Below, one piece after another: positions 1 to 64,000 of a stretch of 64,000 bases of DNA. Location of the stretch: the NCBI GenBank assembly GCA_038893355.1, contig JAWARQ010000004.1, forward strand, positions 64,001 to 128,000. Reading direction: 5' to 3'. This stretch comes from Sulfolobaceae archaeon. GTDB lineage: Archaea > Thermoproteota > Thermoprotei_A > Sulfolobales > Sulfolobaceae. The translations under genes were made by a program, and so were the position numbers. Below the pieces are notes generated by a model that had not been told where the DNA came from, did not search any database, and worked only from the letters and a program-made list of their open reading frames with translations. The number at the start of each line of letters is the position of its first letter. Positions within the stretch are counted from its first letter, which is position 1.

Positions 1-845
1 ACCTTAGGCAATATGGCTTTTTCTTCAGTTACTCTATAAAAGAATCTTAAAGCTTCTTCTACTTTCTCTAATGGTAACCCATATTCCTCTATATCAACGA
101 GTATAGTCCTTCTCACTATTTCTTCATCTATTTTCTCTCCATGTGCCTCTCTCATTAGTTCTATATCTTTTGGTATTATTTCTTCAATATTTTTTTCTGC
201 GTATTTTTTACTTTTTAAATAGAACTCTTTAAATTTAATTGCTATCTCTTTTCCAAGATCTTTACTTACCACAACCATTCCCATTGGCATCGGTAGCCCA
301 TTAGATAAATTTTTCCACATTTCCCACATGCTCCCTATTTTAATTGCGTTAATACCTAATTTCTTTAACGCATACATAGCCTTTATTTCATGAACCGCTA
401 TCAATATATCACCTTCTCTTCCCAGCGCTTTATATTCATCTAATATCTTTCTTACTATTACTAATCTTCCATATTTCCCGAAGAATAATTTATACAGGGT
501 AAATGCAGTAGTGTTCTGACCATGAACGATTAATCTTGATCTCCTTATTTCATCATATGACATTTCTTTTAAAGCTAAAATTGGCATTCCAGTAATTCCA
601 TCTATAGCACATGCTACCGCATTACCTAAAATATAGTAGTCATCTTGAATGTATGGATACATAGCTACTGAAGGTACTGATACATCTACTTCTTTTTTAA
701 GTACTCTCTCATTAACCTCTTGTACGGTTGGTATTATTTCAATTTCTACATTAAAACCTTCCGGTTTTACCTTACCTTCAATTATAGGTATAAAAGGATA
801 GAGATCTCCTGAATCTGCTAATGCTCCTATTTTTATTGTAACCAT
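1..845 (-). CDS. MqnA/MqnD/substrate-binding-fold protein (3' end runs off the window; missing from the ORF track)
   Basis: Manual translation from ATG at 845: MVTIKIGALADSGDLYPFIPIIEGKVKPEG...HGQNTTAFTLY...LPMPMGMVVV. The 'TTA' and 'LP.P.G' motifs resemble MqnD-like proteins. Frame is open to the window edge. Confidence 0.6.
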   Translation of the reverse strand, partial: MVTIKIGALADSGDLYPFIPIIEGKVKPEGFNVEIEIIPTVQEVNERVLKKEVDVSVPSVAMYPYIQDDYYILGNAVACAIDGITGMPILALKEMSYDEIRRSRLIVHGQNTTAFTLYKLFFGKYGRLVIVRKILDEYKALGREGDILIAVHEIKAMYALKKLGINAIKIGSMWEMWKNLSNGLPMPMGMVVVSKDLGKEIAIKFKEFYLKSKKYAEKNIEEIIPKDIELMREAHGEKIDEEIVRRTILVDIEEYGLPLEKVEEALRFFYRVTEEKAILPK

Positions 846-1056
846 GAAGTAATATAATAATCTCATGCTTATTAAGGCATTATATGTATAAAGATCAGAT
901 TCGAGATGGATAACTAAAATACATTAGATATTCGTTATAAACTATTTGTATAACAACGATATTCCAAAATTCCTAAAACAGTTATTAACATAATTTTAAA
1001 CTACTTTAAGTACGATATGCTGTAACCTTTTAAATTAACTTATCTACATTATTCTC

Positions 1057-1770
1057 GTGGATATAAAATTAATTTACTCAACAGCAGACCCGGTAGGGAT
1101 TACTATACATAAATTGAAATATAAGGAACTAGAGCCTATTGATGAAGACGTTGTCGATTTCAGATACGAAAAGGGTAATGCAATAGTTATGTTATGTAGG
1201 CATGAAAGTAAGAATAAGGTTCCTGCTATAACACTACATTTCCCTGGAAATCCTACCTCGAGTATACTAGGTGGAGAACCTAAAAAACTTGGTATAGCAT
1301 ACCCATCTCTATTGTCTTCAATATATAGAGAATTATTGAAAGTAGATTTTAATATACAAATAATACTAGAAGCAACTCATCATGGGCCTACGTACCAGAA
1401 CGTACCTATACTCTTTGTAGAAATTGGCAGTAGTTATGAATATTGGACGAATGAAAGTCTAGTTTCAAAGTTTGTAAATGCTGTAATAAAGGGTGTTAAT
1501 AATCTTGAAGAGGTAGAATGTAATAGTAAGATAGCAGGATTTGGTGGGCCTCATTATGCACAGTATTTTACTAAACTTGCGAGGGAAAATTGTATAGGTC
1601 ATATTATATCTAAGCATTATCTTAAAGAATTAGAGGACTATGTAGTATTTGAGGTCGTAAATAAAAGTATAGAAAATATAGATACTGTAGTCTTTGATAA
1701 TGTTAATTTAGAGATAAGGAAGAGAATTTTAAGATTATTACCCGAAAATATAATTATTAAGAGTAGATAG
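1057..1770 (+). CDS. dtdA: D-aminoacyl-tRNA deacylase (archaeal DTD2 type)
   Basis: Motifs RH.S, H.PGN, EATHHGPT, FVEIGS and GFGGPHYA. Confidence 0.9.
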   Translation: MDIKLIYSTADPVGITIHKLKYKELEPIDEDVVDFRYEKGNAIVMLCRHESKNKVPAITLHFPGNPTSSILGGEPKKLGIAYPSLLSSIYRELLKVDFNIQIILEATHHGPTYQNVPILFVEIGSSYEYWTNESLVSKFVNAVIKGVNNLEEVECNSKIAGFGGPHYAQYFTKLARENCIGHIISKHYLKELEDYVVFEVVNKSIENIDTVVFDNVNLEIRKRILRLLPENIIIKSR

Positions 1771-2367
1771 TATTGAGTTAGTTATTAATGGAGATCCTAT
1801 AGAGAGTAATTTGCATGTAGTATTACATATAGCAATAGTCATGCTTGCATTAGGTATACATAGTCCCCATGCTTCTATATCATCAAGGTTTAGTATATTA
1901 GCCACGAATGCTCTTATTGGATCATAATGACTTACTGCGATGATAACTTTTTTATCGCCCTTTACTACGGCTTCTACGAAATCAGAAATTCTTCTTCTTA
2001 TTTCTTCCCAACTTTCAATATCTTTTATATCAATTTCTCTCTTATATAATTTAATTTTCCAATGCTCGTTTATATCAATTTTCTGATTATTTAAACTTCC
2101 TAATCGACGTTCTCTTAACCTTTCATCTATAATAGGTGTTAAGCCTAATTCATTCCCTATTATTGTTGCGGTTTGATATGCTCTAAGTATAGGACTGGTA
2201 TATAGATAATTAATCCTTATTTTTCTTATCTTTTTCAATTCTTCTGCAACCCTCTTTACTTGCTCTCTTCCTTCACTTGTGAGTGGATATTTATCTATAT
2301 CATGTGATAGTACTTTCTCCACATTATTATAACTTTGGCCATGCCGAATAAATATAAGAACACTCAT
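1738..2367 (-). CDS. Histidine phosphatase-family, cofactor-dependent phosphoglycerate mutase
   Basis: RHGQS, SP.LRA.QTA, LRER.LG and VSH motifs. Confidence 0.8.
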   Translation of the reverse strand: MSVLIFIRHGQSYNNVEKVLSHDIDKYPLTSEGREQVKRVAEELKKIRKIRINYLYTSPILRAYQTATIIGNELGLTPIIDERLRERRLGSLNNQKIDINEHWKIKLYKREIDIKDIESWEEIRRRISDFVEAVVKGDKKVIIAVSHYDPIRAFVANILNLDDIEAWGLCIPNASMTIAICNTTCKLLSIGSPLITNSILSTLNNYIFG

Positions 2368-2516
2368 GGGAGTATATTATTTGCAACTAGCTAATAAAAA
2401 CTTCTTGTCATTTAATAATTAGTAAATTATTGTTATTATTATTATTTGTCAATAAAATTATCTTACAGTCATTCTAACATAAGTTTTTAATATATGGAAG
2501 GTCATATACTGTATAT

Positions 2517-2870
2517 ATGATAATATTTTATGCCGTGGGTGAAAAGGAAAGGGCTAAAGAGTTAGTTAGGTTAGTAACGAAAACTAGATGGAAGACAGTT
2601 TCTAAGCATGCTATAAAAATAGCTTCCTCATCAATAGGCCCTACGGTAATAGTGTTTAAACCAACTAAGGCCTCTTTAGCTATAGCATTTTGGTTAAAAG
2701 CTAAGGCCGAGGAATTAGGAATGATAGCATCCGTAGGATGGTTCCTCCCAATTACGGAAATCCCTCCTGATGTAAAGGACGCAGTAATAACGGATCTTAA
2801 TAAACTTCTGATGAGGAGACTTGAGACACCTTGGGCACCACAACTTTTTCAACAGTCTCGTCACTCTTAG
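2517..2870 (+). CDS. Conserved hypothetical protein
   Basis: 117-aa ORF with protein-like composition. Its 3' end overlaps the convergent SMC-like gene. Confidence 0.6.
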   Translation: MIIFYAVGEKERAKELVRLVTKTRWKTVSKHAIKIASSSIGPTVIVFKPTKASLAIAFWLKAKAEELGMIASVGWFLPITEIPPDVKDAVITDLNKLLMRRLETPWAPQLFQQSRHS

Positions 2871-4560
2871 TTATTATAATATACTCAGTCATTGAGTTTA
2901 ATATTTTTACTAATTTATCAAATCTAATTGGATCGAAAGTCATAAAACTTTCATCAACTATGAAGAATGGTATTGACGTATAATAGGCTTTTAATGCAGC
3001 AAGTATTAGAATTAACGCTATTGAGATTTTTTCTGAAGTTGCAAGTTTTCGTATTTCTAACTCTACATTATTTCTGTATACTCTTATCTTATTATTACTA
3101 TCTATTTCTACATTTAGATCAAAATCCAGCTCTTTTAAAATAATTTTAGATAGTCTTGTAAATTCTTCTCTAACAGAAGTAAGTCTTCTAATGTACTCTT
3201 TTTGGAGTTTTTCAGCCTCTTCTTCTAGGCTTTCAATTTCCCTTTTCTTCATGCTAATTTTTTCTAATATAGAAGTCGGCATGCCAAGCATTTGTAATTC
3301 ATATATATACTTATCTCTTGCAGCCCTTAACTCTTCTATCTTCTTAGTAATTACATCTTTCTGCATTTCGAAGCTAATTAAAGAATCAGATCTGCTAAAT
3401 CTTTCTTCCATTTCTCTTTTTTGGCGTTCTAGATCTCCTATCTGATACTTTAAAAGTTCAATCTTCTGTAATAACTCTTCTCTTTTACTTCTTAGTTTTG
3501 AAAGTTCACTCTGACTTTGTTCTAAATCTTTTAAGAGTTGTTCTATCTGTGTTTTTCTGGACTGCAATTCATAGATTTCTTTTGATATTTTATCATAATT
3601 GCCTTGTTTGATTCTTAACTCTTCTGTTATTTTTTCAATTCTTAATTTCCATATTGAAGGGTCTACAGTATTTCCGCATAAATAACAAGTTGTTGAATGT
3701 ACTTTATCAGCCTCTTTAAGATCTTCTAGTATCCTCTCTAATAATTTTGTCTCTACTTCTAGTGAATTTCTGTCTTTTGTTAGTACTTGTAGTGTAGAGT
3801 TTATCTTTTCAATTTCATTAAGAAGTGAATCTTTATTTATACTGGAGATTTTACTTTCTAAATTTTCTATTTCTTTATTTATTTTTTCAAGTCTTTTCTC
3901 AGTTTCTGTTAGTTCTTCTCTTTTTAGTTCTATTTTTTCTCTTAGCTCATCTAATCTATTCTTTCTAGTTGTTAGTAAAGTAGTATCAACTTTGTTTAAT
4001 AAATTAATACTTTCACTTTCTTTTTCTAATCTCTCTAACTGCTCATCTAATATTCTAATTTTTTCTTGAATCTCTAATACTTCCCTATACTCTTTTTCTA
4101 ATCTTTCTAAATCTTGCTTTGAAATTTGAAGTCTCTGTTCAATTTCATCTTTCTTCTTTTTTAACTCTTGTATCTTTGAAACTGAGGATATAAACCATTC
4201 TATATCACTATTATTTCCAATAATATGATTAACTAATCTATTCTCTGGGGAGAAGTATATTATTAAAGGATAAACTTCATCTTCTACTATCAATTTCTTA
4301 TCTTCTACTATCTTATTCTTAACTCTTCTAATCCTTCTATAATATTCCTTTCCATCAATTTTAACTTCAACATATCCTTCATCTGAAAATACATTTAACA
4401 AATCTTCTGCCTTAATGGATGATGTTAATAACGATACTAATGCTCTAGCTAGTGAAGTCTTACCGTAGGCATTTGGTGCTTTATATATTGTTACGGATTT
4501 TGGAATTTCTAACTCAAGCTCTTGTCTAATCCCACCTATATTATATACTCTTACTTTCAT
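2797..4560 (-). CDS. clsN: Archaea-specific SMC-related ATPase, coalescin (ClsN/BPS2 family)
   Basis: Variant Walker A (APNAYGKTS), long coiled coils split by a CYLC zinc hook, signature LATSEK, Walker B FFIVDE. Located near herA-mre11-rad50-nurA as in other Sulfolobales. Confidence 0.8.
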   Translation of the reverse strand: MKVRVYNIGGIRQELELEIPKSVTIYKAPNAYGKTSLARALVSLLTSSIKAEDLLNVFSDEGYVEVKIDGKEYYRRIRRVKNKIVEDKKLIVEDEVYPLIIYFSPENRLVNHIIGNNSDIEWFISSVSKIQELKKKKDEIEQRLQISKQDLERLEKEYREVLEIQEKIRILDEQLERLEKESESINLLNKVDTTLLTTRKNRLDELREKIELKREELTETEKRLEKINKEIENLESKISSINKDSLLNEIEKINSTLQVLTKDRNSLEVETKLLERILEDLKEADKVHSTTCYLCGNTVDPSIWKLRIEKITEELRIKQGNYDKISKEIYELQSRKTQIEQLLKDLEQSQSELSKLRSKREELLQKIELLKYQIGDLERQKREMEERFSRSDSLISFEMQKDVITKKIEELRAARDKYIYELQMLGMPTSILEKISMKKREIESLEEEAEKLQKEYIRRLTSVREEFTRLSKIILKELDFDLNVEIDSNNKIRVYRNNVELEIRKLATSEKISIALILILAALKAYYTSIPFFIVDESFMTFDPIRFDKLVKILNSMTEYIIITKSDETVEKVVVPKVSQVSSSEVY

Positions 4561-4706
4561 TACAATTGACCTTTTTCTTATCAGCTAAAAAATCTTTCTA
4601 TGAATTTTCCAATTATCTTATTTTATTCTTAAATATATTAATTAACTTGATATCTAATTATATAGTCTCACATTGATTTTATAATCACGTTTTAGAATGA
4701 ATTATT

Positions 4707-4841
4707 ATGTCAAAAATAGATTTCGAAGAAGTCCTAAAAAGATTAAAGGCTCTAGAGGAGAGAGTAGATGAGTTAGAAGAGGAAATTGAAAGATTAAAGG
4801 AAGAACTTGAGGAGTTAAAAGAGGAGAGGGATAGTGAATAG
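4707..4841 (+). CDS. 44-aa coiled-coil microprotein (not in the ORF track)
   Basis: [44 protein letters not shown]. Clear heptad pattern, and the 3' end overlaps the GTG start of the next gene. Confidence 0.65.
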   Translation: MSKIDFEEVLKRLKALEERVDELEEEIERLKEELEELKEERDSE

Positions 4842-5748
4842 ACCGGTGATTATAGATTCTGACACTGCAACTGATGATACTATAGCTATTTTCTTAGCTT
4901 CAAGGTTATTCAGGCTTTTGGGTATAACAATTGTAGCTGGGAACGTTCCTTATGAATTCGAATTGAGAAATGCACTATTTACAGTAGAATACTTTAATAT
5001 CAAGACTGAAGTATATCCGGGTGCAAGAAGACCTATTTTGGGGAAATGGAGATATGCTACTGAGGTTCATGGAGATGATGGCTTAAGTGGTTGGGAAGTA
5101 ACTCCAAAGATCTCATATACTAATAAATATGCACCAAAAGCCATAATTGATTTATCAAGAGAATATAGTGGTAGTTTGGAGATTCTTGCAATATCTCCTT
5201 TAACAAACTTAGCTTTAGCATTCTTAGAAGATCCTGAGATTGTAGATAGGATTAAAAGGGTTTGGATAATGGGAGGCGCATTGTATAGAGGTAATGTAGA
5301 GTTTATATCAGAATATAATTTTTGGGTGGATCCAGAGGCAGCTAATATAGTAATTTCAGCAGGTTTTAATACTGTAATAGTACCATGGGAAGTTGCTGAA
5401 AAATATGCAGTAATAACCATTGATGATTGGGAAAGAATTAAAAAATTAGAAACTAAGGCATCAAAATTTTTTATAAATGCCAATAAGAGGCTATTAGAAT
5501 ATTCGGTTAAGGTTCAAGGTGCTAATGGGAGTATTCACCCTGATTCTTTAACAGTAATAATAGCAGCATTCCCTGATATTATAAAGAGAAGTGTTAAGAG
5601 AAAGGTTGTGATAGAAACTTGTGGAATTGGAAGGGGTGGTATGTTTATAAACTGGTATGAAGCTTCAAATCAAAATTTAGAGATAGTTTTAGATGTTGAT
5701 GGTAATAAATTTAAGGAGCTGATTTTTGAATATCTTTCCTCATACTAG
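4834..5748 (+). CDS. Nucleoside hydrolase (IU-NH family)
   Basis: N-terminal D.DTATDD Ca-binding motif, plus [16 protein letters not shown] and HPD. Confidence 0.9.
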
Positions 5749-6133
5749 AACATTCTGCATATGCAACTATATTCATACTTTTTACTTCTATACCCTTTTT
5801 CCTTATCTCATTATATATTTCATTTAACTCAACATCCACATCAATTATTTCTTCAGTATCTATACAATAAACGTTAACATGTGGAACCTTTCTCATTTCA
5901 TACCAAGTAACACCGTTAAGTTCAAAGGAATTTATTATCCCTGCCTTTTTCAATGTCTCTAGGGTATTGTAAACCGTAGATAAGCTAATACTTGGTTCTT
6001 CTTTTTTTAATATTTCATAAATTTGTTCTCCACTGTAATGTCCTCCCTTACTTAATAGCCTGAGTACAGCTAATCTTTGTGGTGTTACTTTAAGTCCATT
6101 TTGCTTTAGGACATTTACTAATTCTTCAATCAT
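5711..6133 (-). CDS. Fur-family transcriptional regulator
   Basis: GLKVTPQR and SLSTVYNTL winged-helix motifs. Confidence 0.85.
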
Positions 6134-6386
6134 CGAGTAACTATTAACACGGAAGAATTTAAAATTACTTTCTCCTCACTACTTCGGGTAATAACGAAAA
6201 AAGATTTTAGTAGTTTTTTTCCTTTAATATTAATATAAATTAGATTATAATAATTTATCACAAAAATACAACTCATTAATAAAAACTCGTATCCATAGTT
6301 AACTTTTTCCTCTCCCCTTATTAGTTTAAATCTTAAAAGTTTTTTAATAATTAGTTAATAAGTTTCAGTGAATTACAATAATAATA

Positions 6387-6875
6387 ATGGCAGAAAGTGC
6401 TAGAGAACTTATAATCTCAGCAGCACTCTCAACTAGGATTAAGAAATTTGATGAAATTGAGTTAGAGGGTAGAAGGCGCAGAAATAATTGTGCATATTTT
6501 GACGGTAAATCATGTTGCAAGTTTAAGCTACCGAGTAAGAACACATTATTAGCAAGCTGGGTTTATGATAATCATTTTATTCCACATCCAGTTCTTTGCT
6601 TTATTTGTCCCTATTATTCGATAAAGAAAGAGGGAGGTAATGAGAATAATAAGGTTACTTTAGATATTATAGAATTCTACTCATATTATTCTTCCATAAA
6701 AGATAAGTTAGAGAGAGAGGTTAATATACTAAGTTCAAGAGTAAGTGACTTTATTTTAGGAGGGTCAATATTATTTAGAAGGCGTAGAGAAGAGATTTTA
6801 ATATATTTAGAAGACATTAAACGAAAACTTGAGATTTTGAAGGAATTAATAGTATTTGAACAAACTTTAAAATAG
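6387..6875 (+). CDS. Hypothetical protein with Cys cluster (putative Zn binding) and C-terminal coiled coil
   Basis: CAYFDGKSCC...CFICPYY followed by amphipathic helices. Confidence 0.55.
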   Translation: MAESARELIISAALSTRIKKFDEIELEGRRRRNNCAYFDGKSCCKFKLPSKNTLLASWVYDNHFIPHPVLCFICPYYSIKKEGGNENNKVTLDIIEFYSYYSSIKDKLEREVNILSSRVSDFILGGSILFRRRREEILIYLEDIKRKLEILKELIVFEQTLK

Positions 6876-6899
6876 CAGTATTTCTAACCAATTTATAGA

Positions 6900-7736
6900 A
6901 TGAGACAAGTATTAATTTGCTTTTGGACAGTTACAGTTATATTATTTATCTCTTTTCTATTTTATAATAGTATTACAATATTCGGAGAATTTATCCATTC
7001 TATAATTGATGCAATAACGGTAAGCTTTGGTTACTTCGCTTATAGAATTTCAAAATACTCAAGTCACGTATATACTTATGGCTTACACAGATTGGAAGTA
7101 TTTTCGGCGATAGTTAATTCTATTGCGATTATTGGTGCGATGTTATTTATAACCTTTGACATAATCTATAAATTAATATTTCCATTTAATACTACGAATG
7201 GATTATTTATAGCATTAGTATCTTTTGTTTCTTTAATTATATTTTTGCCAGTTATTAAAGATAAAGAGGTTATTATAAGGGGCAAAAGTAATATTAATAT
7301 TAGAAGTATTTTTATTCATACACTTTCTGATATTATCCAATTTATAATAGGTGGTATAATTGGGCTTTTAATTGTCTTTCTAGGTCTGGAATACTTAGAT
7401 ATAATAGGTGGTGCTATAATAGCTGTTATTTCCCTATATTTTGTAATGCCATTATTAAGAGAGTCTTTTTTAATTTTAATGGAAGGGTCTCCCGTGGAGT
7501 TAGAGAAGGTTGAAACTGAACTTAGTAAAGTTGCAAAAGTTCATCATATTCACGTATGGTCAATATGTTCAGAAATAAAAGTTGCAACGTTGCATGTAGA
7601 AGCATCTCCCGAAGCAAGACTTAAAGATCTAGAAGTAGTAAGAGCAAAAATAGAGGATATATTACGAGAGAAATTTGGTATAAACCATACTACAATACAA
7701 TTTGAAGTCAACTCAACTGATCAGGCCACCAGTTAA
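6900..7736 (+). CDS. Cation diffusion facilitator (CDF) metal transporter
   Basis: HS..D, YTYG.HRLE, H..SD, HH.HVW and H.TIQ motifs, about 6 TM segments. Confidence 0.88.
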   Translation: MRQVLICFWTVTVILFISFLFYNSITIFGEFIHSIIDAITVSFGYFAYRISKYSSHVYTYGLHRLEVFSAIVNSIAIIGAMLFITFDIIYKLIFPFNTTNGLFIALVSFVSLIIFLPVIKDKEVIIRGKSNINIRSIFIHTLSDIIQFIIGGIIGLLIVFLGLEYLDIIGGAIIAVISLYFVMPLLRESFLILMEGSPVELEKVETELSKVAKVHHIHVWSICSEIKVATLHVEASPEARLKDLEVVRAKIEDILREKFGINHTTIQFEVNSTDQATS

Positions 7737-8703
7737 CTATCCGCTTTTGGTTTAAGCCTAAAATTTCAATTATTCTTCTCTTATCCTTACTACTTACTTT
7801 AACATCAGAATGCACCTTAAGAAGTGGGAAAGGATAACCTCTGATACTAATTGGCAATAGGGCATTTATAATCTCCTCTATGAATTTCTCGTCCTTCTTT
7901 CCAAATATATCAAGCCTTAATACTTTTTCATTAGAAGCTAACCTAACATAAGTAGTAGTTATATTAAATTTTTCATTATCTATTCTAATTTCACTTATTT
8001 TCGGGACAGTATATCCAATGGAATTTGTAAATGTCTCTAATATTACTATATCTGGTATTGAAAGGTTAAATAATTTGGTAGACCTGCTTATCTTAGAAAT
8101 CCATAAGATTTTATCACCAAATTTAGTTACTGCTTTTTTAATTAATTTCAATTTTTCATTTAATATTAATATTCTTATTTCTTCTTCATCGTCAACTAAC
8201 ATCTCTGAGAGTAGAGTATATACATCGTTACCCTTGTTTTCCTCATTTGAAGATATGTCTATAGACGTCTTCTCAATCTTTTTAAAGGGACTACCATCCA
8301 TTAGTATATAATCAATATTGTTTTCCTCTTTACTACTACACTCCGTCATCATTCTAATTTCTAGAAAACTCATTATTTCTCTTACAAGTTCTTTTCCATG
8401 ATTTCCAGGCCTTAATATTCCTACTATAGAATCTTTTAGTATAGGCTTCATATTATTACCTGAATAGAATAATGCTTCGGCATTAACTACATAAAGTAAT
8501 CCTACTCTCAAATCTTTGCTATACATTCCACCATCTATTGCAATATATCCCTTCTTAAGGACGGGTTTCGTTAAATTTAACTCAATCCAATTTTCTTTTA
8601 TTTTTTCCCTTAATTCTTGTCTTAACATTAAATCGTATTTATTTATTTTTTCCCTTAATTTTATATATTTATTTATTATCTTAGTATAAACTTCTTCAAT
8701 CAT
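7708..8703 (-). CDS. nurA: DNA double-strand-break repair nuclease NurA
   Basis: AIDGG, LMDGS and GYP.PL..VH motifs. Last gene of the herA-mre11-rad50-nurA operon. Confidence 0.92.
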   Translation of the reverse strand: MIEEVYTKIINKYIKLREKINKYDLMLRQELREKIKENWIELNLTKPVLKKGYIAIDGGMYSKDLRVGLLYVVNAEALFYSGNNMKPILKDSIVGILRPGNHGKELVREIMSFLEIRMMTECSSKEENNIDYILMDGSPFKKIEKTSIDISSNEENKGNDVYTLLSEMLVDDEEEIRILILNEKLKLIKKAVTKFGDKILWISKISRSTKLFNLSIPDIVILETFTNSIGYTVPKISEIRIDNEKFNITTTYVRLASNEKVLRLDIFGKKDEKFIEEIINALLPISIRGYPFPLLKVHSDVKVSSKDKRRIIEILGLNQKRIVNWWPDQLS

Positions 8704-11291
8704 TTTTCCACCTCAACCACACTACCTTCACCCTTCTTTTCTACTCTTATTACATAATCCGCAACATTTACTACTTCTTGATCATGTGATACGATTATTA
8801 TTTGAGGTATTACCTGTGATGAAAGCCTTATTATATTTAATAGTTCTTGCTTTCTATATTCATCTAGATGTACGGTAGGTTCGTCCATTATTATGAAACC
8901 TATTTCAGATAGTATTGCCCTTGCGATGCTCATCCTTAGTGCAAGTGATAATGCAACCTTCTCTCCCCCACTTAATAAGTTAACTGATAATCTTTCCCCT
9001 GAATTCATAATTGCATTTATCTGATACTTATTTTGAACATCTATTTCAGCTCTAGATATAGAAAGATCGAATTTTGAGAGAATTTCATTTAAATTATTTT
9101 CTATTATTCTTTTAGTTGCACTAATTAGATAAGCTTGCAAAGAATTTTCACCTAGTAATTCTCTGAGTTTTTCCAATTTTTTAATTGCTTGTAAAATTTT
9201 TGTTTCTTCTTTAATATTTTCTTCTAATTCTTTAATATTTTCTTCTAATTCTTTAATATTACTCTGGACTTCTAGAAGTTTTCCCTGAACTTCACCTAAT
9301 TTTGTAGATAATAAATTAATATCTTTATTTATTCTTTCTAGTTTTTCTTTTAATTTTATATATTCATCCTCGTTAAAATTTAGTTCCCTAATTCTTTCCT
9401 CAATTTCTTTCTTTTCGGAGTAAAAGTCTTCTAATTCTTTTTTCAAATTCTCTAGTTCCATTTGAGCCTTCTTCTTTCTCTCTAATTCCTTCTTCTTCTG
9501 CTCTAAATCCTCTAATATTCTTTCAAGCTCCTTCTCATCATAATTCTCGATATCCTTAAACTTGCTAATTTCTACTAGCATCTCCTCTCTCTCTTTTACT
9601 ATTCTTTCAAGCTCCTCTTCATACTCTTTAAGTTCTTCTCTACTATACCTATCTACTTTTAAATAATTCTTATAGTTTTCCTCTATCTTCTTTAAATAAT
9701 TTTCTATCTCGATATAATTCTTATAGTTTTCCTCTAATTCTTTTAATTTCTTGTTAATATTCTCGATCTCTCCTTTTCTTTTATTTATTTCCCTTTCTAA
9801 ATATCTTCTCCTTTCATCTCTTCTTCTAATTTCTTCTAACCTTAATTCTAGATTATTAATAATATTATTTATTAAATTTCTTTTTGAATTTAATTGTGAT
9901 ATTTCATTAGAAATATTATTCAATTCTTGTGTAATTTCAGAAATTATTTTGTTTTTATGTTCTATTTCAAGATCTCTACCACAAACTGGACACTTATTTC
10001 CTTTAAGCGTTGATAAGTTACTTTTAATTTTCTCTAACTCCCTCTTTCTTCCATTCTTTTCACCTATTAATCTTTCAATTTTTCCAATTTCTTCCCTTAA
10101 ATTTCTTAACTCATTTTCTAACTTATCAATATTCTCAGAAATTTCAATTTTTCCAATTTCTTCCCTTAAATTTCTTAACTCATTTTCTAAATTTTTCAAA
10201 GAATTATTAAGTAATAAATATTCTTCATAATATTTCCTAAGATTCTCTAAAATTTTAGATTTTTCCAAATATTCTTCATAATATTTCCTAAGATTCTCTT
10301 TTTCATTTAACTTATTCCTATACTCTTCTATTTTTCTCTTTAGTTCTTTAATTCTTCCTTCATACTCTTCTATTTTTCTCTTTTTTCTCTTTAATTCTTC
10401 CAAAAATTGCTTTTTAATTTTGTATTCTTCAAGTTTTTCTTCAAGCTTTTCTAGATATTCTATCCCAGTTACTTCTTTTTCTAATTCCTTTTCTCTTTTT
10501 TCTCTTTTATTTATTTCATTAATTAAATAAATATATCTTGAATTTAACTTAATATATTCCTTATATTTCTCTTCCAATTCCTTTATTATTTCATTTAATA
10601 TATTAAATTCTTTTTTCTTCTCTTCCAATTCCTTTATTATTTCAGACTCTTCTTTTACTAATTCTTCTTCCTTCTTTCTAAATTCTTCTCTTCTCTTCTT
10701 CTCTTTATCATACTCGTTTTTATAAACTTCAATTAGTTGATACTTACTTTGAAGCTGTTTTATGAGATCTTTAATGGGTCCCCTTGAATCAACTAGTTTC
10801 TCGAGTTTGTCAAGTTTAAGAACTTTTTTCATAATGTCTGGCAAATTATCAATTATTTCCTCGATTTTGCCCTGTGGTATTATGATTGTATGCAATAATA
10901 CATCTTTAGGTATTTTTATATAGTCTAAAATTTTATTATTTACCTCCCTTGCCCCTCTTACTACTGTTTTTGCTGCTTGTTGAGTAACTTCTATGAGGAG
11001 GTCATTCGATGATGCAGAGGAAGAGGTTGAAATATTACGTTTAATTATTAATCGAGAATTACTTAATTCTAAGCTCAGCTCTAATGTAGCTTCTCTTTTT
11101 CCCTTCTTTATTAAATCTTCAATTCTATTACCTCTATTATTCTCTCTAAATAATGAAAATATTATTCCATCTATTATTGCACTCTTCCCTGCACCATTAG
11201 GTCCAATAATAGCGTTTATATTCCCTTCAAATTTTATTTTAGTGTCACTATGACTTAGGAAATTCTTTAATTCTATGCTATCTATTCTCAT
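8700..11291 (-). CDS. rad50: DNA double-strand-break repair ATPase Rad50
   Basis: GPNGAGKS, Q-loop PQG, CPVCG zinc hook, LSGGE, MDEPT.HLD and VSH. Confidence 0.96.
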   Translation of the reverse strand: MRIDSIELKNFLSHSDTKIKFEGNINAIIGPNGAGKSAIIDGIIFSLFRENNRGNRIEDLIKKGKREATLELSLELSNSRLIIKRNISTSSSASSNDLLIEVTQQAAKTVVRGAREVNNKILDYIKIPKDVLLHTIIIPQGKIEEIIDNLPDIMKKVLKLDKLEKLVDSRGPIKDLIKQLQSKYQLIEVYKNEYDKEKKRREEFRKKEEELVKEESEIIKELEEKKKEFNILNEIIKELEEKYKEYIKLNSRYIYLINEINKREKREKELEKEVTGIEYLEKLEEKLEEYKIKKQFLEELKRKKRKIEEYEGRIKELKRKIEEYRNKLNEKENLRKYYEEYLEKSKILENLRKYYEEYLLLNNSLKNLENELRNLREEIGKIEISENIDKLENELRNLREEIGKIERLIGEKNGRKRELEKIKSNLSTLKGNKCPVCGRDLEIEHKNKIISEITQELNNISNEISQLNSKRNLINNIINNLELRLEEIRRRDERRRYLEREINKRKGEIENINKKLKELEENYKNYIEIENYLKKIEENYKNYLKVDRYSREELKEYEEELERIVKEREEMLVEISKFKDIENYDEKELERILEDLEQKKKELERKKKAQMELENLKKELEDFYSEKKEIEERIRELNFNEDEYIKLKEKLERINKDINLLSTKLGEVQGKLLEVQSNIKELEENIKELEENIKEETKILQAIKKLEKLRELLGENSLQAYLISATKRIIENNLNEILSKFDLSISRAEIDVQNKYQINAIMNSGERLSVNLLSGGEKVALSLALRMSIARAILSEIGFIIMDEPTVHLDEYRKQELLNIIRLSSQVIPQIIIVSHDQEVVNVADYVIRVEKKGEGSVVEVEK
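9207..10644. repeat. Cluster of exact in-frame direct repeats inside the rad50 coiled coil
   Basis: 21-bp unit x2.5 (9207-9260); 49 bp at 10073-10121 and 10142-10190; 33 bp at 10216-10248 and 10267-10299; 27 bp at 10567-10593 and 10618-10644. Confidence 0.9.
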
Positions 11292-12433
11292 TCTAGACCA
11301 CTAAATAATTTTAATAATCTTACTGTTTCTTCCTCACTTTCAGAATTGATTATTCTTAACACTAACTCAGCCTCACTTTGATTTAGTCCATTCTTCTTCA
11401 GAAAATCAACTATTAAATCGTCTATAGTACTTTTCTCTGGTATTTCTAATCTCTGTGTCCCAATTTTTATTTTTGTATTGTCTTTATATATTCTATAATA
11501 TTCAGCAATTTGATATAATTTTCTTAACTCTTTTTCAATAACTTCTCTCTTAGCTACCTCACCCTCCAATATTAGATGTAGTATTGGTTTTTTCTTTTCA
11601 CTGTTTTTATACTTATTAATAATCCTTTCAATCTCTTTATTTAAATCATTTACTAGTATTTTTTCAACTTCTTGTCTTCTAATTTCTAAATCTATCTTTT
11701 GTAAAGAAACTTCGTCATCTTTACTAAAGTCTAATAAGAATACCCCTTTGCCATCTTTTTTATAGCCTTCTATTTCTTCTTCTCTGAATATTTCTGGAGA
11801 ACCTGCTATTCCTATAAGTGACCCGTCACTATTCCTGATTACCCTTCTAGTATGAAGATGGCCTAACGCATAATATCTAAAGCCTTTGGGTAAATCACCT
11901 AACTGAATTTGCCAAGAGTATTGGTATGGCAAAAGTTCTTTGTATCCTTGATGAAGTAACAAGATACTCTTTTTACATAAAGGTTTTAGCTGTTTTAGTG
12001 CTTCCTTTAACTTTTCTGCTGAAACATAAGGATAATGTTTAGAACCATGTACACAAATTTCATCTCCATCAAATTTAAAACTATAATAATCAGTTAATGG
12101 ATTAAGAATAAGTCGAATTAAGTCTAATTCTCTTAATAAATATAAGGGATAAACATCAGTTGATCTCTTAGGAGAATCGTGATCTCCAGGGATTACTACT
12201 AATTGGATTCCTTTCTCTTTAATACGCTTTAACTCAGTATATGCAATTAATTCTGCCTTATTTGACGGATTATTAACGTCGTAGAAATCTCCACTATGTA
12301 CTATCAGCTTTACTCTTTCCTTAATTGCTATATCTATTATACTTCTAAAAGTTTGATACACATCTTCTTCTCTAAAATCTAAGTTATACTGCCTTTTTCC
12401 TAGATGTGTATCCGAAGTGTGTAGAACTAGAAT
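11288..12433 (-). CDS. mre11: DNA double-strand-break repair nuclease Mre11 (probable ATT start)
   Basis: The frame extends upstream of the ORF-track start to ATT-CTA-GTT-CTA-CAC-ACT-TCG-GAT-ACA-CAT (motif I, DTH). Other motifs: HSGD, PGDHD, LHQ, LGHLH, GSP. Confidence 0.93.
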   Translation of the reverse strand: MLVLHTSDTHLGKRQYNLDFREEDVYQTFRSIIDIAIKERVKLIVHSGDFYDVNNPSNKAELIAYTELKRIKEKGIQLVVIPGDHDSPKRSTDVYPLYLLRELDLIRLILNPLTDYYSFKFDGDEICVHGSKHYPYVSAEKLKEALKQLKPLCKKSILLLHQGYKELLPYQYSWQIQLGDLPKGFRYYALGHLHTRRVIRNSDGSLIGIAGSPEIFREEEIEGYKKDGKGVFLLDFSKDDEVSLQKIDLEIRRQEVEKILVNDLNKEIERIINKYKNSEKKKPILHLILEGEVAKREVIEKELRKLYQIAEYYRIYKDNTKIKIGTQRLEIPEKSTIDDLIVDFLKKNGLNQSEAELVLRIINSESEEETVRLLKLFSGLE

Positions 12434-13953
12434 TTTAACTCACCCATCTCTGCAATCAAATCTGCTATTTCCTTTTGCTCTTTTGCTTCTCTCCATTCTT
12501 TCATTAAATCTGGATCTGAGCCTGATAGTTTACCTTCGAATTTATCAATTTTTACTATAGCAGGAATATTTACTATTTTTCCAATTACTATTGCTTCGCC
12601 TATATCAAGACTAGATAGTTGCTCTACTAGATCCTCACTTAAATTATCGCTAGCTTCTAGTATGTATTTTTTATCACTAGGTTCGATTATTTTAAGTATT
12701 ATTTTATTAGTCATTTGACTTAGAATATTTTCATCAAGACCCTTTGGTCTTTGACTTACTATTATTAAACCAACTCCAAATTTTCTTCCCTCTCTCGATA
12801 TTCTAGACGCCCAGTATTTAGTTAAAGTATTTCTATCTCTAGATAGGAATACATGAGCCTCTTCTATAACGACTAGTACTGGATACCTTAAACCTCCTCC
12901 TCTCCATTTATTTTCCTTCCTTGCATCTAAAATTCTCCTTAAGTAATGTGAAATTACAGCATCCATTGCTTCTTCGTCGAGTTGACTAATATTGACTACA
13001 TTTACCATTCCTAGCTTTATATTATGAATTATATCTGGTGCTAGTATATCTATTACATAACCATATCTATCCTGAAAATCTTCAATTTTACTTTCAACTT
13101 CATATCTTACATCTTTATCCCTAGATATAGATTTTTTATTGTCAGATACTTTAGATAATAGAGTTTCAAAGAACTTTTTCTTTAATTCTTCAGAGTTAAG
13201 ATAACTATTCTCTCTTATAATTTTTTCAATCTCCTCTTTCGTGTCAAGGAATGCTCTTCTAAATACTCTATACTGTTTAAATGCATTTTCTCTAATTTCT
13301 AAAAGTACTGCAAATTCTCGTGGATTTAGATGTAAAGGATTCAATTTTGGGTTTATAACATTTAAATATTTCATATTACTATCATAATATTCACCGTGAA
13401 AATCAAAGATTACCACACACCCACCATTTTCTGCAATTCTTTGTGATAGAACTGCTACTGCGTTAGATTTTCCAGATCCAGTAGCTGCAAGTATTGCTAA
13501 ATGTCTAGTTAAATAATTAGGATTAATACTTACTTCCACATCACTTCCAATAAGCTTACCTATCTTTATATTTCCATTTTCGAAAATTCTCTGTAGTTCT
13601 TCCTTCGTAGCTAGCCTAACTGGCGTCCCTGGTGGCGGGGGCAGTTCTACTCTTTCACATGAATTATTATCTATTAATTTACAAATAATTTTTATTTTTG
13701 CCTTAATATACTCCTTAATAGATTCTGGAACTTGGATCTCTCTCATTTTTTCGATTACTTCCACATCTGTTACAGTTTCATTAATTATATTACTACTAGA
13801 ATTTAATGAAACTATTAAACCAAGGACTTTGCTATTATCATATTCTAAAATTACATAAATACCACTCCTAATTTTATTTCGATGTTTTACTATCATTAAA
13901 GCAGATTCTACAGTTGATGAACCTATAGTATATCCTACTATAACTTTTGTCAT
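12427..13953 (-). CDS. herA: Bipolar DNA helicase/translocase HerA
   Basis: N-terminal HAS barrel, AATGSGKS, IEEAH, REGRKFG and SQRP. Confidence 0.95.
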   Translation of the reverse strand: MTKVIVGYTIGSSTVESALMIVKHRNKIRSGIYVILEYDNSKVLGLIVSLNSSSNIINETVTDVEVIEKMREIQVPESIKEYIKAKIKIICKLIDNNSCERVELPPPPGTPVRLATKEELQRIFENGNIKIGKLIGSDVEVSINPNYLTRHLAILAATGSGKSNAVAVLSQRIAENGGCVVIFDFHGEYYDSNMKYLNVINPKLNPLHLNPREFAVLLEIRENAFKQYRVFRRAFLDTKEEIEKIIRENSYLNSEELKKKFFETLLSKVSDNKKSISRDKDVRYEVESKIEDFQDRYGYVIDILAPDIIHNIKLGMVNVVNISQLDEEAMDAVISHYLRRILDARKENKWRGGGLRYPVLVVIEEAHVFLSRDRNTLTKYWASRISREGRKFGVGLIIVSQRPKGLDENILSQMTNKIILKIIEPSDKKYILEASDNLSEDLVEQLSSLDIGEAIVIGKIVNIPAIVKIDKFEGKLSGSDPDLMKEWREAKEQKEIADLIAEMGELKF

Positions 13954-14044
13954 TCGTTTTCAGAATCGCAGAATAAGGTTATAAAAGAAACTATAGATAA
14001 TACGGTAATACAATGAAGAAATAATAAAAATAATTAAATTCCCT

Positions 14045-14593
14045 TTAAAGGGCTTTGCTAACTTTCTTAGCAGTTTCTGCTATTTTTTCTTCTTGTTCTG
14101 CGAATTCACATAACATTTGTTCTATTTGTGGATATCCTTCTTCTTTTGCCTTCATAGCAATTCTATTGTACTCTTCAATATGCTCTCTATTCTCTTTTTC
14201 AGCAAAATCACTTAATAGAGACTTAACCTTAGCTAAAGTTTCTGCTATTTTTTCTTCTTGTTCTGCGAATTCACATAACATTTGTTCTATTTGTGGATAT
14301 CCTTCTTCTTTTGCCTTCATAGCAATTCTATTGTACTCTTCAATATGTTGTTTATTTTCTTCATATAGGGCATCACTAACTATATCCGTTACATTCTTAT
14401 ATTTTAACAGAGTTTCAAATATTGCCTTAGCATGACCTAATTCCACCATTGCTTTTTCCCTTAGCATTTTGGCCTCTTCTTTCTTACCTAATTGTTCTAA
14501 TTTTTCAGAGAGTAGTAATAATGTTAAATAGTCTTCTGCATTTGCTTTGAAGAGTTCCTTTAAACCTATTTCGGTTTGCCTACCTAGGCTCAT
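14045..14593 (-). CDS. Ferritin/rubrerythrin-like helical-bundle protein with internal duplication
   Basis: E..HA motif and A..A..EG...I...L...A..E helices. The C-terminal helix pair is present twice. Confidence 0.7.
   Translation of the reverse strand: MSLGRQTEIGLKELFKANAEDYLTLLLLSEKLEQLGKKEEAKMLREKAMVELGHAKAIFETLLKYKNVTDIVSDALYEENKQHIEEYNRIAMKAKEEGYPQIEQMLCEFAEQEEKIAETLAKVKSLLSDFAEKENREHIEEYNRIAMKAKEEGYPQIEQMLCEFAEQEEKIAETAKKVSKAL
14072..14347. repeat. Exact 111-bp direct repeat, period 165 bp
   Basis: 14072-14182 is identical to 14237-14347. Confidence 0.97.
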
Positions 14594-14694
14594 ATTAGAG
14601 CCCTATGTATATTATCTTTTCTCGTATATAAACTTTGGTTAAATATCAATTTGATGTACTTTTATATTTCCCGCTGGATAAGAATTTAAGAGTA

Positions 14695-14744
14695 GTGATG
14701 AATGACTCCAATAATGAATGGTGATTATAGTAACCCGCTCCTGA
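14695..14744 (+). ncRNA. C/D-box sRNA candidate
   Basis: C box GTGATGA (14695), D' ATGA, C' GTGATTA and D box CTGA (14741-14744), with two guides of about 12 nt. Intergenic. Confidence 0.65.
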
Positions 14745-14776
14745 GGTTTTATTTATTCTAGTAACAAGTAAATTTT

Positions 14777-16282
14777 ATGATATCAGTAAAATCGATGAGG
14801 ATTTTAGAAACTAACTGTGAAGCTTTAGGTTTGTCAACTTTACAACTAATGGAAAATGCAGGTAAAGCTATAAGAGATGAAATAATTTCTAGGTTTAATA
14901 ATATCGAAAATAAAAAAGTTTACATATTTATAGGTCATGGTGGTAAAGGTGGAGATGGTGCAGTAGCTGCTAGACATTTAGCAGCTGATGGAGCTGATAT
15001 TACAGTATATATTGTAGGTGAAAATAAGCATAAGGATGCTATTATTAACATCTCTTTATTAGAAGAAATGGATTATAGTGTAAAACTTATATCAATAAAC
15101 GAACCTACAGAGATTAGGCCAGTAGAAGGAGATATTATTATTGATGCATTATTAGGTATTGGATTTAGAGGAAGACCAAGAGAACCATTAAGATCTATTA
15201 TAAGAATTATTAATCAGAGTAAGGGCTTTAAAATATCAATAGATGTACCTTCAGGGGTTGATGCAGATACTGGGGAAGTTTATAATGACGATTATGTTAA
15301 GCCAGATTTAGTAATAACGCTTCACGATATAAAACCCGGACTTTTAAAGCATAATTTTCCAGTAGTTATTAAAAAAATAGGCATTCCTAAAGAGGCAGAA
15401 ATATATGTGGGTCCAGGTGATGTAATATATAATATTAGGAAAAGACCAATTACTGCGAAGAAAGGTGATTTTGGACGGTTATTAGTAATAGGTGGGAGTT
15501 ACACTTATTCTGGTGCACCAGCATTAGCTTCCTTAGCTGCATTAAGGACTGGAGTTGATCTAGTATATACTGCAGCACCTGAAGATACTGCAAAGATAAT
15601 CGCCTCTTATTCTCCAGCACTAATAACAATTAAAACTAGAGGAAGATATTTTACAGAAGAGAATATTGAAGAAATAAAGCCATGGATTAGCAAAGTAGAT
15701 GCTATATTAATTGGGCCAGGGATGGGATTAGAAGAAGGTACGATAAGATTTGTGAGAAGTATAATTGATTATATAATTTCATTAGAAAAACCAGTAGTAA
15801 TTGATGCAGACGCACTAAAAGCTATTAAGGGTAGTAGATTATATAAGAAGGCAGTACTTACGCCACATGCTGGAGAATTTTACATATATACTGGCGAGAA
15901 GGTTCCGGAAGATCCTAAAGAGAGGATAAATATTGTTGTTAGAAAGGCTAAAGAGTATAATACTATAATAGTACTGAAAGGTTATTTCGATGTAATTAGT
16001 AATGGAGAAGAGTTTAAACTTAATAAGACTGGAAACCCTGCAATGACAGTAGGTGGAACTGGCGATACGTTATCAGGAATAATAGCAGCTTTAATTTCTC
16101 AAAAAATAGAACCATACATTGCAGCATACTTAGGTTGCTTTATAAATGGTCTTGCAGGCTCTTTAGCGTATCAAGAGAAGGGAGAGAGATTACTTCCAAC
16201 TGATGTAATTGAAAAAATTCCATTAGTATTAAAAGATCCAATGGACGCATTTAAGAAAAAGGTATATAAAAGGGTTATGTAG
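14777..16282 (+). CDS. nnr: Bifunctional NAD(P)H-hydrate epimerase/dehydratase
   Basis: LMENAG, GGDG, DALLG.G, D.PSG, IGPG.G, DADAL, TPH.GE and GGTGD. Confidence 0.92.
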   Translation: MISVKSMRILETNCEALGLSTLQLMENAGKAIRDEIISRFNNIENKKVYIFIGHGGKGGDGAVAARHLAADGADITVYIVGENKHKDAIINISLLEEMDYSVKLISINEPTEIRPVEGDIIIDALLGIGFRGRPREPLRSIIRIINQSKGFKISIDVPSGVDADTGEVYNDDYVKPDLVITLHDIKPGLLKHNFPVVIKKIGIPKEAEIYVGPGDVIYNIRKRPITAKKGDFGRLLVIGGSYTYSGAPALASLAALRTGVDLVYTAAPEDTAKIIASYSPALITIKTRGRYFTEENIEEIKPWISKVDAILIGPGMGLEEGTIRFVRSIIDYIISLEKPVVIDADALKAIKGSRLYKKAVLTPHAGEFYIYTGEKVPEDPKERINIVVRKAKEYNTIIVLKGYFDVISNGEEFKLNKTGNPAMTVGGTGDTLSGIIAALISQKIEPYIAAYLGCFINGLAGSLAYQEKGERLLPTDVIEKIPLVLKDPMDAFKKKVYKRVM

Positions 16283-16730
16283 ATATCTTTTTTATAATTT
16301 CAAGCGCCTTATCTACATGTTCTTCAGCATTTTTCAGATTTTTTAAAATTTCGACTATCTCTCCATTTTCATTAATTATGAATGTTACTCTCTGTGCACT
16401 AGATCCAGTAGGATTAAGAACTTCATAAATTTGTGAAATTTTTTTATCTTTATCACTAACTAATGGAAATCTTGCATTGCATTTATTTGCAAACTTTTCT
16501 TGAGTACTAAGACTATCTACACTTACTCCAATAACTTCAGTATTATACTTTTTAAACTCGTCATAAAATTGTGCAAATCGTTGCGTTTCTCTTGTGCAGC
16601 CAGGGGTAAATGCTTTTGGAAAGAAATAAAGCACTACTTTTTTACCTCTAAATTGAGATAATTTTATTTTACCATGTGTAGATTCTGCTTCGAAGTCAGG
16701 GGCTAAAGAACCTTTATTAATGTTTCCCAT
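16275..16730 (-). CDS. bcp: Peroxiredoxin, BCP/PrxQ type
   Basis: FFPKAFTPGCT.E. Start placed at ATG 16730. Confidence 0.9.
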   Translation of the reverse strand: MGNINKGSLAPDFEAESTHGKIKLSQFRGKKVVLYFFPKAFTPGCTRETQRFAQFYDEFKKYNTEVIGVSVDSLSTQEKFANKCNARFPLVSDKDKKISQIYEVLNPTGSSAQRVTFIINENGEIVEILKNLKNAEEHVDKALEIIKKIST

Positions 16731-16774
16731 GATTGTCAATAAATTTATTAAGATTAATAAGAGTTCTTAAGAAA

Positions 16775-18313
16775 ATGTATCGTAGAATTCCAAAGACTAT
16801 GGCTACCCAGCATCCTGATAATGCTAAAGTACCAGAATGGGTTAAAGGTGAAAAAATTCAAGGAGAAGATGAAGTTATCGAGGCATATCTTGCTTATAGT
16901 GAATATGGCGTAGAAGAGGTAATGTGGGATGCAGAGGGAAAGGATGTTGATACTCATGTAGTTAGAAAATTATTATCTTATTATCCAGAGTATTTTAAGT
17001 ATAATATTTTAGGTAAGGATATTTTTCTTACCTATAGACTTCCTAATCCTAAGATAGAAGGGGCTGATAAGAAAGTTTTCGCTGAGACTATTGAAAGTAT
17101 TCCTATTATCTATGATGTGATGGAGAAGTTTTATGGTAAGCCTATAGATGCAGTGTTCGAAGTTATTTTACCATTTACCACTGATTCTTCAGAACTTATA
17201 AGTGTTGTAAAGTATTACGAGAAGGCAGTAGTTGGTAAGGAGAATGTAGATTTAATTGAGGGACTTAAAGTAAAAGATTGGTTAGGTGAATTTAATCCTA
17301 AGTCGATTGAGGTAATACCGCTTATAGAGGATATGAATTCTATGTTTAGAGTCAGTGAAATAATTGAAGGGTATATAAGGGCAATAAGACCTAATTATCT
17401 CAGAGTATTCCTTGCTAGATCAGATCCTGCTATGAATTATAGTTTAATCTCAGCAGTACTAATGGTGAAGATTGCTCTCAATCAAATATATGACGTTTCA
17501 GACAGATATAAAATTGGAATATTTCCGATAATAGGTGTTGGTTCAGTACCATTTAGGGGTAATTTAAATCCTTTAAATGTAGAAAATGTTATTAGGGAAT
17601 ATCAAGGTGTCTTCACTTTTACAATACAATCAGCATTTAGATACGATTATGACCTCATAGATGTTAAGAAAGCTATATCATTTTTAAATAAAAATACGAA
17701 TATAAACTTTAATAAATTTGATAAAGAAATAGAACAAAGGTTAAAAAGAATTTGTATTAAAGTGTCTAAGAGATACCAAAGAATAATAGAAGGTCTTGCT
17801 GATGTTATAAATAAGGTAGCACTTTTAATACCTCCTAGAAGAGCTAGGAAGCTTCACATAGGTTTATTTGGTTATTCAAGAAGTCAAGGTAATGTAACAC
17901 TTCCTAGGGCAATTAGCTTTGTAGGTGCAATGTATTCTATTGGAATTCCGCCAGAGATTATTGGTGTTTCTTCTATCTCAGAACTTAAAGAGGAAGATTT
18001 TGAGATATTAATGGAATTTTATGTTAATTTAAAGAGAGATTTGGAAATGGCATTGCCTTATTATAACCCAGAATCTATTATATTACTTCGAGATCTTTGG
18101 AAAGTAGATATAGAGATTATTAATAAAATAAAAGAAGATATTGAATATATAAATAATAATTTGAATATAAAAATTTCAGATTCAAAGCAGTACGAATATA
18201 AGAAACATGAAATATATTCTACATTAATGCAATATGCCTACTTTACAGGGAGAATTGAAGAGGCTAAAAATTATGTGAAAGAGATGGCAATTTTAAGGAG
18301 AGCAATAGGTTAA
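16775..18313 (+). CDS. ppcA: Archaeal phosphoenolpyruvate carboxylase
   Basis: [31 protein letters not shown] and LPRAI. Start placed at ATG 16775. Confidence 0.95.
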
Positions 18314-19563
18314 AAGTTTCCAATATAAATTTTTAATACTAAATTTCCAATATAAATTATATATAAATAATATATTATAACATTAATAATTAGGATAGGA
18401 AAAGTGTATTTTATAAATTCGAAGAACTCAAAGCCTTTTCCTCCTCTCGTCTCTGAAGCTTCTGAAATTATTATATTACTAGCTGCACCAAGTACTGTAA
18501 AATTTCCAGCTATTGTACTTCCTGCTGCAAGCGCTAATAATTCTAATGGTCCTAAATGGTTTTGATATGCTGCTAAAATTAATGCTACTAATGGCACGTT
18601 ACTTATTAGTTGACTTACTATGATACTTACTAAAAAGATACTTAGTATTGAGTCTAAAGGGAAATATTGTGTTATAAATTGAACTACTCCACCTTTTACT
18701 AGTCCTTCAGTGAAAATGAATAAGTTAATAAAGAAAATGATAGTCATCCAATCCATGTTTTTTACAATTTCTCTTCTCTTACTAGTTAATAATAGTAGTA
18801 TAGTTGAAGTTATTATACTTGCTAATAATATATCTATTTTTAAAAGACTAAATATGAAAAATAATATAATTGTTATTATTAATAAAATTAAAGATAATTT
18901 AGCTAATTTTTCATCATGTATTTTTATATTTGTAAGTTCTATTTTATTTACATCATAATTTTTCATCATATTTTTAAAAAATAAATAAATAATAGGATAG
19001 CTTAATAGAATGTTAATAATTGTTGGTATTCCAAGAACTAATATGAAGGTTATGAAAGGCGAGGGAAGCCCTTGAGATAATGCTATCAATAAGTTTTGTG
19101 GGTTTCCAGTAGGTAACATTACACTTCCAATAGTGACTCCCATAGCTATAGTATACAATAATGGTATTTCGCTTATCCCCTTAAGCTTACTTATTTCTAA
19201 AATTACTGGAGTAAAACTTGCAGCAACGCCATCATTAGTTATTAAATTTGATAAGATTGCTGAATAGAGAAATAAAAAGAATAACATCGTTTTTGAATTA
19301 TTATACTTTGTTACTATCCTATAAGCTATGTAAGAAAGAAAACCCGAAATTTCTAAAGCTGAGGCGAATATAAAAAGTGTAATTAAAAATAATATTACAC
19401 TAAGGTTGATAGATTGTAAAGCTTCATTTAAACTTAAAGTTCCTGAGGTCAGCATAAGCATTGCTCCTAAACTCATTATAACCCAAGGTGGAATTTTTAT
19501 TAATTTTCTAAATATTAAGATAGAATATACTATTATAGCGATAATTAATACTACTAAATTCAC
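18310..19563 (-). CDS. ArsB/NhaD/SLC13-family anion permease
   Basis: TND, GNPQN, ISNVP and G..SN motifs, with many TM helices. Confidence 0.82.
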
Positions 19564-19633
19564 GAGTGCATATGAAGTAGCTTAAACATAAAAAATTAGT
19601 CTAGTAGTAGTTACTTAGTAGTATGTGATATTT

Positions 19634-21328
19634 ATGAATGAAATAGAAGAGACGATTTATAAGTATGCATTATTGAATGCTGTAAAATATAACGGTAAAG
19701 CAGACTTAAAGGCTGTTAATAATAAAATATTTCAAGAAAGACCCGATTTAAGGAAAAATGCAAGAGAAATAGTTAAATTAGTTGAGCAGATCGTTGCAAG
19801 AGTAAATTCAATGACATTAGAAGAGCAAAGAAGAGAATTAGAAAGTAAATATCCAGAATTATTAGAAGGTGAAAAGAAAGTTGAAAGTAAGAAGAGTTTA
19901 CCACCCTTACCTAATGTTAAAGGTATCGTTATAACAAGATTTGCCCCAAATCCTGATGGTCCGCTACATTTGGGAAATGCAAGGGCAGCAATTCTTTCTT
20001 ATGAGTACGCTAGAATGTATAATGGAAAGTTCATTCTTAGATTTGATGATACTGATCCTAAAATAAAGAAACCAGTATTAGAGGCTTATGAATGGATTAA
20101 AGAGGATTTAGAATGGTTAGGGATAAAATGGGATGCAATAATAACGGCGTCGAGCAGATTGGTAAGATATTATGAGATAGTAAGAGAATTAATAAGTAAA
20201 GGACACGCATATGTCGATATTTGTAAGGAAGAGGAATTTAAAAAATATCGTAATAGTGGTTTAGCATGTCCTCATAGATCTCAAGATATTAATACTAACC
20301 TTGAATTATGGGAAAAGATGTTAAATGGTGAATTTAGAGAAGGTGAAGCAGTAGTTAGAATAAAAACGGATCTTTCTGATCCAGATCCTTCACAAAGAGA
20401 TTGGGTTATGATTAGGATAATTGATACTAAGAGGAATCCACATCCTCTAGTAGGTGATAAATTTCATTTATGGCCAACTTATAACTTTGCAAGTTCAGTA
20501 GATGATCATGACTTAAATGTGACCCATATTTTAAGAGCTAAAGAACATATGGCTAATACTGCTAAGCAGAGATGGATATTTGGCTATATGAATTGGGAAA
20601 TGCCTACGGTATTAGAATTTGGTAGGCTTAAATTAGAAGGTTTTATGATGAGTAAGTCTAAGATAAAGCTTCTACTTGAAAAGGGTATTACTAGAGATGA
20701 TCCACGCCTACCAACCCTTTCTGCGTTAAGGAGGAGGGGTATTTTACCTGAGACAATAAAGGAGATAATAATTGATGTGGGTTTAAAGGTAAATGATGCT
20801 ACTATTAGTTTTGAGAATATAGCTGCAATAAATAGGAAAAAGATAGATAGTATTGCCGAAAGGATAATGTTTGTAAAAAATCCTAAGCCTTTCATCTTAG
20901 ATATTCCCAATAAGATTACTGCCACAATTCAAGTTAGTCCTAGCTCTAAAGAAGTTAGGGTAATAGAGGTGGAACCACAAGATGTAATTTTATTAGATAT
21001 AGATGATGTTAAAGAGGTTAAGAAGGTTAGGCTTATGGAACTTTGCAATGTAGAGATTAAAGGTGATAGATTATTATACATAAGTAAGGATTTAAATGAT
21101 GCTAAGAGGGAGGGATTAAAGATAATACAATGGGTTAAGAAGAGTGAGGGAGTAAAAACTGATGTAATAATTCCTAATGGTGATGAATTAAAAATAGAAG
21201 AGGGATACTCAGAAAGCTATATTAAGAAGTTAGGTTCAAATAAGGTGGTCCAGTTTGTAAGATATGGTTTTGTTAGGATAGAAGAGATTAGAGAAGATAG
21301 AGTGAGGACCATCTTCTCGCATTCCTAA
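19634..21328 (+). CDS. gltX: Glutamyl-tRNA synthetase (archaeal)
   Basis: TRFAPNP.GPLHLGN, RFDDTDP and MSKS. Confidence 0.96.
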
Positions 21329-21378
21329 AAATTTAGATGTAAACAATTTTTTAAGCAAGGTAAAAATATTCTATACTT

Positions 21379-21407
21379 GCGTGACGAATAAGGAGGAGGA
21401 TGAACGC
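21379..21407 (+). promoter_or_regulatory. K-turn/K-loop in the rpl7ae 5' UTR (L7Ae autoregulation element)
   Basis: GCGT-GA ... GGAT-GA-ACGC forms a stem with tandem sheared GA pairs and encloses the GGAGG SD, immediately before ATG 21408. Confidence 0.75.
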
Positions 21408-21791
21408 ATGCCAGCAGGAAAACCGGCTTATGTAAAATTCGATGTACCGCAAGAATTAAGTGAGAAAGTTTTAGAGGCTGTAAGAAAGGCTAGAGAGACT
21501 GGTAAGATAAAGAAGGGTACAAATGAAACAACAAAAGCAGTAGAAAGAGGTCAAGCTAAGTTAGTAATTATAGCCGAAGATGTACAACCTGAAGAAATAG
21601 TTGAACATCTACCTCTTTTATGCGAAGAAAAGAAAATACCTTACGTTTATGTACCTTCAAAAAAGGCTTTAGGAGAAGCATGCGGAATTCAAGTTGCTGC
21701 TGCATCTGCAGCAATAATTGACCCTGGACAAGCTAAGGATCTAGTTGACGAAATAATTAAAAGGGTTAATGAAATAAAAAGTAAGGCATAA
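21408..21791 (+). CDS. rpl7ae: 50S ribosomal protein L7Ae
   Basis: [14 protein letters not shown] and IAEDV.PEEIV.HLP. Confidence 0.97.
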
Positions 21792-22676
21792 TTATTTTTT
21801 ATTTTTATCAATTACATCTTGAAAATTTATTAATACGCCTGGAGTTTTTGTAGGTATTGATGATTGTATATCTTCAGAATAACTTACAAGTTCTGAAAAT
21901 AATTTGTTATTTATAATATTTAAAATGCCAAATACTTCATTGTCTTTTATCGGTTCAATAAATTCTACCTTTCTACCTTCAGCATAAAGTAAAAGAGGCC
22001 AACTTTTAAGGAACTTCGGAATTAGTATTTTTCCATTCTCTCTTGTTATTTCCTTTAAGTACGCTCTTATCCAAGATTTCATGTTTGTAATAATTACCAT
22101 TTCCCATTCTCTCTTTAATTCCTTTATTAACTCTACGCCCTCGTATTTGATATTATACTCATTCTCTTTGTATATTGATATTCTCTTAACTCTATCTCTC
22201 AATGCTCTTACTAACAATGCCGTAAGGATTCCATTACCTATTACTAGTAGATCGTCTGTGTTTATTTTTTCAATTATTTGTTTTACAATACTTAAATGCG
22301 GATAGAAGATTATCCTATTATCCCTTGCAAGTTCTTCAGTTATTGGTACTATCGAATCTTCTGGTATTATAGGTCTCTCTGCAAGAATACCATCTATTTC
22401 ACTACCTAGTCCCCCATATTTCTTAGAATAACCTAATGTTACTGCATATTTTCCCTCCTGAGATTTATCGGCATCTAACCCACTTCTAAGTATTTTTACT
22501 ATTCCAAAAGTACCTAATACTCTTTGGGGCTCTACCCAGAGTAATCCTAAGTATATTGCATTTTCTATTCCATCTAGTAATACCTTTTCAGTTTTTACTT
22601 GATAATAATCTCTGTATAATGGCCTTTCTACTACATCCATTACATTAATACCTTGGTTGAATATGATTGCTAACAT
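21792..22676 (-). CDS. Divergent MDR/alcohol-dehydrogenase-like protein
   Basis: GroES-like N-terminus, G....DG..AE and a Rossmann-like VIG.G. No Zn-ligand Cys. Confidence 0.5.
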   Translation of the reverse strand: MLAIIFNQGINVMDVVERPLYRDYYQVKTEKVLLDGIENAIYLGLLWVEPQRVLGTFGIVKILRSGLDADKSQEGKYAVTLGYSKKYGGLGSEIDGILAERPIIPEDSIVPITEELARDNRIIFYPHLSIVKQIIEKINTDDLLVIGNGILTALLVRALRDRVKRISIYKENEYNIKYEGVELIKELKREWEMVIITNMKSWIRAYLKEITRENGKILIPKFLKSWPLLLYAEGRKVEFIEPIKDNEVFGILNIINNKLFSELVSYSEDIQSSIPTKTPGVLINFQDVIDKNKK

Positions 22677-22728
22677 TCAAATTCTGAATTCTATTTATCT
22701 TTTAATGTCTTTTGCTCTTATACTCTTA

Positions 22729-23049
22729 ATGAAAGTTGTGCACAATATAAGTAAAGAGGCTAGATCAAAAATTATAATGTTACTGCTTGAAAATAGATCA
22801 AAAGAATCTTTAGCAAGAGAATTAGGAATAACATCTACTGCAATTAACAAATTCTTAAAGGGAATAACTCATCCAAGTGATAATACTATAATTAAGGCAA
22901 TTAATATAGCTACTGAAGATGAGAAAGTAAAAATATATAAAATTATTATTAACGATTTAATAACTAGCTTAAAAGATTTTTTAAATACAACTGAAATACC
23001 AAATAAGGATAAAATTCTTAAAGAAGAAATAATTTCTAAACTTTCCTAG
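22729..23049 (+). CDS. XRE-type helix-turn-helix protein
   Basis: LARELGIT..AI.KFL.G..HPSD. Start placed at ATG 22729. Confidence 0.75.
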   Translation: MKVVHNISKEARSKIIMLLLENRSKESLARELGITSTAINKFLKGITHPSDNTIIKAINIATEDEKVKIYKIIINDLITSLKDFLNTTEIPNKDKILKEEIISKLS

Positions 23050-23413
23050 ATTCATATAATGGACAAGTTATGCATATATCATAATATTTTGTTACGATTA
23101 CTCTTTTAGTACCATCTGGAGGAGTATATACTGCATCTTCTGGTATCCCTATTCTTACAGGATCGGAAATATTCCAGGCGTTACAAATTCCATTATTTAC
23201 ATGTTTACATGTTCTTGATTTCCAAGATCCTTGCAATTTAGCTAATGATAACCATTTCTCTATTACCTCGAGTCTTTGTAAGATTTTTTTATGTTCTTCA
23301 GTATTTTCTTCTTTTAGAGACCTTAGGTTTTCCGCGAGATTTCTAACTTCACTTTCTAGTTCCGAAGCTGAAATTAATGTTACGTTTGTATTAAGTACTT
23401 CTTCTACAGACAT
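23036..23413 (-). CDS. Hypothetical coiled-coil protein with C-terminal 4-Cys motif
   Basis: CKH....IC ... CITCPLY. Confidence 0.6.
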   Translation of the reverse strand: MSVEEVLNTNVTLISASELESEVRNLAENLRSLKEENTEEHKKILQRLEVIEKWLSLAKLQGSWKSRTCKHVNNGICNAWNISDPVRIGIPEDAVYTPPDGTKRVIVTKYYDICITCPLYESRKV

Positions 23414-23475
23414 GTTAAATATCTGTTGTAATATCCTTTTTAAGCAGTTTAGCTAAATTCTTGTAGTAGGTTACA

Positions 23476-24183
23476 ATGGTAAAGTCGATTTATAGGGATA
23501 GAATTAGTACGTTAATAGAAATTTGGGGATATATTACTCAGAACTATGAGAGTTTAGATAGAGAAAAATTAGTAGGGATATTGAGGGAGAATTATGAAAA
23601 GAAAGGCTTAAAACCATTTAGAGGGTTTAAAGTAGATAACCTTTACGAGAAGGAGTTGATAAGTCTTTATGTAATAGGTAAGGACGGTCTAAATTTATAT
23701 AATGAATATAAAGATTTATTTCAAAAATTATTTAAAAATGAAATAAACTATGAATATTCTTTAGAACTTATCAATCAAGATCCTATTGTAGCGTATAAGT
23801 TTCTAGGTGAAGATAAGGAAGGCCTAGCGAGAGCTTTAAGACTGGTATTTACTAGAGTAATATTTGAATTCGTACCAGAAGAAAGTTTATTTGAAAAATT
23901 GCGCAGATTATATAATGTAGAAGTAGATAGTATAAAGCATACTGCAATTAGCTTTGCTAGATTTTATTCAGCTTTTAAGATAGCAGAAGGGATAGCCGAG
24001 GGCAAAATAACAAATAAAACTGTTTTGGACGCTACACGAAAGGCTTTAGCTATAAGTATTGGAATAAAATATCCATTACCTAAAGACAGTTATATCCAGC
24101 TGATAGCTAAAGAAGTATTTAATGTATCGGATAATTTAATTAAGAGAAGTTTTTCGAATTTCAAGATTATTAAGAAGAGATAA
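23476..24183 (+). CDS. Conserved crenarchaeal protein (DUF2192-like)
   Basis: Recognised motifs P.RG...LYEKEL.SLY.IGK.GL and FYSAFK.AE.IA.G. Confidence 0.6.
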   Translation: MVKSIYRDRISTLIEIWGYITQNYESLDREKLVGILRENYEKKGLKPFRGFKVDNLYEKELISLYVIGKDGLNLYNEYKDLFQKLFKNEINYEYSLELINQDPIVAYKFLGEDKEGLARALRLVFTRVIFEFVPEESLFEKLRRLYNVEVDSIKHTAISFARFYSAFKIAEGIAEGKITNKTVLDATRKALAISIGIKYPLPKDSYIQLIAKEVFNVSDNLIKRSFSNFKIIKKR

Positions 24184-24218
24184 CATTATAGTCCCAAATA
24201 TTATAATTATAATTTAGA

Positions 24219-25112
24219 ATGCAGAATCTAAGCTTAACCCAACGTGAGATTTTACTAGCATTGATAGAATTATATAATAGAACAAAGAGGATGATAAAGA
24301 GTAAGGAAATTGCAGAGATGATAGGTAAAGATGAAGGTACAGTAAGGAATATTGTACTCAGTCTAAAGGTACTTGGATTAATAGAATCTAAGCCAGGTCC
24401 TAATGGGGGTTATATTCCTACTTTAAAGGCCTATGAAATAATTAAAAATCCTACAATAGTACCTACAATAGATAAGTTAAGTGTCTATAAGGGTATTTTA
24501 GAATTAGATATTAAGGTAAAAAATATTGAAATATTAGATATAACAAATCCTAGTAGTAATAAAGTTATATTGAAGGCTAGCGGTGATTTAAAAAAGATTA
24601 AGGTTGGAGATAATATAAGAATAGGGCCTACACCGTATACTAGACTTATTATAGAAGGTATTGTATTAGAGGTAGACGAGGATAGAGGAGAGGTAGTCGT
24701 TGATGTCCGAAGAATGGTCAGTATACCAAGATTTAAAGTTAAGAACTTAATAGCAAGAAATCTTGTAGTTCTAAAGCCAGAAATGAAATTGAAAGAAGCT
24801 TCACTTATATTCTATAAAGAAGGAATTAGAGGTGCTCCAGTAGTTAATAATGAGAATAAAGTTATAGGAATTTTGACAATGGCTGATATAATAAAGGCGT
24901 TTTTTGAAGGAAATTATGATGCGCTTGTTAGTGATTATATGAAGACTAATGTAATAACTATTAAAGATGAAGATGATATATTAGACGCTATAAGGAAAAT
25001 GTTAATATATAATGTAGGAAGACTAGTAGTAGTAGATTCACAACAACAAACTGTTGGTATAATAACCAGGACAGATATTTTAAGGAATATAGCTGGGATA
25101 GAAGGGATATGA
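24219..25112 (+). CDS. Winged-HTH plus CBS-pair transcriptional regulator
   Basis: EGTVRN....L..LGL.ES.PGP.GGY.PT, followed by two C-terminal CBS domains. Confidence 0.85.
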   Translation: MQNLSLTQREILLALIELYNRTKRMIKSKEIAEMIGKDEGTVRNIVLSLKVLGLIESKPGPNGGYIPTLKAYEIIKNPTIVPTIDKLSVYKGILELDIKVKNIEILDITNPSSNKVILKASGDLKKIKVGDNIRIGPTPYTRLIIEGIVLEVDEDRGEVVVDVRRMVSIPRFKVKNLIARNLVVLKPEMKLKEASLIFYKEGIRGAPVVNNENKVIGILTMADIIKAFFEGNYDALVSDYMKTNVITIKDEDDILDAIRKMLIYNVGRLVVVDSQQQTVGIITRTDILRNIAGIEGI

Positions 25113-25450
25113 TAGAAAGGTGTGGTGTGGTAGTAGATAATACTTTCTATGAAATTAAAAATATAGCATCTAATCCCGAGAACGAATTCATAATGGATCC
25201 TATCGAGCTTTATAATATATTAAAAAAGGAAAATGCAAATTTACAATTTATTGTACACACTCATCGGGATAATTGTCTACCAAGTCATAAAGATTTGAAT
25301 AGTATGATGATATGGAGAATACCATGGATAATTCTTTCAAAGAATTGTGTAAAAGGATACTATTATTCAGTTTTCGGTGTACTTGAGTTCGATGTCATAA
25401 CCCTTTTGCCTAAGGAAGTCTATCACTCTCTCATGAAGCTCCTTGAGTAA
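25109..25450 (+). CDS. JAMM/MPN+ metalloprotease
   Basis: E.CG near the N-terminus and H-T-H-x7-S-x2-D. Confidence 0.8.
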   Translation: MIERCGVVVDNTFYEIKNIASNPENEFIMDPIELYNILKKENANLQFIVHTHRDNCLPSHKDLNSMMIWRIPWIILSKNCVKGYYYSVFGVLEFDVITLLPKEVYHSLMKLLE

Positions 25451-27994
25451 TCTTCTTTTATCTTCAGCAAGTACTATATCTGCATATTCTTTAAGTATTA
25501 TGTTATGTGCAAAAGGACTAGGAACTGAATTAGGACCAATTTTCACTACTCTTATCTCCCCATTTTTAATCTTGCTCAAAACTTCCATTGCATGCTTTAT
25601 ATCCATGTAATCTTCTAAGATTTCCCTTATTGTCTCTTTAAGAATTGGAAAATCCTTAATTTCTTTAATTACTGATAATAATACCTCAGAATTTACTTGT
25701 CTTCTGTCAATACTAGTCTCCCTTCCTTTATACCTTTTTAATATCATAAAGGATCGTTCTGCACAATGTCTAAATCTTCTCTTTAAAAGTTCAGTTCTAA
25801 GTATTACATTACTTAAGACGTTATAAAGTTCGTTTACCTCTAATTTATTAAATACATCTTCTATATTATAATCAATTAAATCTGGAAGAATTATTGCAAA
25901 ACCGTTATCAGTTACTGATATCCTTATGTCTTTAGAGAGATCTTTAGAGACTACGTAGGCAACAGCTCTTGAGAGTGCATCGTTAGTTCTTCTTCCTACG
26001 AGCGTATGGAAAATGAAGTATCTTCTATCCTCTTCATCATCATATATTTCTATTAATAATAGCTCATCAGATGGTACTATCCCACCTGTAAAGAGATATT
26101 GCTCATAAATGTAAGTATATATTGATTGTGCTGCAGACTTCGAGATTTCATATTCTTTTTGAATATAATTTATTATTTTCTCAGCACTTATGCCTTCCAT
26201 TATCATCTTTGCTATTAGTCCTCTAAATTTTGCAATTTCTATTGCAGAATCATAAGCTAATGGTAACATTTCTGAGTACCAACTAGGTACGGTAGGTCTT
26301 TGTCCTTCTGCCATTCTAACTATTACCATATTTGGTCTACTTGTAACGAACTCATAAGTTCTTCCGCCTAGAACAAATATGTCTCCAGGGGTTAGTATTT
26401 CTACGAACTCCTCTTCAAGATTTCCAACATACTTTTTATCCTCAGTAAAGACAGGTATTTTTGCTTCATCAGGTATTGTCCCACTATTTCCTAAAAAGAT
26501 CATTCTGGCACCCATTTTCATCTTTATATTTCCGTCATCGTAAAGTCTAATTTTAGAATAAACCTTTTGATTCTCTAATTCATACCTTCCTGCTAAATAA
26601 TTAATTACGTTTTCGTAATCTTCTTTACTCAATTCCCAATAATTATAAGCCCTTTTTATTACTTCATATAATTTATCTTTGTTTATTGTAGAAATTAAGG
26701 AAGCAGCAACAATAAGTTGAGTAAGTACATCTAGTGGATTTTTTGGTATATGGATTTTATCAATTTTTCTTTCTCTAGCTAGTTTTGCTAAAACTGTACA
26801 TTCAACTAGATCATCCCTATCTACAACTACTATTCTACCTTTACTTATACTTCTAATATGATGACCAGCCCTTCCTATTCTTTGTAATAGTCTACTTACA
26901 CTTTTCGGACTACTTAATAAGATCACTAAATCAATATAACCTATATCAATACCCAATTCAAGACTAGTAGAAGATACAACTACTTTTAATTCTCCTCGTT
27001 TTAATTTCTCTTCTACCTCTAGTCTTATATCTCTGCTTAGACTACTATGGTGTGCTTCAATTTCATTAGAATTTATTATTGCTTCAGTTTCGTTTATCTT
27101 TTTAAGTTTATAAGCTACTTTTTCAGTAGCATGTCTTGTATTTGTAAATATTAATGTAGTTCTATGCTTTTTAATCTCTTCCAATAGGGTTTTATAGATT
27201 CCTTTTTCTATTTCATCTTCTGTTGAATGAATAAGATCTTTTACGGGTGTAATTACTTTTATATCTACTGGTTTCGAGAATCTCGCATCAGCTATAACGC
27301 ACTCTCCATCAATTCCAGTAAGAAATTTCGCTAATTCTTCTAATGGTGCTACGGTTGCACTTAATCCTACTCTAATAAACTTCTCTTTTGCTAAGAGTTC
27401 TTTAAATATTTCTAAAAGACCAAGAAGATATGCACCCCTTTTACTACTAGCTATCTCATGAATTTCATCGATTATAATCCATCTCACATTTCTTAGCTTT
27501 TCCTTGAATTTATATGAAACCAGGGAATTTGCAAAAGATTCTGGTGTAGTTATAAGTATGTGTGGCGGAGTTTTTAGCATCTTCTGTTTCTCATAAGAAC
27601 TAGTATCACTAGTCCTAACTGCTACTTTTATGTCTGGTATATTAGGATCGATAGATTTTATTTCTGATAGAGGTTCAATTAAATTTCTTCTCATATCATT
27701 ATTTAATGCTCTTAATGGGGAAATGTATACAGCGTAAATTTCGTTATCTAATTCACCTCTCTGTCCAAGTTCTATTAGTGAGTCTATTATCCCTAAGAAT
27801 GCTGCTAAAGTCTTTCCACTACCTGTTGGGCTTGAAACTAGAACGTTCTTCATTCTCTCTTTAATTATTGGAATAACCATTCTTTGAGGCGGTGTAAATT
27901 CTTTATATTTACTTCTAAACCATCTCCTAACAGGTTCTGTAAGTATTTTATATATTTCCTCATCGGGGTATTCAGTAGCATAAGTATAATTCAT
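25367..27994 (-). CDS. lhr: Lhr-family ATP-dependent helicase (Hel112/Saci_1500-like)
   Basis: PTGSGKT, DEIH, SAT, HHSSLS, QRIGRAGH and GTIPDE. Confidence 0.92.
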   Translation of the reverse strand: MNYTYATEYPDEEIYKILTEPVRRWFRSKYKEFTPPQRMVIPIIKERMKNVLVSSPTGSGKTLAAFLGIIDSLIELGQRGELDNEIYAVYISPLRALNNDMRRNLIEPLSEIKSIDPNIPDIKVAVRTSDTSSYEKQKMLKTPPHILITTPESFANSLVSYKFKEKLRNVRWIIIDEIHEIASSKRGAYLLGLLEIFKELLAKEKFIRVGLSATVAPLEELAKFLTGIDGECVIADARFSKPVDIKVITPVKDLIHSTEDEIEKGIYKTLLEEIKKHRTTLIFTNTRHATEKVAYKLKKINETEAIINSNEIEAHHSSLSRDIRLEVEEKLKRGELKVVVSSTSLELGIDIGYIDLVILLSSPKSVSRLLQRIGRAGHHIRSISKGRIVVVDRDDLVECTVLAKLARERKIDKIHIPKNPLDVLTQLIVAASLISTINKDKLYEVIKRAYNYWELSKEDYENVINYLAGRYELENQKVYSKIRLYDDGNIKMKMGARMIFLGNSGTIPDEAKIPVFTEDKKYVGNLEEEFVEILTPGDIFVLGGRTYEFVTSRPNMVIVRMAEGQRPTVPSWYSEMLPLAYDSAIEIAKFRGLIAKMIMEGISAEKIINYIQKEYEISKSAAQSIYTYIYEQYLFTGGIVPSDELLLIEIYDDEEDRRYFIFHTLVGRRTNDALSRAVAYVVSKDLSKDIRISVTDNGFAIILPDLIDYNIEDVFNKLEVNELYNVLSNVILRTELLKRRFRHCAERSFMILKRYKGRETSIDRRQVNSEVLLSVIKEIKDFPILKETIREILEDYMDIKHAMEVLSKIKNGEIRVVKIGPNSVPSPFAHNIILKEYADIVLAEDKRRLLKELHERVIDFLRQKGYDIELKYTEN

Positions 27995-28041
27995 ACTTAC
28001 TAGTATTTTGTGATGTTACTACCTTATAATAAAGTATATTA

Positions 28042-29415
28042 TCATAATTCTTTGAAAGTGGTATAATAAAAGGTGTATAAATACGCTAGGGAATAATAAA
28101 ATAGCCAAAATGTAGTTAAGATAGCGCCCTTAATTAAATATAAAATCATCTCAATAAGAAAGACTATTCCAAATATAAGAACAACATATATCTCCTTACC
28201 CTTAATTTTACTTCCACCTTTCGGAGTTACTTTATAGGTTCTATTCTTCTTAAAAGCATTAATTATACTAACTAAAATAAATGGAGAGATTGCTACGGTA
28301 TAAGCTGAAACTTTTCCTAAACTCATAAAGCTATCCTTATAACCTAAACCCATTTGCTTTCCAGTTTTTATATAGATATAAGCATAAGCTGCTAAAGATG
28401 AGACCCAAAGTGCGAATAAAGGGGAGGATAATGGGTCATTAGTAATAAAGTATATAGATGGTAATAGTAACGCAAAAATAAAAGTAAATACTATAGGTGT
28501 ATATTGTATTAAATAAAATAATATATCTATTTTATATAATAGATTATTTAACGAGATAATATTGTTAAATCTATAAATTAGAGTTTCTATAGTACCCATT
28601 GCCCATCTGGTTTGCTGGATTAAGAATGAAAAGAAATTATCGGGAACTTCAACTCTAACTATGGATTCAGAGGCACAGATTTTATATCCCTTGCTAATTA
28701 ATCTAGCACCTATTTCAAGATCATCTTGTATTAAATAAGGATCCCAACCATTAACTGCTTCCAATATCTTCCGTCGAAATATTGTACCACATCCTACTGG
28801 GAAAATCTTTAATCCTAAATTATAACGCCCGATGTGGAGAACTGTAGAACCAATTTCTGTAGAAATTATTAAGCCTCTTATTAAACTTGATGGATGGTTT
28901 TTAGAATAACCTCTCCACTTTAATGTAACTGCATCGCAATCGTTTAGCCTCATTAAATAATAGGCTTTTATTAGAGAATCTTTTTCAACTCTTGCATCAG
29001 CATCTAACGTTAATATCAATTCTCCTCTGCTTTTTTTAAAACCATATAACAATGCCCCACTCTTGTAGCCTATTCTCTCCTCTTTCTTTCTTAAATAAAC
29101 TTTTACAAACTCATATTTTGAAATTCGTGAAGTAAGCTCTCTTATGTACTCATCATCATCATCTGAAACGACAATTACTTCAAGTTTCTTTTTGTCCCAT
29201 ATCACTTCATTTAAATTTTTTAATAAATCTTCTATTGTTTCTATTTTTTCATTCTTTGTAGGTACTATTATTGATAATGTAGGAAATTCAGAGATATTTA
29301 TATCATTTAGATTATAATATTTATTTCCAAATTTATATAATATTACCTGATTTATTAAGAAAATAGAAGGATATATGTAAATGAAAAACTGAAATACTAA
29401 TTCATAGTAGTTCAT
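28042..29415 (-). CDS. GT2-family membrane glycosyltransferase
   Basis: K.GAL, DAD, QDD, Q..RW and VTPK. C-terminal TM helices. Confidence 0.88.
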   Translation of the reverse strand: MNYYELVFQFFIYIYPSIFLINQVILYKFGNKYYNLNDINISEFPTLSIIVPTKNEKIETIEDLLKNLNEVIWDKKKLEVIVVSDDDDEYIRELTSRISKYEFVKVYLRKKEERIGYKSGALLYGFKKSRGELILTLDADARVEKDSLIKAYYLMRLNDCDAVTLKWRGYSKNHPSSLIRGLIISTEIGSTVLHIGRYNLGLKIFPVGCGTIFRRKILEAVNGWDPYLIQDDLEIGARLISKGYKICASESIVRVEVPDNFFSFLIQQTRWAMGTIETLIYRFNNIISLNNLLYKIDILFYLIQYTPIVFTFIFALLLPSIYFITNDPLSSPLFALWVSSLAAYAYIYIKTGKQMGLGYKDSFMSLGKVSAYTVAISPFILVSIINAFKKNRTYKVTPKGGSKIKGKEIYVVLIFGIVFLIEMILYLIKGAILTTFWLFYYSLAYLYTFYYTTFKEL

Positions 29416-29965
29416 TTAATGGAAAAGTGAATTCAGGGATTATAAATCCATAGCTATGCCTAGTAGTCTTTGCCGGAAATACAACTCTCCTTTTAGCAAT
29501 CTCAATAATATATTCTCTCTCTACTTCGGGTAATTTATATCCTTCTCTATCGGATTTCTCTATAATATTGAATTTTTGTAATATAATATATAATTTCCAA
29601 TAAAATTTATAATAAGATTCTTCACATATTTTAAAATCATCAAAATTTATACATATATTTCCAATATAACTATAATAATTATTAATAATTTTTTTAAATA
29701 ATAATTTATTTTTTACTTTTATAAACCAATTTCCTACTTTAATTCTAGAATCTGTATAATCTATGTATATTACGGGAATTCTTTTTAATTTTAATAACCT
29801 TGATGCAAACCATCTATGATGCCCATCTATTATCACGTTAGAATTATAATCTACTATTATTGGCTTAAAGCTATTTGAAATTTTTATTATATTTAATATC
29901 TTTTCTAAATTATCTTCATTTACATCCTCATGAGGTAAAAGTTTGTGAGGTTCTACTAGAGCCAA
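29402..29965 (-). CDS. ParB/Srx N-terminal-domain protein
   Basis: PHE, PIIVD, IDGHHR and P.KTTRH. Confidence 0.8.
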   Translation of the reverse strand: MALVEPHKLLPHEDVNEDNLEKILNIIKISNSFKPIIVDYNSNVIIDGHHRWFASRLLKLKRIPVIYIDYTDSRIKVGNWFIKVKNKLLFKKIINNYYSYIGNICINFDDFKICEESYYKFYWKLYIILQKFNIIEKSDREGYKLPEVEREYIIEIAKRRVVFPAKTTRHSYGFIIPEFTFPLNELL

Positions 29966-30620
29966 ATTTACAGCAATCTCTTATCACACAAGTATTGCAT
30001 AAAGGGCTTTTTGACTTACAAGTTTTTCTTCCATGTACTATCAATAGTAAATGGGCTTCTAATAGATTCTCCTTAAAGAACTCCTTTAATTTTCTAGAAA
30101 TTTCACTATAGCTATCTTTATCTGATGCTAATCCCAATCTAATAGATATTCTACGAATATGCGTATCTACTGGGAAGAATTCATAGCCTTTAGTAGTTAA
30201 TAATACTACATCTGCGGTTTTTTCCCCTACGCCTGGGAGTTCAGTTAATTTTCTTCTTGCTTCATTTGGATCAAGTGATAAGATTTTATTTAAATCGTTA
30301 TACTTATTTAATATAATGTTACTAAGTTCTTTAATATTTCTTGCTTTATTATTACTTAATCCGACAATTTTAATTAAATTTCTTATTTTTTCAATATCTG
30401 CTTCTGCTAAATTTTTTGGAGTAACTCCTATATTTAATTCTAAATTATAGTATGCCTTTATTGCAGATTTATCCGTAGTATTCTGTGAAAGGATAGTTGC
30501 TATTAATAATTTAAATGGATCTTTTGTCGTATTATAAACCTTTAACGATGCAAAATCTTCTTGATTAATTTCATAAACCTCCTTAAGTCTGGATATTATA
30601 ATCTTACCATCACATTTCAT
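29928..30620 (-). CDS. nth: Endonuclease III (HhH-GPD, 4Fe-4S)
   Basis: ILSQNT, LPGVG.KTA, PVDTH and C-x6-C-x2-C-x5-C. Confidence 0.93.
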   Translation of the reverse strand: MKCDGKIIISRLKEVYEINQEDFASLKVYNTTKDPFKLLIATILSQNTTDKSAIKAYYNLELNIGVTPKNLAEADIEKIRNLIKIVGLSNNKARNIKELSNIILNKYNDLNKILSLDPNEARRKLTELPGVGEKTADVVLLTTKGYEFFPVDTHIRRISIRLGLASDKDSYSEISRKLKEFFKENLLEAHLLLIVHGRKTCKSKSPLCNTCVIRDCCKFGSSRTSQTFTS

Positions 30621-30672
30621 TTGTGGAAAATTAGTACTTATGCTTATAAGGGATTTTCGGTAAAATCATAAA

Positions 30673-30954
30673 ATGATGTTCTTAATAAAACAAATATTAT
30701 CCACTATAAAGGCTGGTGCATTGAATCCAGGTGAAGTTGCAAGTAAGACAGGATTACCAAGATATGAAGTGTTAGCTGCATTTCATATATTCGAGGCTCT
30801 TGGTTTAATAGAGTTAATATACTCGCGTGGGTCTCACAAAGTTTATAAATTAACTAAAAAGGGAGAAGAAGTATTGGAAGGTTTAGAGAAAGGTTTAACT
30901 ATAGATATAGTAGTCAAAGAAAGTGACATTAATAAAAATGAGAACATAATTTAA
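30673..30954 (+). CDS. Small winged-helix DNA-binding protein
   Basis: HTH followed by LGLIE....G..KVY.LT.KG. Confidence 0.7.
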   Translation: MMFLIKQILSTIKAGALNPGEVASKTGLPRYEVLAAFHIFEALGLIELIYSRGSHKVYKLTKKGEEVLEGLEKGLTIDIVVKESDINKNENII

Positions 30955-31337
30955 AAAATATAATAATTATCATTAATTTTCATTATTATATTTTGGTTCA
31001 TTGGAATTGTAATATTACCTATAATATCTGATAATCTTATTAATGTATCTGGGGGTAGTGTATAGTTTGTAGTATATGTATTGTTATTTATTATAATTTC
31101 AGAAATATATGCATATATTTTCCCATAATTATATATGAAAATTTGGTTTGAATTATTATTTAATTTTATTAATATTATTTTGGTATCTAATTTTTCTTTT
31201 CCTTGATTTATGAGGGATAGAATTATGTTCTGGTTTTGATTATTAAGTGTACTATAATAAAGTAATAAAGGGACAAAAAAGCTGAGGACTACTATAGTTA
31301 CTATAAGAGTAGAAAAAATGGTTGAAATTCCTTTCAA
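30951..31337 (-). CDS. upsB: UV-inducible pilin UpsB
   Basis: Class III signal peptide MKG/IS followed by a hydrophobic helix. Operon position fits. Confidence 0.8.
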   Translation of the reverse strand: MKGISTIFSTLIVTIVVLSFFVPLLLYYSTLNNQNQNIILSLINQGKEKLDTKIILIKLNNNSNQIFIYNYGKIYAYISEIIINNNTYTTNYTLPPDTLIRLSDIIGNITIPMNQNIIMKINDNYYIF

Positions 31338-31348
31338 TTTCAGTCCCT

Positions 31349-31789
31349 TTACGTTGTGCTAGCTAGAACATTTATTATTTGTGAGTAAGGTTGTCCGTTC
31401 TGAAACTGACCTTGGACTACAACTGTATATTGTTTGCCTGCGACTAATTGCATGTTAAGCATTATATAACCTTGCGTAGTTTGCCCAGGCTGGAGTACTA
31501 TTGTTTTTGTTAGTAAGTTGCTGTTTTGTTGAACTTCCGCAATTGAAATACTTGTAATATTAACTGCAATAGTACCTTGATTTGCTATTTGATAATATAG
31601 GAATGCTGTATTTGTTGAAGGATTTACTAGTAATTTTACAGTTGTTTGTACATTAGTTGTCTGTGTCATACTTCCAAATAATCCTTGACTATAGGCGTAG
31701 AGTAGGCCACCCATTGCTATTGTTATTGCAACTATTATTATAGTTCCTAGAATAGAAGATACAGCCCTCTTAATATTTCCTCTTCTCAC
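31349..31789 (-). CDS. upsA: UV-inducible pilin UpsA
   Basis: Class III signal peptide KRA/VSSILG. GGTGAG SD upstream. Confidence 0.85.
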   Translation of the reverse strand: MRRGNIKRAVSSILGTIIIVAITIAMGGLLYAYSQGLFGSMTQTTNVQTTVKLLVNPSTNTAFLYYQIANQGTIAVNITSISIAEVQQNSNLLTKTIVLQPGQTTQGYIMLNMQLVAGKQYTVVVQGQFQNGQPYSQIINVLASTT

Positions 31790-31803
31790 TTTCTCACCTA
31801 CTT

Positions 31804-33255
31804 TTATATTAGGGATATTAAATTAGGGGGGATGAATGTAAGTAATAGTGATATTGTAGAAGTTATGAGTACGTGAAATGGTTTTAAAATTGTAAATTCA
31901 GAAATTTTGGTGAATAATAATGCTAATGCTGCAGAGTATGATATTAATATTATATCAACTATATCACCAACTGTTGTTACTCTATAAGGATTTATCATAC
32001 TGAATGTAAACCAAAGTATAAATGGAGTTGTGTAATTAAGTATTGAATACAATTTAAGACTATTAACTAATTTCCTCTTAATCCCATTTATTGTAATTAA
32101 TATATTATTAAGTTCATTAATTATATTTCCAGATTCTGAACTTTTATTTTCAATTATATTAAGCAATTCTAAAACATAGTTTATTATCCAATTTGTTCTA
32201 GAAGTATTTCTTAAAAGTTTATAAATTTTTTCATCCAACTTTTGCATTGAAAGTTTTATAGAATGTCCGATCTGATAGAAATCTGATAAATTCTTTAAGA
32301 TATTTGGTAATAGATTTATAGCTTTTTCGTTATTTCTTAGAATTAGATAATATTTTATTGAAAATATTGTATATGCAAGTATGATACAATAAATCTTATA
32401 CTTAATCTCTAATGTAGGAATAAGAAAAATTAAGATTGATACTGTGAATAGAATTATAATATCTAATAGCTTTACTTTAATCTTATGGCCAGTGTCGGGT
32501 TGATTTAATGAGATTAATAAAAATATTGGTGGGACTAATGCTAATGGTATTAGTAATTGGAATAATGATATACTAAACACTGATTGAAACGCTATTAGTA
32601 GTATTGGAATTAATATGAATATTGAGAAGATCCCTTCTGTTATACTCATAACAAAGTTTAAGTAATTTTCGTAATTTTCCTTTATCCAATTAAACGTATC
32701 TTGAAGTAGTTCTCTCATTCTTTGAGGTATAGATATACCAACATCTTCTGCAGCAAGGTAGTTCATGTAAATTTTTCCAAATATGTCATCTTTTCTAATG
32801 ATAGCTCTATTATTTAATGCCTTTCTCGTTGAAATATTTCTTAATATTATGTCCTTCTTTAATTGTTGCAATTCCTTATTTACGACTTTGAATATTCCTA
32901 ATTTTGAACCCTCCTCTAGAGATGTTAAGATCCCCTTATCTAGTAGTGAATTTAAGTATAGTAGTATTAGGAAAAACGGTCCCTCAAGATCACTCGCTCT
33001 TCTATACTCAACTTTTTTAATCCACGAATATATTAGTGGATATAATATAATGAAAAAAATTAATATAGATAAAAATGGTATAAAAATAAATTTTTTAAAT
33101 ATTATAATTATTAATAATAGTAGTATTATCGAAGGTAATATAATTCTTAAAAGTAATTTATATGTACTTTCGATTTTATGTAAATCACCGCCATAGTAAG
33201 TGATATTTGATTTTATTTGTTTATCAAATAATTTTAATAACTTTCTCTCTATCAT
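31804..33255 (-). CDS. upsF: Type IV pilus platform membrane protein UpsF
   Basis: Polytopic TadC-like protein directly after the secretion ATPase. Confidence 0.8.
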   Translation of the reverse strand: MIERKLLKLFDKQIKSNITYYGGDLHKIESTYKLLLRIILPSIILLLLIIIIFKKFIFIPFLSILIFFIILYPLIYSWIKKVEYRRASDLEGPFFLILLYLNSLLDKGILTSLEEGSKLGIFKVVNKELQQLKKDIILRNISTRKALNNRAIIRKDDIFGKIYMNYLAAEDVGISIPQRMRELLQDTFNWIKENYENYLNFVMSITEGIFSIFILIPILLIAFQSVFSISLFQLLIPLALVPPIFLLISLNQPDTGHKIKVKLLDIIILFTVSILIFLIPTLEIKYKIYCIILAYTIFSIKYYLILRNNEKAINLLPNILKNLSDFYQIGHSIKLSMQKLDEKIYKLLRNTSRTNWIINYVLELLNIIENKSSESGNIINELNNILITINGIKRKLVNSLKLYSILNYTTPFILWFTFSMINPYRVTTVGDIVDIILISYSAALALLFTKISEFTILKPFHVLITSTISLLLTFIPPNLISLI

Positions 33256-34642
33256 ACATATAAAACCTCATTAATTCTTCTTCTAATTTTAAATTATCAT
33301 TTTTAATAATTTTTTGCAGAAACTCAATTCTTCTCTTTAAATCAGAAACTACCTCATCCTTGCTGATATCATAATTTCTCATAATCCAGTTAATTCTATA
33401 AGATCTATCAATAATACTCTCAATAGTTAATGGTACGAATCTATTATCTCTGTATGACCATTTTATTATTTTTCTAAATTTTACTTTTCCCTTTGCAGGT
33501 ATCACTTCATATATTGCAGAGACATACTTACTTTTCCCTTTTACTAACCTATTACTTAAGACTATGAAACCCCATATTCCTTGTAAGAAGAGTTGTGCTA
33601 ATTCGTCATTTAATAAGCTTAATATTCTTGTAACTGCATCAATAGGCTTTGCACCATGGAATGTTGTAATTGAACCATGCCCAGATGCAGCAGCATGTAC
33701 TAATGCTTCAATTTCTTTACCTCTTACTTCACCTATTATTAAATAATCTGGTCTATATCTAAGCGCTAGCTTAGATAATTCGAATAAGCTTACGTCATAT
33801 TTTCCTAGTGTAGTGCTTCTTGCTACAAATCTTATCCAATTCTTATGGTCTAGATTTATTTCTGGTGTATCTTCGATTGTGACTATCTTACACATAGGAT
33901 TTACCAAACTAAGTAATGAATTAAGTAGTGTAGTTTTACCGCTACCAGTAGGTCCTAATATAATTAGAAATGGTTTATAGTCGAGTAGAAACCATAAGTA
34001 AGACGCTATAATTTCATTTAATACTTCATTTCTGATAAGGTCAACTATGGTTAATGGATTAGTTGGAAATTTTCTAATATCGAATGTAGACCCTGGAATT
34101 GATATCTCCTTAGAGACTGTTGCAGCAACTCTATGACCTTCTGGTAGTGAGAATTCTAGATAAGGCTTTGCAAAATTTATACTCTTGTTAGCACTGCTTG
34201 CAAGTCTTTCAATAACCTTTATTACATCATCTTCTGTTTCAAGAACTATATTAGTAGTGAGTCTATAATATCTACTTGAATAATTTCTATGAACTACAGA
34301 TATTGGATATCCATAACCTCTACACTCTATTTCCTCTACTAGAGGATCTAGAATTAATGGAGTTAATTCTCCATATTTTATATTCTTTTTTATATAATAT
34401 ACTATTTTCTCTATATTTTCTTCTGATAAATTAATATTTTTTATTTTATTAAATATTTCTTCCTCTATATCTTTTATATCTGAATAATATAATTCTTGTA
34501 AAATTTCTTCCATTAATTTTTTCTCAAATGGTTCTAATTTGGGTTCTTCTATCTCATAATAACCTATTCCGTTGTTATCATAAATTCTAACTTTAACCCC
34601 TTCTATCTCATACTCTTCTAATAATACCTTACTTCCACTCAT
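33224..34642 (-). CDS. upsE: Type IV pilus assembly ATPase UpsE
   Basis: GPTGSGKTT, IEDTPE, LRYRPD..IIGEVRG and GH...TFH. Confidence 0.92.
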   Translation of the reverse strand: MSGSKVLLEEYEIEGVKVRIYDNNGIGYYEIEEPKLEPFEKKLMEEILQELYYSDIKDIEEEIFNKIKNINLSEENIEKIVYYIKKNIKYGELTPLILDPLVEEIECRGYGYPISVVHRNYSSRYYRLTTNIVLETEDDVIKVIERLASSANKSINFAKPYLEFSLPEGHRVAATVSKEISIPGSTFDIRKFPTNPLTIVDLIRNEVLNEIIASYLWFLLDYKPFLIILGPTGSGKTTLLNSLLSLVNPMCKIVTIEDTPEINLDHKNWIRFVARSTTLGKYDVSLFELSKLALRYRPDYLIIGEVRGKEIEALVHAAASGHGSITTFHGAKPIDAVTRILSLLNDELAQLFLQGIWGFIVLSNRLVKGKSKYVSAIYEVIPAKGKVKFRKIIKWSYRDNRFVPLTIESIIDRSYRINWIMRNYDISKDEVVSDLKRRIEFLQKIIKNDNLKLEEELMRFYMYDREKVIKII

Positions 34643-34668
34643 TATTAAAAAAGAAATATAAAGGAATC

Positions 34669-36687
34669 TCAGAGAACTCCGAAAGTTTGGAGAATATCTT
34701 TTAATCTTTCGTAATTAGTTTTCGCAATAATTAAGCCAATTTTAAAAGAGTCTAGAGCATATTCGTTTATCCATTTTAGGTTTCCTATATAACTTTTTAA
34801 TATAATTTTATTATAAAAGGGATCAAATTTAAATACGGTTGAATTTCCTATAGCTACATTGTTACCATAAATTATTTCTACTAATGCGTCTCTTTTTAGA
34901 TTTACATTTATTTCAAGTTGGTTATTATTTACTAATCTACAATTAACATCCTTAATAGGATTTGGGTATCTTATTATATAGAAGGTTTTATAACCTTTAT
35001 CATTCCTTATTATGAATTTAGTAATTTCCTCTTTGCTGCAAATTTTTTCATTATTTAACTTTATACATTCTCCATCTTTTACGATTAATATATCATCATA
35101 GTCCATTAACCTTTCTTCCTTCTCTTCCCATTCGAATAGTTCTTTAAAACATATTCTCCTTACTATTAGCTTTCTATCCTCAATACTCTCTTCTACTTTA
35201 CACTCACTAGGTTTTTCTATAAATAGAACCTTTACTGGTATTTCTATTTCAAATATATTCTTATTTAATCTATTTAAATATATTCTCACAATTTTATTAT
35301 TAATATTATATTCATAATTATTTAAATATATTCTCACAATTTTATTATTAGTTTCTAGCGGTAAAATTTCACTTTTATTACCTTCAAGTTCTATCTTCAA
35401 TTCATGGGGTAATCTTGATGGAATATCTACATTAATTTTTACTTCTAGCTCCGAATTATATTCTGTACCTTTTATTCTTCCATTCTTTGCAGTTCTTAAA
35501 AGAGCTTCAATTAAATTTATTCTTGGCTTTTCAGTTTCTACTTCAAATTTTGTGCTATATTTGAATAGATCATTTTCTAAAGTTACTTCTAGGGTATTGT
35601 CTTTGAACTCAATAGGTTCTATCTCCAAGATAGTTTTATCATTATTTTTAATTTTATTAATAATTATAAAATTATTTGATATTGAAATATTATATGGAAT
35701 TTTCTCCTCTATTTCAATAACGATAGGTCTATCTTTACTATTTTTTCTATTTATAATATTAATAAATTTACTATTTTTTCTATTTAAATTTAAAAAATAA
35801 ATATTGTTATTTTGTGATAATAAAATTAATAGTGAATTTAATAGGAATGAGGCTTTTACACTTTTTAATTCTAGTATTTTTTCTAAATTTTGATTATAAA
35901 TTATAGTTGAATAATTAGTAGATAATATAATATATCTATCATTTGCAATACTTCCATATTCTTTTGCATTAATATCGAATGAAATTAATGTGTTATCCTT
36001 ATATACCTTAAGCCTATGTTCACACTTTAACACAAAACCATTCCTTATCTCACCTAATAATACTGGATCTTTACATATTCCAATAAATTCACTCTTTAAG
36101 AGTATTCTTCCACTTTCAGATGCAAAGATTTCACCAAATCTAGTACTTCCTATAAATAAGAGATCGGATTTATATGATTTTATATTAATTAAATCTTTAT
36201 TAAAAATTTTTAAATTATTTTCATATAGAACAGAAATATGATTTTTGCCGATGTAGTAAGACTTTGGAGTTTCAATTTCTATAACTTTTTCTTTATTTCC
36301 TATTAATGAAAACTTTTTATTAATTAATATGAAAAAATTATATTTTTTATCAAATTTTGAAAATATAAAATTATTAAAATAATATCTATTTTTTCGCTTG
36401 TATATAAATTCTATATTACTATTATAGCTTATTGGATAACCTTCTTCATTTATACTTTTTATTACTCTCTCGTTCAAATTCTCATCTATACTTATGACTC
36501 TATTATCTCTAAATACAATCCATTCATTACCGTCAACCTTATACTCTGGATAGATAATTATTTTAGGTTGCTTTAGTGCATCTGACTCTAAAATTACGTT
36601 TTCATTATCAGTATTGAACCATACTTCCGTTCCAACAGGAATCGTAACTTTTTTAAAAAGTAATATTTCTGGAAATTCTACATTCAT
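34669..36687 (-). CDS. upsX: UpsX
   Basis: 672-aa beta-rich protein immediately upstream of upsE, the size and position expected for UpsX. Confidence 0.72.
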   Translation of the reverse strand: MNVEFPEILLFKKVTIPVGTEVWFNTDNENVILESDALKQPKIIIYPEYKVDGNEWIVFRDNRVISIDENLNERVIKSINEEGYPISYNSNIEFIYKRKNRYYFNNFIFSKFDKKYNFFILINKKFSLIGNKEKVIEIETPKSYYIGKNHISVLYENNLKIFNKDLINIKSYKSDLLFIGSTRFGEIFASESGRILLKSEFIGICKDPVLLGEIRNGFVLKCEHRLKVYKDNTLISFDINAKEYGSIANDRYIILSTNYSTIIYNQNLEKILELKSVKASFLLNSLLILLSQNNNIYFLNLNRKNSKFINIINRKNSKDRPIVIEIEEKIPYNISISNNFIIINKIKNNDKTILEIEPIEFKDNTLEVTLENDLFKYSTKFEVETEKPRINLIEALLRTAKNGRIKGTEYNSELEVKINVDIPSRLPHELKIELEGNKSEILPLETNNKIVRIYLNNYEYNINNKIVRIYLNRLNKNIFEIEIPVKVLFIEKPSECKVEESIEDRKLIVRRICFKELFEWEEKEERLMDYDDILIVKDGECIKLNNEKICSKEEITKFIIRNDKGYKTFYIIRYPNPIKDVNCRLVNNNQLEINVNLKRDALVEIIYGNNVAIGNSTVFKFDPFYNKIILKSYIGNLKWINEYALDSFKIGLIIAKTNYERLKDILQTFGVL
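34681..34686 (-). promoter_or_regulatory. Putative UV-responsive ANTTTC element upstream of upsE
   Basis: ACTTTC 39-44 nt upstream of the upsE ATG, matching the spacing seen at upsX. Confidence 0.4.
35271..35350. repeat. Exact 32-bp direct repeat in upsX (NNKIVRIYLN x2)
   Basis: 35271-35302 equals 35319-35350, period 48. Confidence 0.9.
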
Positions 36688-36724
36688 CGTTTAATTTAAG
36701 AATATGAATCAGACACGGGCTAGA

Positions 36725-36730
36725 GAAATT
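36725..36730 (-). promoter_or_regulatory. Putative UV-responsive ANTTTC element upstream of upsX
   Basis: AATTTC 38-43 nt upstream of the upsX ATG. Confidence 0.4.
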
Positions 36731-37370
36731 ATAGTAATATCGGCCTATGCTTGCCACATAATCCTTTACTATTGCATAACCTCCAAAAACACTCTATTGC
36801 CATTCTGCCCTTAAGTCCTAATTCTTTAGAAATACTTGTAATCTTTCCTTCATTCTCTTGTAAAGATGCAGACTCTCTAACCAGAACTTTTATCTTTGTT
36901 AAATCTTCTTGTGATAGTATTTTGCTACCTAATAACTTCGATACTAGCGGTAATTGGGTACATTCTTTTGACCATAATTGAGTTAATGAAAGATCATAAT
37001 CCTTTTTTTGTAATATAGCATCACACTCATTTTGATTTGGCTTAATAATAAAATTATATTTAGTAAGTAATTTCAGCAGATAATATTCTGTGGTATTCGT
37101 ATTTTTTATACATATTTTGATATTTTCCTTTTGAGTTGATGTAAGTAATTTTATACCTAAATCATTAATTATATACGCACCATTTGAAATTACCTTTATA
37201 CCTTCTAGCATAGTTAATAAGGGTAATGGAAAATAAATGAGATGTAGCTCGTCTAATTTAAATTTTATTTCGTCCTCCCTTATCTTTACAAGTTCAAATT
37301 TATTATCATTAATAAGTGGTAATAGCGGTAATAATTCTTCTTCATCACTATACCCTAACTTTAATTTCAC
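36729..37370 (-). CDS. Hypothetical protein, possibly a truncated MqnD/periplasmic-binding fold
   Basis: LKLGY....L.P..P, NTTEY.L.KL and W...C..LP pattern parallels the gene at 1-845. Confidence 0.4.
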   Translation of the reverse strand: MKLKLGYSDEEELLPLLPLINDNKFELVKIREDEIKFKLDELHLIYFPLPLLTMLEGIKVISNGAYIINDLGIKLLTSTQKENIKICIKNTNTTEYYLLKLLTKYNFIIKPNQNECDAILQKKDYDLSLTQLWSKECTQLPLVSKLLGSKILSQEDLTKIKVLVRESASLQENEGKITSISKELGLKGRMAIECFWRLCNSKGLCGKHRPILL

Positions 37371-37447
37371 ATAACTATGTAGATTTAAAGGAAAATAAAA
37401 TCATCGTTTAGATTAATTTAAAAATTTGTAAGAAATTCTTAAATTAA

Positions 37448-38398
37448 TTAATATATAAAATCAATTCCAGATAATAGAAGTAGTAAATCAGAGAGTAATC
37501 CAAATGCAGCATTTTTTGGCCCAGCACCAGGGCCTCTAATAATAACCTTTTGAATATCAGTTACTATTTCTAGAGCGTTTTCAACATAATCGACGTTATA
37601 CAACGGATCTGTAGTGTCTAATTCAATAGGCCTTACCCACGCCTCACTCTTATCTGCATAAGCTATTAGTTTAATTTTTTTATTATTTATATTTATTTTT
37701 TTAATAATATCTTCACTTAATCCCTCTCTTTTTACGTCATTCACAGTTATATTTGAGTTAAATGCAGTATTAGCAAGAATAGTAATTTTTGAAGCAGCAT
37801 CAAAACCATTTAGATCTAATGTCGGGTCAGGTTCTGCATAACCAAGTAATTTTGCATTTTCTACTGCATCATTAAATTGAACTCCTTGTGAAATAAGTGT
37901 TAATATATAGTTTGTTGTGCCATTTAATATTCCTCTTAAGCTTATTATTTTACTTCCTTTTAAGACTCTAAGAAGATTTATAGATGGAGTCCCACTCATA
38001 ACTGTAGCTTGATAGAGAATTTTAGTGTCGTGCTTCTTTGCAGTATCTATCAATTCTTTAAATTTTAACGCTAATGGAGCCTTGTTGGCTGTTATTACAT
38101 TAACTCCCCTCTTTAATGCAGATATATATAGAGAAAAAGATGGTTCGGCATTTATATAGTTAGGAGATGATGCGTCAATTACGATATCTGGATTTAGATC
38201 TTCTAATGATTGTAATGGATCTAACTGTTTGTTTGGAGTAAACTCTTCTTTATCCCCTAACATTAATCCTCTTCTTGTTACTACTCCAACAATCTTTACA
38301 TCTTCTAAGAATGGGAATTTTTCCCGCTTCTTTTCGTGCAATAATTCACGAAATGCCTTACCTACTCTCCCATAACCTACTAACATTATCGTTTTCAA
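37448..38398 (-). CDS. hom: Homoserine dehydrogenase
   Basis: GYG.VG, VITANK, GILNGTTNYIL, GYAE.DP..D..G.D and GPGAG. Confidence 0.95.
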   Translation of the reverse strand: MKTIMLVGYGRVGKAFRELLHEKKREKFPFLEDVKIVGVVTRRGLMLGDKEEFTPNKQLDPLQSLEDLNPDIVIDASSPNYINAEPSFSLYISALKRGVNVITANKAPLALKFKELIDTAKKHDTKILYQATVMSGTPSINLLRVLKGSKIISLRGILNGTTNYILTLISQGVQFNDAVENAKLLGYAEPDPTLDLNGFDAASKITILANTAFNSNITVNDVKREGLSEDIIKKININNKKIKLIAYADKSEAWVRPIELDTTDPLYNVDYVENALEIVTDIQKVIIRGPGAGPKNAAFGLLSDLLLLLSGIDFIY

Positions 38399-38599
38399 TT
38401 TCCAATACCTTAGCTATAAATAGTATAAGAATTAAAGATCTTTATGGTGCATTATATAGTATTTGAACTTCTTCGAATTTTCATAAAGTTACATAATCTC
38501 TTATGATATAATGAATTAAATTGCTAGGCGCAGTTTGATGGAAACTATCAAAGGCTTAGAGCTAAGTTTATAATTAAGTTAATAACGAGTTGAATTATA

Positions 38600-40003
38600 A
38601 TGTGTAGTATAACTGGTGTAATAATTCTTAACACTTCTAAATATAAAGATATTGAGAGAAAACTAATAGAGATATTAAAGAGAGCAGAAGATAGGGGTAG
38701 AGACTCTTTTGGAGTTATTGTTGTAAATAAATATGGTGAAACTAAGAGCATTAAGGCAGTTGGAAGGCCATCTGAAAAAGAAGAGCTCCTTAGTGGAATT
38801 TTAGACGAGAATAGCAAGATAGTAGTAGCAAATAACAGAGCAGAGCCAACTACAGAATATGTTAGTATTAAAACTTTTAATGACATTCAGCCATTTGAAG
38901 GGGTACGTTATATTGTAAGTCATAACGGAGTAATAGCTAATGATAGAGAATTAGAGATAAAATATAATGTTATAAAGAAATCTAAAATTGATTCTTCAAT
39001 AATTCCATCTATCTTAGATAAACATTGGAAGGGGAGTTTACAAGATTTAAGAAAAATTCTGCAGGATATTAAAGGTAGTTTTGCATTAATAATTGCAGAC
39101 AAATTAAATCCTAATAAATTATATTTGGCATTAAACTTTAAACCGTTATATATGGCGTATTATTACGATCTAGAAGCAATTTTCTTTACTTCATTAGATT
39201 CATATTTTGATGTAAAGCCCTTTGATCATGTAAATGTAACTAGATTAGAACCATATTCAATATTTGAAATTACTGACGAAAAGAAATTTAATAAAATTCC
39301 TTTGTTAGACGAGGATAAGAGGCCTAAAAGAGCATTAGTAATAGCTAGTGGTGGATTAGATTCTACAGTTGCTGCTACTAAATTAATTAGAGAAGGGTAT
39401 GCTGTAACGTTACTCCATTTTAATTATCATCATAAGGCTGAGGAAAAAGAAAGTCAGGCAATTAGAAAGATAGCAGAATATTTAAATGTAGATTTAATAG
39501 AATTAAATACAGACCTATTTAAAATTATAGGAAATAGTAACCTAATAAAAGGAGTAGGTAATATAGTAAAAGATAGAAAAGGAGAGGAAGGTGCGGAATT
39601 TGCTCATGAATGGGTTCCTGCAAGAAATTTAATATTTCTTGCTATTGCTATAGCAATAGCTGAAGCAAAAGGATATGATGTAGTAGCATCTGGAATTAAT
39701 CTAGAAGAATCCGGTGCATATCCAGATAATGAAATGGAATTAATTAGACTTCTAGACAATTTAACTCCTTATGCAGTTGGTCCTAATAAACGGGTTAAGA
39801 TACTAATGCCTGTAGGAAATTTAATGAAGCATGAAATAGTAAAATTAGGTATAGAAATTGGGGCACCTTTACATCTAACCTGGAGTTGTTATGAAGGAGG
39901 TGAAAAACATTGTGGTAGATGTGGGCCATGCTATATGCGTAAAAAAGCTTTTCTTATGAACGGTTTAAAGGATCCAGTTGAATATGAAGATCCTACGATT
40001 TAA
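38600..40003 (+). CDS. queC: Class-II glutamine amidotransferase-QueC fusion (GAT-QueC, preQ0/archaeosine synthesis)
   Basis: N-terminal Cys2 Ntn domain (RG.D, HNG, DS) fused to SGGLDS, VPARN, YPD and SCY...CG.C..C. Confidence 0.92.
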
Positions 40004-40302
40004 CGTTTATAAAATGATTAAGGATTTTGGGCGGAAAGCTTTCGCTTGCGAAGATGGATACACTGTGACAGATTTACATAACTTTTAACTACTTTTTAAT
40101 CACTTCTAATTAGTATCTTTATCATGGACATGTTTATATAGGTGCACATGGCGGAATTAGAAGTAATTAAAAGTAAGCATAAGTTACGCCATGGTAAACA
40201 CATAATCATACTAGGATGATATCTAGAAGTGATTAAGAATATTTAAAAATTTAGTTAAAATAATATATTTAAGAAAATAACCTTTTATTAAAATTTAATT
40301 TT

Positions 40303-40743
40303 CTATTCAGAATTTTTTAAATTATTAAGATTTAAAGTATTTTTAAGATCTCTCCATTTTTTTATAGTATCATAAAGAAAGTATATTGAAGCAATAAGTA
40401 TTACTAAAATCATATATATCTGTTGTATCTTAGAGTTTTGATAAAGAAAAAATGTAGAAATTATAAGTGATGTTATGAAGAAGGATGCAAAAAATGCTGA
40501 TTTAGGTAAGATTAACGACTTTACTCTAACTAAATTCTTATCTACTATCTTTTTAACAATGTAACCATTTTCAGTTTCTTCAACTAAACCTTTTTCTAAA
40601 AGCTTTTTTAGATGATAATTAACTACCGAAATTGAACTTATATTTAAATCTCTTTGAATTTGTCTTGCAGTAACTGGTTTATTTTGTCTTAATAGGTAAT
40701 AGTATATTCTTTTAGACGTTCCTATTAATTCTTCAGTACTCAT
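40303..40743 (-). CDS. Winged-HTH regulator with two C-terminal TM helices
   Basis: R.IQR.L.ISS.S.V.YHL.KL...GLV followed by hydrophobic segments. Confidence 0.75.
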   Translation of the reverse strand: MSTEELIGTSKRIYYYLLRQNKPVTARQIQRDLNISSISVVNYHLKKLLEKGLVEETENGYIVKKIVDKNLVRVKSLILPKSAFFASFFITSLIISTFFLYQNSKIQQIYMILVILIASIYFLYDTIKKWRDLKNTLNLNNLKNSE

Positions 40744-40907
40744 TCATATAAAACTTCCTTAGCAGAATATTAATCTTAACCAGCTATCAGTAAAAGCAAT
40801 TCATTTGAATTCATAATTAAAAGATAAATTTAATATAGTAAAGAAATAATAGACTTATTGAACATTTGGATTAATTATAAATACACGATTAATAAAAGTC
40901 TTATTGT

Positions 40908-41441
40908 GTGAGGAACCTATTACTAGCTATAATTGCTGGAATTGTAGTTTCAAGTATACTAGCAGTTATTTCGATATACATTGGTACCACTAATTATGTA
41001 TCAAGAATACCTACTATAAATTCCACTCCCAGCATAATAATAGTTCCTAAATATCCAGTAGCACAAACAGTAATGGATAATACTACGATTTCACCCTTTT
41101 ACTTTACTGTACAGCAAGTATCTTATTATTCTAGACCTATTATATTATCTAATCCAGTTATTGTAACTAATAATAGTAAAGCGTATACAGTAATAGGAAT
41201 CAAGAATAATTATAATTCTACATTATATATTTTAGAACAAGAAGGATATTATATAGTAAATATTAGTAAAATAAATGAAGAAGGTGGATATATTTATTAT
41301 AATGTTACCTTTAATTTTGAATTTAAGCCTAAAGAATTGACAATAATACTAGTTCCGATCTGGGATTCTACGTATCATATTTCAAGTTATATAATAATCA
41401 TACTTCAGCCGGGGACAATTAATTCATCTATTATTTCATAA
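40908..41441 (+). CDS. Secreted or membrane-anchored hypothetical protein
   Basis: N-terminal hydrophobic helix, Asn/Tyr/Ile-rich, with N-x-S/T sequons. Confidence 0.55.
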   Translation: MRNLLLAIIAGIVVSSILAVISIYIGTTNYVSRIPTINSTPSIIIVPKYPVAQTVMDNTTISPFYFTVQQVSYYSRPIILSNPVIVTNNSKAYTVIGIKNNYNSTLYILEQEGYYIVNISKINEEGGYIYYNVTFNFEFKPKELTIILVPIWDSTYHISSYIIIILQPGTINSSIIS

Positions 41442-41457
41442 TGTCGGCTCTCATCAT
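41405..41457 (-). ncRNA. C/D-box sRNA with both guides complementary to the 23S peptidyl-transferase region
   Basis: Minus strand reads ATGATGA-GAGCCGACATT-ATGA...ATGAATT-AATTGTCCCCGG-CTGA. The guides pair with conserved 23S GAUGUCGGCUC and CCGGGGAUAA. Confidence 0.85.
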
Positions 41458-41501
41458 AACCAATATAATATAAAAATTCTACCTCATAAAAATTATTATA
41501 G

Positions 41502-41891
41502 ATGCGAATATCTAGCAGAGAACTAAGATACCTTAAGGTAATAAAACAGATATGTGAAACTGAAGGTACTGCAAGGTTAACTAGAATTGCTAAAGAATTA
41601 TCCTTAAATCCATCAAGCGTATTTGATGAGATAAATCATCTAGTAGAAAAGGGTTTTGTAAAACGAGAAAGTAGAGGTGTTAAGCTTACTGAAGAAGGAG
41701 AAAGATTATTAAACGAGATAAAGAGAAATCATAGAATAATAGAATGTTTTTTTGAAAGAATAGGGATACCGTTATCTCAAATATGCGAATATGCTGAACA
41801 AATTGATTACATACTACCTAGTGATGTAATAGATAAGATATATGTATATATAGGAAGGCCTGCCAAATGTCCACATGGGAAGGATATATGA
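41502..41891 (+). CDS. DtxR/MntR-family metal-dependent regulator
   Basis: YLK.I, LT.EG, HRIIE.F and P..CPHG. Confidence 0.88.
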   Translation: MRISSRELRYLKVIKQICETEGTARLTRIAKELSLNPSSVFDEINHLVEKGFVKRESRGVKLTEEGERLLNEIKRNHRIIECFFERIGIPLSQICEYAEQIDYILPSDVIDKIYVYIGRPAKCPHGKDI

Positions 41892-42493
41892 ATTTAGATT
41901 ATTATTTATATTATACGGGAAATTACATTACATTATTCATACTAATGCTCTTAGAAGGGATGTCTCTTCCAATCCCTAGTGAAGTAATACTTCCGCTTGT
42001 CGGATATTTGTCTTATAAGCAGCTAATGGATCTAAACCTAGGCATAGTTATTGCTACATTTGGAAGCTTGACAGGATCTATTATTGATTATTATATAGCG
42101 TTAAAACTAGGAAGACTATTTTTGTATAAGTATGGGAAATTTTTTAAATTAAATCAAAATTCTTTAATTAGACTAGAAGTTTGGTTTAATAAATATGGTG
42201 TGATTACCGTATTTCTATTCAGATTTATTCCGGCATTAAGAGCATTAATCTCATTTCCTGCAGGCCTTGTAAAGATGAACATAAAAGTTTTTGTTTTGCT
42301 AACATTCTTAGGTCACTTTATTTGGGATTTCCTTCTAGCATATTTGGGATTTCTTTTTGCTAATAATATCGACTATTTTATAACGTCATTAGAATCATAT
42401 CTTAATATCTTGCTAATAATATCGACTATTTTCATAATAATTTTTATAATTTATAATATCTTCTTAAAAAATAGGAGTATCTCGAAAAATTAA
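41888..42493 (+). CDS. DedA-family membrane protein
   Basis: LE...LP.PSE, F.KYG and RFIP.LR...SFPAG. Confidence 0.9.
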   Translation: MNLDYYLYYTGNYITLFILMLLEGMSLPIPSEVILPLVGYLSYKQLMDLNLGIVIATFGSLTGSIIDYYIALKLGRLFLYKYGKFFKLNQNSLIRLEVWFNKYGVITVFLFRFIPALRALISFPAGLVKMNIKVFVLLTFLGHFIWDFLLAYLGFLFANNIDYFITSLESYLNILLIISTIFIIIFIIYNIFLKNRSISKN

Positions 42494-42552
42494 GCTTTAA
42501 TGCAACTTGGTCACAACAAAAGTATTTTTATACTTAGTTACTAATAAAACCT

Positions 42553-43047
42553 ATGAGAATTTCAGAGTATTATATTTATGTTGTACTTATTACTATGTTA
42601 CTGATAATACTATTTCTATCACTTGCACCATTTGTACCAATAAATGAACCACTATTCTTTAACGGAGTAAACTTATTCCTACCAGTAGGAGTTTCGTTTT
42701 CAGCAGCATTAGCACTCTTTAGTTTCATAATAATTTTCCTCTTGTTCAGTACTTCTAAGAATGTCTGGATTAATATTCTAATTGATAGTACTGCATTAAC
42801 ATTCTCAATCTTAAACTATATTAATATATTCTTAATTTGGAGTATTTGGCATCCTTCTTTAGTTATTATACCTTTTTTCCTCTTAATATTTTATAATGGT
42901 TCTAGTGCTTTGTGGTTAGATTTTGGGCAAATAATACTCCTGATATTCTTTTATAGGTTGTATAAAAATTATAGAAGTAGTAGAAGGCCCCGCCCCCTAT
43001 CTGGGTCTGACAGCACTGTTACTGGTGATTGGATGAAGACTCATTAG
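42553..43047 (+). CDS. Hypothetical membrane protein
   Basis: 4-5 hydrophobic segments. The C-terminal tail overlaps a structured RNA. Confidence 0.6.
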   Translation: MRISEYYIYVVLITMLLIILFLSLAPFVPINEPLFFNGVNLFLPVGVSFSAALALFSFIIIFLLFSTSKNVWINILIDSTALTFSILNYINIFLIWSIWHPSLVIIPFFLLIFYNGSSALWLDFGQIILLIFFYRLYKNYRSSRRPRPLSGSDSTVTGDWMKTH

Positions 43048-43064
43048 CCGGGCGGGGTACAAAG
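42987..43064 (+). ncRNA. H/ACA pseudouridylation guide RNA candidate
   Basis: Basal stem CCCCGCCC/GGGCGGGG, 6+6-nt pocket, upper stem TGGGTC/GACTCA, K-turn CTGA...GGATGA, and ACA at 43059-43061, 15 nt from the upper stem. Confidence 0.7.
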
Positions 43065-43114
43065 ATGATGAGGTCGACATATTCTCGAGAAATGAAGAGG
43101 GGTCGATATGCTGA
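43065..43114 (+). ncRNA. C/D-box sRNA
   Basis: C box ATGATGA, C' ATGAAGA and D box CTGA (43111-43114). The D guide GGGGTCGATATG is complementary to 23S helix-89 CAUAUCGACCCC. Confidence 0.8.
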
Positions 43115-43755
43115 TGAATGAAATTGAAGCTTTAAGGAATGAAGTAATTTCTTGTAAAAAATGTAATCTATGGAGAACTAGAAAAAATGCAGTACCAGGC
43201 TATGGTGACCCTAATGCTACGATAATGTTTATTGGAGAAGCACCAGGTGCAACAGAAGATGAAGAAGGAAAACCATTTGTTGGTAATGCTGGAAAGCTAC
43301 TTACTAAAATGATTCAAGAAGTTTTAGGTCTAACTAGAGATCAAGTATACATTACTAATTTAGTAAAATGTAGACCTCCAGGAAATAGAGATCCAACAGA
43401 TGAGGAAATAATTGCATGTAAAGATTATCTCGAAAGAGAAATTTCTTTAGTTAGGCCAAAATTAATAGTAACATTGGGAAATCATTCTACTTCTTATATT
43501 TTTAAGAAGGCTAATTTACCATATAGCAGTATTACGAGAGTTAGGGGAAAGAGTTATAGTGTCGAAATTTTGGGGATTAAGATAACAGTTTTTCCTACTT
43601 ATCATCCTGCAGCTGCACTGTATAATCCTAAATTACAATTAGAATTATATAATGATTTTAAAAGGATAAGAGAATTACTAGGCATAGAAAATAAAAGGGT
43701 AACATTAGATGTATTTTTTAAGGCGGATAAAGATGGATCTGGGGATAAAAAATAA
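43114..43755 (+). CDS. udg: Family-4 uracil-DNA glycosylase
   Basis: C..C, GEAPG..E...G.PFVG, N.VKCRPP.NR and HPAA. Confidence 0.95.
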   Translation: MNEIEALRNEVISCKKCNLWRTRKNAVPGYGDPNATIMFIGEAPGATEDEEGKPFVGNAGKLLTKMIQEVLGLTRDQVYITNLVKCRPPGNRDPTDEEIIACKDYLEREISLVRPKLIVTLGNHSTSYIFKKANLPYSSITRVRGKSYSVEILGIKITVFPTYHPAAALYNPKLQLELYNDFKRIRELLGIENKRVTLDVFFKADKDGSGDKK

Positions 43756-44512
43756 GAGAGTTATTGTTACTGCTTCTAGCAAAGGAATAGGATTCGCTAC
43801 GGCAAAAAGGTTTTTAGAAGAAGGTGCAGTAGTTGTTATTTCATCGCATGATAATGAAAATTTGAAAAAAGCTTATGAAAAGCTTCATATGATTGGTAAA
43901 GTTTATATGATTAAAGCTGATTTAACTAATCCAGAAGACGTAAAGAATTTAATAAGAGAAGGTTCACGATTACTTGGAGGATTAGATGTTTTAGTTTATA
44001 TAACTGGAAGTCCAAAACCGGGTAGTTTCTTAGAACTTTCAGAGGAAGATTGGGATTATGGTTATAGGTTGCTATTAAAGAGTGCAGTTATAGCTGTTAG
44101 AGAAGCATCAAAAATAATGGAAAAGGGTGGGAGGATAATAATTTCAACTTCATTTACCTTAAAGGAACCATTAGAAAATTTAGACCTTTCAAATGTGATA
44201 AGAGTATCTATGGCAGGTCTAATTAGATCTGCAGCTAGGGTATTAGGTAAGAAAGGTATATTAGTTAATGGGATAATGCCAGGTTGGATACTCACGGAAA
44301 GGGTCTCTCAGATTATTAGAGATAGAGCAAGAAGGGAAGGTAAAAGTGAGGATGAAATAGAGAAAGAATTAACGTCTAATATTCCATTAGGTAGGATAGG
44401 AAAACCCGAGGAAGTCGCTAACGTTATACTGTTCCTTGCTTCTGAACTTTCAACTTATGTAAATGGTGCCTTAATTCCAGTAGATGGTGGGTATTTAAGG
44501 TCAACATTTTAA
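43733..44512 (+). CDS. Short-chain dehydrogenase/reductase
   Basis: TASSKGIG, S..IR, N.I.PG and PLGR.G.PEE. Confidence 0.88.
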   Translation: MDLGIKNKRVIVTASSKGIGFATAKRFLEEGAVVVISSHDNENLKKAYEKLHMIGKVYMIKADLTNPEDVKNLIREGSRLLGGLDVLVYITGSPKPGSFLELSEEDWDYGYRLLLKSAVIAVREASKIMEKGGRIIISTSFTLKEPLENLDLSNVIRVSMAGLIRSAARVLGKKGILVNGIMPGWILTERVSQIIRDRARREGKSEDEIEKELTSNIPLGRIGKPEEVANVILFLASELSTYVNGALIPVDGGYLRSTF

Positions 44513-44624
44513 ACTTTTTGGGCTGATAATACTCATATCTTTTCTTATTATATATCATGATCGTAATAATGTCGTATAAGGAATATATGAATTAAGTAGT
44601 AAGTAACATGATAAGGGATATAGA

Positions 44625-46112
44625 GTGAAGATTGTAGAGTTTTATGTCGCTAACTTTCGCAGTTTACAAGAAGTTAAATTAAAAGAGTTAGGAGGGATAA
44701 ATTTACTTTTAGGTCATAATGGATACGGTAAGACTAATTTACTTACTTCGATCTATATCTTTATTAGAAATATTACTGCTGGACTTGAGAAGAGGGAAAT
44801 TGAAGATAGGAATCAAGAATACATTCTATTATGGAGAGAATATGATACATCTAAACCAATATTATTGGGCGGAAAGATTTTCTTTGATGAGAAAGAAGTA
44901 GAGAAAGTTATAGGAAAAAGAAGGTCATATAATGTTGAGGTTATAAATAGGTTATATTATTCAAATAATATACTAAGATGGGAATTAGATACATTAACGG
45001 TAAATGGATATCCTCCTACTAAAGAAGACCTAGAAGATTTAAGAAATTTACTAAATTATGCTTCACAAAAAATAGAATATATTCCGATATTCGATCAGAA
45101 TTATTTTGATGAAATATTAAGGAGGATGATAGAATTTAATAAATCACCGATAAATTTAAGAAAGCATTGGTACGATTTTGTAAATTTAGTTAGCAATATA
45201 ATACCAGAGATTAAGGGAATAGAAGTTTGGGATTCGAAGAAACTAGTGATAAATATTTATAACCTTCCAATTTACATAGACCTTGCTGCAAGCGGATTTC
45301 AAAGAATTATACTTACTTTATTTATTTTATGGTTAAGTGGTAATAAGATTTTATTAATTGAGGAACCGGAAGTAAATATCTATCCAACGTTACAATATAA
45401 GATTATAAGGTTGATGAAAAGTTGGGCTGATAAAGGTATGCTACAAGCATTTATAACTACTCATTCTCCATTTATAGCATCAGGAGATGTTGATAATTAT
45501 ATTATTTTAAAAAGAAGTGGTAGTTCTTCTACAGCAATTGTAATTAAGCCTAAGGAAGATATTAATATTTTATTAAATCTTCTAAATTTGAAGATAGAAG
45601 ATATTATATTTAATAGAATTATAATTTTATTAAATGAATTAGTAGAACCTGCAATAATTAAAAATTGGTTAAAAAAATTGGGCATTTTAATTGATGAAAA
45701 TGGAATATCGATTAAAAAAATAGGTAATGAAATAGAAATTCAATATTGGTTAAGATTGAAAAAATATTTTGATTTTGAATTAGTAGTAATAGGTAATTGT
45801 GATAAAATTGAAGGTTCTTTAAAAGAGAATTGCATTCCTATTTCTAGGGAAATCGAATTTTACTATAATAAAAACGCAATACTTGAGGCATTAAAGAAAA
45901 TTGGAGTATATCCTGATGAAAAGGAGTTAAGAGACTTTATGAAAGAGGATAACTATAGATGGCTACAATCACTAATGAAGAGAAGAGGTATTGATTACGA
46001 AAAAGTTAGAAATTCCATAAGCGATATAATATCTAGTGTAGATTCCACAGAGATCCCGCGAGAAATTCAAGTGTTAGCCAATAAATTAAAATCCTTTCAA
46101 ATAATACTATAA
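44625..46112 (+). CDS. OLD/AAA_15-like ABC ATPase with degenerate C-terminal TOPRIM-like region
   Basis: NFRS, GHNGYGKT, ASG.QR, LLIEEPE...YP and ITTHSP. Confidence 0.7.
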   Translation: MKIVEFYVANFRSLQEVKLKELGGINLLLGHNGYGKTNLLTSIYIFIRNITAGLEKREIEDRNQEYILLWREYDTSKPILLGGKIFFDEKEVEKVIGKRRSYNVEVINRLYYSNNILRWELDTLTVNGYPPTKEDLEDLRNLLNYASQKIEYIPIFDQNYFDEILRRMIEFNKSPINLRKHWYDFVNLVSNIIPEIKGIEVWDSKKLVINIYNLPIYIDLAASGFQRIILTLFILWLSGNKILLIEEPEVNIYPTLQYKIIRLMKSWADKGMLQAFITTHSPFIASGDVDNYIILKRSGSSSTAIVIKPKEDINILLNLLNLKIEDIIFNRIIILLNELVEPAIIKNWLKKLGILIDENGISIKKIGNEIEIQYWLRLKKYFDFELVVIGNCDKIEGSLKENCIPISREIEFYYNKNAILEALKKIGVYPDEKELRDFMKEDNYRWLQSLMKRRGIDYEKVRNSISDIISSVDSTEIPREIQVLANKLKSFQIIL

Positions 46113-46113
46113 A

Positions 46114-46371
46114 ATGATGGCAGACCTATCAATCTTATTGCCTTTAGGATTCGTATTAATATTTATAGGAATTATTTTAACAATAATTGGGATTATTAAA
46201 GAATACTCAACAAAAGGTGAAAGTGAGAGGAGAACTGAAACAAAAGCAGGCGGAATTATCTTTATAGGGCCTATACCTATTATATTCGGTTCTGATAAAG
46301 AAATTGCTAAATGGATGTTAATTATTGCATTAGTAATCTTAATAATATTAGCTATATTAGTTTTGATATAA
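46114..46371 (+). CDS. DUF131/TIGR00304 small membrane protein
   Basis: GG.IFIGPIPIIFG. Confidence 0.85.
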   Translation: MMADLSILLPLGFVLIFIGIILTIIGIIKEYSTKGESERRTETKAGGIIFIGPIPIIFGSDKEIAKWMLIIALVILIILAILVLI

Positions 46372-46379
46372 ATAATTAA

Positions 46380-47642
46380 TTAGATATGTCCTCTAACTTT
46401 CATCGCGTTAATAACCCTCTTTACCGCCATAGTCATTGCAGCAATTCTCATATTCTGATCACCTAACTTGTTATATTCATTGTAAACTGCTTCGAATGCG
46501 TTCTCCATCTTCCTTATTATTAACTTTTTAGCTTCCTCTTCTTCCATTATCTGCCCCATCTTATTATTAGCCCATTCAATATGACTACCAACAACTCCAC
46601 CACCATTAGCTAAAATATCAGGAACTACTATAATTCCTCTCTGCCTAAGAATCTCATCCGCATCAGAGGTTGTCGGGCCATTTGCTCCTTCAACAATTAG
46701 CTTTGCTTTTATTTTTGTTGCATTAAACTTGGTTATAACATTCTCTATTGCAGCAGGTATTAGTATATCACATTCACTTGTTAAAAGTTCCTCATTTGTA
46801 ACCTTCTTGCCATCTCTATATTCAACTACAGTTCCATACTTATTCTTAATCTCTATTGCCTTATCGACGTTGATTCCATTAGGATTTATTATACCACCAT
46901 TAGAATCACTTATCCCTACTATCTTGGCACCCATTTCACTCAAGAATTTTGCAGCCCAACTACCTACATTTCCAAATCCTTGTATTATTACCCTATTACC
47001 TTCTATTCCTCCTAAAAACTTTTCTGCTGCCTTTTTTGCTATAATTGCAACACCTAGGCCAGTACTATAGACTCTAGCACTTAATCCTCCTATATCAGCT
47101 GGCTTCCCGGTAAATGTTGCAAAGTCCACGTTTCCACTTACTTTAATATATTCATCAAGATACCATGCCATAATTTGTGAATCTGTATTAACATCAGGTG
47201 CGGGAATATCTATCTCACTTCCTAAATACTTATAGATTGCTTCTATATAATTTCTTGAAAGTATTTCTAATTCTTCCCTAGTAAGCGACTTAGGATCTAC
47301 TCTTACTCCACCCTTAGCCCCTCCATAAGGTAGTTGCAATAAAGAATTCTTCCATGTCATAATCATTGATAATGCGATTACTTCGTCTTGAGTTACATTA
47401 GGGTGATATCTTACACCTCCTTTATATGGACCTAATGCACTATTGTGTTGAGATCTCCAGCCTATAAAAGTTTTTACTGCACCATTAGAAGATCTAACTG
47501 TTATTTTAACCTGTATTACACGCTCTGGGACTATTAACGCATCGATTACGTAATTCGGTAATCCTAATAATTCTCCAATTTTTTTAATTAATTTAACTTG
47601 CTGTATATATAAATTTGATGTAAAAACCTCCTCTACTGCCAT
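46380..47642 (-). CDS. gdhA: Glutamate dehydrogenase (Glu/Leu/Phe/Val family)
   Basis: GPYKGG.RY, GGAKGG, PAPDV.T, QG.GNVG and EGANGP. Confidence 0.93.
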
Positions 47643-47717
47643 ACGTACTCTAAATAAATATTAATTTGAAAAAGGTTATAAGGACTCATACGGATTGATA
47701 AGAAACATTTTAAAATT

Positions 47718-49043
47718 TCAATAAGTCTTCCTACGCAAAATTACTGCAATTATAACTATTATTAATGTTACAATTATTGTTATTACCAATGAGATATTTG
47801 GTGAAATTACATTAAATGGCAAATTGGTATTTGAATATGATGCAACGTTTGGAAATATTAATGTTGGATTTAAATAATAATCATTATACTTACTCCCAAT
47901 AAAGTCGAGCTCTAATGCTGTAGCTGTTATATTAGTACTAAATGCAACAATTCTAAACTTAAGTAATGTTCCATTTGAATTAAAATATGCATAAACAAGT
48001 CTTTTTCCAAATATTGTAGAATTTCCGCTAGTTATTGTAAAATTTGTTGAATTTAAGTATAAATACGCATTATAAGTATTGGCTAATACGTTAACTTGAG
48101 TCTGATTAATTTTCTTTAAAAGGTAACCATACCATGAAATTGTATTATTTAAATTTAATATTATTGGTATAAATATTTCATTAGGTTTTCCAATGCTTAT
48201 TATGAAATTTACTTGAGTACCTTGAATTGATATTGGTGTTAGTAATCTATTACCTGCAATATACTGTAATCTAAATTGTGCACTTACTATATAATTCCCT
48301 GGAAGTATGTATGGGTAAACAAATTCAATATAACCTTGAGGCAATATATTACTAGCTATGCTGGAATAATTATATACTGTATAAAGATATGAATATTGTA
48401 AAAGATTTGAATTAAATGTTATGGGCAATCCTATAGTTTTAGGATTACTTAAATTTAATAGTTTTATATCTATATTATATGTGTAATTTGATATATCCTT
48501 TTTAAAGTTAATTTCTGAAATTATTCCATTTTCAAGAACAGATACATTGTAACTTGAACCATTCTGCGTTATTATTCTTAGAATGTAGATAGTATTATTT
48601 AAATACTTAGTATAGTTTTGAAATGATACTATAATATACGAATTTTTATAATAAATTGCATAAGTATTATTAAATATTAGATACGGTAATATATAAGGAT
48701 ATTTGAAAGTAAATAAATTAGTTATTATATTTAATGAATAAGTTCCATTATTAATAATAGTTATATTTTTAAATTCGGTATAATTTCCAGAGATATTTAC
48801 TGTTAAATTGAGATCAATAGAGTTTATAACTTTATATTCAATATAATAAGAATTCTTGGTTGAGTGGTTTTTATAAGTTTTAATTATATCTATCTTATAT
48901 TTTAAATAATCATAATAAATTATTGAAGGTATTTTTTCTGCAGTAGGTTTTGGTAGTTCTACAAGAAATATGCTAGATATCGGAGATGATGCTAATAGTA
49001 ATATAAGCAATGTTAGAATTAATACTTTGTGCATAACAATCAC
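47718..49043 (-). CDS. Cell-surface glycoprotein with signal peptide and C-terminal TM anchor
   Basis: Hydrophobic N-terminus, many N-x-S/T sequons, C-terminal TM helix followed by RRK. Confidence 0.65.
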   Translation of the reverse strand: MIVMHKVLILTLLILLLASSPISSIFLVELPKPTAEKIPSIIYYDYLKYKIDIIKTYKNHSTKNSYYIEYKVINSIDLNLTVNISGNYTEFKNITIINNGTYSLNIITNLFTFKYPYILPYLIFNNTYAIYYKNSYIIVSFQNYTKYLNNTIYILRIITQNGSSYNVSVLENGIISEINFKKDISNYTYNIDIKLLNLSNPKTIGLPITFNSNLLQYSYLYTVYNYSSIASNILPQGYIEFVYPYILPGNYIVSAQFRLQYIAGNRLLTPISIQGTQVNFIISIGKPNEIFIPIILNLNNTISWYGYLLKKINQTQVNVLANTYNAYLYLNSTNFTITSGNSTIFGKRLVYAYFNSNGTLLKFRIVAFSTNITATALELDFIGSKYNDYYLNPTLIFPNVASYSNTNLPFNVISPNISLVITIIVTLIIVIIAVILRRKTY

Positions 49044-49077
49044 AAACTTTATTCCCTATTAACTTTAATGGTAAGTA

Positions 49078-49509
49078 ATGAGCGAGAAAAGACCTCTAGT
49101 TGCTGTAGGAGTTTTAATAGAACATGAAGGCAAATATTTGTTAATAAAGAGACTTAAACCTCCATCAGCTGGACATTGGGCAGTGCCAGGTGGGAAAGTA
49201 GAGTACGGAGAGAGGTTAGAAGATGCTGCAAAAAGAGAAATTAAAGAAGAGACTGGATTAGATATAGAGGTTGGTGAGATAATTGCAATTGTTGAAGTAT
49301 TTAGAGAAGGTTTTCATTATGTAATAATCGATTTTAAGGGTAAAATAATAGGGGGTAATTTAAAACCTAATAGCGATGCAATAGAGGCTAGGTTCTTTTC
49401 ACCATCTGAGATTCAAGGATTAAAAATGACTCCTAGTACTGAAGAAATGTTAAGAAGATTGTTAAGTGGAGAAAAGCCTCCTTTCTTCATAACTAAAATT
49501 GAAAGATAA
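49078..49509 (+). CDS. Nudix hydrolase
   Basis: Nudix box GG.VE.GE....AA.RE..EETGL. Confidence 0.92.
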   Translation: MSEKRPLVAVGVLIEHEGKYLLIKRLKPPSAGHWAVPGGKVEYGERLEDAAKREIKEETGLDIEVGEIIAIVEVFREGFHYVIIDFKGKIIGGNLKPNSDAIEARFFSPSEIQGLKMTPSTEEMLRRLLSGEKPPFFITKIER

Positions 49510-49510
49510 T

Positions 49511-50917
49511 TTATTCAAATCTCCAGTAAGATTTATCTCCAGCATCAAGTACCTTTATTCCTGCACTTAGGAGTATGCTCCTAATTTGGTCACTAAGGTC
49601 ATACATTTTCCTATTTCTTAATATGTTTCTAATCTCAATCACCGCATCAATTACTTTTATGATCTTATCCATGGTGGAGTATATCTCTTGTTCCAGTATA
49701 CCAGCAACTGAACTAAATGTTCTAAATAATTCAAATGCTAACATAGCACCCATAAAATCTCTTGAATATTGTAATTTTGTAAATACTAATGAGGATAGCT
49801 CATGTATTTTAGCTAATGCTGTTGGGGTATCAAAATCATTGCTCATTGCCTCATGAAATTCCTTAGATAATTTAATTATCTGTTGCTGAAGCTTTATATC
49901 TTCATCATTGGAGTAGTATTTAGGTTCTTCATTGATTATTGATCTTAGTATTGCAATAGAATCTTTTAATCTCTCAAGAGAGTTTTTAAACTGAGATAAA
50001 CTCTCTTCTGAATATTCTAATGGAGACCTATAATGTGCACTGAAATACCATAGTCTTAACGTCTCTACTCCCCATTTATTTATTGCGTCCTTTAGTGGTA
50101 TTATATTCTTTAATGATTTACTCATCTTATCTTTCCCTATTGTCACAAATGCTGAATGAACCCAATATCTTACCCATTTTTTACCTAATAGTGCTTCACT
50201 TTGTGCTCTTTCGTTTTCATGATGTGGAAATATTAAGTCTTGCCCTCCTCCATGAATATCAAATTCTTCACCTAAATATCTCATTGACATAGTAGAACAT
50301 TCTATATGCCATCCTGGTCTTCCTTTTCCCCAAGGACTTTCCCAATAGGGTTCCCCTGGTTTCCAGGCTTTCCATAATGCAAAATCATATGGATTTTTTT
50401 TCTCCTTAACTAATCCTTCTTGCTGATCCCAAAGATCTTTTGATTTTAAATTAGATAGTTCACCATAACTTGGGAAAGCATCAACGTTAAAATAAACACT
50501 TCCGCTAGGTGCTACATACGCATAACCTTTATTTATTAAATTATCAATAAATTGAATAATTTCTCTAATATGGGTAGTGACTCTTGGGTGTTGATCTATT
50601 TTTATATTTAGCTTATCTATTATTTCTAAATATTCTTTAGTATAAAAATCAGCAATTTCTTTCCAGTCTTTTCCAGTCTCTTGTGCCCTCCTTATTATTT
50701 TATCATCAATATCTGTAATATTTTGTACTCTAATTACATTATAGCCAAGTAATTTAAAGTACCTACTCATGAAGTCGAAGACTGTAAAAGTTCTACCATG
50801 TCCAATATGGACTGAATCATAAACGGTAGGTCCACATACATACATCTTAACAATTCTAGGCTCTACACTTTCAAAATTTTGTAACGTTCTACCAAGTGTA
50901 TTGTAAATTCTTATCAT
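49511..50917 (-). CDS. cysS: Cysteinyl-tRNA synthetase
   Basis: [20 protein letters not shown] and KMSKS. Confidence 0.97.
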
Positions 50918-51846
50918 GAGTAATAATACTTTAGCTCCTCTTTAAATATACTTTTAGTCCTTTCTCTAGCTACTTTCATTTTCTCTAAAACTAAAGGATC
51001 TCTACCTAATTTTTCAGCTAGACTTATAGAGAGTACACCAGCTAAATAGGCTAATGAAGATATATTTTTTAATATACTATCATAAAATGGTTTAATTAAT
51101 ATTCCATTAGATAATTCGAAAAATATTAAATCTATTTCCTCACTTCCAATTATAATCGGTTTTAAAGGGTTCTCTTTAGAGTATACTTCCAATTCGTTAT
51201 GAATAACCTCTGGTATTTCACCAAAAAACGCTGGATATTTTGCATTCTCATTAATTTCTTGTTTAAATCTTTCAGCTATTGGAAGGAACTTTGAGGAATA
51301 AAATACTGGAATTTTTCCTATAATCTCTTTTAATAATTTATTACTCAATGCATTTAATTCTTCTTTTCTCTCAACTATACCTTCAACTAATTCTTCAAGT
51401 CGTAAATTTATGTTTAATGATATTTTTAATGTCTTTAATATTGTAGATAAAATAAATGGAAATACAAATCTTGTCTGATAACCTTTAGGTAGTTCAATAA
51501 TTTTTATATTATACCTTTTTGCGAACTCGAGAAGTATACCGTTAGATGTAACAACGATTATATCGTTATACAACTCTTTTTCAATAATACTTTTTAGTGT
51601 AATTAATGTTTCAGTAGTTTCTCCAGAATAGGAAACTACAATTATACTTGAATTCTTACTACTTTTAACTTTGAAGCCCCTATAAACTTCTAGTTCTATT
51701 GGTAATTCTATGATTTGTAAGACTCTTCCTACTATTCCACTCCCACCTATGCCCAAAAATACTATTTTTTCCCCAACCTTTAGCTGTGGTACGTCGTATT
51801 GAATTGCGTCTTTAAACATCTTTTCCCAATTTTGATATGGATTCAT
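50914..51846 (-). CDS. Bifunctional phosphoglucose/phosphomannose isomerase
   Basis: [22 protein letters not shown] and PE..HN. Confidence 0.88.
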
Positions 51847-51860
51847 CTCTCTTACCTAAC

Positions 51861-52292
51861 CTATTTCATAGTTATTGATAATGTTATTGAAGGTGGTGTT
51901 GCTGAAATATTTATTGTAATACTATCTATACCTATTTCTTTTATATTTAATTTTATTTTCATTATAATTTCACTAACTGAATATGACAGTATGTTTACAA
52001 TTTCATCGATAATACCAGCTATCTTACTACCCACTAAAGTACTAGAAACTTCCGGTCTCAAGAGAAACCAGTAAATTGCATTAGTTCTTTGTAATATTTG
52101 AAATAAATTAGATAATAGTCCCTCCCATTTTTTCTCTTCAAAGTTTTTTTCCGTTTGAATAAACAACTCTAGTTCTTTTTCTAACTCTCTTTTTAAAAAT
52201 TTCATAATATTCTGCTCTTGTAGAGATAGCGAAGTTTCAGGGATTTCATCAACTTTTCTTTTTAACTCCTCAAGATACTTAATAGAGTTCAT
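51861..52292 (-). CDS. Hypothetical helical protein
   Basis: 143-aa ORF divergent from the second nurA-herA operon and co-oriented with pgi/pmi and cysS. Confidence 0.55.
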   Translation of the reverse strand: MNSIKYLEELKRKVDEIPETSLSLQEQNIMKFLKRELEKELELFIQTEKNFEEKKWEGLLSNLFQILQRTNAIYWFLLRPEVSSTLVGSKIAGIIDEIVNILSYSVSEIIMKIKLNIKEIGIDSITINISATPPSITLSITMK

Positions 52293-52417
52293 AAATATAG
52301 TTAACGATCATTTAATAAAAGCTCTATTATAGTTATACTTTGTTATTTAGGGTATTACGCTTTTGGTATTACATCATATTTAAATATTTCTATAAAGAAT
52401 TTCGATATGAAAAACAG

Positions 52418-53548
52418 ATGAATTACAGTGATATCTATGAATTACTTGGTAATATTGTATCAAATTACATTACTAATTATCTAATAGGAAAGCCTATAGT
52501 TCAACATGAAAGTATCGTTGAGCTAGAAGACGTAGATGAGAGTAATGATAGTATTTTTCTTCTAACATCGCCTAAAGAGATCTTAAAAGAAATCGTTGAA
52601 GATAGGCAAGAAGTAGGAGAAGAGATTATTGCAATTGATGGTAGTAGTAGAAGCTTAGTATTAATGAGTGGAATAATAAGTATTAGTGCAGTTGCTGCAT
52701 ACTCATCTAAATTAGGCAGTATAGAAGTTTATCCACCGTTATATGGAATGAGGAGTCTTAAGATAAATGCACCGTTTATTGCAATATCACCTTTTTATAA
52801 ATATTCTTCTAATAGTCTTGATCCATACATCTATTCCTCAAAGTTCATAATGACAACTTCATTAGACGGTTCTTTATTAATAGGCAATGATCCTATTAAA
52901 GTTGAAGCACAGTTAAGATTTATTTTAGAAACTGAGGCATTAAATTATCTTAAAGATAAAAAGTATATAATTATTGACGGACCACTTTTACCTTCGTTTC
53001 CAAATTTCAAGAATAGTTTAAGGAATAAATTCTTTGAGATTAGATCTAAGAGTCTTAGCGCCGGAACTTTAGGAATAGTTAAAAGATTAGAGAAATCAAA
53101 GCTTCTAATTAGCGTATTGTCTCGATATAGGGATGAGGTAATTAGTAAGTATAAAATTGACCCATTAAGATATCTCTCGGACGAATCATTACTATTCAAT
53201 ATAATAAGGTTTAACGAAGTTCCACCGTATAAAAAGTTTTTGGTGGGACCTATATTAAAATTAATAGACAATACTAAAATTTATATTAACTATTTAATTA
53301 TTCCTATTCATCCATTTCTATCAAAATTTTTTATATTAAGAATTGAAAGTTTAATTAATAGTGATAAATTATTAAGTTTAATTTCTAATTTAAAATTTAC
53401 TGCTGATGGTGTTCCTAACGTTATAGCAATAGCTGATAAGACATCTAAAATAGTTACAAGCGGTTTACTTAGATTTGTAAAATCATTATTAGAGAATTCG
53501 GGTGTGAATATTAGTTTTACATCACGAATAGAGGCTGTAGATTTATGA
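52418..53548 (+). CDS. Second NurA-family nuclease
   Basis: IAIDGSS, R..LE, IIDGPL, GIVKR, SD and G.P..IAIAD. Start placed at ATG 52418. Confidence 0.8.
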   Translation: MNYSDIYELLGNIVSNYITNYLIGKPIVQHESIVELEDVDESNDSIFLLTSPKEILKEIVEDRQEVGEEIIAIDGSSRSLVLMSGIISISAVAAYSSKLGSIEVYPPLYGMRSLKINAPFIAISPFYKYSSNSLDPYIYSSKFIMTTSLDGSLLIGNDPIKVEAQLRFILETEALNYLKDKKYIIIDGPLLPSFPNFKNSLRNKFFEIRSKSLSAGTLGIVKRLEKSKLLISVLSRYRDEVISKYKIDPLRYLSDESLLFNIIRFNEVPPYKKFLVGPILKLIDNTKIYINYLIIPIHPFLSKFFILRIESLINSDKLLSLISNLKFTADGVPNVIAIADKTSKIVTSGLLRFVKSLLENSGVNISFTSRIEAVDL

Positions 53549-55344
53549 TAGATCTTCATAATATGGTAAGAGATAGAGTTCAAAAAGCTAAAGCACTAGC
53601 AATAACTTTAGGTACTATAATAGGCTATGTTGCACGACATATACCTAGTAGGCTTGATAACGAAGAATCTTATGTGAAGGTCGTAGTGAGTCCCGATGTC
53701 TATTATAATTTTAATTTTATAGGCAAATTAGGTATAATTCTGGGTGCAATTGACATAAAAACGTTATACTTTGTTTTACTAAGAGTTGTAGGATATGAGA
53801 GATTCGATGCAACATCATTTTTGTACTCAGATAGTTCTTTAGCTACAATTTCAAATGTCGATGAGGAACCTGGTTCCTTGCTGACAAATACTATATTAAA
53901 ATGTGAAATGTTAACTAAAATTGACCCTTTAAATTCAAAGGAGCCGGAGGTTGCAGATATAGTTCTTGAACCTCAATCACCTGTAATAATACCTAAGCCA
54001 GATTTAGTTGAAAGGGCATTAAATTTAAGTAATGGCGATATAAAAATAGGATTTTTAGATATTCCAGGTATAAATGCAAAAGTTTCTATAAATTCATACG
54101 ATCTAAACTACCATATGATAGTCATCGGAACTACTGGTGCTGGAAAGACGTCTTTTATAAAAAACTTAATTATGGCAATGGTAAATAGCCGTAGTAGAAG
54201 TAAGGTATTTATATTTGATGCTACTGGTGATTATTACAACATATTTCTTCCTCCTGAGGTATATAATAATGAACATGAGGAGCTGTTAGGTTCTAGAATA
54301 TTTAATCTCGAAGTAAATATTCTATTCCCTATATCATCAAAATGGGCTAAAAAGTATTTAAAAAATAACAAGAGAGACGTATACAGTATTGCGTCTGTAT
54401 ATTATTTATTATATATAAAACCAATAATAGATTATTTACAAAATAAAGGCTTAAAATTATATTCAACTATAAATAAAAACAGTATAATAATTTCAAATAG
54501 CGAATGGAATGGCAAGGCTAATATACTTCCTTTTTACTTTAGATTTAAGGATGTTAAAAGGATCCTACATAAACTTAACCCATACTTCACAGAGCAAGCT
54601 TCACATTTTCTTAGGATTTTAATTAATAAGAACTGGAGTGAATTTAAGAAGATTGATGATTTAATTAATTTTGTATTAGATGAAGATAAATTTGAAAATA
54701 TTCGTATTCATAGAAGTACTAGGGAAAATATAGTTAGAGGGTTGTATCTTCTAAAAGAAACTGGATTATTTAACATCGGTGTAGATAGATATCCGTTTTC
54801 CTCACTTTTAGAGAATAATAACATTCAAATAAATATTATAGATTTATATAATAGTGAAATTGACGACTTTGCACAAAAGATATTAAGCTACTACTTCTTA
54901 GATAAGATTTTTAATTATAGAGAAAAAGAAATGAAGAGTGGTGGGGTAAAAGATAGGATAGTAATTGTAATAGATGAGGCCCATAGATTCTTTCCTTCAA
55001 GTAAGGGTAGTGAAGAGGATAATACTTATGTTAGAAGAGTTGCTAATAAAATCTCGACATTAATGAGACTAGGGAGGCGTAGAAAAGTCGGCTTTATTTT
55101 CTCCACTCACAATCCTAATGATTTAAATGATATAGTAATACAACTATCGAATACTAAAGTAGTATTTAGGACAAAGCCTGAGATAGCCGAATCTTTAGGC
55201 CTCTCGAAAGTAGAGGCAAGAAATTTAAGCTGGGAAAGGAATGGTGTAGCTTATCTAATTTCTCCATGGTTAAGAGAGGGAAAAATTAAGATTAGAATTC
55301 CATTACCACCAGCTATAGGTCATTATGATTTATCAAGAACATAA
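53545..55344 (+). CDS. Second HerA-family (DUF87) ATPase
   Basis: HAS-barrel-like N-terminus, GTTGAGKT, FD.TGDY, IDEAH and R.GR. Confidence 0.88.
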   Translation: MIDLHNMVRDRVQKAKALAITLGTIIGYVARHIPSRLDNEESYVKVVVSPDVYYNFNFIGKLGIILGAIDIKTLYFVLLRVVGYERFDATSFLYSDSSLATISNVDEEPGSLLTNTILKCEMLTKIDPLNSKEPEVADIVLEPQSPVIIPKPDLVERALNLSNGDIKIGFLDIPGINAKVSINSYDLNYHMIVIGTTGAGKTSFIKNLIMAMVNSRSRSKVFIFDATGDYYNIFLPPEVYNNEHEELLGSRIFNLEVNILFPISSKWAKKYLKNNKRDVYSIASVYYLLYIKPIIDYLQNKGLKLYSTINKNSIIISNSEWNGKANILPFYFRFKDVKRILHKLNPYFTEQASHFLRILINKNWSEFKKIDDLINFVLDEDKFENIRIHRSTRENIVRGLYLLKETGLFNIGVDRYPFSSLLENNNIQINIIDLYNSEIDDFAQKILSYYFLDKIFNYREKEMKSGGVKDRIVIVIDEAHRFFPSSKGSEEDNTYVRRVANKISTLMRLGRRRKVGFIFSTHNPNDLNDIVIQLSNTKVVFRTKPEIAESLGLSKVEARNLSWERNGVAYLISPWLREGKIKIRIPLPPAIGHYDLSRT

Positions 55345-55756
55345 AAGTTTCTATATTTCTACTTATATTATGCTTAGCGAAATTATAGCCCAGATAAAAA
55401 GAAAATGGTCACGAGAAGCTGTACTCAAGTTTTTAAACGAGGTAAGAAGCCTATTGCCACCTTCAGAGGATTTTGGAATATCCTTAATTAAGAAAGGAGT
55501 TCATGAATACGTTTTAGATAAACAAGGCATTGTAATAATTAGCTTAAATCAAGATGAGTATTTACCTTTCTTTGCAGCAAGGGGAAAAAGGATAGATTTA
55601 GAAAAACTTTCTGATGATATATTACTTGAAATTAGTAAAAATTGGAGGAATATAATTTCCCAATTAAGGGACATTTTATTGGAATATGGAAGGAGAGATG
55701 ATAAATATCTGAAAGTTGCAGAAGAAATCACAGGGATAATATTTGAAAATATCTGA
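55325..55756 (+). CDS. Hypothetical protein
   Basis: Overlaps both the HerA paralogue and the downstream thioesterase. Confidence 0.55.
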   Translation: MIYQEHKSFYISTYIMLSEIIAQIKRKWSREAVLKFLNEVRSLLPPSEDFGISLIKKGVHEYVLDKQGIVIISLNQDEYLPFFAARGKRIDLEKLSDDILLEISKNWRNIISQLRDILLEYGRRDDKYLKVAEEITGIIFENI

Positions 55757-56681
55757 AACTATAGTAACTACTTATAAAATTGTACATTACAGTGATATTA
55801 ACTTCTTAGGAAGGATGCATGGCGGAGTAATGTTAATGGGATTAGTAGATGCAGGTATGTTATCTGCAATGAAAGTTGCAAAATCTTTAGCAGTATTAGC
55901 TTCTCTAGATGAAGTAGAGTTTAAAAAACCGGTAAATTTGGGAGACGTTATAGAATATAAGGCCCAGGTTGAATATATAGGAAATTCCTCTATGGAAGTT
56001 AGGATTAAAGCGTACAAGTATAATGAAGAAATTGTTACCGCGACTTCATCGTTTGTTAAAGTTAATGAACTTCTTAAACCAATTCCGATTAATGAAAAAA
56101 TAGAAGTTGAGAATGATGAAGATAAGAATATTTTAATTGAGGCTCTAGAAAGAAGGAGAAGAAGAGAGAAATTAATAGCTGATAGGCATAGAAAGAAGTT
56201 AGATACTTCCGATCCTACAGAAGGATTAAGGTATAGAATTTCTACGATAGTTCAAGTCACTCCAGAGCTGACATATAATGGCAAACTGATGTCTGCAGGG
56301 AAGTTACTTAAAATTATGGATGATATAGGCGGAATTATTGCTCATAGATATATAGGTTATCCTTTCTTAACTAAAGATAATACAGTTACTGTTGCAATTT
56401 CCGATACACAGTTCTTTACACCAGCTAGATTAGGAGATATATTAAATATTAGAGCTGGGATCATTTATGTTGGGAATACATCCCTAGATGTTTTAATAAA
56501 TGTAATAAGGCAGAATTCTAGTAGCAATGAAATAACACATGTAACTACTTCGTATTTCACTTATGTAAGAATTAATGAAAATGGCAAACCTACGAGATTA
56601 CCAGAATATAAGCCTCAAACTGATAAAGAAAAATTCTTTTACGATCTGTCATTAGAGAGAAGAAAAAAGAATTATACCTAA
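55743..56681 (+). CDS. Double-hotdog acyl-CoA thioesterase
   Basis: D.N..G.MHGG, F..PV..GD and G.SSMEV. The domain is repeated. Confidence 0.88.
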
Positions 56682-57232
56682 TCCTTCTCCTCCTTAAATT
56701 CGAGTATTCCCATATTTTCTAATAAGCCAGCATCAGTTACGTCAAATAAAATTACAGGAGAGTCACTAGTATTTACATGGTAATGAACTAAATTTGCAGG
56801 TACTACAAAAACATCACCTTCCTCCCATTCTAGCTTTTTATGACCTACTACCGAATAACCCTTTCCTTTTACTACTAAGTATATTGAAGACATATTATGG
56901 GAATGCGGCTTAGTGAATTTACCTGGCTCGATGTACTGAAAGCCTGCCATCATGGTTGGTGTGAGACCTTTTGATCTCCCAGTGCTTGGTGAATAAAACA
57001 TAATTTTTGCTATTCCTTTTTCTATAGGATTATTTTTTGCCAAAAGTTTTAATAATTCTATTATTTTACTATACTTTATTACCTTAGGTACAATTTGTTG
57101 GGGTGGTGAAGTATATTCCATGAATGCTACAATTTTTAAATCTTCTGTGTTATTTTCAATCTCTTTTATAATTTCTTCTATATCTTTTATAATTTCATTT
57201 TGTTTATCACTTCTTTCTACCTGATATATCAT
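56678..57232 (-). CDS. Cupin-domain protein (resembles the gentisate dioxygenase C-terminal cupin)
   Basis: PH.H...Y.V..G.G and GD.FVVP...HYH.N. Confidence 0.75.
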
Positions 57233-57250
57233 TCTAATTATTAAATTACT

Positions 57251-57802
57251 TTAATGGTTTAAAAATATTGCTACAAGAATTGCAAACACTCCTGCAGCCA
57301 TCATAACTCCTACTGACTTTAATTTCTCAATAGTATTTCCTTCGTAAAATAAACCTAAAATTCCTAAAGATATAAGAGAAATCATTATAGTGAGGCTAAG
57401 ATGTTTTGTATAAGTATATATTAATATAGGAATTGCACCAATAAGTGGTGAAACTCCGTGCGAAATTACTGAGAATATTATAGAGAATTTTATAGCATAA
57501 TCGTATATGGTACCCTTTAAGCTTCTAAGAACCTGTTGTTCTAATCTCTTTAACTCTAGGCCTTTCTCCTTCGCTTCAACTACCAAAGAATTCCATGCGG
57601 ATGATATCGCTATTGCAAATAAACCAGTATATATCGCTAAAACTGATCTTTCAAAATCTATTCCAGTTATCGCTATTGCAGTTATCGTACTTACTGCGTA
57701 AGTTATTCCATCGAAAGCACCAATTATAATGTACCTTCTGATCATCGGTAATGAATCGTGCTTTAAACTATATTTAATAGCGGATAGAATCTTTCTTAGC
57801 AC
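57251..57802 (-). CDS. VIT1/CCC1-like membrane protein
   Basis: RRY.I.G.FDG, E..E...E...LE and 5 TM segments. Confidence 0.7.
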   Translation of the reverse strand: MLRKILSAIKYSLKHDSLPMIRRYIIIGAFDGITYAVSTITAIAITGIDFERSVLAIYTGLFAIAISSAWNSLVVEAKEKGLELKRLEQQVLRSLKGTIYDYAIKFSIIFSVISHGVSPLIGAIPILIYTYTKHLSLTIMISLISLGILGLFYEGNTIEKLKSVGVMMAAGVFAILVAIFLNH

Positions 57803-57850
57803 TAATTAATATGGGAGAAACTTAAATATTAGTATTTCGCACGCCTTACT

Positions 57851-58243
57851 GTGCACCGAAATACTTTATTATCTATCGTTTCAGTAGTTATAATTCTAAC
57901 AGCAATAGGAGTCTATACATTATCGAGCTATAGAACGAGTTATGTAATAGAAAGCTTCAATGCACAACCTATTAATGGTAAGTATCCCCTTGAGGCTAAG
58001 ATAATTATAAATTATGGCCCATTTGGTGGTTCTGAACCATTAAATGGAAGTATAGTATGGATTTTAAAAAATGGAAAATTTTATGCAATGAATTTTACTG
58101 ATGCTAATGGAGTTGCAAAGTTTTATGTTCCTCCAGGTAATTATACAGTATATTTTGTACAATTTAAATATTATGTAAAAAATGTCGTCATTTCCAATAC
58201 TGGGGTAAGAATTATATTAAACTATGCATATTTATATAAATAA
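57851..58243 (+). CDS. Small secreted beta-sandwich protein
   Basis: N-terminal TM helix and TD.NG...F..PPG.Y.V. Confidence 0.55.
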   Translation: MHRNTLLSIVSVVIILTAIGVYTLSSYRTSYVIESFNAQPINGKYPLEAKIIINYGPFGGSEPLNGSIVWILKNGKFYAMNFTDANGVAKFYVPPGNYTVYFVQFKYYVKNVVISNTGVRIILNYAYLYK

Positions 58244-58244
58244 G

Positions 58245-58296
58245 ATGATGTAAGGAGGAGTACCTCTGATATTATGAGGACGTGGTCCTCAACTGA
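58245..58296 (+). ncRNA. C/D-box sRNA candidate
   Basis: C box ATGATGT, D' CTGA (58266), C' ATGAGGA and D box CTGA (58293). Intergenic. Confidence 0.75.
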
Positions 58297-58330
58297 AGAA
58301 ATTTTTTAGGAGAACTATAATTTAATACAT

Positions 58331-58819
58331 ATGAGTATTAAGATCGAGGTAATTCAAGTTCCGATTCCAGAAGGTACAAATGTTATAATAGGCCATTCTC
58401 ATTTTATAAAAACAGTAGAGGATATATATGAAGCTATTATTACAACCAATCCGAATATTAGATTTGGTCTAGCGTTTAATGAGGCAAGCGGGAAAAGGTT
58501 AGTAAGAAAGGACGGGAATGATAGTGAGTTAATAAAGCTAGCTGCAGAGGTTGCGCTAAAGATAGGCGCAGGTCATACTTTTGTAATATATATTAAGGGT
58601 GGATGGCCAATAAATATTCTAAATGTTTTGAAGAATGTGCAAGAGGTAGTTAAGATACATGCTGCTACTGCGAATCCATTACAAGTTATTGTAGCACAAA
58701 CTGATCAGGGTAGAGGAGTAATTGGAGTAGTTGATGGTTATACCCCATTAGGGATTGAGAGCGAGATTGATGAAAAGGAGAGGAAGGAGTTCCTCAGGAA
58801 GATCGGATATAAGAGATAG
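58331..58819 (+). CDS. Adenosine-specific kinase-like protein (DUF355)
   Basis: [25 protein letters not shown] and GVVDG. Confidence 0.88.
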
Positions 58820-59206
58820 GCTTTTTTCTAATAACATATCTGATACTTCTATTTGATTTTTAAGATATTTAATCAAAGAAGCAAAAAGTAATATTAAAGC
58901 TTGTATGTATTTTCTCTCAATTTCACTTTTTGCTTTCTTCCACTTCTCTTCAAGAATTTCATGACATTCCCAAAACCTCATTTCATTTATTAGCTTCCTC
59001 AAATCTTCCCTAATTTCGCCTACTTTAACGATAAAAAGTGGATTTCCCAGATAGTTAATAACATCTACTGGATTTCCCATTATATCAATTTCAATATATT
59101 TGCCTTTTCTTATATCAATTACATTTATGCCTTTTTTTCTTAATACAGACTTTAATTCAAAAATATTTTGAGATAGATTTAATGAGTAAAAGAGAAGATA
59201 CCTCAT
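58748..59206 (-). CDS. DUF309-domain protein
   Basis: F.ECHE.LE..W and QALI. Confidence 0.8.
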
Positions 59207-59238
59207 ATTTAATAGTCCAGAATTCGAGTTAAAATATA

Positions 59239-60285
<1,047 letters not shown>

Positions 60286-60291
<6 letters not shown>

Positions 60292-61053
60292 TCCCTTAAA
60301 TTTAGGTTTTCTCTTTTCGAAAAACGAATTGACACCTTCATTTTTATCTTGGGTCGAGAATACTAGACCCCAACTTATACTTTCTGATCTTAATGCGGAT
60401 TCCCTATTTAAATTATCCCCCATATTTACTAAATACTTAATTAGGTACAATGCTATAGGAGGCTTCTCTGCTAACATTAACGCAACCTTTCTTACCTCAT
60501 CCTCTAAAGAATTTTTAGGTAGAGCCTTATTCACTAGTCCTATTCTTTCAGCCTCTTTTCCACTAATTCTAGCACCAGTCATCATTAACTCTAACGCCTT
60601 ACCCTTTCCTATCAACTTTACTAATCTTTGAGTACCACCAAAACCTGGATAAATCCCTAAATCTATTTCTGGCAATCCTAATATAGCATCTTCCGTAGAA
60701 TATCTTAAATCACATGCCATTGCTAACTCTAGTCCTCCTCCTAATGCATAGCCCTCAATCATAGCAATTGTTGGTTTAGGATAGTTTTCTATATAGTCCA
60801 TGAGTTCTCTTCCTCTTTTTGCAAACTTCCATGCAGTGATTGGATTTAATTCTTTAAATAGATTAATATCGGCTCCTGCAGAAAATGTATTATTCCCCCT
60901 TAATATCACTACCCTAATATCATTATCTTCCTCAATTGACTTTAAGGCCTCATAAATTTCCTCGATCATTTCAAGATTAATTGCATTAACTTTTGGTCTG
61001 TTTAAAATTATCCAGATAAGCGGTTGCTCTTTATTAATAATTATTGTTTTCAT
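60286..61053 (-). CDS. Enoyl-CoA hydratase, likely 3-hydroxypropionyl-CoA dehydratase of the 3HP/4HB cycle
   Basis: F.AGADI, GGGLELA.ACD and PE..LGIYPG.GGTQRL. AWKF..RGRE.MD and ES..WG.VFST match the Sulfolobales enzyme as recalled. Confidence 0.8.
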
Positions 61054-61103
61054 ATGAACTTTTTAATATACTAACATTTTAATATTGCGGTAAGATTGTT
61101 AGA

Positions 61104-61664
61104 ATGATGGATGAGCAGAAAAAACTTCTACTAATTTCAGCGATTCCCGTTATTGGTGGTGTAGTAAGTAATTATTATCTATCTCTTAAAATCTCGAAGA
61201 TAAATAAATTAATAAAACTTCTACTAATTTCAATTTCAGTGTCTGTCATCTCTACTCTAATTCTAGCATTATATTTCTTTAGGGAGATCATACTAGAGAT
61301 TTTTGGTGCTATAATTATTGCAAATTTTGTAAGTATATTTCTAGGCAGAAAGAGAAAATTAAGTAATGATATAAAATTAAAAATAAATGAATATTATATT
61401 GAAATATTAACTAATATAGATTTTGATGAAGGAGATATTATTAAAGATCCAAATGAAATTTATACTAAAGTTATTAATCAAGCTCTATCTAAAATAAAAT
61501 CTCCTTACTACAAACAAAAACTTTTAGAAACGTTAAAATGTAATAATTTAAAACTTTTTTTATCAGAGGATAAAATTGTTTTAAGAAGAAAATGTGGAGA
61601 TACAATCGTCGAAATAACGTTAAGGGGAATTAAGGGAGAGCTAAAAGTCAGTATATTATACTAA
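61104..61664 (+). CDS. Hypothetical membrane protein
   Basis: Three N-terminal TM helices. Internal 19-bp repeat (KLLLIS x2). Confidence 0.55.
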
Positions 61665-62517
61665 AAATTATCAATCCTATTAAGATCACTGCTAGATAAG
61701 GAGAACTAACCTTAAATGACAGCCAAGCCTCTTCCTTACTGGGATTTTTAAGGAGACGTAAATTAAAGTAAACGAGAATTACAGAAAATATTAGAGTATA
61801 AATTACGAAGTAAATATTTACGAATAATGAAAGTAGAATAGCAAAAGGTACCATGAGTATATTAGATACTAGAATATATAGGGCCGACTTTCTTTCATTA
61901 TTAATAACTACAGGTAACATAGGTATTCCTGCTCTTTCATAGTCTTCCTTATATCTTAACGCTAAAGCCCAGAAATGGCCAGGAGTCCACATGAATATCA
62001 AAAGTCCTAATAATATTGCCGAAAGGGATAACGTTTCATGTTGCGAAGCATATCCTGCCCATGCCGCTGCGCTTCCAGCTAAACCACCTATAACAATGTT
62101 CCATACACTCCTTGGCTTTAACCATATAGTATAAATTATTATATAAATGAAAGCACCAAGGATGACGAAAAGAAACGTCAAGAAATTAGCTAACATTAAA
62201 GATATTAGGCCCCCTGCAGCCAAAAGTAGTATTCCAAAAATTATCGCAGATCTCGGTGAGATTATTCCTCTTACAGTAGGTCTTTTTGAGGTCCTTAACA
62301 TTACGGCATCTCTTGAAACCTCCAGTCCACTATTTATACTCATAGAACCTCCAGATGCAAGAGCACCACCTATTAAAACTCCGATGAGTTTAATTATATC
62401 AATTCCGCCTTTATAATCTAAAAATGCCCCTCCTAGCGCTGCTAAATCAAGTAGCCAAATAATGTTAGGTTTTGTAAGCTTTATGTAATAGTAAATTTTT
62501 GAAGTAAGAATTGACAT
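61648..62517 (-). CDS. ctaB: Protoheme IX farnesyltransferase (heme o synthase)
   Basis: LTKP, D..M.RT..RP, YT.WLK.R, WTP.HFWAL and DY..AG.PMLP. Confidence 0.93.
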
Positions 62518-62679
62518 AACAGATATTTCTATCTTGTAAAAATAAATCTTATCATTAAAGCTTTAGGGCAAGGTATTAAAATTAAAGATAACGAGAATAA
62601 CAAAATATTTAGAAATTCAAACTCTTCGTTTCACTTAATTTATTATTAATCTTAAATAGGAAGTAGTTAATTTTCTATT

Positions 62680-63012
62680 ATGAGTTGGAAGTTTAAGCAA
62701 GGTAGTATAATTGGTAGTAATGCACCGAAATCTTGTACAATTGATGTAATAGCAGAACGTCTATCTAAAGAACTAAATATAGATTATAGTAAGGCTCATT
62801 TAATATCACAAGAAATTTTAATAAAAGTATTTAAAGAGAGAAAATATAGATTAAAAGATATTTTATCAAGCTTGAATATTTCAGATAATGTTTTAATAAA
62901 ATTATTCAGTATTTCATCAGAAGTAGATAGTGAAATAAGGGAGTTTATTATTAAAAATAAAATTAACTTACAAGATGAAAAGTCGTTAAAGGTTCTTAAA
63001 GATTTATTATGA
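62680..63012 (+). CDS. Hypothetical protein
   Basis: 110-aa ORF co-oriented with the downstream gene. Confidence 0.45.
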   Translation: MSWKFKQGSIIGSNAPKSCTIDVIAERLSKELNIDYSKAHLISQEILIKVFKERKYRLKDILSSLNISDNVLIKLFSISSEVDSEIREFIIKNKINLQDEKSLKVLKDLL

Positions 63013-63031
63013 GAGTTTCCAAAGACTAATT

Positions 63032-63310
63032 ATGAAACTTCAAGAAAACGAAATTCTAGATAGATTAAAGAGTTTAAAAGGATGGAAATACGAAAATGGA
63101 AGAATAAGAAAAGAGCTGAGATTTAAAGATTTTAAAGAAGCCATAAATTTCTTAGTTAAATTACAGCCAGTTGCCGACTCTCTAGATCATCACCCTGATA
63201 TTTGTGTACAGTATAACAAAGTTATAATTGAAATCTTTACTCATGATGTAAATGGTATAACTGAAAAGGATTTCGAATTGGCTAGAGAGATAGATAAGTT
63301 ACTGCCTTAG
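63032..63310 (+). CDS. Pterin-4a-carbinolamine dehydratase
   Basis: F.DF, DHHPD and THD..G.T..D..LA. Confidence 0.9.
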   Translation: MKLQENEILDRLKSLKGWKYENGRIRKELRFKDFKEAINFLVKLQPVADSLDHHPDICVQYNKVIIEIFTHDVNGITEKDFELAREIDKLLP

Positions 63311-64000
63311 CTTATATTTATTCCACACTTCTTTTATTTCATCTAATGACTGTGGATTCTCCAAAGCAGAAGTATCGCCAACTGGTTTGTTTAAGATTAT
63401 AGCTCTAATTAATCTTCTCATAATTTTTGCGTTTCTAGTTTTTGGTAGTTCCCTCACAAAAATTATATCTTCTGGCATGTATGCTTTACCTAGTTTCCTC
63501 TCTAAATATGTTATTAAGTCCTCTTTCTTAACTTCTCCCTTAGATACTGCAAAACAGTAAATTACCTCACCCTTTATCTCATGCGGAATTCCTACGCATG
63601 CTGATTCTACTATTAGTGGATAGGAGTTAATACTATCCTCGATCTCAGCAGGACCAATTCTCTTACCTGCCACTTTTATGACGTCATCACTTCTTCCCAC
63701 TATGTAAATATAACCTTCATTATCATAATATGCTAAATCTCCATGAACCCATACACCCTCCCATCTGGACCAATAAGTCCTTAAGTATCTTTCCTCATCC
63801 CTCCAAAATCCTCTTGTAATACCTGGCCATACACTTAGTACTACTAATTCACCTTCAGTAAATGGTTTTGCTAGCTTTCCGTCTTCATCAAAGATACTAA
63901 CTTCCATACCTGGAGAAGCGCCATTAAATGATGAAGGTTTGATTTCTTTAATTACATAGTTTCCTACTATTCCACCAGAAATCTCAGTGCCTCCAGAATA
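63299..64000 (-). CDS. AMP-forming acyl-CoA/acetyl-CoA synthetase (C-terminal part; 5' end outside the window)
   Basis: GGTEISG, WPG, HGD, GRSDD.IKVAGKR.G and LPKTRNAKIMRR. Confidence 0.9.
   Translation of the reverse strand, partial: YSGGTEISGGIVGNYVIKEIKPSSFNGASPGMEVSIFDEDGKLAKPFTEGELVVLSVWPGITRGFWRDEERYLRTYWSRWEGVWVHGDLAYYDNEGYIYIVGRSDDVIKVAGKRIGPAEIEDSINSYPLIVESACVGIPHEIKGEVIYCFAVSKGEVKKEDLITYLERKLGKAYMPEDIIFVRELPKTRNAKIMRRLIRAIILNKPVGDTSALENPQSLDEIKEVWNKYKLRQ

Follow-up and report, generated by a model that had tools for sequence, protein, structure and literature searches.

How is a functional Mre11 made from a gene whose reading frame holds no canonical start codon ahead of its first catalytic motif? 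This question is raised by the mre11 locus (Table 1) in the window analyzed here, a stretch of 64,000 nucleotides from an uncultured hot-spring Sulfolobaceae archaeon (contig JAWARQ010000004.1, positions 64,001 to 128,000). On the minus strand, the frame reads GGG TGA GTT AAA ATT CTA GTT CTA CAC ACT TCG GAT ACA CAT, and ATG, GTG, and TTG are absent from the in-frame TGA through codon 24 and hence before motif I, as an earlier note on this DNA had claimed. The only codon between that stop and motif I with a single mismatch to AUG is ATT. The same note had placed this ATT 6 nucleotides past a GGTGA Shine-Dalgarno (SD) sequence and inside the last codons of herA; both hold, with the herA frame reading GAG ATG GGT GAG TTA AAA TTC TAG at the junction and the two genes overlapping by 7 nucleotides (ATTCTAG). 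The GGTGA can pair with UCACC at the 3' end of the 16S rRNA (..GGATCACCTCA) of the same genome. Since ATT makes up 5.7% of codons in pre-start regions, a single ATT at one codon would be unremarkable alone; its weight comes from the missing canonical start, the homologous position, and a genome-wide, position-specific excess. Considering position, spacing, homology, N-terminal peptide conservation, and many parallel cases in the genome and the family, we put the probability at roughly 80% that mre11, placed second in a herA-mre11-rad50-nurA operon, is translated from this AUU, as the earlier note had proposed.

Table 1. Features of the mre11 locus and of the contigs covering its junction (positions in the window)
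Feature	Position	Strand	Remark
herA	12427..13953	-	508 aa; DUF87/HerA 156 bits; stop TAG (12429-12427) overlaps the mre11 start region
Shine-Dalgarno GGTGA	12440..12444	-	TGA 12442-12440 within it is the in-frame stop opening the mre11 frame
GGTGA-to-ATT gap	12434..12439	-	6 nt
ATT, proposed mre11 start, read as Met	12431..12433	-	codon -7 from the motif I Asp
mre11 CDS from ATT	11288..12433	-	381 codons plus stop
Motif I codons GAT ACA CAT (D-T-H) of the Mre11 phosphoesterase	12404..12412	-	frame reading
GTG, first canonical in-frame mre11 start	12359..12361	-	gives a truncated 357-aa call, ORF 11288..12361
rad50	8700..11291	-	ATG overlaps the mre11 stop (ATGA)
nurA	7708..8703	-	ATG 4 nt past GGTGG
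Logan contig of run X1 (possible source)	over the mre11 junction		depth 10.8
Logan contig of run X2	12119..12688		depth 3.2
Logan contig of run X13	12314..12644		depth 3.9
Logan contig of run X4	12237..12495		depth 4

Read from ATT, the protein matched the Pfam family PF00149 (Metallophos) over residues 3 to 195 with 47.2 bits against a cutoff of 21.5, and its motif I (D-x-H) lies near the N terminus, in HTSDTHLG at residues 5 to 12, being present only with a start upstream of 12412. It shares 45 to 53% identity with Sulfolobaceae proteins named Mre11 and 76% (288/379) with an unnamed protein of a sister species (P0003), and relatives aligned to the ATT-read sequence from residue 1 to 3. The same-strand neighbors carry the domains of HerA (DUF87, HAS-barrel), Rad50 (zinc hook, AAA_23), and NurA, which is the archaeal herA-mre11-rad50-nurA neighborhood. 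The HerA C terminus (..EMGELKF) runs three residues further past G-E than that of S. tokodaii (..NWGE). An NCBI protein of 381 aa beginning MLVLHTSDTH.. (P0341) is recorded on four contigs; it is a pipeline call rather than an experimental N terminus, and some of those contigs could carry ATG.

A start at the first canonical codon, GTG, is what the Logan gene call P0002 (357 aa, MYQTF..) adopts. It strips the first 24 residues, D-T-H among them, so the loss of motif I that the earlier note had foreseen for the start given by its open reading frame list is real. Translation from this GTG or, equivalently, loss of the mre11 start in a young pseudogene nevertheless appears very improbable, given that residues 4 to 24, all ahead of the GTG, are identical to the sister protein at 20 of 21 positions, above the level of the whole protein. 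Moreover, the frame is open with motifs I to V visible in the translation, herA, rad50, and nurA are intact, the start-less state also occurs in the sister species at 76% identity, and no GGTGA was found ahead of the GTG.

The genome is metagenome assembled (17 contigs, 83.8% complete), and an assembly or sequencing error might hide a true ATG or an indel that would bring the out-of-frame GTG at 12443-12441 into frame, a GTG inside the SD being in frame in the relatives G006 and G017. The earlier note had advised confirming the base call: Logan contigs of four runs from four studies (low-depth contigs, 3 to 11, rather than raw reads) give ATT without an indel, agreeing letter for letter over 12418-12454 with 0 differing letters and 0 gaps. 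In addition, the HerA C terminus of the sister species (..GELKY) shows the same frame relations, and G062, a relative of the same genus, has an equal layout (GG TGA GTA AAA ATG CAA) without any indel. An error is thus already largely refuted, and we give it next to no weight. Likewise, a 1-nucleotide insertion relative to G006 and G017 that shifted an ancestral GTG into another frame is ruled out by G062, whose leader has the same length and frame; point substitutions therefore suffice. From a G062-like GG TGA GTA AAA ATG, the present leader would arise by ATG to ATT and by TAA to TTA at the herA stop, a course that fits a genome with 30 to 33% G+C.

To place the ATT among relatives, a comparison that the earlier note had also suggested, 28 non-self mre11 loci (25 genomes and 3 metagenome contigs) were compared. 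Codon -7 was ATG in 19, TTG in 3, and GTG in 1 (23/28), and in the remaining 5 the canonical start lay at -8 or -10. The ATT occupies the start codon position of 23 relatives; each of the 28 has a nearby canonical start, and the non-AUG start is not conserved among orthologues, with only the sister species sharing the lack of a canonical codon. There, codon -7 would be ATA or GTA, as judged from the HerA ending ..GELKY, which points to a genus without a canonical start at this position. The sister gene call P0003 itself begins at codon -4 (LHVSDTH), which is CTA here, suggesting that a start closer to motif I may be viable in that species. Sister-species DNA was sought in metagenome contigs, which yielded only loci at ≤50% identity (13 loci), and no match to P0003 above 53% was found in 47 family genomes except in G000. 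From these alignments, the mre11 ATT appears to be confined to one genus.

The parallel cases come from a census of this genome. Among long ORFs lacking a canonical start, ATT, ATA, or ATC (together, ATH) stood exactly 6 nucleotides past GGTGA in 10 of 19, compared with 6 of 83 for the other in-frame offsets together (Fisher p = 2e-5; 2/17 at 0, 1/18 at 3, and 1/16 each at 9, 12, and 15 nucleotides) and 2 of 29 for control motifs at 6 nucleotides (p = 6e-4), in a census that mostly detects spacings with the TGA of GGTGA in frame and says little on other spacings. Defining an ATH start as ATT, ATA, or ATC 6 to 7 nucleotides past GGTGA, preceded by an in-frame stop, lacking any canonical start within 12 codons, and with homologues aligned from residue 1 to 3, we obtained 13 candidates in 1.4 Mb, including TBP, FEN1, Top6A, and TrpE; mre11 is one of them and has each of these features. 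Read from their ATH codons, several products covered their models almost from end to end: TrpE with residues 1 to 434 on model positions 1 to 421 of 421, FEN1 with residues 1 to 354 on positions 1 to 338 of 338, and Top6A with residues 3 to 385 on positions 3 to 385 of 386, while the profile match of two ADHs began at residue 2. The M1 of SsoPTP (PDB 2i6i) aligned with residue 1, an ATT, of its homologue here. In the same genome, 139 canonical starts follow a GGTGA at a distance of 3 to 10 nucleotides, mostly 4 to 7 (35 at 4, 26 at 5, 35 at 6, and 19 at 7), and the mre11 spacing lies within this range. Other start-less genes carry a non-ATH codon at 6 nucleotides (FtsY TGT, KsgA TTA, and IleRS TTA), so the rule behind ATH starts is incompletely understood. 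A longer SD at ATH sites was not significant (mean extension 1.92 versus 0.98 nucleotides, 13 versus 46 sites; Mann-Whitney p = 0.075).

The pattern extends beyond this genome. In all 31 Sulfolobaceae genomes examined, the FEN1 gene has ATA (25), ATC (5), or ATT (1) exactly 6 nucleotides past GGTGA, with a stop 1 to 2 codons upstream, and in 6 of 8 genomes TBP has an ATH codon at the same distance without any canonical alternative, with a TATA-like box about 20 to 30 nucleotides upstream in several genera. Counts in single relatives were 5/7 at 6 nucleotides versus 5/37 elsewhere in G019, one ATA of three at 6 nucleotides in G006, and one ATA of two in G028, which belongs to another family; a 400-kb piece of G007 held no start-less ORFs past GGTGA at any offset and speaks neither for nor against the pattern. 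In FEN1 and TBP, the non-AUG start thus appears old and conserved across genera, whereas the mre11 ATT seems to have replaced ATG recently within a single lineage, like the ATH starts of Top6A and TrpE in this genome. A literature search covering the main texts of the accessible papers returned none on SD-led AUU, AUA, or AUC starts of cellular Sulfolobales genes.

Mechanistically, pairing of the SD with the anti-SD would position the small subunit with AUU in the P site, where the ordinary initiator Met-tRNA (anticodon CAU) would pair with A and U and tolerate the third-position mismatch, so that the protein would begin with Met. The initiator tRNA of this genome is indeed ordinary (CAT anticodon, A1:U72, GGG/CCC stem), and the available part of a tRNA modification paper (PMC7668247) has nothing on its position 34. 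Two published observations count against an AUU start: in E. coli, AUU, AUA, and AUC yield only 1 to 2% of AUG according to the accessible portion of 10.1101/063800, and S. solfataricus aIF1 has been reported to discriminate against noncanonical starts (cited in the available text of PMC6237735). GGTGA followed after 6 to 7 nucleotides by ATT, ATA, or ATC, with no canonical start, recurs in the genome and the family in genes that cannot be dispensable.

Ribosomes finishing herA at UAG, one base past the AUU, may add initiation by reinitiating, and the coupling of mre11 to herA termination suggested in the earlier note is plausible and compatible with the 7-nucleotide overlap. In a stricter form, AUU would be used only by such ribosomes, with Mre11 tied to HerA and SD-led de novo binding minor. 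This form would suit the shared ATTCTAG, the similar junction of mre11 and rad50 (ATGA), and the position of the only promoter-like box (TTTATAA) of the operon, ahead of herA; scanning 12300-14300 for promoters and terminators of the bacterial type turned up nothing above shuffles, although such a scan does not apply to archaea. We consider strict dependence unlikely, because other ATH codons 6 nucleotides past GGTGA have no upstream cistron ending there, as in TBP with its own TATA-like box, and because the mre11 ATT itself follows a complete GGTGA at the usual distance. The two routes are not mutually exclusive. If ribosomes in the herA frame slipped by -1 at UUA AAA, with tRNA-Lys re-pairing on A AAA and reading on into AUU CUA GUU, a HerA-Mre11 fusion would result instead. 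The mre11 frame is indeed -1 relative to herA, A AAA would let the P-site tRNA re-pair, and AUU is the codon that follows in the -1 frame. In the herA frame (G UUA AAA UUC UAG), however, A AAA UUC does not match the heptamer X XXY YYZ, its A run is just four long, and the junction RNA folds less stably than its shuffles (-11.5 kcal/mol, against -15.85 on average for the shuffles; z = +1.58, with 190 of 200 shuffles equally or more stable). Such a slip would also leave the other ATH-start genes unexplained, and we regard it as extremely improbable; fused HerA-Mre11 forms were covered up to 667 aa in the homologue search.

The proposed initiation at the mre11 AUU resembles that of infC and pcnB, the only confirmed AUU-start genes of E. 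coli according to the part of 10.1101/063800 at hand, in having no canonical start, an AUU after an SD, and an ordinary initiator tRNA. It differs in that AUU is there a rare, conserved, factor-sensed control point, while the mre11 ATT is confined to one genus of archaea with aIF1/aIF2 instead of IF3, in a genome where ATH starts are frequent. The infC gene is autoregulated by IF3. The earlier note had inferred a rare regulatory AUU of this kind that dampens Mre11; this is not supported, since ATH starts are common here, which weakens the proposed dampening, and since ATT is not conserved outside the genus. The mre11 AUU is best read as one more case of a Sulfolobaceae start codon habit rather than a dedicated control of Mre11. 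FEN1 and TBP share with mre11 the GGTGA, the 6-nucleotide distance, the ATT, ATA, or ATC, the in-frame stop just upstream (often the TGA of the SD itself), and the lack of a canonical start, and they differ in the age and breadth of the non-AUG start. SD-led initiation of operon-internal Sulfolobus genes is attributed to Tolstrup et al. (2000) and Benelli et al. (2003), as cited in PMC10783764. As in such cistrons of the Sulfolobales, mre11 stands second in its operon behind a GGTGA complementary to the 16S 3' end at short spacing; unlike in these, its start codon is not AUG, GUG, or UUG. In the fusellovirus SSV10, a virus of Sulfolobales, ORFs are annotated with CUG, AUU, and AUA starts in the available text of PMC6080066; AUU is thus among the annotated starts there, too, but these are viral ORFs rather than cellular core genes, with no SD-spacing analysis or conservation reported in that text.

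Taken jointly, these observations incline us, by a small degree, to the reading that AUU, AUA, and AUC 6 nucleotides past GGUGA are regular starts in Sulfolobaceae, amounting to about one-tenth of the strong-SD starts in this genome. On that reading, the non-AUG codon of FEN1 (never ATG in 31/31 genomes) and TBP, kept throughout the family, would be under selection, for example through an aIF1-sensed control akin to infC/IF3, and this low-G+C lineage would have recruited mre11, Top6A, and TrpE only recently; such starts would be missed by standard gene finders (Logan calls P0002 and P0107) and in some structural work. The mre11 case is a further instance of the known AUU-start phenomenon, and it is the pattern across the family that holds the greater interest. 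For mre11, the consequence lies mainly in annotation: gene callers limited to ATG, GTG, and TTG give an Mre11 without its catalytic motif I, and a gene without a canonical start could be mistaken for a pseudogene. If ATH codons past GGUGA are ordinary Sulfolobaceae starts, the assumed archaeal start codon rules are too narrow, the non-AUG starts that FEN1 and TBP strictly conserve would offer a directly testable form of start-codon-based control in an archaeon with eukaryote-like initiation machinery, and N termini in model organisms may be mis-set. For instance, the crystallized FEN1 chain of S. solfataricus (PDB 2izo) begins 5 residues after the conserved N terminus. In UniProt/nr, the S. 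acidocaldarius TBP (P0105) is recorded with the N terminus MIPDE.. and corresponds to the G019 gene read from an ATT one codon ahead of the ATA at 6 nucleotides.

Translation of mre11 is best read as starting at an AUU codon, a reading to which we give a probability of about 80%. The earlier note had proposed this start, and its mre11 coordinates and description agreed with the DNA, both in the minus-strand reading of 12445-12404 (GGG TGA GTT AAA ATT CTA GTT CTA CAC ACT TCG GAT ACA CAT) and in the ORF positions. Given where herA stops, the ATT therefore falls inside the last herA codons, the two genes overlapping by 7 nt. Read from the ATT, Mre11 matched Pfam Metallophos (47.2 bits, residues 3-195), and its neighbors matched DUF87/HAS-barrel (herA), zinc hook (rad50), and NurA (nurA). 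Starting at the earliest canonical codon (ATG, GTG, or TTG) of the frame would drop 24 residues, the D-T-H of motif I among them.

Features of the mre11 start and of other genes lacking a canonical start (G000, source genome; C1 and C5, its contigs; G006 and G019, relatives; L numbers, fetched loci; ATH, ATT/ATA/ATC; model, curated NCBIfam model)
Feature	Position	Strand	Details
GGTGA, Shine-Dalgarno (SD) of mre11	12444-12440	minus	from sequence
ATT, proposed mre11 start	12433-12431	minus	six bases past GGTGA
herA	12427..13953	minus	508 aa; stop at 12429-12427; frame ends GAG TTA AAA TTC TAG
GTG, earliest ATG/GTG/TTG in mre11 frame	12361-12359	minus	ORF reading
Mini-ORF GTG AGT TAA	12435-12443	minus	two codons; GTG inside SD, out of frame; stops one base short of mre11 ATT
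FEN1, ATH start (ATA in G000)	L099:1063-1065 (G000 C5); also L108-L112, L168-L193	minus	protein residues 1-354; model 1-338/338
TBP, ATH start (ATT in G000)	L094:301-303 (G000 C5:29602); L064 (G006), L077 (G019), L163-L167		protein residues 7-197; model 3-193/194
TrpE, ATA			protein residues 1-434; model 1-421/421
Top6A, ATA			protein residues 3-385; model 3-385/386
Alcohol dehydrogenase 1, ATT			protein from residue 2; model from 2
Alcohol dehydrogenase 2, ATT			protein from residue 2; model from 3
GTP-dependent dephospho-CoA kinase, ATA			7 nt; protein residues 4-172; model 2-169/176
TruD, ATT			protein residues 5-283; model 4-304/449
FtsY-like, TGT	L106:301-303 (G000 C1:37236); L083 (G019)		6 nt past GGTGA in both; CFDRLKKAF
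IleRS-like, KsgA-like, ribosomal protein L14	L104, L105, L107 (G000 C1)		first canonical start at +146, +74, +79 codons
Succinyl-CoA synthetase alpha-like, ACG	L074:17216 (G019)		6 nt past GGTGA (TLINKNTRVLVQGITG)

The source genome is metagenome assembled (1,403,383 bp, 17 contigs, 83.8% complete) and alone represents its genus in the set of genomes compared. Thirteen listed public runs overlap the window in part, and four of them, from four studies, were aligned to it; in each, one contig spans the herA-mre11 junction with no differing letter and no gap, as judged from low-depth Logan contigs rather than raw reads. Contig depth at the junction was 10.8 in the possible source run (X1) and 3.2, 3.9, and 4 in the independent runs X2, X13, and X4. 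Since three independent samples agree, an assembly artefact at the mre11 start is very unlikely, and a sequence error of any kind there has a negligible probability. Over window positions 11900-13000, the contigs of the four studies, among them hot-spring samples, a metagenome not specified further, and a run labeled "organism A", were letter-identical to the window wherever they covered it, and the source species seems nearly clonal across samples.

Comparison of the junction in 25 other genomes and three metagenome contigs revealed a canonical mre11 start in all 28, within codons -12 to -4, numbered relative to the motif I Asp. In 23 of these it occupies codon -7, the position of the window's ATT (ATG 19, TTG 3, GTG 1); the remaining five have ATG at -8 (G011, G018, G029) or GTG at -10 (G006, G017). 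In the last two genomes, codon -7 is ACG and the GTG lies inside the SD. The junction of the relative G062 (GG TGA GTA AAA ATG CAA) equals that of the window (GG TGA GTT AAA ATT CTA) in length and frame, and therefore point substitutions suffice for the window state: ATG to ATT would have altered the mre11 start, and TAA to TTA the herA stop, extending HerA by Leu-Lys-Phe. An indel origin was rejected on the same equality. A sister species, known from the proteins of one 23,377-bp contig, has a HerA (P0221) 85% identical to that of the window and ending in ..GELKY, and an Mre11 (P0003) 76% identical, whose gene call begins LHVSDTH at codon -4. Because the frames overlap and its herA ends Lys-Tyr-stop, codon -7 of its mre11 can only be ATA or GTA; a canonical start is missing there in the sister species too. 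Moreover, Mre11 residues 4-24, encoded upstream of the window gene's first canonical start, are identical at 20 of 21 positions between the two species (288/379 over the whole protein), indicating that this stretch is translated and under constraint. Such constraint speaks against initiation at the GTG, the start implied by the shortened Logan gene call (P0002, 357 residues), and against a pseudogene, both of which are highly improbable.

To place this codon in its genomic context, the whole source genome was surveyed for ORFs open for at least 120 codons with no ATG, GTG, or TTG between the upstream stop and 12 codons downstream, and the codon at each distance past GGTGA was recorded. In the in-frame series, where the TGA of GGTGA itself closes the frame, ATH occurred at 6 nt in 10/19 start-less ORFs (ATT 6, ATA 4; plus one ACG), against 2/17, 1/18, 1/16, 1/16, and 1/16 at 0, 3, 9, 12, and 15 nt (10/19 versus 6/83; Fisher's p = 2e-5). 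Control motifs gave 0/9 (AGTGA), 1/14 (TTTGA), and 1/6 (AATGA) at 6 nt, pooled 2/29 (p = 6e-4), GAGTG (0/1) being left out of the test. ATH was also found at 7 nt in 3/5 ORFs, with 0/5, 0/5, 0/6, and 1/5 at 1, 4, 10, and 13 nt, although the filter mainly catches spacings with the TGA of the SD in frame and these counts do not imply that other spacings go unused. In total, 13 ATH candidates were obtained, including mre11. Curated NCBIfam models aligned to proteins read from the ATH codon matched from their first positions, and residue 1 (ATT) of a phosphatase homologue aligned with Met1 of PTP from S. solfataricus (structure 2i6i). It is not possible that genes like TBP, FEN1, and Top6A are all nonfunctional, and the source organism must therefore initiate at ATH codons.

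The habit is not peculiar to this genome. In a 400-kb piece of G019, ATT or ATA stood at 6 nt in 5/7 start-less ORFs, plus one ACG, versus 5/37 at other in-frame offsets (p = 0.004); G006 had one ATA among three at 6 nt, G028 (another family) one among two, and a 400-kb piece of G007 yielded no start-less ORF after GGTGA. For FEN1, 47 genomes were searched and 45 matched; in the best 30 loci and one further locus, all from Sulfolobaceae, the conserved N-terminus I-G-V-(D/N/Q)-L had as its first codon ATA (25), ATC (5), or ATT (1), exactly 6 nt past GGTGA with a stop one to two codons upstream, and within these 31 genomes that codon was never ATG, with no canonical codon up to +5. TBP showed ATH at 6 nt with no canonical alternative in six of eight genomes (eight genera), and GGTGG with an internal in-frame GTG, followed by ATH, in G003 and G013; a TATA-like box precedes the TBP start by a few tens of bases. 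In five relatives, Top6A and TrpE begin with ATG or GTG; ATA is confined to the source genome. Thus, some ATH starts are old and conserved (FEN1, TBP), and others are young and specific to one lineage (mre11, Top6A, TrpE). This family-wide, position-specific use of AUU/AUA/AUC 6 nt past GGUGA, strict in FEN1 and largely so in TBP, deserves a closer look.

The mre11 AUU start is already reflected in the NCBI protein P0341 (381 residues, MLVLHTSDTH.., on four contigs), which is the ATT reading with Met, as compared at the level of protein records rather than contig DNA; the partial P0342-P0343 share its N-terminus. Likewise, the Met of the NCBI TBP record P0101 for the source species (MKYNPN..) is ATA in the DNA of the source genome, and P0105 (UniProt/nr), named S. 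acidocaldarius TBP (MIPDE..), is identical to the G019 gene product when translation is taken from an ATT. Case by case, ATH starts are thus already accepted by annotation pipelines and by some curators. The S. solfataricus FEN1 crystal chain (PDB 2izo) starts five residues past the conserved N-terminus; compared with L099, its first residue aligns to position 6-7 of that N-terminus, and the I/M-G-V-D-L expected from an ATH start is absent. The literature search found no paper on the pattern, two Sulfolobus genome papers that might treat it lying outside that search. Among sources seen in extract, PMC5397173 accepts AUA/AUU/AUC as annotated starts in its methods, PMC6080066 annotates fusellovirus SSV10 ORFs with CUG, AUU, and AUA starts, and PMC6237735 describes discrimination against non-canonical starts by S. 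solfataricus aIF1.

Mechanistically, GGUGA would pair with UCACC near the 16S rRNA 3' end, which in the source genome reads ..GGATCACCTCA and is complementary to GGTGA, setting AUU in the P site. The gene for the initiator tRNA is of the ordinary type (anticodon CAT, A1:U72, GGG/CCC anticodon stem); Met-tRNAi would pair with A and U and tolerate U opposite C34, so that Mre11 would begin with Met. Ribosomes ending herA one base downstream may reinitiate, adding to the Mre11 yield; strict dependence on such reinitiation, a variant of the AUU start, is rather unlikely. The junction RNA has less structure than its shuffled versions (z = +1.58), which is in keeping with an open initiation site and does not support a stimulator of a -1 slip out of herA; the HerA-Mre11 fusion protein that such a slip would yield is scarcely credible. 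The earlier note had also likened the AUU to the regulatory starts of bacterial infC and pcnB, a reading that is unsupported for mre11, given the youth of its codon and the generality of the ATH habit. For E. coli, extracts of 10.1101/063800 put AUA/AUC/AUU/CUG at 1-2% of AUG and name infC and pcnB as the only confirmed cases. The use of ATH by TBP, FEN1, and aminoacyl-tRNA synthetases (LeuRS, in G019) suggests a smaller penalty here than in E. coli.

The ATH rule does not cover every start-less gene, the exceptions being FtsY (TGT at 6 nt, two genera), KsgA, IleRS, and L14. The FtsY-like gene runs for about 158 codons without ATG, GTG, or TTG, and in both genomes an ATA abuts its GGTGA. The other three have no canonical start near their NCBIfam-set N-termini, and TTA stands 6 nt past GGTGA in the IleRS-like and KsgA-like genes. 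The succinyl-CoA synthetase alpha-like gene of G019 has 25 codons without a canonical start. A GTG ATG TAA precedes the IleRS-like frame, comparable to the mini-ORF before mre11.

Follow-up and report, generated by a model that had tools for sequence, protein, structure and literature searches.

Composite guide RNA genes of the Sulfolobales were described in 2009 by Muller et al. (PMC2651775), in whose account the box H/ACA motifs Sso1, Sto1 and Sac1 are directly flanked by the box C/D RNAs Sso-159, Sto-sR4 and Sac-sR39. According to the sections of that paper dealing with these RNAs, a northern blot of S. solfataricus contained a long form spanning the H/ACA and C/D motifs as well as a short form, and a transcript of the H/ACA motif formed pseudouridine 35 (Ψ35) of tRNA-Tyr in vitro, with 14 nt separating the target U from the ACA box. 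The same sections describe a change in motif II of the Sulfolobales aPus7 protein and list no flanking C/D RNA for M. sedula. In S. islandicus, deletion of the H/ACA RNA sR115 is reported to have abolished Ψ35 and slowed growth, in the part of PMC11077068 that concerns this strain.

We analysed a window of 64,000 nt from the genome (84% complete) of an uncultured Sulfolobaceae archaeon that belongs to another genus than the sources of Sso1, Sto1, Sac1 and sR115. Positions 42987-43114 are read as an ortholog of the published composite, a Ψ35 tRNA-Tyr H/ACA guide joined to a 23S C/D guide, and we put the probability of this reading at about 0.9. Its H/ACA part corresponds to the RNA named Sso1 or sR115, and its C/D part to the one named Sso-159, Sto-sR4 or Sac-sR39. 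Anatomy, conservation, covariation and complementarities, all observed directly here, carry the identification. The element is not new: the composite has been in print since 2009 (PMC2651775, in the sections cited above), and the gene is an already known one, real but ordinary. Coordinates of the features are collected in Table 1.

Table 1. Features of the composite guide RNA locus and its flanking genes (window coordinates).
Feature	Position	Strand	Remarks
Upstream ORF, 164 aa, hydrophobic, no Pfam family	42553-43047	+	last 20 codons form the 5' two thirds of the hairpin
TATA-like box TTTTATAG	42949-42956	+	about 31-38 nt before the hairpin, within the upstream ORF
H/ACA hairpin, GC-rich	42987-43061	+	9-bp lower stem, pocket, 6-bp upper stem, K-turn, ACA
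H/ACA lower stem, 5' strand GCCCCGCCC	42987-42995	+	partner strand 43050-43058
Pseudouridylation pocket, 5' strand CCUAUCU	42996-43002	+	CCUAUC is the 5' guide; complementary to GAUAGG of pre-tRNA-Tyr
Upper stem P2, 5' strand GGGUCU	43003-43008	+	partner strand 43037-43042
K-turn and enclosed apical stem-loop	43009-43036	+	GA 43009-10 facing GAUGA 43032-36
Upper stem P2, 3' strand AGACUC	43037-43042	+	folding and covariation
Pseudouridylation pocket, 3' strand AUUAGCC	43043-43049	+	3' guide is UAGCC, 43045-49
H/ACA lower stem, 3' strand GGGCGGGGU	43050-43058	+	partner strand 42987-42995; folding and covariation
ACA box	43059-43061	+	14 nt from the position facing U35
Complete box C/D sRNA	43065-43114	+	begins 3 nt past the hairpin; spacer AAG
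C box AUGAUGA	43065-43071	+	UGAUGA unchanged in 15/15 aligned sequences
D' guide GGUCGACAUAUU	43072-43083	+	23S complementarity
D' box CUCG, degenerate	43084-43087	+	CUGA, CGGA or CAGA in relatives
C' box AUGAAGA	43092-43098	+	aligned relatives
D guide GGGGUCGAUAUG	43099-43110	+	23S complementarity; GGUCGAU unchanged in 15/15 sequences
D box CUGA	43111-43114	+	unchanged in 15/15 sequences
udg, uracil-DNA glycosylase superfamily	43108-43755	+	PF03167, E = 1.2e-40

With Sso1, Sto1, Sac1 and sR115 the H/ACA half shares a single hairpin whose 9-bp lower stem stands directly before ACA and whose K-turn lies 6 bp above the pocket, which agrees with the lower stem of about 9 bp and the K-turn 5-6 bp above the pocket expected of archaeal box H/ACA RNAs in general; Pyrobaculum-type atypical guides, in contrast, have neither lower stem nor ACA. 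The hairpin folds with an energy of -35.8 kcal/mol (z = -3.7), a value equalled by none of 200 shuffles, and its K-turn, recognised from the conserved GA and GAUGA bases, is a predicted L7Ae site. Directly after it, as in the published composites, comes an RNA with the make-up of an archaeal box C/D sRNA, namely a C box of RUGAUGA type, CUGA as the D box, internal boxes and two 12-nt guides; the degenerate D' box sets this copy apart from Sso-159, Sto-sR4 and Sac-sR39. The earlier note had read both the hairpin anatomy and the complete C/D sRNA 3 nt further on directly from the sequence, and on these points its description stands. Its suggestion that the H/ACA guide is joined to the C/D guide likewise agrees with the forms seen for the S. 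solfataricus ortholog.

Rfam models gave no match in the window at the gathering score. When the region 42800-43300 was searched with E values up to 10, weak C/D matches alone were returned, which spanned 43061-43117 and left the hairpin uncovered; the best of them, snoPyro_CD, reached 21.5 of the 45 bits required. Such a sub-threshold score does not count against assignment to the C/D class, as those models are specific to other sRNAs.

Of 26 genomes from this family, 25 carry the composite at full length, and the organism's own genome has a single copy. A covariance model of the full composite (R1) recovered it at full length with 89-133 bits in all 13 family genomes sampled, and a later model-fitted search and alignment recovered all 25 loci again. 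In genome G008, model R1 recovered the C/D half and no hairpin. The earlier note had taken the hairpin from one sequence, and orthologous loci bear it out by covariation: in an alignment of 25 orthologs that was itself fitted to the covariance model, 11 of 15 stem pairs were altered on both sides (6/9 in the lower stem, 5/6 in the upper stem P2) and 94.4% of cells remained paired, a level reached by none of 500 shuffles. One gap in the P2 3' strand had been misplaced in the MAFFT alignment A1, and the stems were recounted by motif anchoring and in the model-fitted alignment. Within the 15 aligned sequences the GA and UGA of the K-turn are invariant while its apical part differs in sequence and length, the ACA box reads ACA in 14 and GCA in one, and the distance from ACA to C box is 0-6 nt throughout; among the family's composites the exception is G020, where it is 17 nt. 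AGC in the 3' strand of the pocket is unchanged among the aligned relatives.

To the pocket the earlier note had assigned the target GGCUAA-U-N-GAUAGG, which an error of one base in the register kept it from placing; this pattern has no match in the genome. One register over, the pocket fits GGCUG-U-A-GAUAGG, which is how the anticodon region of the organism's own tRNA-Tyr(GUA), interrupted by a 17-nt intron, reads. The 5' guide CCUAUC is complementary to GAUAGG, comprising G37 and the first five intron bases, and the 3' guide UAGCC to GGCUG at tRNA positions 30-34, one G-U pair included. In this predicted fit (GGCUG/UA/GAUAGG) the bipartite pocket leaves a U-N dinucleotide unpaired with its U 14 nt from ACA, within the 14-16 nt usual for such guides. 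U35 of an intron-containing pre-tRNA-Tyr(GUA), pairing that reaches into the intron and a 14-nt distance to ACA are all features in common with Sso1, Sto1, Sac1 and sR115, whereas the variant CCUAUC with GAUAGG is this copy's own. A G-U-tolerant form of the target pattern had two matches in all over both strands of the 1.4-Mb genome, against 0.76 expected, and one of the two is tRNA-Tyr.

Natural variation in the 5' guide follows the intron. With the register held fixed, guide and intron form at least 5 bp in 11 of 13 genomes, and in 12 of 14 once G005 (UUCGCC with GGCGAA) is added; 5 bp were attained by 25% of 142 non-cognate guide-intron combinations. The matched variants include CCUAUC/GAUAGG, CCCAUC/GAUGGG, UUUAUC/GAUAAG, CCUACC/GGUAGG, UCCAUC/GAUGGA, UCACC/GGUGA and CCUAUU/GAUAGG. 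In G006 and G009, which represent two genera, the 5' guide UCCUCC forms 2-3 bp in the fixed register and is complementary to GGAGGG 5 nt deeper in the intron. The geometry of guide and intron is therefore not uniform, as these two genomes pair at a 5-nt offset.

Most archaeal H/ACA guides target rRNA, and the hairpin has its RNP type and its design of K-turn plus pocket in common with them, so that a pseudouridine in rRNA might be expected instead of one in tRNA-Tyr. We regard this as extremely improbable: the pattern first proposed is absent from the genome, pre-tRNA-Tyr is the sole stable-RNA match of the pocket in the corrected register, the 5' guide and the tRNA-Tyr intron covary, and the sections of Muller et al. 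on the orthologs give them no rRNA target (PMC2651775). What sets this RNA apart from the rRNA-targeting guides would be its class of target.

As a tRNA-Tyr guide, the H/ACA half would act with Cbf5, Nop10, Gar1 and L7Ae to convert U35 of intron-containing pre-tRNA-Tyr(GUA) to pseudouridine, U35 and A36 being left unpaired between the UAGCC/GGCUG and CCUAUC/GAUAGG duplexes. Because the 5' guide duplex takes in intron bases, the reaction would have to precede splicing. Genes for a Cbf5-type protein (TruB_N), L7Ae, fibrillarin and Nop10 were found in the genome. The guide presumably substitutes for an aPus7 that carries active-site substitutions in this lineage. The organism's own aPus7, like that of the genomes encoding the published composites, has a substituted motif II, with D-T-N in place of the D-K-R of M. 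mazei TruD and human PUS7 (motif IIIa lies outside the alignment).

For the C/D half, complementarity was sought in the organism's own rRNAs. Through GGGGUCGAU, the D guide makes 9 Watson-Crick pairs with 23S positions 2617-2625, a 9-bp site that is unique in 16S and 23S rRNA, and two mismatches adjoin the box. The fifth base before the D box faces U2618, which corresponds to E. coli U2479 in helix 89, the place to which the earlier note had matched this guide. The D' guide pairs through GGUCGACAU with 23S positions 2642-2650 (AUGUCGGCU) by 7 Watson-Crick and 2 G-U pairs, with three mismatches adjoining the box; here the fifth base faces U2643, equivalent to E. coli U2504. A distance of 25 nt separates the two sites, and such closeness occurred in 52 of 5000 trials with shuffled guides. 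Another D' target, LSU 1096 (8 Watson-Crick and 3 G-U pairs), was rejected, as its sole mismatch falls at the fifth base before the box and it misfits the guides of relatives.

Two guide cores, GYCGACAU and GGGUCGAU, are kept across the family and also in the stand-alone C/D copies across the order. The C/D half may accordingly be a double guide that, with L7Ae, Nop5 and fibrillarin, would direct 2'-O-methylation of U2618 and U2643 in 23S rRNA, two predicted sites adjoining the peptidyl-transferase centre; with a degenerate D' box and box-proximal mismatches, the efficiency of methylation at both is uncertain. The assignment of the U2479 and U2504 equivalents as targets of the two guides is our own prediction. 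In the main texts searched, neither Sso-159 nor Sac-sR39 is given a target; the name Sso-159 occurred in PMC2651775 alone, and the sR39 of PMC4644070 is, in the part of that paper seen to use the name, a Methanopyrus sRNA.

Both guide domains on one transcript are also the hallmark of eukaryotic composite C/D-H/ACA scaRNAs such as U85. Compared with these, the domains here stand in tandem and would serve different targets (pre-tRNA and 23S rRNA), the ortholog has a short H/ACA form besides, and Cajal-body signals do not apply. On a rival reading the junction would be functional as such and more than a by-product of close gene packing. A functional junction could take two forms: the long form of about 130 nt might be one bifunctional RNP, or assembly of the C/D RNP might define and protect the 3' end of the tRNA-Tyr guide and add to its stability. 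The retention of the junction in 25 of 26 family genomes and its narrow gap would suit such a role, as would the long form on the S. solfataricus blot (PMC2651775, northern section). Outside the family, in the same order, the C/D gene stands alone, so the junction arose once and has persisted since. We nevertheless consider a functional junction doubtful. Simple inheritance can explain the retention; the short form on the same blot is likely the H/ACA part alone, and a transcript of the H/ACA motif sufficed in vitro; G008 has the C/D half with no hairpin found, and M. sedula is without a flanking C/D RNA in the list of Muller et al. (same sections of PMC2651775). Under our preferred reading, that of an ortholog of the published composite gene, the two halves of this copy are probably separated.

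The composite is wedged between two protein-coding frames. The overlap with the end of the upstream ORF, put by the earlier note at the last ~20 codons, amounts to 61 nt. A homolog of this ORF precedes the composite in 13 of 21 relatives' loci, and in 12 of 14 genomes its frame and the hairpin overlap by 31-73 nt. The TATA-like box within the ORF has a counterpart of TTTATA type at about equal distance in most relatives; it may be the promoter from which this copy is presumably expressed. The same bases code for a conserved FYRLY-like peptide.

On the other side, udg may start at ATG 43108, as in the ORF listing, or two codons later at the in-frame ATG 43114, whose A is at the same time the last A of the D box, as the earlier note had pointed out. 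This overlap invites the view that L7Ae or a C/D RNP on the D box controls udg translation and that the sRNAs are excised from the leader of the udg mRNA. The same CUGAUG overlap recurs at the udg start in G001, G006, G017, G013 and G023, and L7Ae is described as repressing its own mRNA through a K-turn in the 5' UTR in S. acidocaldarius, in the portions of PMC5539422 on that mRNA. Such gating is nonetheless very unlikely. The overlap is confined to 6 of the 25 composites. Among the 21 relatives' loci searched, 13 have udg behind the composite in the same orientation, with its start 17 to about 190 nt downstream where the overlap is lacking; two (G011, G021) have it upstream and divergent, and 6 showed no udg within about 1.5 kb. 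The main-text passages searched in PMC5539422 mention no glycosylase. This pattern of conservation argues against a general link between composite and udg, as far as gene order and start sites indicate. That the junction is selected in the combined sense, with the long transcript acting as one unit and, in lineages whose D box runs into the udg start, with the same assembly also setting the 5' end or translation of the udg mRNA, is also rather unlikely.

Overall, the finding carries little weight as a discovery, since the composite gene, its tRNA-Tyr target and the rationale of an impaired aPus7 date from a 2009 paper, with genetic confirmation in 2024. It adds that 25 of the 26 family genomes sampled retain the junction, against a solitary C/D half in other families of the order, and that in 12 of 14 genomes the hairpin sequence also serves as the final codons of an ORF for a membrane protein. 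Rfam has no model for the tRNA-Tyr H/ACA hairpin RNA, and the result is of use for annotating this genome. At least seven matched variants of the 5' guide that track the tRNA-Tyr intron make up a clean natural covariation series between an H/ACA guide and its predicted target.

The element between the membrane ORF and udg, a box H/ACA hairpin followed by a box C/D sRNA, is orthologous to a composite guide RNA gene already published and validated by genetics. The hairpin and C/D anatomy claimed in the earlier note matches the window sequence base by base. GC content rises from about 0.25 in the surroundings to about 0.5 across the composite, and the hairpin (80 nt) has a folding energy of −35.8 kcal/mol (z = −3.7), with 0 of 200 shuffles as stable.

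Parts of the composite guide RNA gene, in window coordinates
Feature	Sequence	Position	Strand	Remark
Lower stem	GCCCCGCCC paired with GGGCGGGGU	42987-42995; 43050-43058	+	sequence reading
Internal loop (pocket) strands	CCUAUCU; AUUAGCC	42996-43002; 43043-43049	+	
Upper stem, 6 bp	GGGUCU/AGACUC		+	above internal loop
K-turn sequence signature	GA opposite GAUGA		+	above upper stem, variable apical stem-loop beyond; sequence only
ACA	ACA	43059-61	+	immediately 3' of lower stem
C box	AUGAUGA	43065-71	+	3 bases past ACA
D' guide	12 nt		+	between C box and D' box
D' box	CUCG		+	degenerate
C' box	AUGAAGA	43092-98	+	
D guide	12 nt	43099-43110	+	
D box	CUGA	43111-14	+	

The tRNA-Tyr(GUA) gene of this genome carries a 17-nt intron 3' of position 37 and reads ...CCCGGCUG-U-A-GAUAGGGGGCG... 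across the anticodon. GAUAGG (G37 and five intron bases) is fully complementary to the 5' guide CCUAUC, while the 3' guide UAGCC forms four Watson-Crick pairs and one G-U pair with GGCUG, leaving U35 and A36 unpaired between the two guide duplexes and the target position 14 nt (5 + 9) from the ACA. The target predicted in the earlier note, GGCUAA-U-N-GAUAGG, had no match anywhere in the genome and was rejected. The pre-tRNA-Tyr fits one register over; the kind of element had been recognized correctly, but its target register had not. When G-U pairs were tolerated, the target pattern had two matches genome-wide versus 0.76 expected, one of them tRNA-Tyr. The other, GGUUAUUGAUGGG, lies on the minus strand near 125827 of contig C3 of this genome (G000:C3) and, given that expectation, is presumably due to chance.

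Each relative's tRNA-Tyr gene was compared with the hairpin of the same genome. In the fixed register, the 5' guide pairs by 5 to 6 bp in 11 of 13 genomes, or 12 of 14 with G005 (UUCGCC with GGCGAA), the matched variants being CCUAUC/GAUAGG, CCUAUU/GAUAGG, CCCAUC/GAUGGG, UUUAUC/GAUAAG, CCUACC/GGUAGG, UCCAUC/GAUGGA, and UCACC/GGUGA; among 142 non-cognate guide-intron combinations used as a control, 5 bp was reached in 25%. The exceptions, G006 (loci L004/L024) and G009 (L058/L025), represent two genera with the common guide UCCUCC; its partner, GGAGGG, lies not directly past A36 but 5 nt further into the tRNA-Tyr intron, leaving about 7 target bases unpaired at the pocket.

H/ACA motifs of S. 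solfataricus, S. tokodaii, S. acidocaldarius, and M. sedula were predicted to guide pseudouridylation of U35 (Psi35) in intron-containing pre-tRNA-Tyr (Muller et al. 2009, PMC2651775). The same work reports a U-to-ACA distance of 14 nt in these orthologs, reconstitution of Psi35 formation in vitro, and a northern blot of the composite with a long form (H/ACA plus C/D) and a short form; it lists no flanking C/D for M. sedula. Deletion of the S. islandicus ortholog, sR115, abolished Psi35 in tRNA-Tyr and slowed growth (PMC11077068), and with these two reports a claim of novelty does not hold. In an alignment covering motif II, D-K-R of M. mazei TruD and human PUS7 corresponds to D-T-N in the TruD/Pus7 homolog of our genome. 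This is the motif II change described by Muller et al. (PMC2651775), and as far as motif II goes, our genome fits the published context. It also encodes a Cbf5-type synthase, L7Ae, fibrillarin, and Nop10. At 21465-21743, some 21 kb 5' of the sRNA gene, the window also contains a Ribosomal_L7Ae family gene (121 bits).

A DNA search found the region in 14 of 24 same-family genomes, where hairpin, ACA, and C/D follow in the same order, and in 0 of 16 genomes from other families of the order. RNAalifold, run unguided, gave both stems, with two-sided changes in 10 of 19 predicted pairs. A covariance model trained on 15 composite sequences (R1) matched at full length, with 89 to 133 bits, in all 13 family genomes sampled and also in G005, G016, and G020; the composite is present in 25 of 26 family genomes and as a single copy in our own. 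In the model-fitted alignment of 25 composites, which is biased towards structure and whose picture is the same in a motif-anchored count, 94.4% of cells were paired and 11 of 15 pairs changed on both sides, levels not approached by any of 500 shuffles or any slid register. Covariation in orthologous loci, which the earlier note had proposed as a check, is therefore present. G008 (locus L085) is the sole family genome with the C/D sRNA alone at the locus, preceded by an AT-rich TATA-like stretch; searching its whole genome with R1 found no hairpin. The G020 composite (L084) has 17 nt from GCA to the C box, an unrelated D' guide, and the D guide kept.

The D guide core GGGGUCGAU forms nine Watson-Crick pairs with 2617-2625 of the genome's own 23S rRNA, the only such site in 16S and 23S rRNA; U2618 faces the fifth guide base counted back from the D box. 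For the D' guide, the core GGUCGACAU forms seven Watson-Crick and two G-U pairs with 23S 2642-2650, where U2643 faces the fifth guide base counted back from the D' box; the relatives' core, GCCGACAU, forms eight Watson-Crick pairs. Both duplexes have mismatches within the three positions adjoining the box. Aligned to an annotated E. coli 23S gene, the two sites fall at annotated positions 2478 and 2503 of a 2903-nt copy whose numbering we take, from the landmarks A2503-U2504-G2505-U2506, to run one behind the standard. The sites therefore correspond to E. coli U2479 (helix 89) and U2504, bearing out the helix 89 match proposed earlier for the D guide. Shuffled guides gave two sites ≤60 nt apart in 52 of 5000 trials. 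Archaeal guide targets are known to cluster in domain V near the peptidyl-transferase centre (PMC7994747). The two guides also contain invariant, mutually complementary CGAC and GUCG (window 43075-43078 and 43103-43106), drawn by RNAalifold as a 4-bp helix without covariation; this complementarity probably just mirrors the guide targets on 23S rRNA.

As seen previously, the final A of the D box is also the A of an in-frame udg ATG, and the ORF listing starts udg two codons earlier, at 43108; the product matches PF03167 (E = 1.2e-40). Of the 25 composites, 7 have the CUGAUG overlap, and in six of them (G000, G001, G006, G017, G013, and G023) it forms the udg start. L7Ae of S. acidocaldarius represses its own mRNA through a K-turn (PMC5539422), so that by analogy the earlier suggestion of L7Ae gating of udg is conceivable in the overlap lineages; conservation does not require it. 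The upstream hydrophobic ORF (42553-43047, 164 aa, no Pfam family) ends inside the 3' pocket strand, and its last 20 codons are therefore hairpin sequence, in line with the overlap first described. In 12 of 14 genomes this frame enters the hairpin for 31 to 73 nt, giving a ...RPRPLSG-type tail, and in G003 and G015 it stops 21 to 29 nt short of it; the conservation of the tail is accounted for by the RNA, in which the changes compensate one another. Most genomes have, ~30-38 nt upstream of the hairpin, a TTTATA-type box that could be the sRNA promoter, but its bases also encode a conserved peptide. The order membrane ORF, sRNA, udg, and short-chain dehydrogenase is common, not universal: in 13 of the 21 loci from relatives the membrane ORF precedes the sRNA, and udg follows the sRNA on the same strand in 13, lies upstream in divergent orientation in two (G011, G021), and was not found within ~1.5 kb in six. 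The dehydrogenase ORF (43709-44512), if begun at its first ATG, shares 47 nt (43709-43755) with the end of udg; since relatives align from residue 7-9, its true start may lie further downstream.

R1 also gave hairpin-only matches (model positions 13-82/85) in other families (G085, G119, G047, G088, G079, and G105); these may represent independent H/ACA guides of the kind published for A. pernix (Ape7). Outside the family, the C/D half is in many genomes (L063-L078) a stand-alone gene of ~60 nt with no hairpin before it, and its guide cores (GCCGACAU/GUCGACGU and GGGUCGAU) are the same as in the composite. Because the same C/D sRNA stands alone there, we infer that in the ancestor of the family the hairpin was most likely fused to a C/D gene that already existed.

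Follow-up and report, generated by a model that had tools for sequence, protein, structure and literature searches.

The canonical HerA ATPase and NurA nuclease are encoded together in the herA-mre11-rad50-nurA operon, for which the operons of S. solfataricus, P. furiosus and T. kodakarensis, together with the one at 7708-13953 of our window (the whole stretch of 64 000 nucleotides analysed here), serve as the comparison set. The catalytic residues of canonical NurA are D51, E105, D126 and H411, the place of the histidine being taken in TtAgo by D660 (PMC3300031). Other pairs are on record. In S. islandicus, Csa3a binds the promoter of SiRe_0094 and the SiRe_0095 protein is increased (PMC5587795); SiL_0094-0095/Saci_0148 carry a ccr-2 (aCcr1) box and are downregulated on aCcr1 overexpression (PMC9976892), and aCcr1 is found at the promoter of saci_0148 (bioRxiv 10.64898/2026.09.06.749720). 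The accessible portions of these three sources deal with SiRe_0094/0095 and saci_0148 in terms of regulation only. The preliminary description of the present locus spoke of an undescribed system; this is not borne out, since paralogous nurA-herA pairs are catalogued in the accessible text on Pyrobaculum (PMC3396285). The pair, NurA2-HerA2, has already been noticed in model Sulfolobus species and is biochemically uncharacterised: the literature searched held no biochemical study of its activity, complex formation or phenotype. From sequence comparison we read it, with a probability of roughly 0.6, as an old two-gene nuclease-translocase module with a housekeeping role, separate from the Mre11-Rad50-linked HerA-NurA and without its small neighbours as subunits.

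Gene layout and catalytic motifs

The locus comprises the NurA-domain ORF NurA2 (52418..53548, + strand, 376 aa, a NurA-family nuclease of RNase H/PIWI fold), the HerA/FtsK-type P-loop ATPase HerA2 (53545..55344, +, 599 aa), orfB (55370..55756, +, 128 aa, or 143 aa from ATG 55325; a member of an uncharacterised Thermoproteota small-protein family) and a double-hotdog acyl-CoA thioesterase (55743..56681, +, 312 aa; PF03061 in two stretches, E 4.3e-23), with the 143-aa orfA (51861..52292, - strand) divergent. All five genes lie where they were first placed; Pfam confirms the NurA, HerA and thioesterase assignments, and the NurA2 and HerA2 genes are real. The pair is 38 kb from the canonical operon and has neither mre11 nor rad50 beside it, as originally reported. 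Chaining of the genes by overlaps holds for NurA2/HerA2 (4 nt) and orfB/thioesterase (14 nt, the thioesterase start lying over the orfB stop), but not for HerA2/orfB, which overlap only if orfB starts at ATG 55325; orthologues place the start at ATG 55370, 25 nt past the HerA2 stop. For NurA2 we take ATG 52418 rather than the listed TTG 52340, which would engulf the promoter, because orthologues align from residue 11-35 at the earliest (mostly ~25) and because a start at the TTG would place a conserved TATA box (52379-52386) within the ORF.

NurA2 matches PF09376 with 58.9 bits (cut-off 21, E 7e-16). BLAST gave no significant match between NurA2 and canonical NurA, and a search among solved structures gave no match for NurA2. 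Residues D74, E171, D187 and D340 are invariant in our alignment (A1, 22 sequences), and NurA2 retains a complete acidic metal-binding set, D-E-D-D, with Asp at what appears to be the canonical His place and an Argonaute-like fourth position. Both DG aspartates, seen earlier as two DG motifs, are kept. The earlier observation of D for the C-terminal His also stands, D340 being invariant and placed in a motif that lines up; its equivalence to the histidine is suggested mainly by the common G-x-P...(H/D) motif, the profile alignment of NurA2 with canonical NurA being statistically weak (probability 0.55%).

HerA2 matches PF01935 with 59.5 bits (cut-off 23.2), and its nearest solved structure is found at E 5.6e-7. 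It is 91 aa longer than canonical HerA (599 vs 508 aa; about 90 had been estimated) and shares with it 28-32% identity in two short blocks only; on NF040937 it reaches 56.7 bits vs 748 for the window's canonical HerA (cut-off 800). No HAS-barrel match is listed by Pfam at its N-terminus. The protein carries Walker A (GTTGAGKT), Walker B (DEAH), a conserved RLGR, STH and a conserved C-terminal tail, GHYD. RLGR lines up with the REGR of canonical HerA, the arginine of which we take to be a trans-acting finger. The STH noted previously in place of SQR, a change that removes a Gln and an Arg conserved in canonical HerA, is a constant feature [(S/A)TH in 30/30 aligned HerA2-type sequences]. Such constancy could mean that HerA2 is an ATPase catalytically impaired by the loss of SQR and that the pair is a passive DNA-binding or regulatory complex; since the same 30 sequences, from several families, show little or no variation in Walker A, Walker B and the RLGR arginine, and since the four acidic residues of NurA2 are invariant, we regard this as highly improbable. 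The long-term conservation of the catalytic motifs instead favours an active pair.

Distribution of the pair and its neighbours

HerA2 has matches in 24/24 genomes of the same family (48-62% identity) and in 30 of 41 genomes overall (E <= 1e-10); at E <= 1e-30, orthologues are found in 38/38 Sulfolobaceae genomes searched and matches in 89 of the 201 genomes of the class. Full-length relatives in other families share about 30-36% identity and have a NurA gene directly upstream, and the nurA2-herA2 adjacency is kept in all genomes examined, from at least eight families. At each of 13 distant loci (L037-L041 and L093-L100) a same-strand gene of 353-424 aa (a 455-aa ORF in L094) directly precedes the HerA2-type gene; 11 of the 12 upstream genes scanned (all except that of L094) match PF09376, and the remaining one, in L037, has no such match yet shows the same four invariant acidic residues in the alignment. 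In a quick tree the HerA2-type sequences (21 rows) form their own clade (SH-aLRT 99), from which six further HerA/FtsK paralogues of this genome are separate. The order cysS, PGI/PMI, NurA2, HerA2, thioesterase is syntenic in most relatives. Judged by these sequences, NurA2-HerA2 appears to be an old, deeply diverged and vertically inherited pair; the earlier view that it is distinct and not a recent duplicate agrees with the identities above and with the missing BLAST match of NurA2.

A defence or CRISPR-accessory module, akin to the type III-coevolved 'Cas HerA/Cas NurA' and degrading invader DNA or supplying prespacers, would account for several observations. The best PADLOC profiles are 'Type III coevolved' ones for both HerA2 (PDLC01055, 162 bits) and NurA2 (32 bits, E 1.9e-8), distant clade members reach 149-239 bits on the same profile, and in one of them, L098, the NurA-HerA pair has a Csx1_CARF gene (E 3.7e-27) at a distance of about 1 kb. 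CRISPR-linked nurA-csm6-herA occurs in Pyrobaculum (PMC3396285), and prespacer generation was proposed by the authors who found Csa3a on the promoter of the probable orthologue (PMC5587795). Against this, the pair is in 38/38 Sulfolobaceae genomes at a fixed syntenic housekeeping place, whereas defence islands are patchy; the seven genes scanned around it include no cas or CARF gene, no tandem array was found within the window, and at 11 of 12 other distant loci the neighbours are non-cas (Pfam scan or ORF inspection). Cas1 is present in only 36/47 family genomes, and in G021, a genome that is closed and 99% complete, the pair occurs and Cas1 gave no match; the lack of a Cas1 match in the window's own assembly carries no weight, that assembly being only 84% complete. 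We consider a defence module unlikely and favour the housekeeping reading.

The small genes had been described as dedicated to the pair, which would make this a four- or five-gene machine whose accessory subunits were orfB and possibly also orfA and the thioesterase. For orfA this fails: it is present and divergent as described, but it adjoins NurA2 in this genome alone. In 20/20 relatives with both genes detected by tblastn the two are at least 1.39 kb apart, separated by a gene for a ~440-aa pyridine-nucleotide-disulphide oxidoreductase, which the window's lineage has lost from before NurA2 (a 60%-identical copy is at C2:19267-20583). The AlphaFold2 model of orfA (pLDDT 93.5), a four-helix bundle with a C-terminal beta-hairpin, had no match in a fold search, and its family is unknown. 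orfA is transcribed together with, or towards, PGI/PMI and cysS and lies outside the NurA2-HerA2 unit.

orfB is present in 23/24 family loci, in 22 of them no more than ~380 nt from where HerA2 stops (14/16 in an independent pattern scan), and in one genome (G010) it lies 72 nt from HerA2 with the thioesterase 184 kb off. Its AlphaFold2 model (pLDDT 88, helix2-strand4-helix3) found no fold match, resembling PUR-alpha-type nucleic-acid-binding repeats weakly and non-significantly, and the sequence has no match in Pfam, NCBIfam or PADLOC. Conversely, orfB in G008 overlaps the thioesterase (C1:1014314-1015613) about 124 kb from HerA2 (1139733-1141508), and in G020 it is 1.8 kb from HerA2. At the HerA2 locus it is confined to Sulfolobaceae: the ORF lists of 13/13 distant loci hold no co-directional ORF of its size after HerA2, and tblastn found neither orfB nor the thioesterase in L037-L041. 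Genes of the orfB family occur in 45 of the 401 genomes of the phylum; no HerA or NurA was visible within 1.5 kb of them at 14 distant loci inspected, and 4/5 family-bearing genomes tested have no HerA2 match (E <= 1e-5). The role of accessory subunit proposed earlier is not supported, and the conservation of the small ORFs near HerA2 extends to orfB in most family loci, not to orfA or the distant loci. A dedicated machine seems to us quite improbable. orfB is probably a neighbour and not a dedicated subunit of NurA2-HerA2, although it may have a lineage-specific accessory role in Sulfolobaceae because it stays next to HerA2 in most family loci, among them that of G010, from which the thioesterase has moved away. 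The thioesterase (YciA-like in NCBIfam, below cut-off) is a downstream neighbour that shows no obvious connection with DNA processing.

Promoter, orthology and predicted role

Two direct GGTATTAC repeats (52351-52358 and 52365-52372, + strand) upstream of NurA2 resemble the aCcr1 box, AGTATTA / TGTATTAT (PMC9976892). The second occupies the place expected of a BRE, 6 nt upstream of the TATA-like box of the NurA2-HerA2 promoter, TTTAAATA (52379..52386, +), which itself precedes ATG 52418 by about 32 nt. The window holds seven matches to the aCcr1-box-like motif vs 1.99 expected, a number reached in 0/100 shuffles. GTATTA or TAATAC occurs within 120 nt upstream of NurA2 in 18/21 relatives; read by eye, an aCcr1-like box is 3-5 nt from the TATA box in 15 of the 21 and ATATTTAAATA is found in 16/21 orthologous upstream regions.

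Our pair is very probably orthologous to SiRe_0094/0095 of S. islandicus and saci_0148 of S. acidocaldarius, given the annotation wording, the gene order, the distance of 26-28 kb from canonical herA (the distance to HerA2 in four related genomes, genus g8) and the common promoter box. Those genes, like ours, form a bare nurA-herA pair with an aCcr1-box-like promoter motif, and some tens of genes separate them from the canonical operon; in the window, canonical herA and HerA2 are about 40 kb apart.

In the mechanism we propose, a HerA2 ring would thread DNA, driven by ATP, into a NurA2 dimer that would degrade it by two-metal catalysis, the complex processing either DNA ends or branched intermediates independently of Mre11-Rad50. 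The cell-cycle repressor aCcr1 could shut the operon off, since the box-like repeats lie beside the TATA box and over the BRE position, and Csa3a would switch the probable orthologue on in S. islandicus. The role would be a housekeeping one in chromosomal DNA metabolism, possibly with prespacer DNA made as well; orfB and the thioesterase would be downstream neighbours and orfA would belong to the PGI/cysS side, none of them a dedicated subunit.

Comparison with known systems

NurA2-HerA2 and the canonical HerA-NurA belong to the same families (PF09376 and PF01935), are each encoded together, and share the active-site D-E-D of NurA and the Walker A/B motifs of HerA. They differ in that mre11 and rad50 adjoin the canonical genes only, and in the catalytic His and SQR of the canonical proteins, replaced by Asp and STH. 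The CRISPR-associated nurA-(csm6)-herA of Thermoproteales, 'Cas HerA/Cas NurA' and type III-coevolved clusters 57/58 (as far as the accessible portions of PMC3396285, PMC3973734 and PMC6546367 describe them) supply the top PADLOC profiles for the window pair, and the Csx1-linked L098 falls inside the HerA2-type clade; those genes are accessories of cas cassettes, whereas the window pair belongs to the fixed core of the family and is without a nearby cas gene, CARF gene or CRISPR array. The anti-phage systems Sir2-HerA and DUF4297-HerA of bacteria and the ATPases CedB/CedD, which serve DNA import in archaea, have the HerA/FtsK-type P-loop ATPase core in common with HerA2, which scores far below the NCBIfam cut-offs for HerA_antiphage (40.2/800), CedB (33.6/700) and CedD (50.7/600). 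Identification of HerA2 as CedB or CedD was rejected: CedB proper (776 bits, cut-off 700) is encoded elsewhere in the genome, as is a CedD-like protein that scores 578 bits, just under the cut-off of 600. The partners of those systems are Sir2, DUF4297 or membrane Ced proteins, whereas the partner of HerA2 is a NurA.

A second NurA–HerA pair

On the forward strand of the window the NurA-domain gene NurA2 (52418–53548) precedes HerA2 (53545–55344), which encodes a 599-aa HerA/FtsK-type ATPase, and these are followed by the small ORF orfB and a double-hotdog acyl-CoA thioesterase gene (PF03061), both on the same strand, and by a cupin gene. Upstream, on the reverse strand and within the same 51.8–56.7 kb stretch, lie orfA (51861–52292, a 143-aa ORF of unknown family), a PGI/PMI isomerase gene and cysS. 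Neither mre11 nor rad50 is clustered with the pair; the canonical herA-mre11-rad50-nurA operon is located at 7708–13953 and its products have their best matches in the Thermoproteota/Sulfolobales NCBIfam models of HerA, Mre11, Rad50 and NurA. With this operon in place, the domain matches of NurA2 [PF09376, 58.9 bits (cut-off 21), profile positions 2–254 of 254] and HerA2 [PF01935 (DUF87), 59.5 bits (cut-off 23.2)] confirm the second NurA–HerA pair noticed in the preliminary description.

Numbered from a possible TTG start at 52340, the orthologues of NurA2 are alignable from residue 11–35 at the earliest, mostly from about 25. These alignments and a conserved promoter in 52340–52417 rule out the TTG, so the start is ATG 52418 and the protein has 376 aa. 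For orfB the most likely start is ATG 55370 (128 aa), where its orthologues begin, 25 nt past the HerA2 stop. A chain of overlapping genes had been proposed; the NurA2/HerA2 (4 nt) and orfB/thioesterase (14 nt) overlaps are there, whereas HerA2 and orfB are separated by those 25 nt. Judged by gene spacing only, the NurA2–HerA2 region would be an operon.

HerA2 and the canonical HerA share 28–32% identity in two short blocks only, around Walker A and Walker B, and BLAST finds nothing significant between NurA2 and the canonical NurA. Together with the tree described below, this excludes a recent duplication of the canonical genes and upholds the view of the pair as distinct. HerA2 reaches 56.7 bits with the NCBIfam model NF040937 (HerA_Thermprot; cut-off 800, canonical HerA of the window 748) and 44.8 bits with NF040819 (cut-off 970), and the HAS-barrel family, expected at the N-terminus, is not among the 16 Pfam matches at E ≤ 0.1, a search with sequence profiles only. 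Among solved structures the best match to HerA2 has E = 5.6e-7, none being close, and NurA2 has no match.

In an alignment of 30 HerA2 sequences with canonical HerA, the Walker A sequence GTTG[AS]GKT, the DEAH of Walker B, an RLGR motif that lines up with REGR of the canonical protein, and [SA]TH where that protein has SQR are invariant or nearly so. The C-terminal GHYD tail is present as H[YF]D in 29 of the 30 and absent from one distant sequence (L040). Read from these sequences, the predicted motor motifs are retained and the sensor-like QR is consistently altered.

Across 22 aligned NurA2 sequences the invariant residues are D74 (IAIDGSS), E171 (LETEAL), D187 (DGPL) and D340 (ADKTSK). The catalytic residues described for Pyrococcus furiosus NurA are D51, E105, D126 and H411 (PMC3300031). 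The D-E-D-H set is not found in NurA2, whose fourth residue is an invariant Asp; the substitution of D for H noted earlier is borne out. Comparison by hhalign of the NurA2 alignment with a single canonical NurA gave a probability of 0.55%, a weak value that serves as a pointer only, and it is on this profile alignment and a shared motif that D340 would be equivalent to the canonical His. Catalysis with Asp at the fourth position is plausible, because the Argonaute TtAgo likewise carries Asp at the position of the NurA catalytic His (PMC3300031); such an all-acidic, Argonaute-like set would be compatible with two-metal catalysis.

The source genome (84%-complete assembly) has three NurA genes and seven genes for DUF87-type ATPases that pass the Pfam cut-off; an ABC-type ATPase ORF gives one weak match below it. 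Outside the window the genome also carries a third module, at C2:214050–220522, with the order herA-X-X-nurA: a HerA-like protein (543 aa, PF01935), a 1023-aa protein, a 235-aa protein and a NurA (356 aa, PF09376). These genes are co-directional and lie close together, either overlapping slightly or separated by no more than 11 nt. The 1023-aa and 235-aa middle proteins have no match in Pfam, NCBIfam or PADLOC, and because these two genes have no family assignment the module is the less explained NurA–HerA system of this genome.

Conservation of the pair and of its neighbours

HerA2 was matched in all 24 other genomes of the family (48–62% identity) and in 30 of 41 genomes overall at E ≤ 1e-10; a wider draw, at E ≤ 1e-30, gave matches in all 38 family genomes and in 89 of the 201 from the class. 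Orthologues with named sources come from Sulfurisphaera, Saccharolobus, Sulfolobus, Stygiolobus, Acidianus, Metallosphaera, Sulfuracidifex and others; their annotations go no further than ‘ATP-binding protein’, ‘ATPase AAA’ or ‘DUF87 domain-containing protein’. At all 13 distant loci, which belong to other families (L037–L041 and L093–L100), a HerA2-type gene (575–704 aa) is directly preceded by a co-oriented gene of 353–424 aa (at L094, a 455-aa ORF). PF09376 matched 11 of the 12 upstream genes scanned (L094 was outside the scan), and the twelfth, at L037, has the invariant acidic residues of NurA2 in the alignment. The adjacency of a HerA-type ATPase to NurA2 is kept in every family and distant locus examined.

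A quick maximum-likelihood tree was built from 27 rows (the window, 8 of the 24 family orthologues, 12 distant loci and 6 paralogues of the source genome), leaving out sixteen family orthologues and L094. All 21 HerA2-type rows cluster apart from the paralogues (SH-aLRT 99) in this tree, in which the careful search was unfinished and the paralogue branches are long. At three loci of one distant family (L096, L099 and L100) the pair is divergent from a small DHH-family phosphoesterase gene followed by a histone-deacetylase-family gene, with a CDP-alcohol phosphatidyltransferase gene and an AP_endonuc_2 (xylose-isomerase-like TIM barrel) gene on the other side; the arrangement may be plain synteny. 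Downstream of the HerA2-type gene of L093 (10022–13126) is a 1035-aa radical-SAM protein split by an intein with a LAGLIDADG domain.

The small genes on either side had been regarded as dedicated to the pair. For orfA this does not hold, since at 20 of the 20 family loci (of 24) where tblastn detects both genes it lies at least 1.39 kb from NurA2, and a gene for a ~440-aa pyridine-nucleotide-disulphide oxidoreductase (Pfam) intervenes at 11 of the 12 loci with ORFs listed (at three of these 11, orfA was not found by tblastn). The source genome has a homologue of this oxidoreductase (60% identity) at C2:19267–20583, and it is gone from 52293–52417 of the window; orfA adjoins NurA2 here because that gene sits elsewhere, the divergent layout having been created by rearrangement. 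In most relatives orfA overlaps or abuts the PGI/PMI gene. Its AlphaFold2 model (pLDDT 93.5) is a four-helix bundle plus a hairpin, for which the fold search returned generic four-helix-bundle rows only (best E = 0.12) and no convincing structural relative.

Some evidence links orfB to HerA2: tblastn found it at 23 of 24 family loci, 22 of these within about 380 nt of the HerA2 stop, and it lies within that distance at 14 of the 16 loci of an independent pattern scan, so that orfB may be a lineage-specific accessory of HerA2. The association is loosened, however, within the family, where one relative (G020) has orfB 1.8 kb from HerA2 and another (G008) has overlapping orfB and thioesterase genes at C1:1014314–1015613 with HerA2 far off at 1139733–1141508. 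Beyond it, none of the 13 distant NurA2–HerA2 loci has an orfB-sized co-directional ORF after HerA2, and at L037–L041 tblastn found neither orfB nor the thioesterase. With an orfB profile, relatives are detected in 45 of the 401 genomes searched in the phylum, from several families; there is no HerA or NurA near 14 short orfB-family loci (1.5 kb on each side), and four of five tested genomes with orfB relatives have no HerA2 match at E ≤ 1e-5. With no counterpart at the distant loci, a split on the 124-kb scale in G008 and relatives in genomes lacking HerA2, orfB is probably not a dedicated gene either; it is best seen as a neighbour translationally coupled to whichever hydrolase comes next. 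In G010 orfB is still next to HerA2 and is followed by an MBL-fold hydrolase, the thioesterase lying at a distance of 184 kb.

In genus g11 an MBL-fold hydrolase gene (PF00753) comes after orfB with a gap of 0–3 nt (L034 of G010, 3606–4937; L036 of G020, 8556–9933). The hotdog thioesterase is located elsewhere and its place is taken by the PF00753 enzyme, perhaps through an exchange of hydrolases behind orfB.

Searched against 1.84 billion representatives, the orfB profile matched 20 proteins at E ≤ 0.001, none of which is an informative fusion; all are of 123–148 aa except one of 904 aa with 14 short stretches, probably a repeat artefact. The orfB model (pLDDT 88; helix2-strand4-helix3) has no Foldseek match in the PDB at E ≤ 0.001, its best VIA-align Z-score of 6.1 (r.m.s.d. 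3.2, 86 aligned) is under the tool's stated noise level, and an Atlas search returned archaeal clusters only, none of them named.

The NurA2 promoter

The NurA2 promoter contains two GGTATTAC repeats (52351–52358 and 52365–52372) and, 6 nt after the second, TTTAAATA (52379–52386), followed by ATG 52418. The window has 7 copies of GGTATTAC where 1.99 are expected, a count reached in none of 100 shuffles, and two of the 7 are those of this promoter, 6 nt apart. The five further sites are at 8806, 17312, 20684, 22577 and 63816. A GTATTA or TAATAC hexamer is present at most 120 nt upstream of the NurA2 start in 18 of 21 orthologous regions; in 15 of the 21, as read off the sequences, it precedes ATATTTAAATA by 3–5 nt, in many cases as an inverted pair GGTAATAC-N5-GGTATTAC. 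The 21 regions are from related genomes, so these counts are not independent. The non-coding motif is kept across genera whose NurA2 is only about 32–42% identical to that of the window.

The box of the cell-cycle repressor aCcr1 is given as AGTATTA / TGTATTAT (PMC9976892), and a 2026 preprint counts ‘nurA (saci_0148)’, with aCcr1 at its promoter, as one of the genes that are strongly down-regulated (10.64898/2026.09.06.749720). A repressor bound at the candidate boxes would cover the BRE.

Function and relation to known systems

The setting of the pair is housekeeping, since its position is fixed and syntenic and its presence universal in the family genomes searched. The 64-kb window contains no tandem array, and the seven genes scanned around the pair include no cas or CARF gene. 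Cas1 is found in 36 of 47 family genomes, and G021 (closed, 99%-complete) has the pair and no Cas1 match. Against a housekeeping role stand the best defence-library profiles, which are type III-coevolved, the Csx1 CARF neighbour at one distant locus (L098) and the reported regulation by Csa3a. At 7992–13705 of L098 (G157:C5:39913–54240) a HerA2-clade NurA–HerA pair has as neighbours a PaREP1 gene and a gene for a 504-aa Csx1_CARF protein (E = 3.7e-27); no other distant locus inspected has a CRISPR-linked context. The 84%-complete source genome gave no Cas1 (PF01867) match, which does not show absence because CRISPR regions often assemble poorly.

We read the pair as an Mre11-Rad50-independent DNA-processing motor-nuclease with a primary chromosomal role, recruited to CRISPR in some lineages. 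By analogy with the canonical complex, a HerA2 ring would feed DNA to a NurA2 dimer. A fuller proposal, which we consider unlikely as a whole (roughly one chance in seven), is that the HerA2–NurA2 clade, with its DEDD nuclease and STH ATPase, serves the Thermoproteia as a chromosome-processing machine gated by the cell cycle; it would be switched off via aCcr1 boxes overlapping the BRE, act without Mre11-Rad50 on replication-termination, segregation or recombination intermediates, have been recruited repeatedly by CRISPR (the Csx1-linked and Csa3a-regulated members), and have gained, in the Sulfolobaceae, the small PUR-like orfB as a lineage-specific adaptor that binds nucleic acid.

The window pair is probably orthologous to SiRe_0094/0095 of Sulfolobus islandicus and saci_0148 of S. 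acidocaldarius, because the source genome has no other bare nurA-herA pair, because the distance between canonical herA and HerA2 (26–28 kb in four genomes of genus g8) matches a gap of ~30 locus tags, and because the promoter box is common to both. Csa3a is reported to bind the promoter of SiRe_0094/0095, with a rise in HerA protein, and the authors suggest that the pair produces fragments of DNA from which spacers are acquired (PMC5587795). Searches of the open-access literature gave no biochemical or genetic study of the pair. Of the earlier interpretation, a distinct, uncharacterized nuclease-translocase stands; the dedicated small genes do not, nor does the word undescribed, since regulation of the probable orthologues (by Csa3a and aCcr1) is published and the kind is known though unstudied. 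Crenarchaea have several NurA–HerA modules, of which only the Mre11-Rad50-linked one has been studied biochemically. The pair considered here is conserved in every Sulfolobaceae genome searched, has catalytic signatures of its own and a conserved promoter linked to the cell-cycle repressor, and is for these reasons a well-defined genetic target in S. acidocaldarius or S. islandicus.

HerA2 is neither CedB nor CedD: it scores 33.6 with the CedB model (cut-off 700) and 50.7 with the CedD model (cut-off 600), and the genome has a CedB that passes its cut-off at C2:155705–157468 (776 bits) and a CedD-like gene at C1:82721–84313 (578 bits, just below the cut-off). The anti-phage HerA models NF042943 and NF042944 give 40.2 and 17.6 (cut-offs 800 and 850). 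From the canonical HerA of double-strand-break repair HerA2 differs in not clustering with mre11 and rad50. The CRISPR type III-coevolved HerA and NurA (PADLOC PDLC01055/PDLC01056, for which PADLOC has no curated cut-off; Shah et al. clusters 57/58) are matched with 162.3 bits (E = 4.8e-48) and 32.1 bits (E = 1.9e-8), yet the setting of such pairs, in or beside type III cas genes, CARF genes or a CRISPR array, was not seen in the seven genes scanned here or in the array search of the window. The source genome also encodes a 580-aa HerA-type ATPase with no adjacent NurA (C5:154560–156302) that scores 150 bits on the same HerA profile, and because of this score the ‘Type III coevolved’ profile does not single out CRISPR-linked genes. 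Type III-coevolved clusters and ‘Cas HerA/NurA’ have been catalogued (PMC3973734, PMC6546367), and Pyrobaculum species are described as having at least three nurA-herA pairs, of which one is linked to csm6 and to CRISPR arrays (PMC3396285). Set beside these, the window reveals no new kind of system; the small neighbour genes drop out of the model and what the window contributes is a clean description of the clade.
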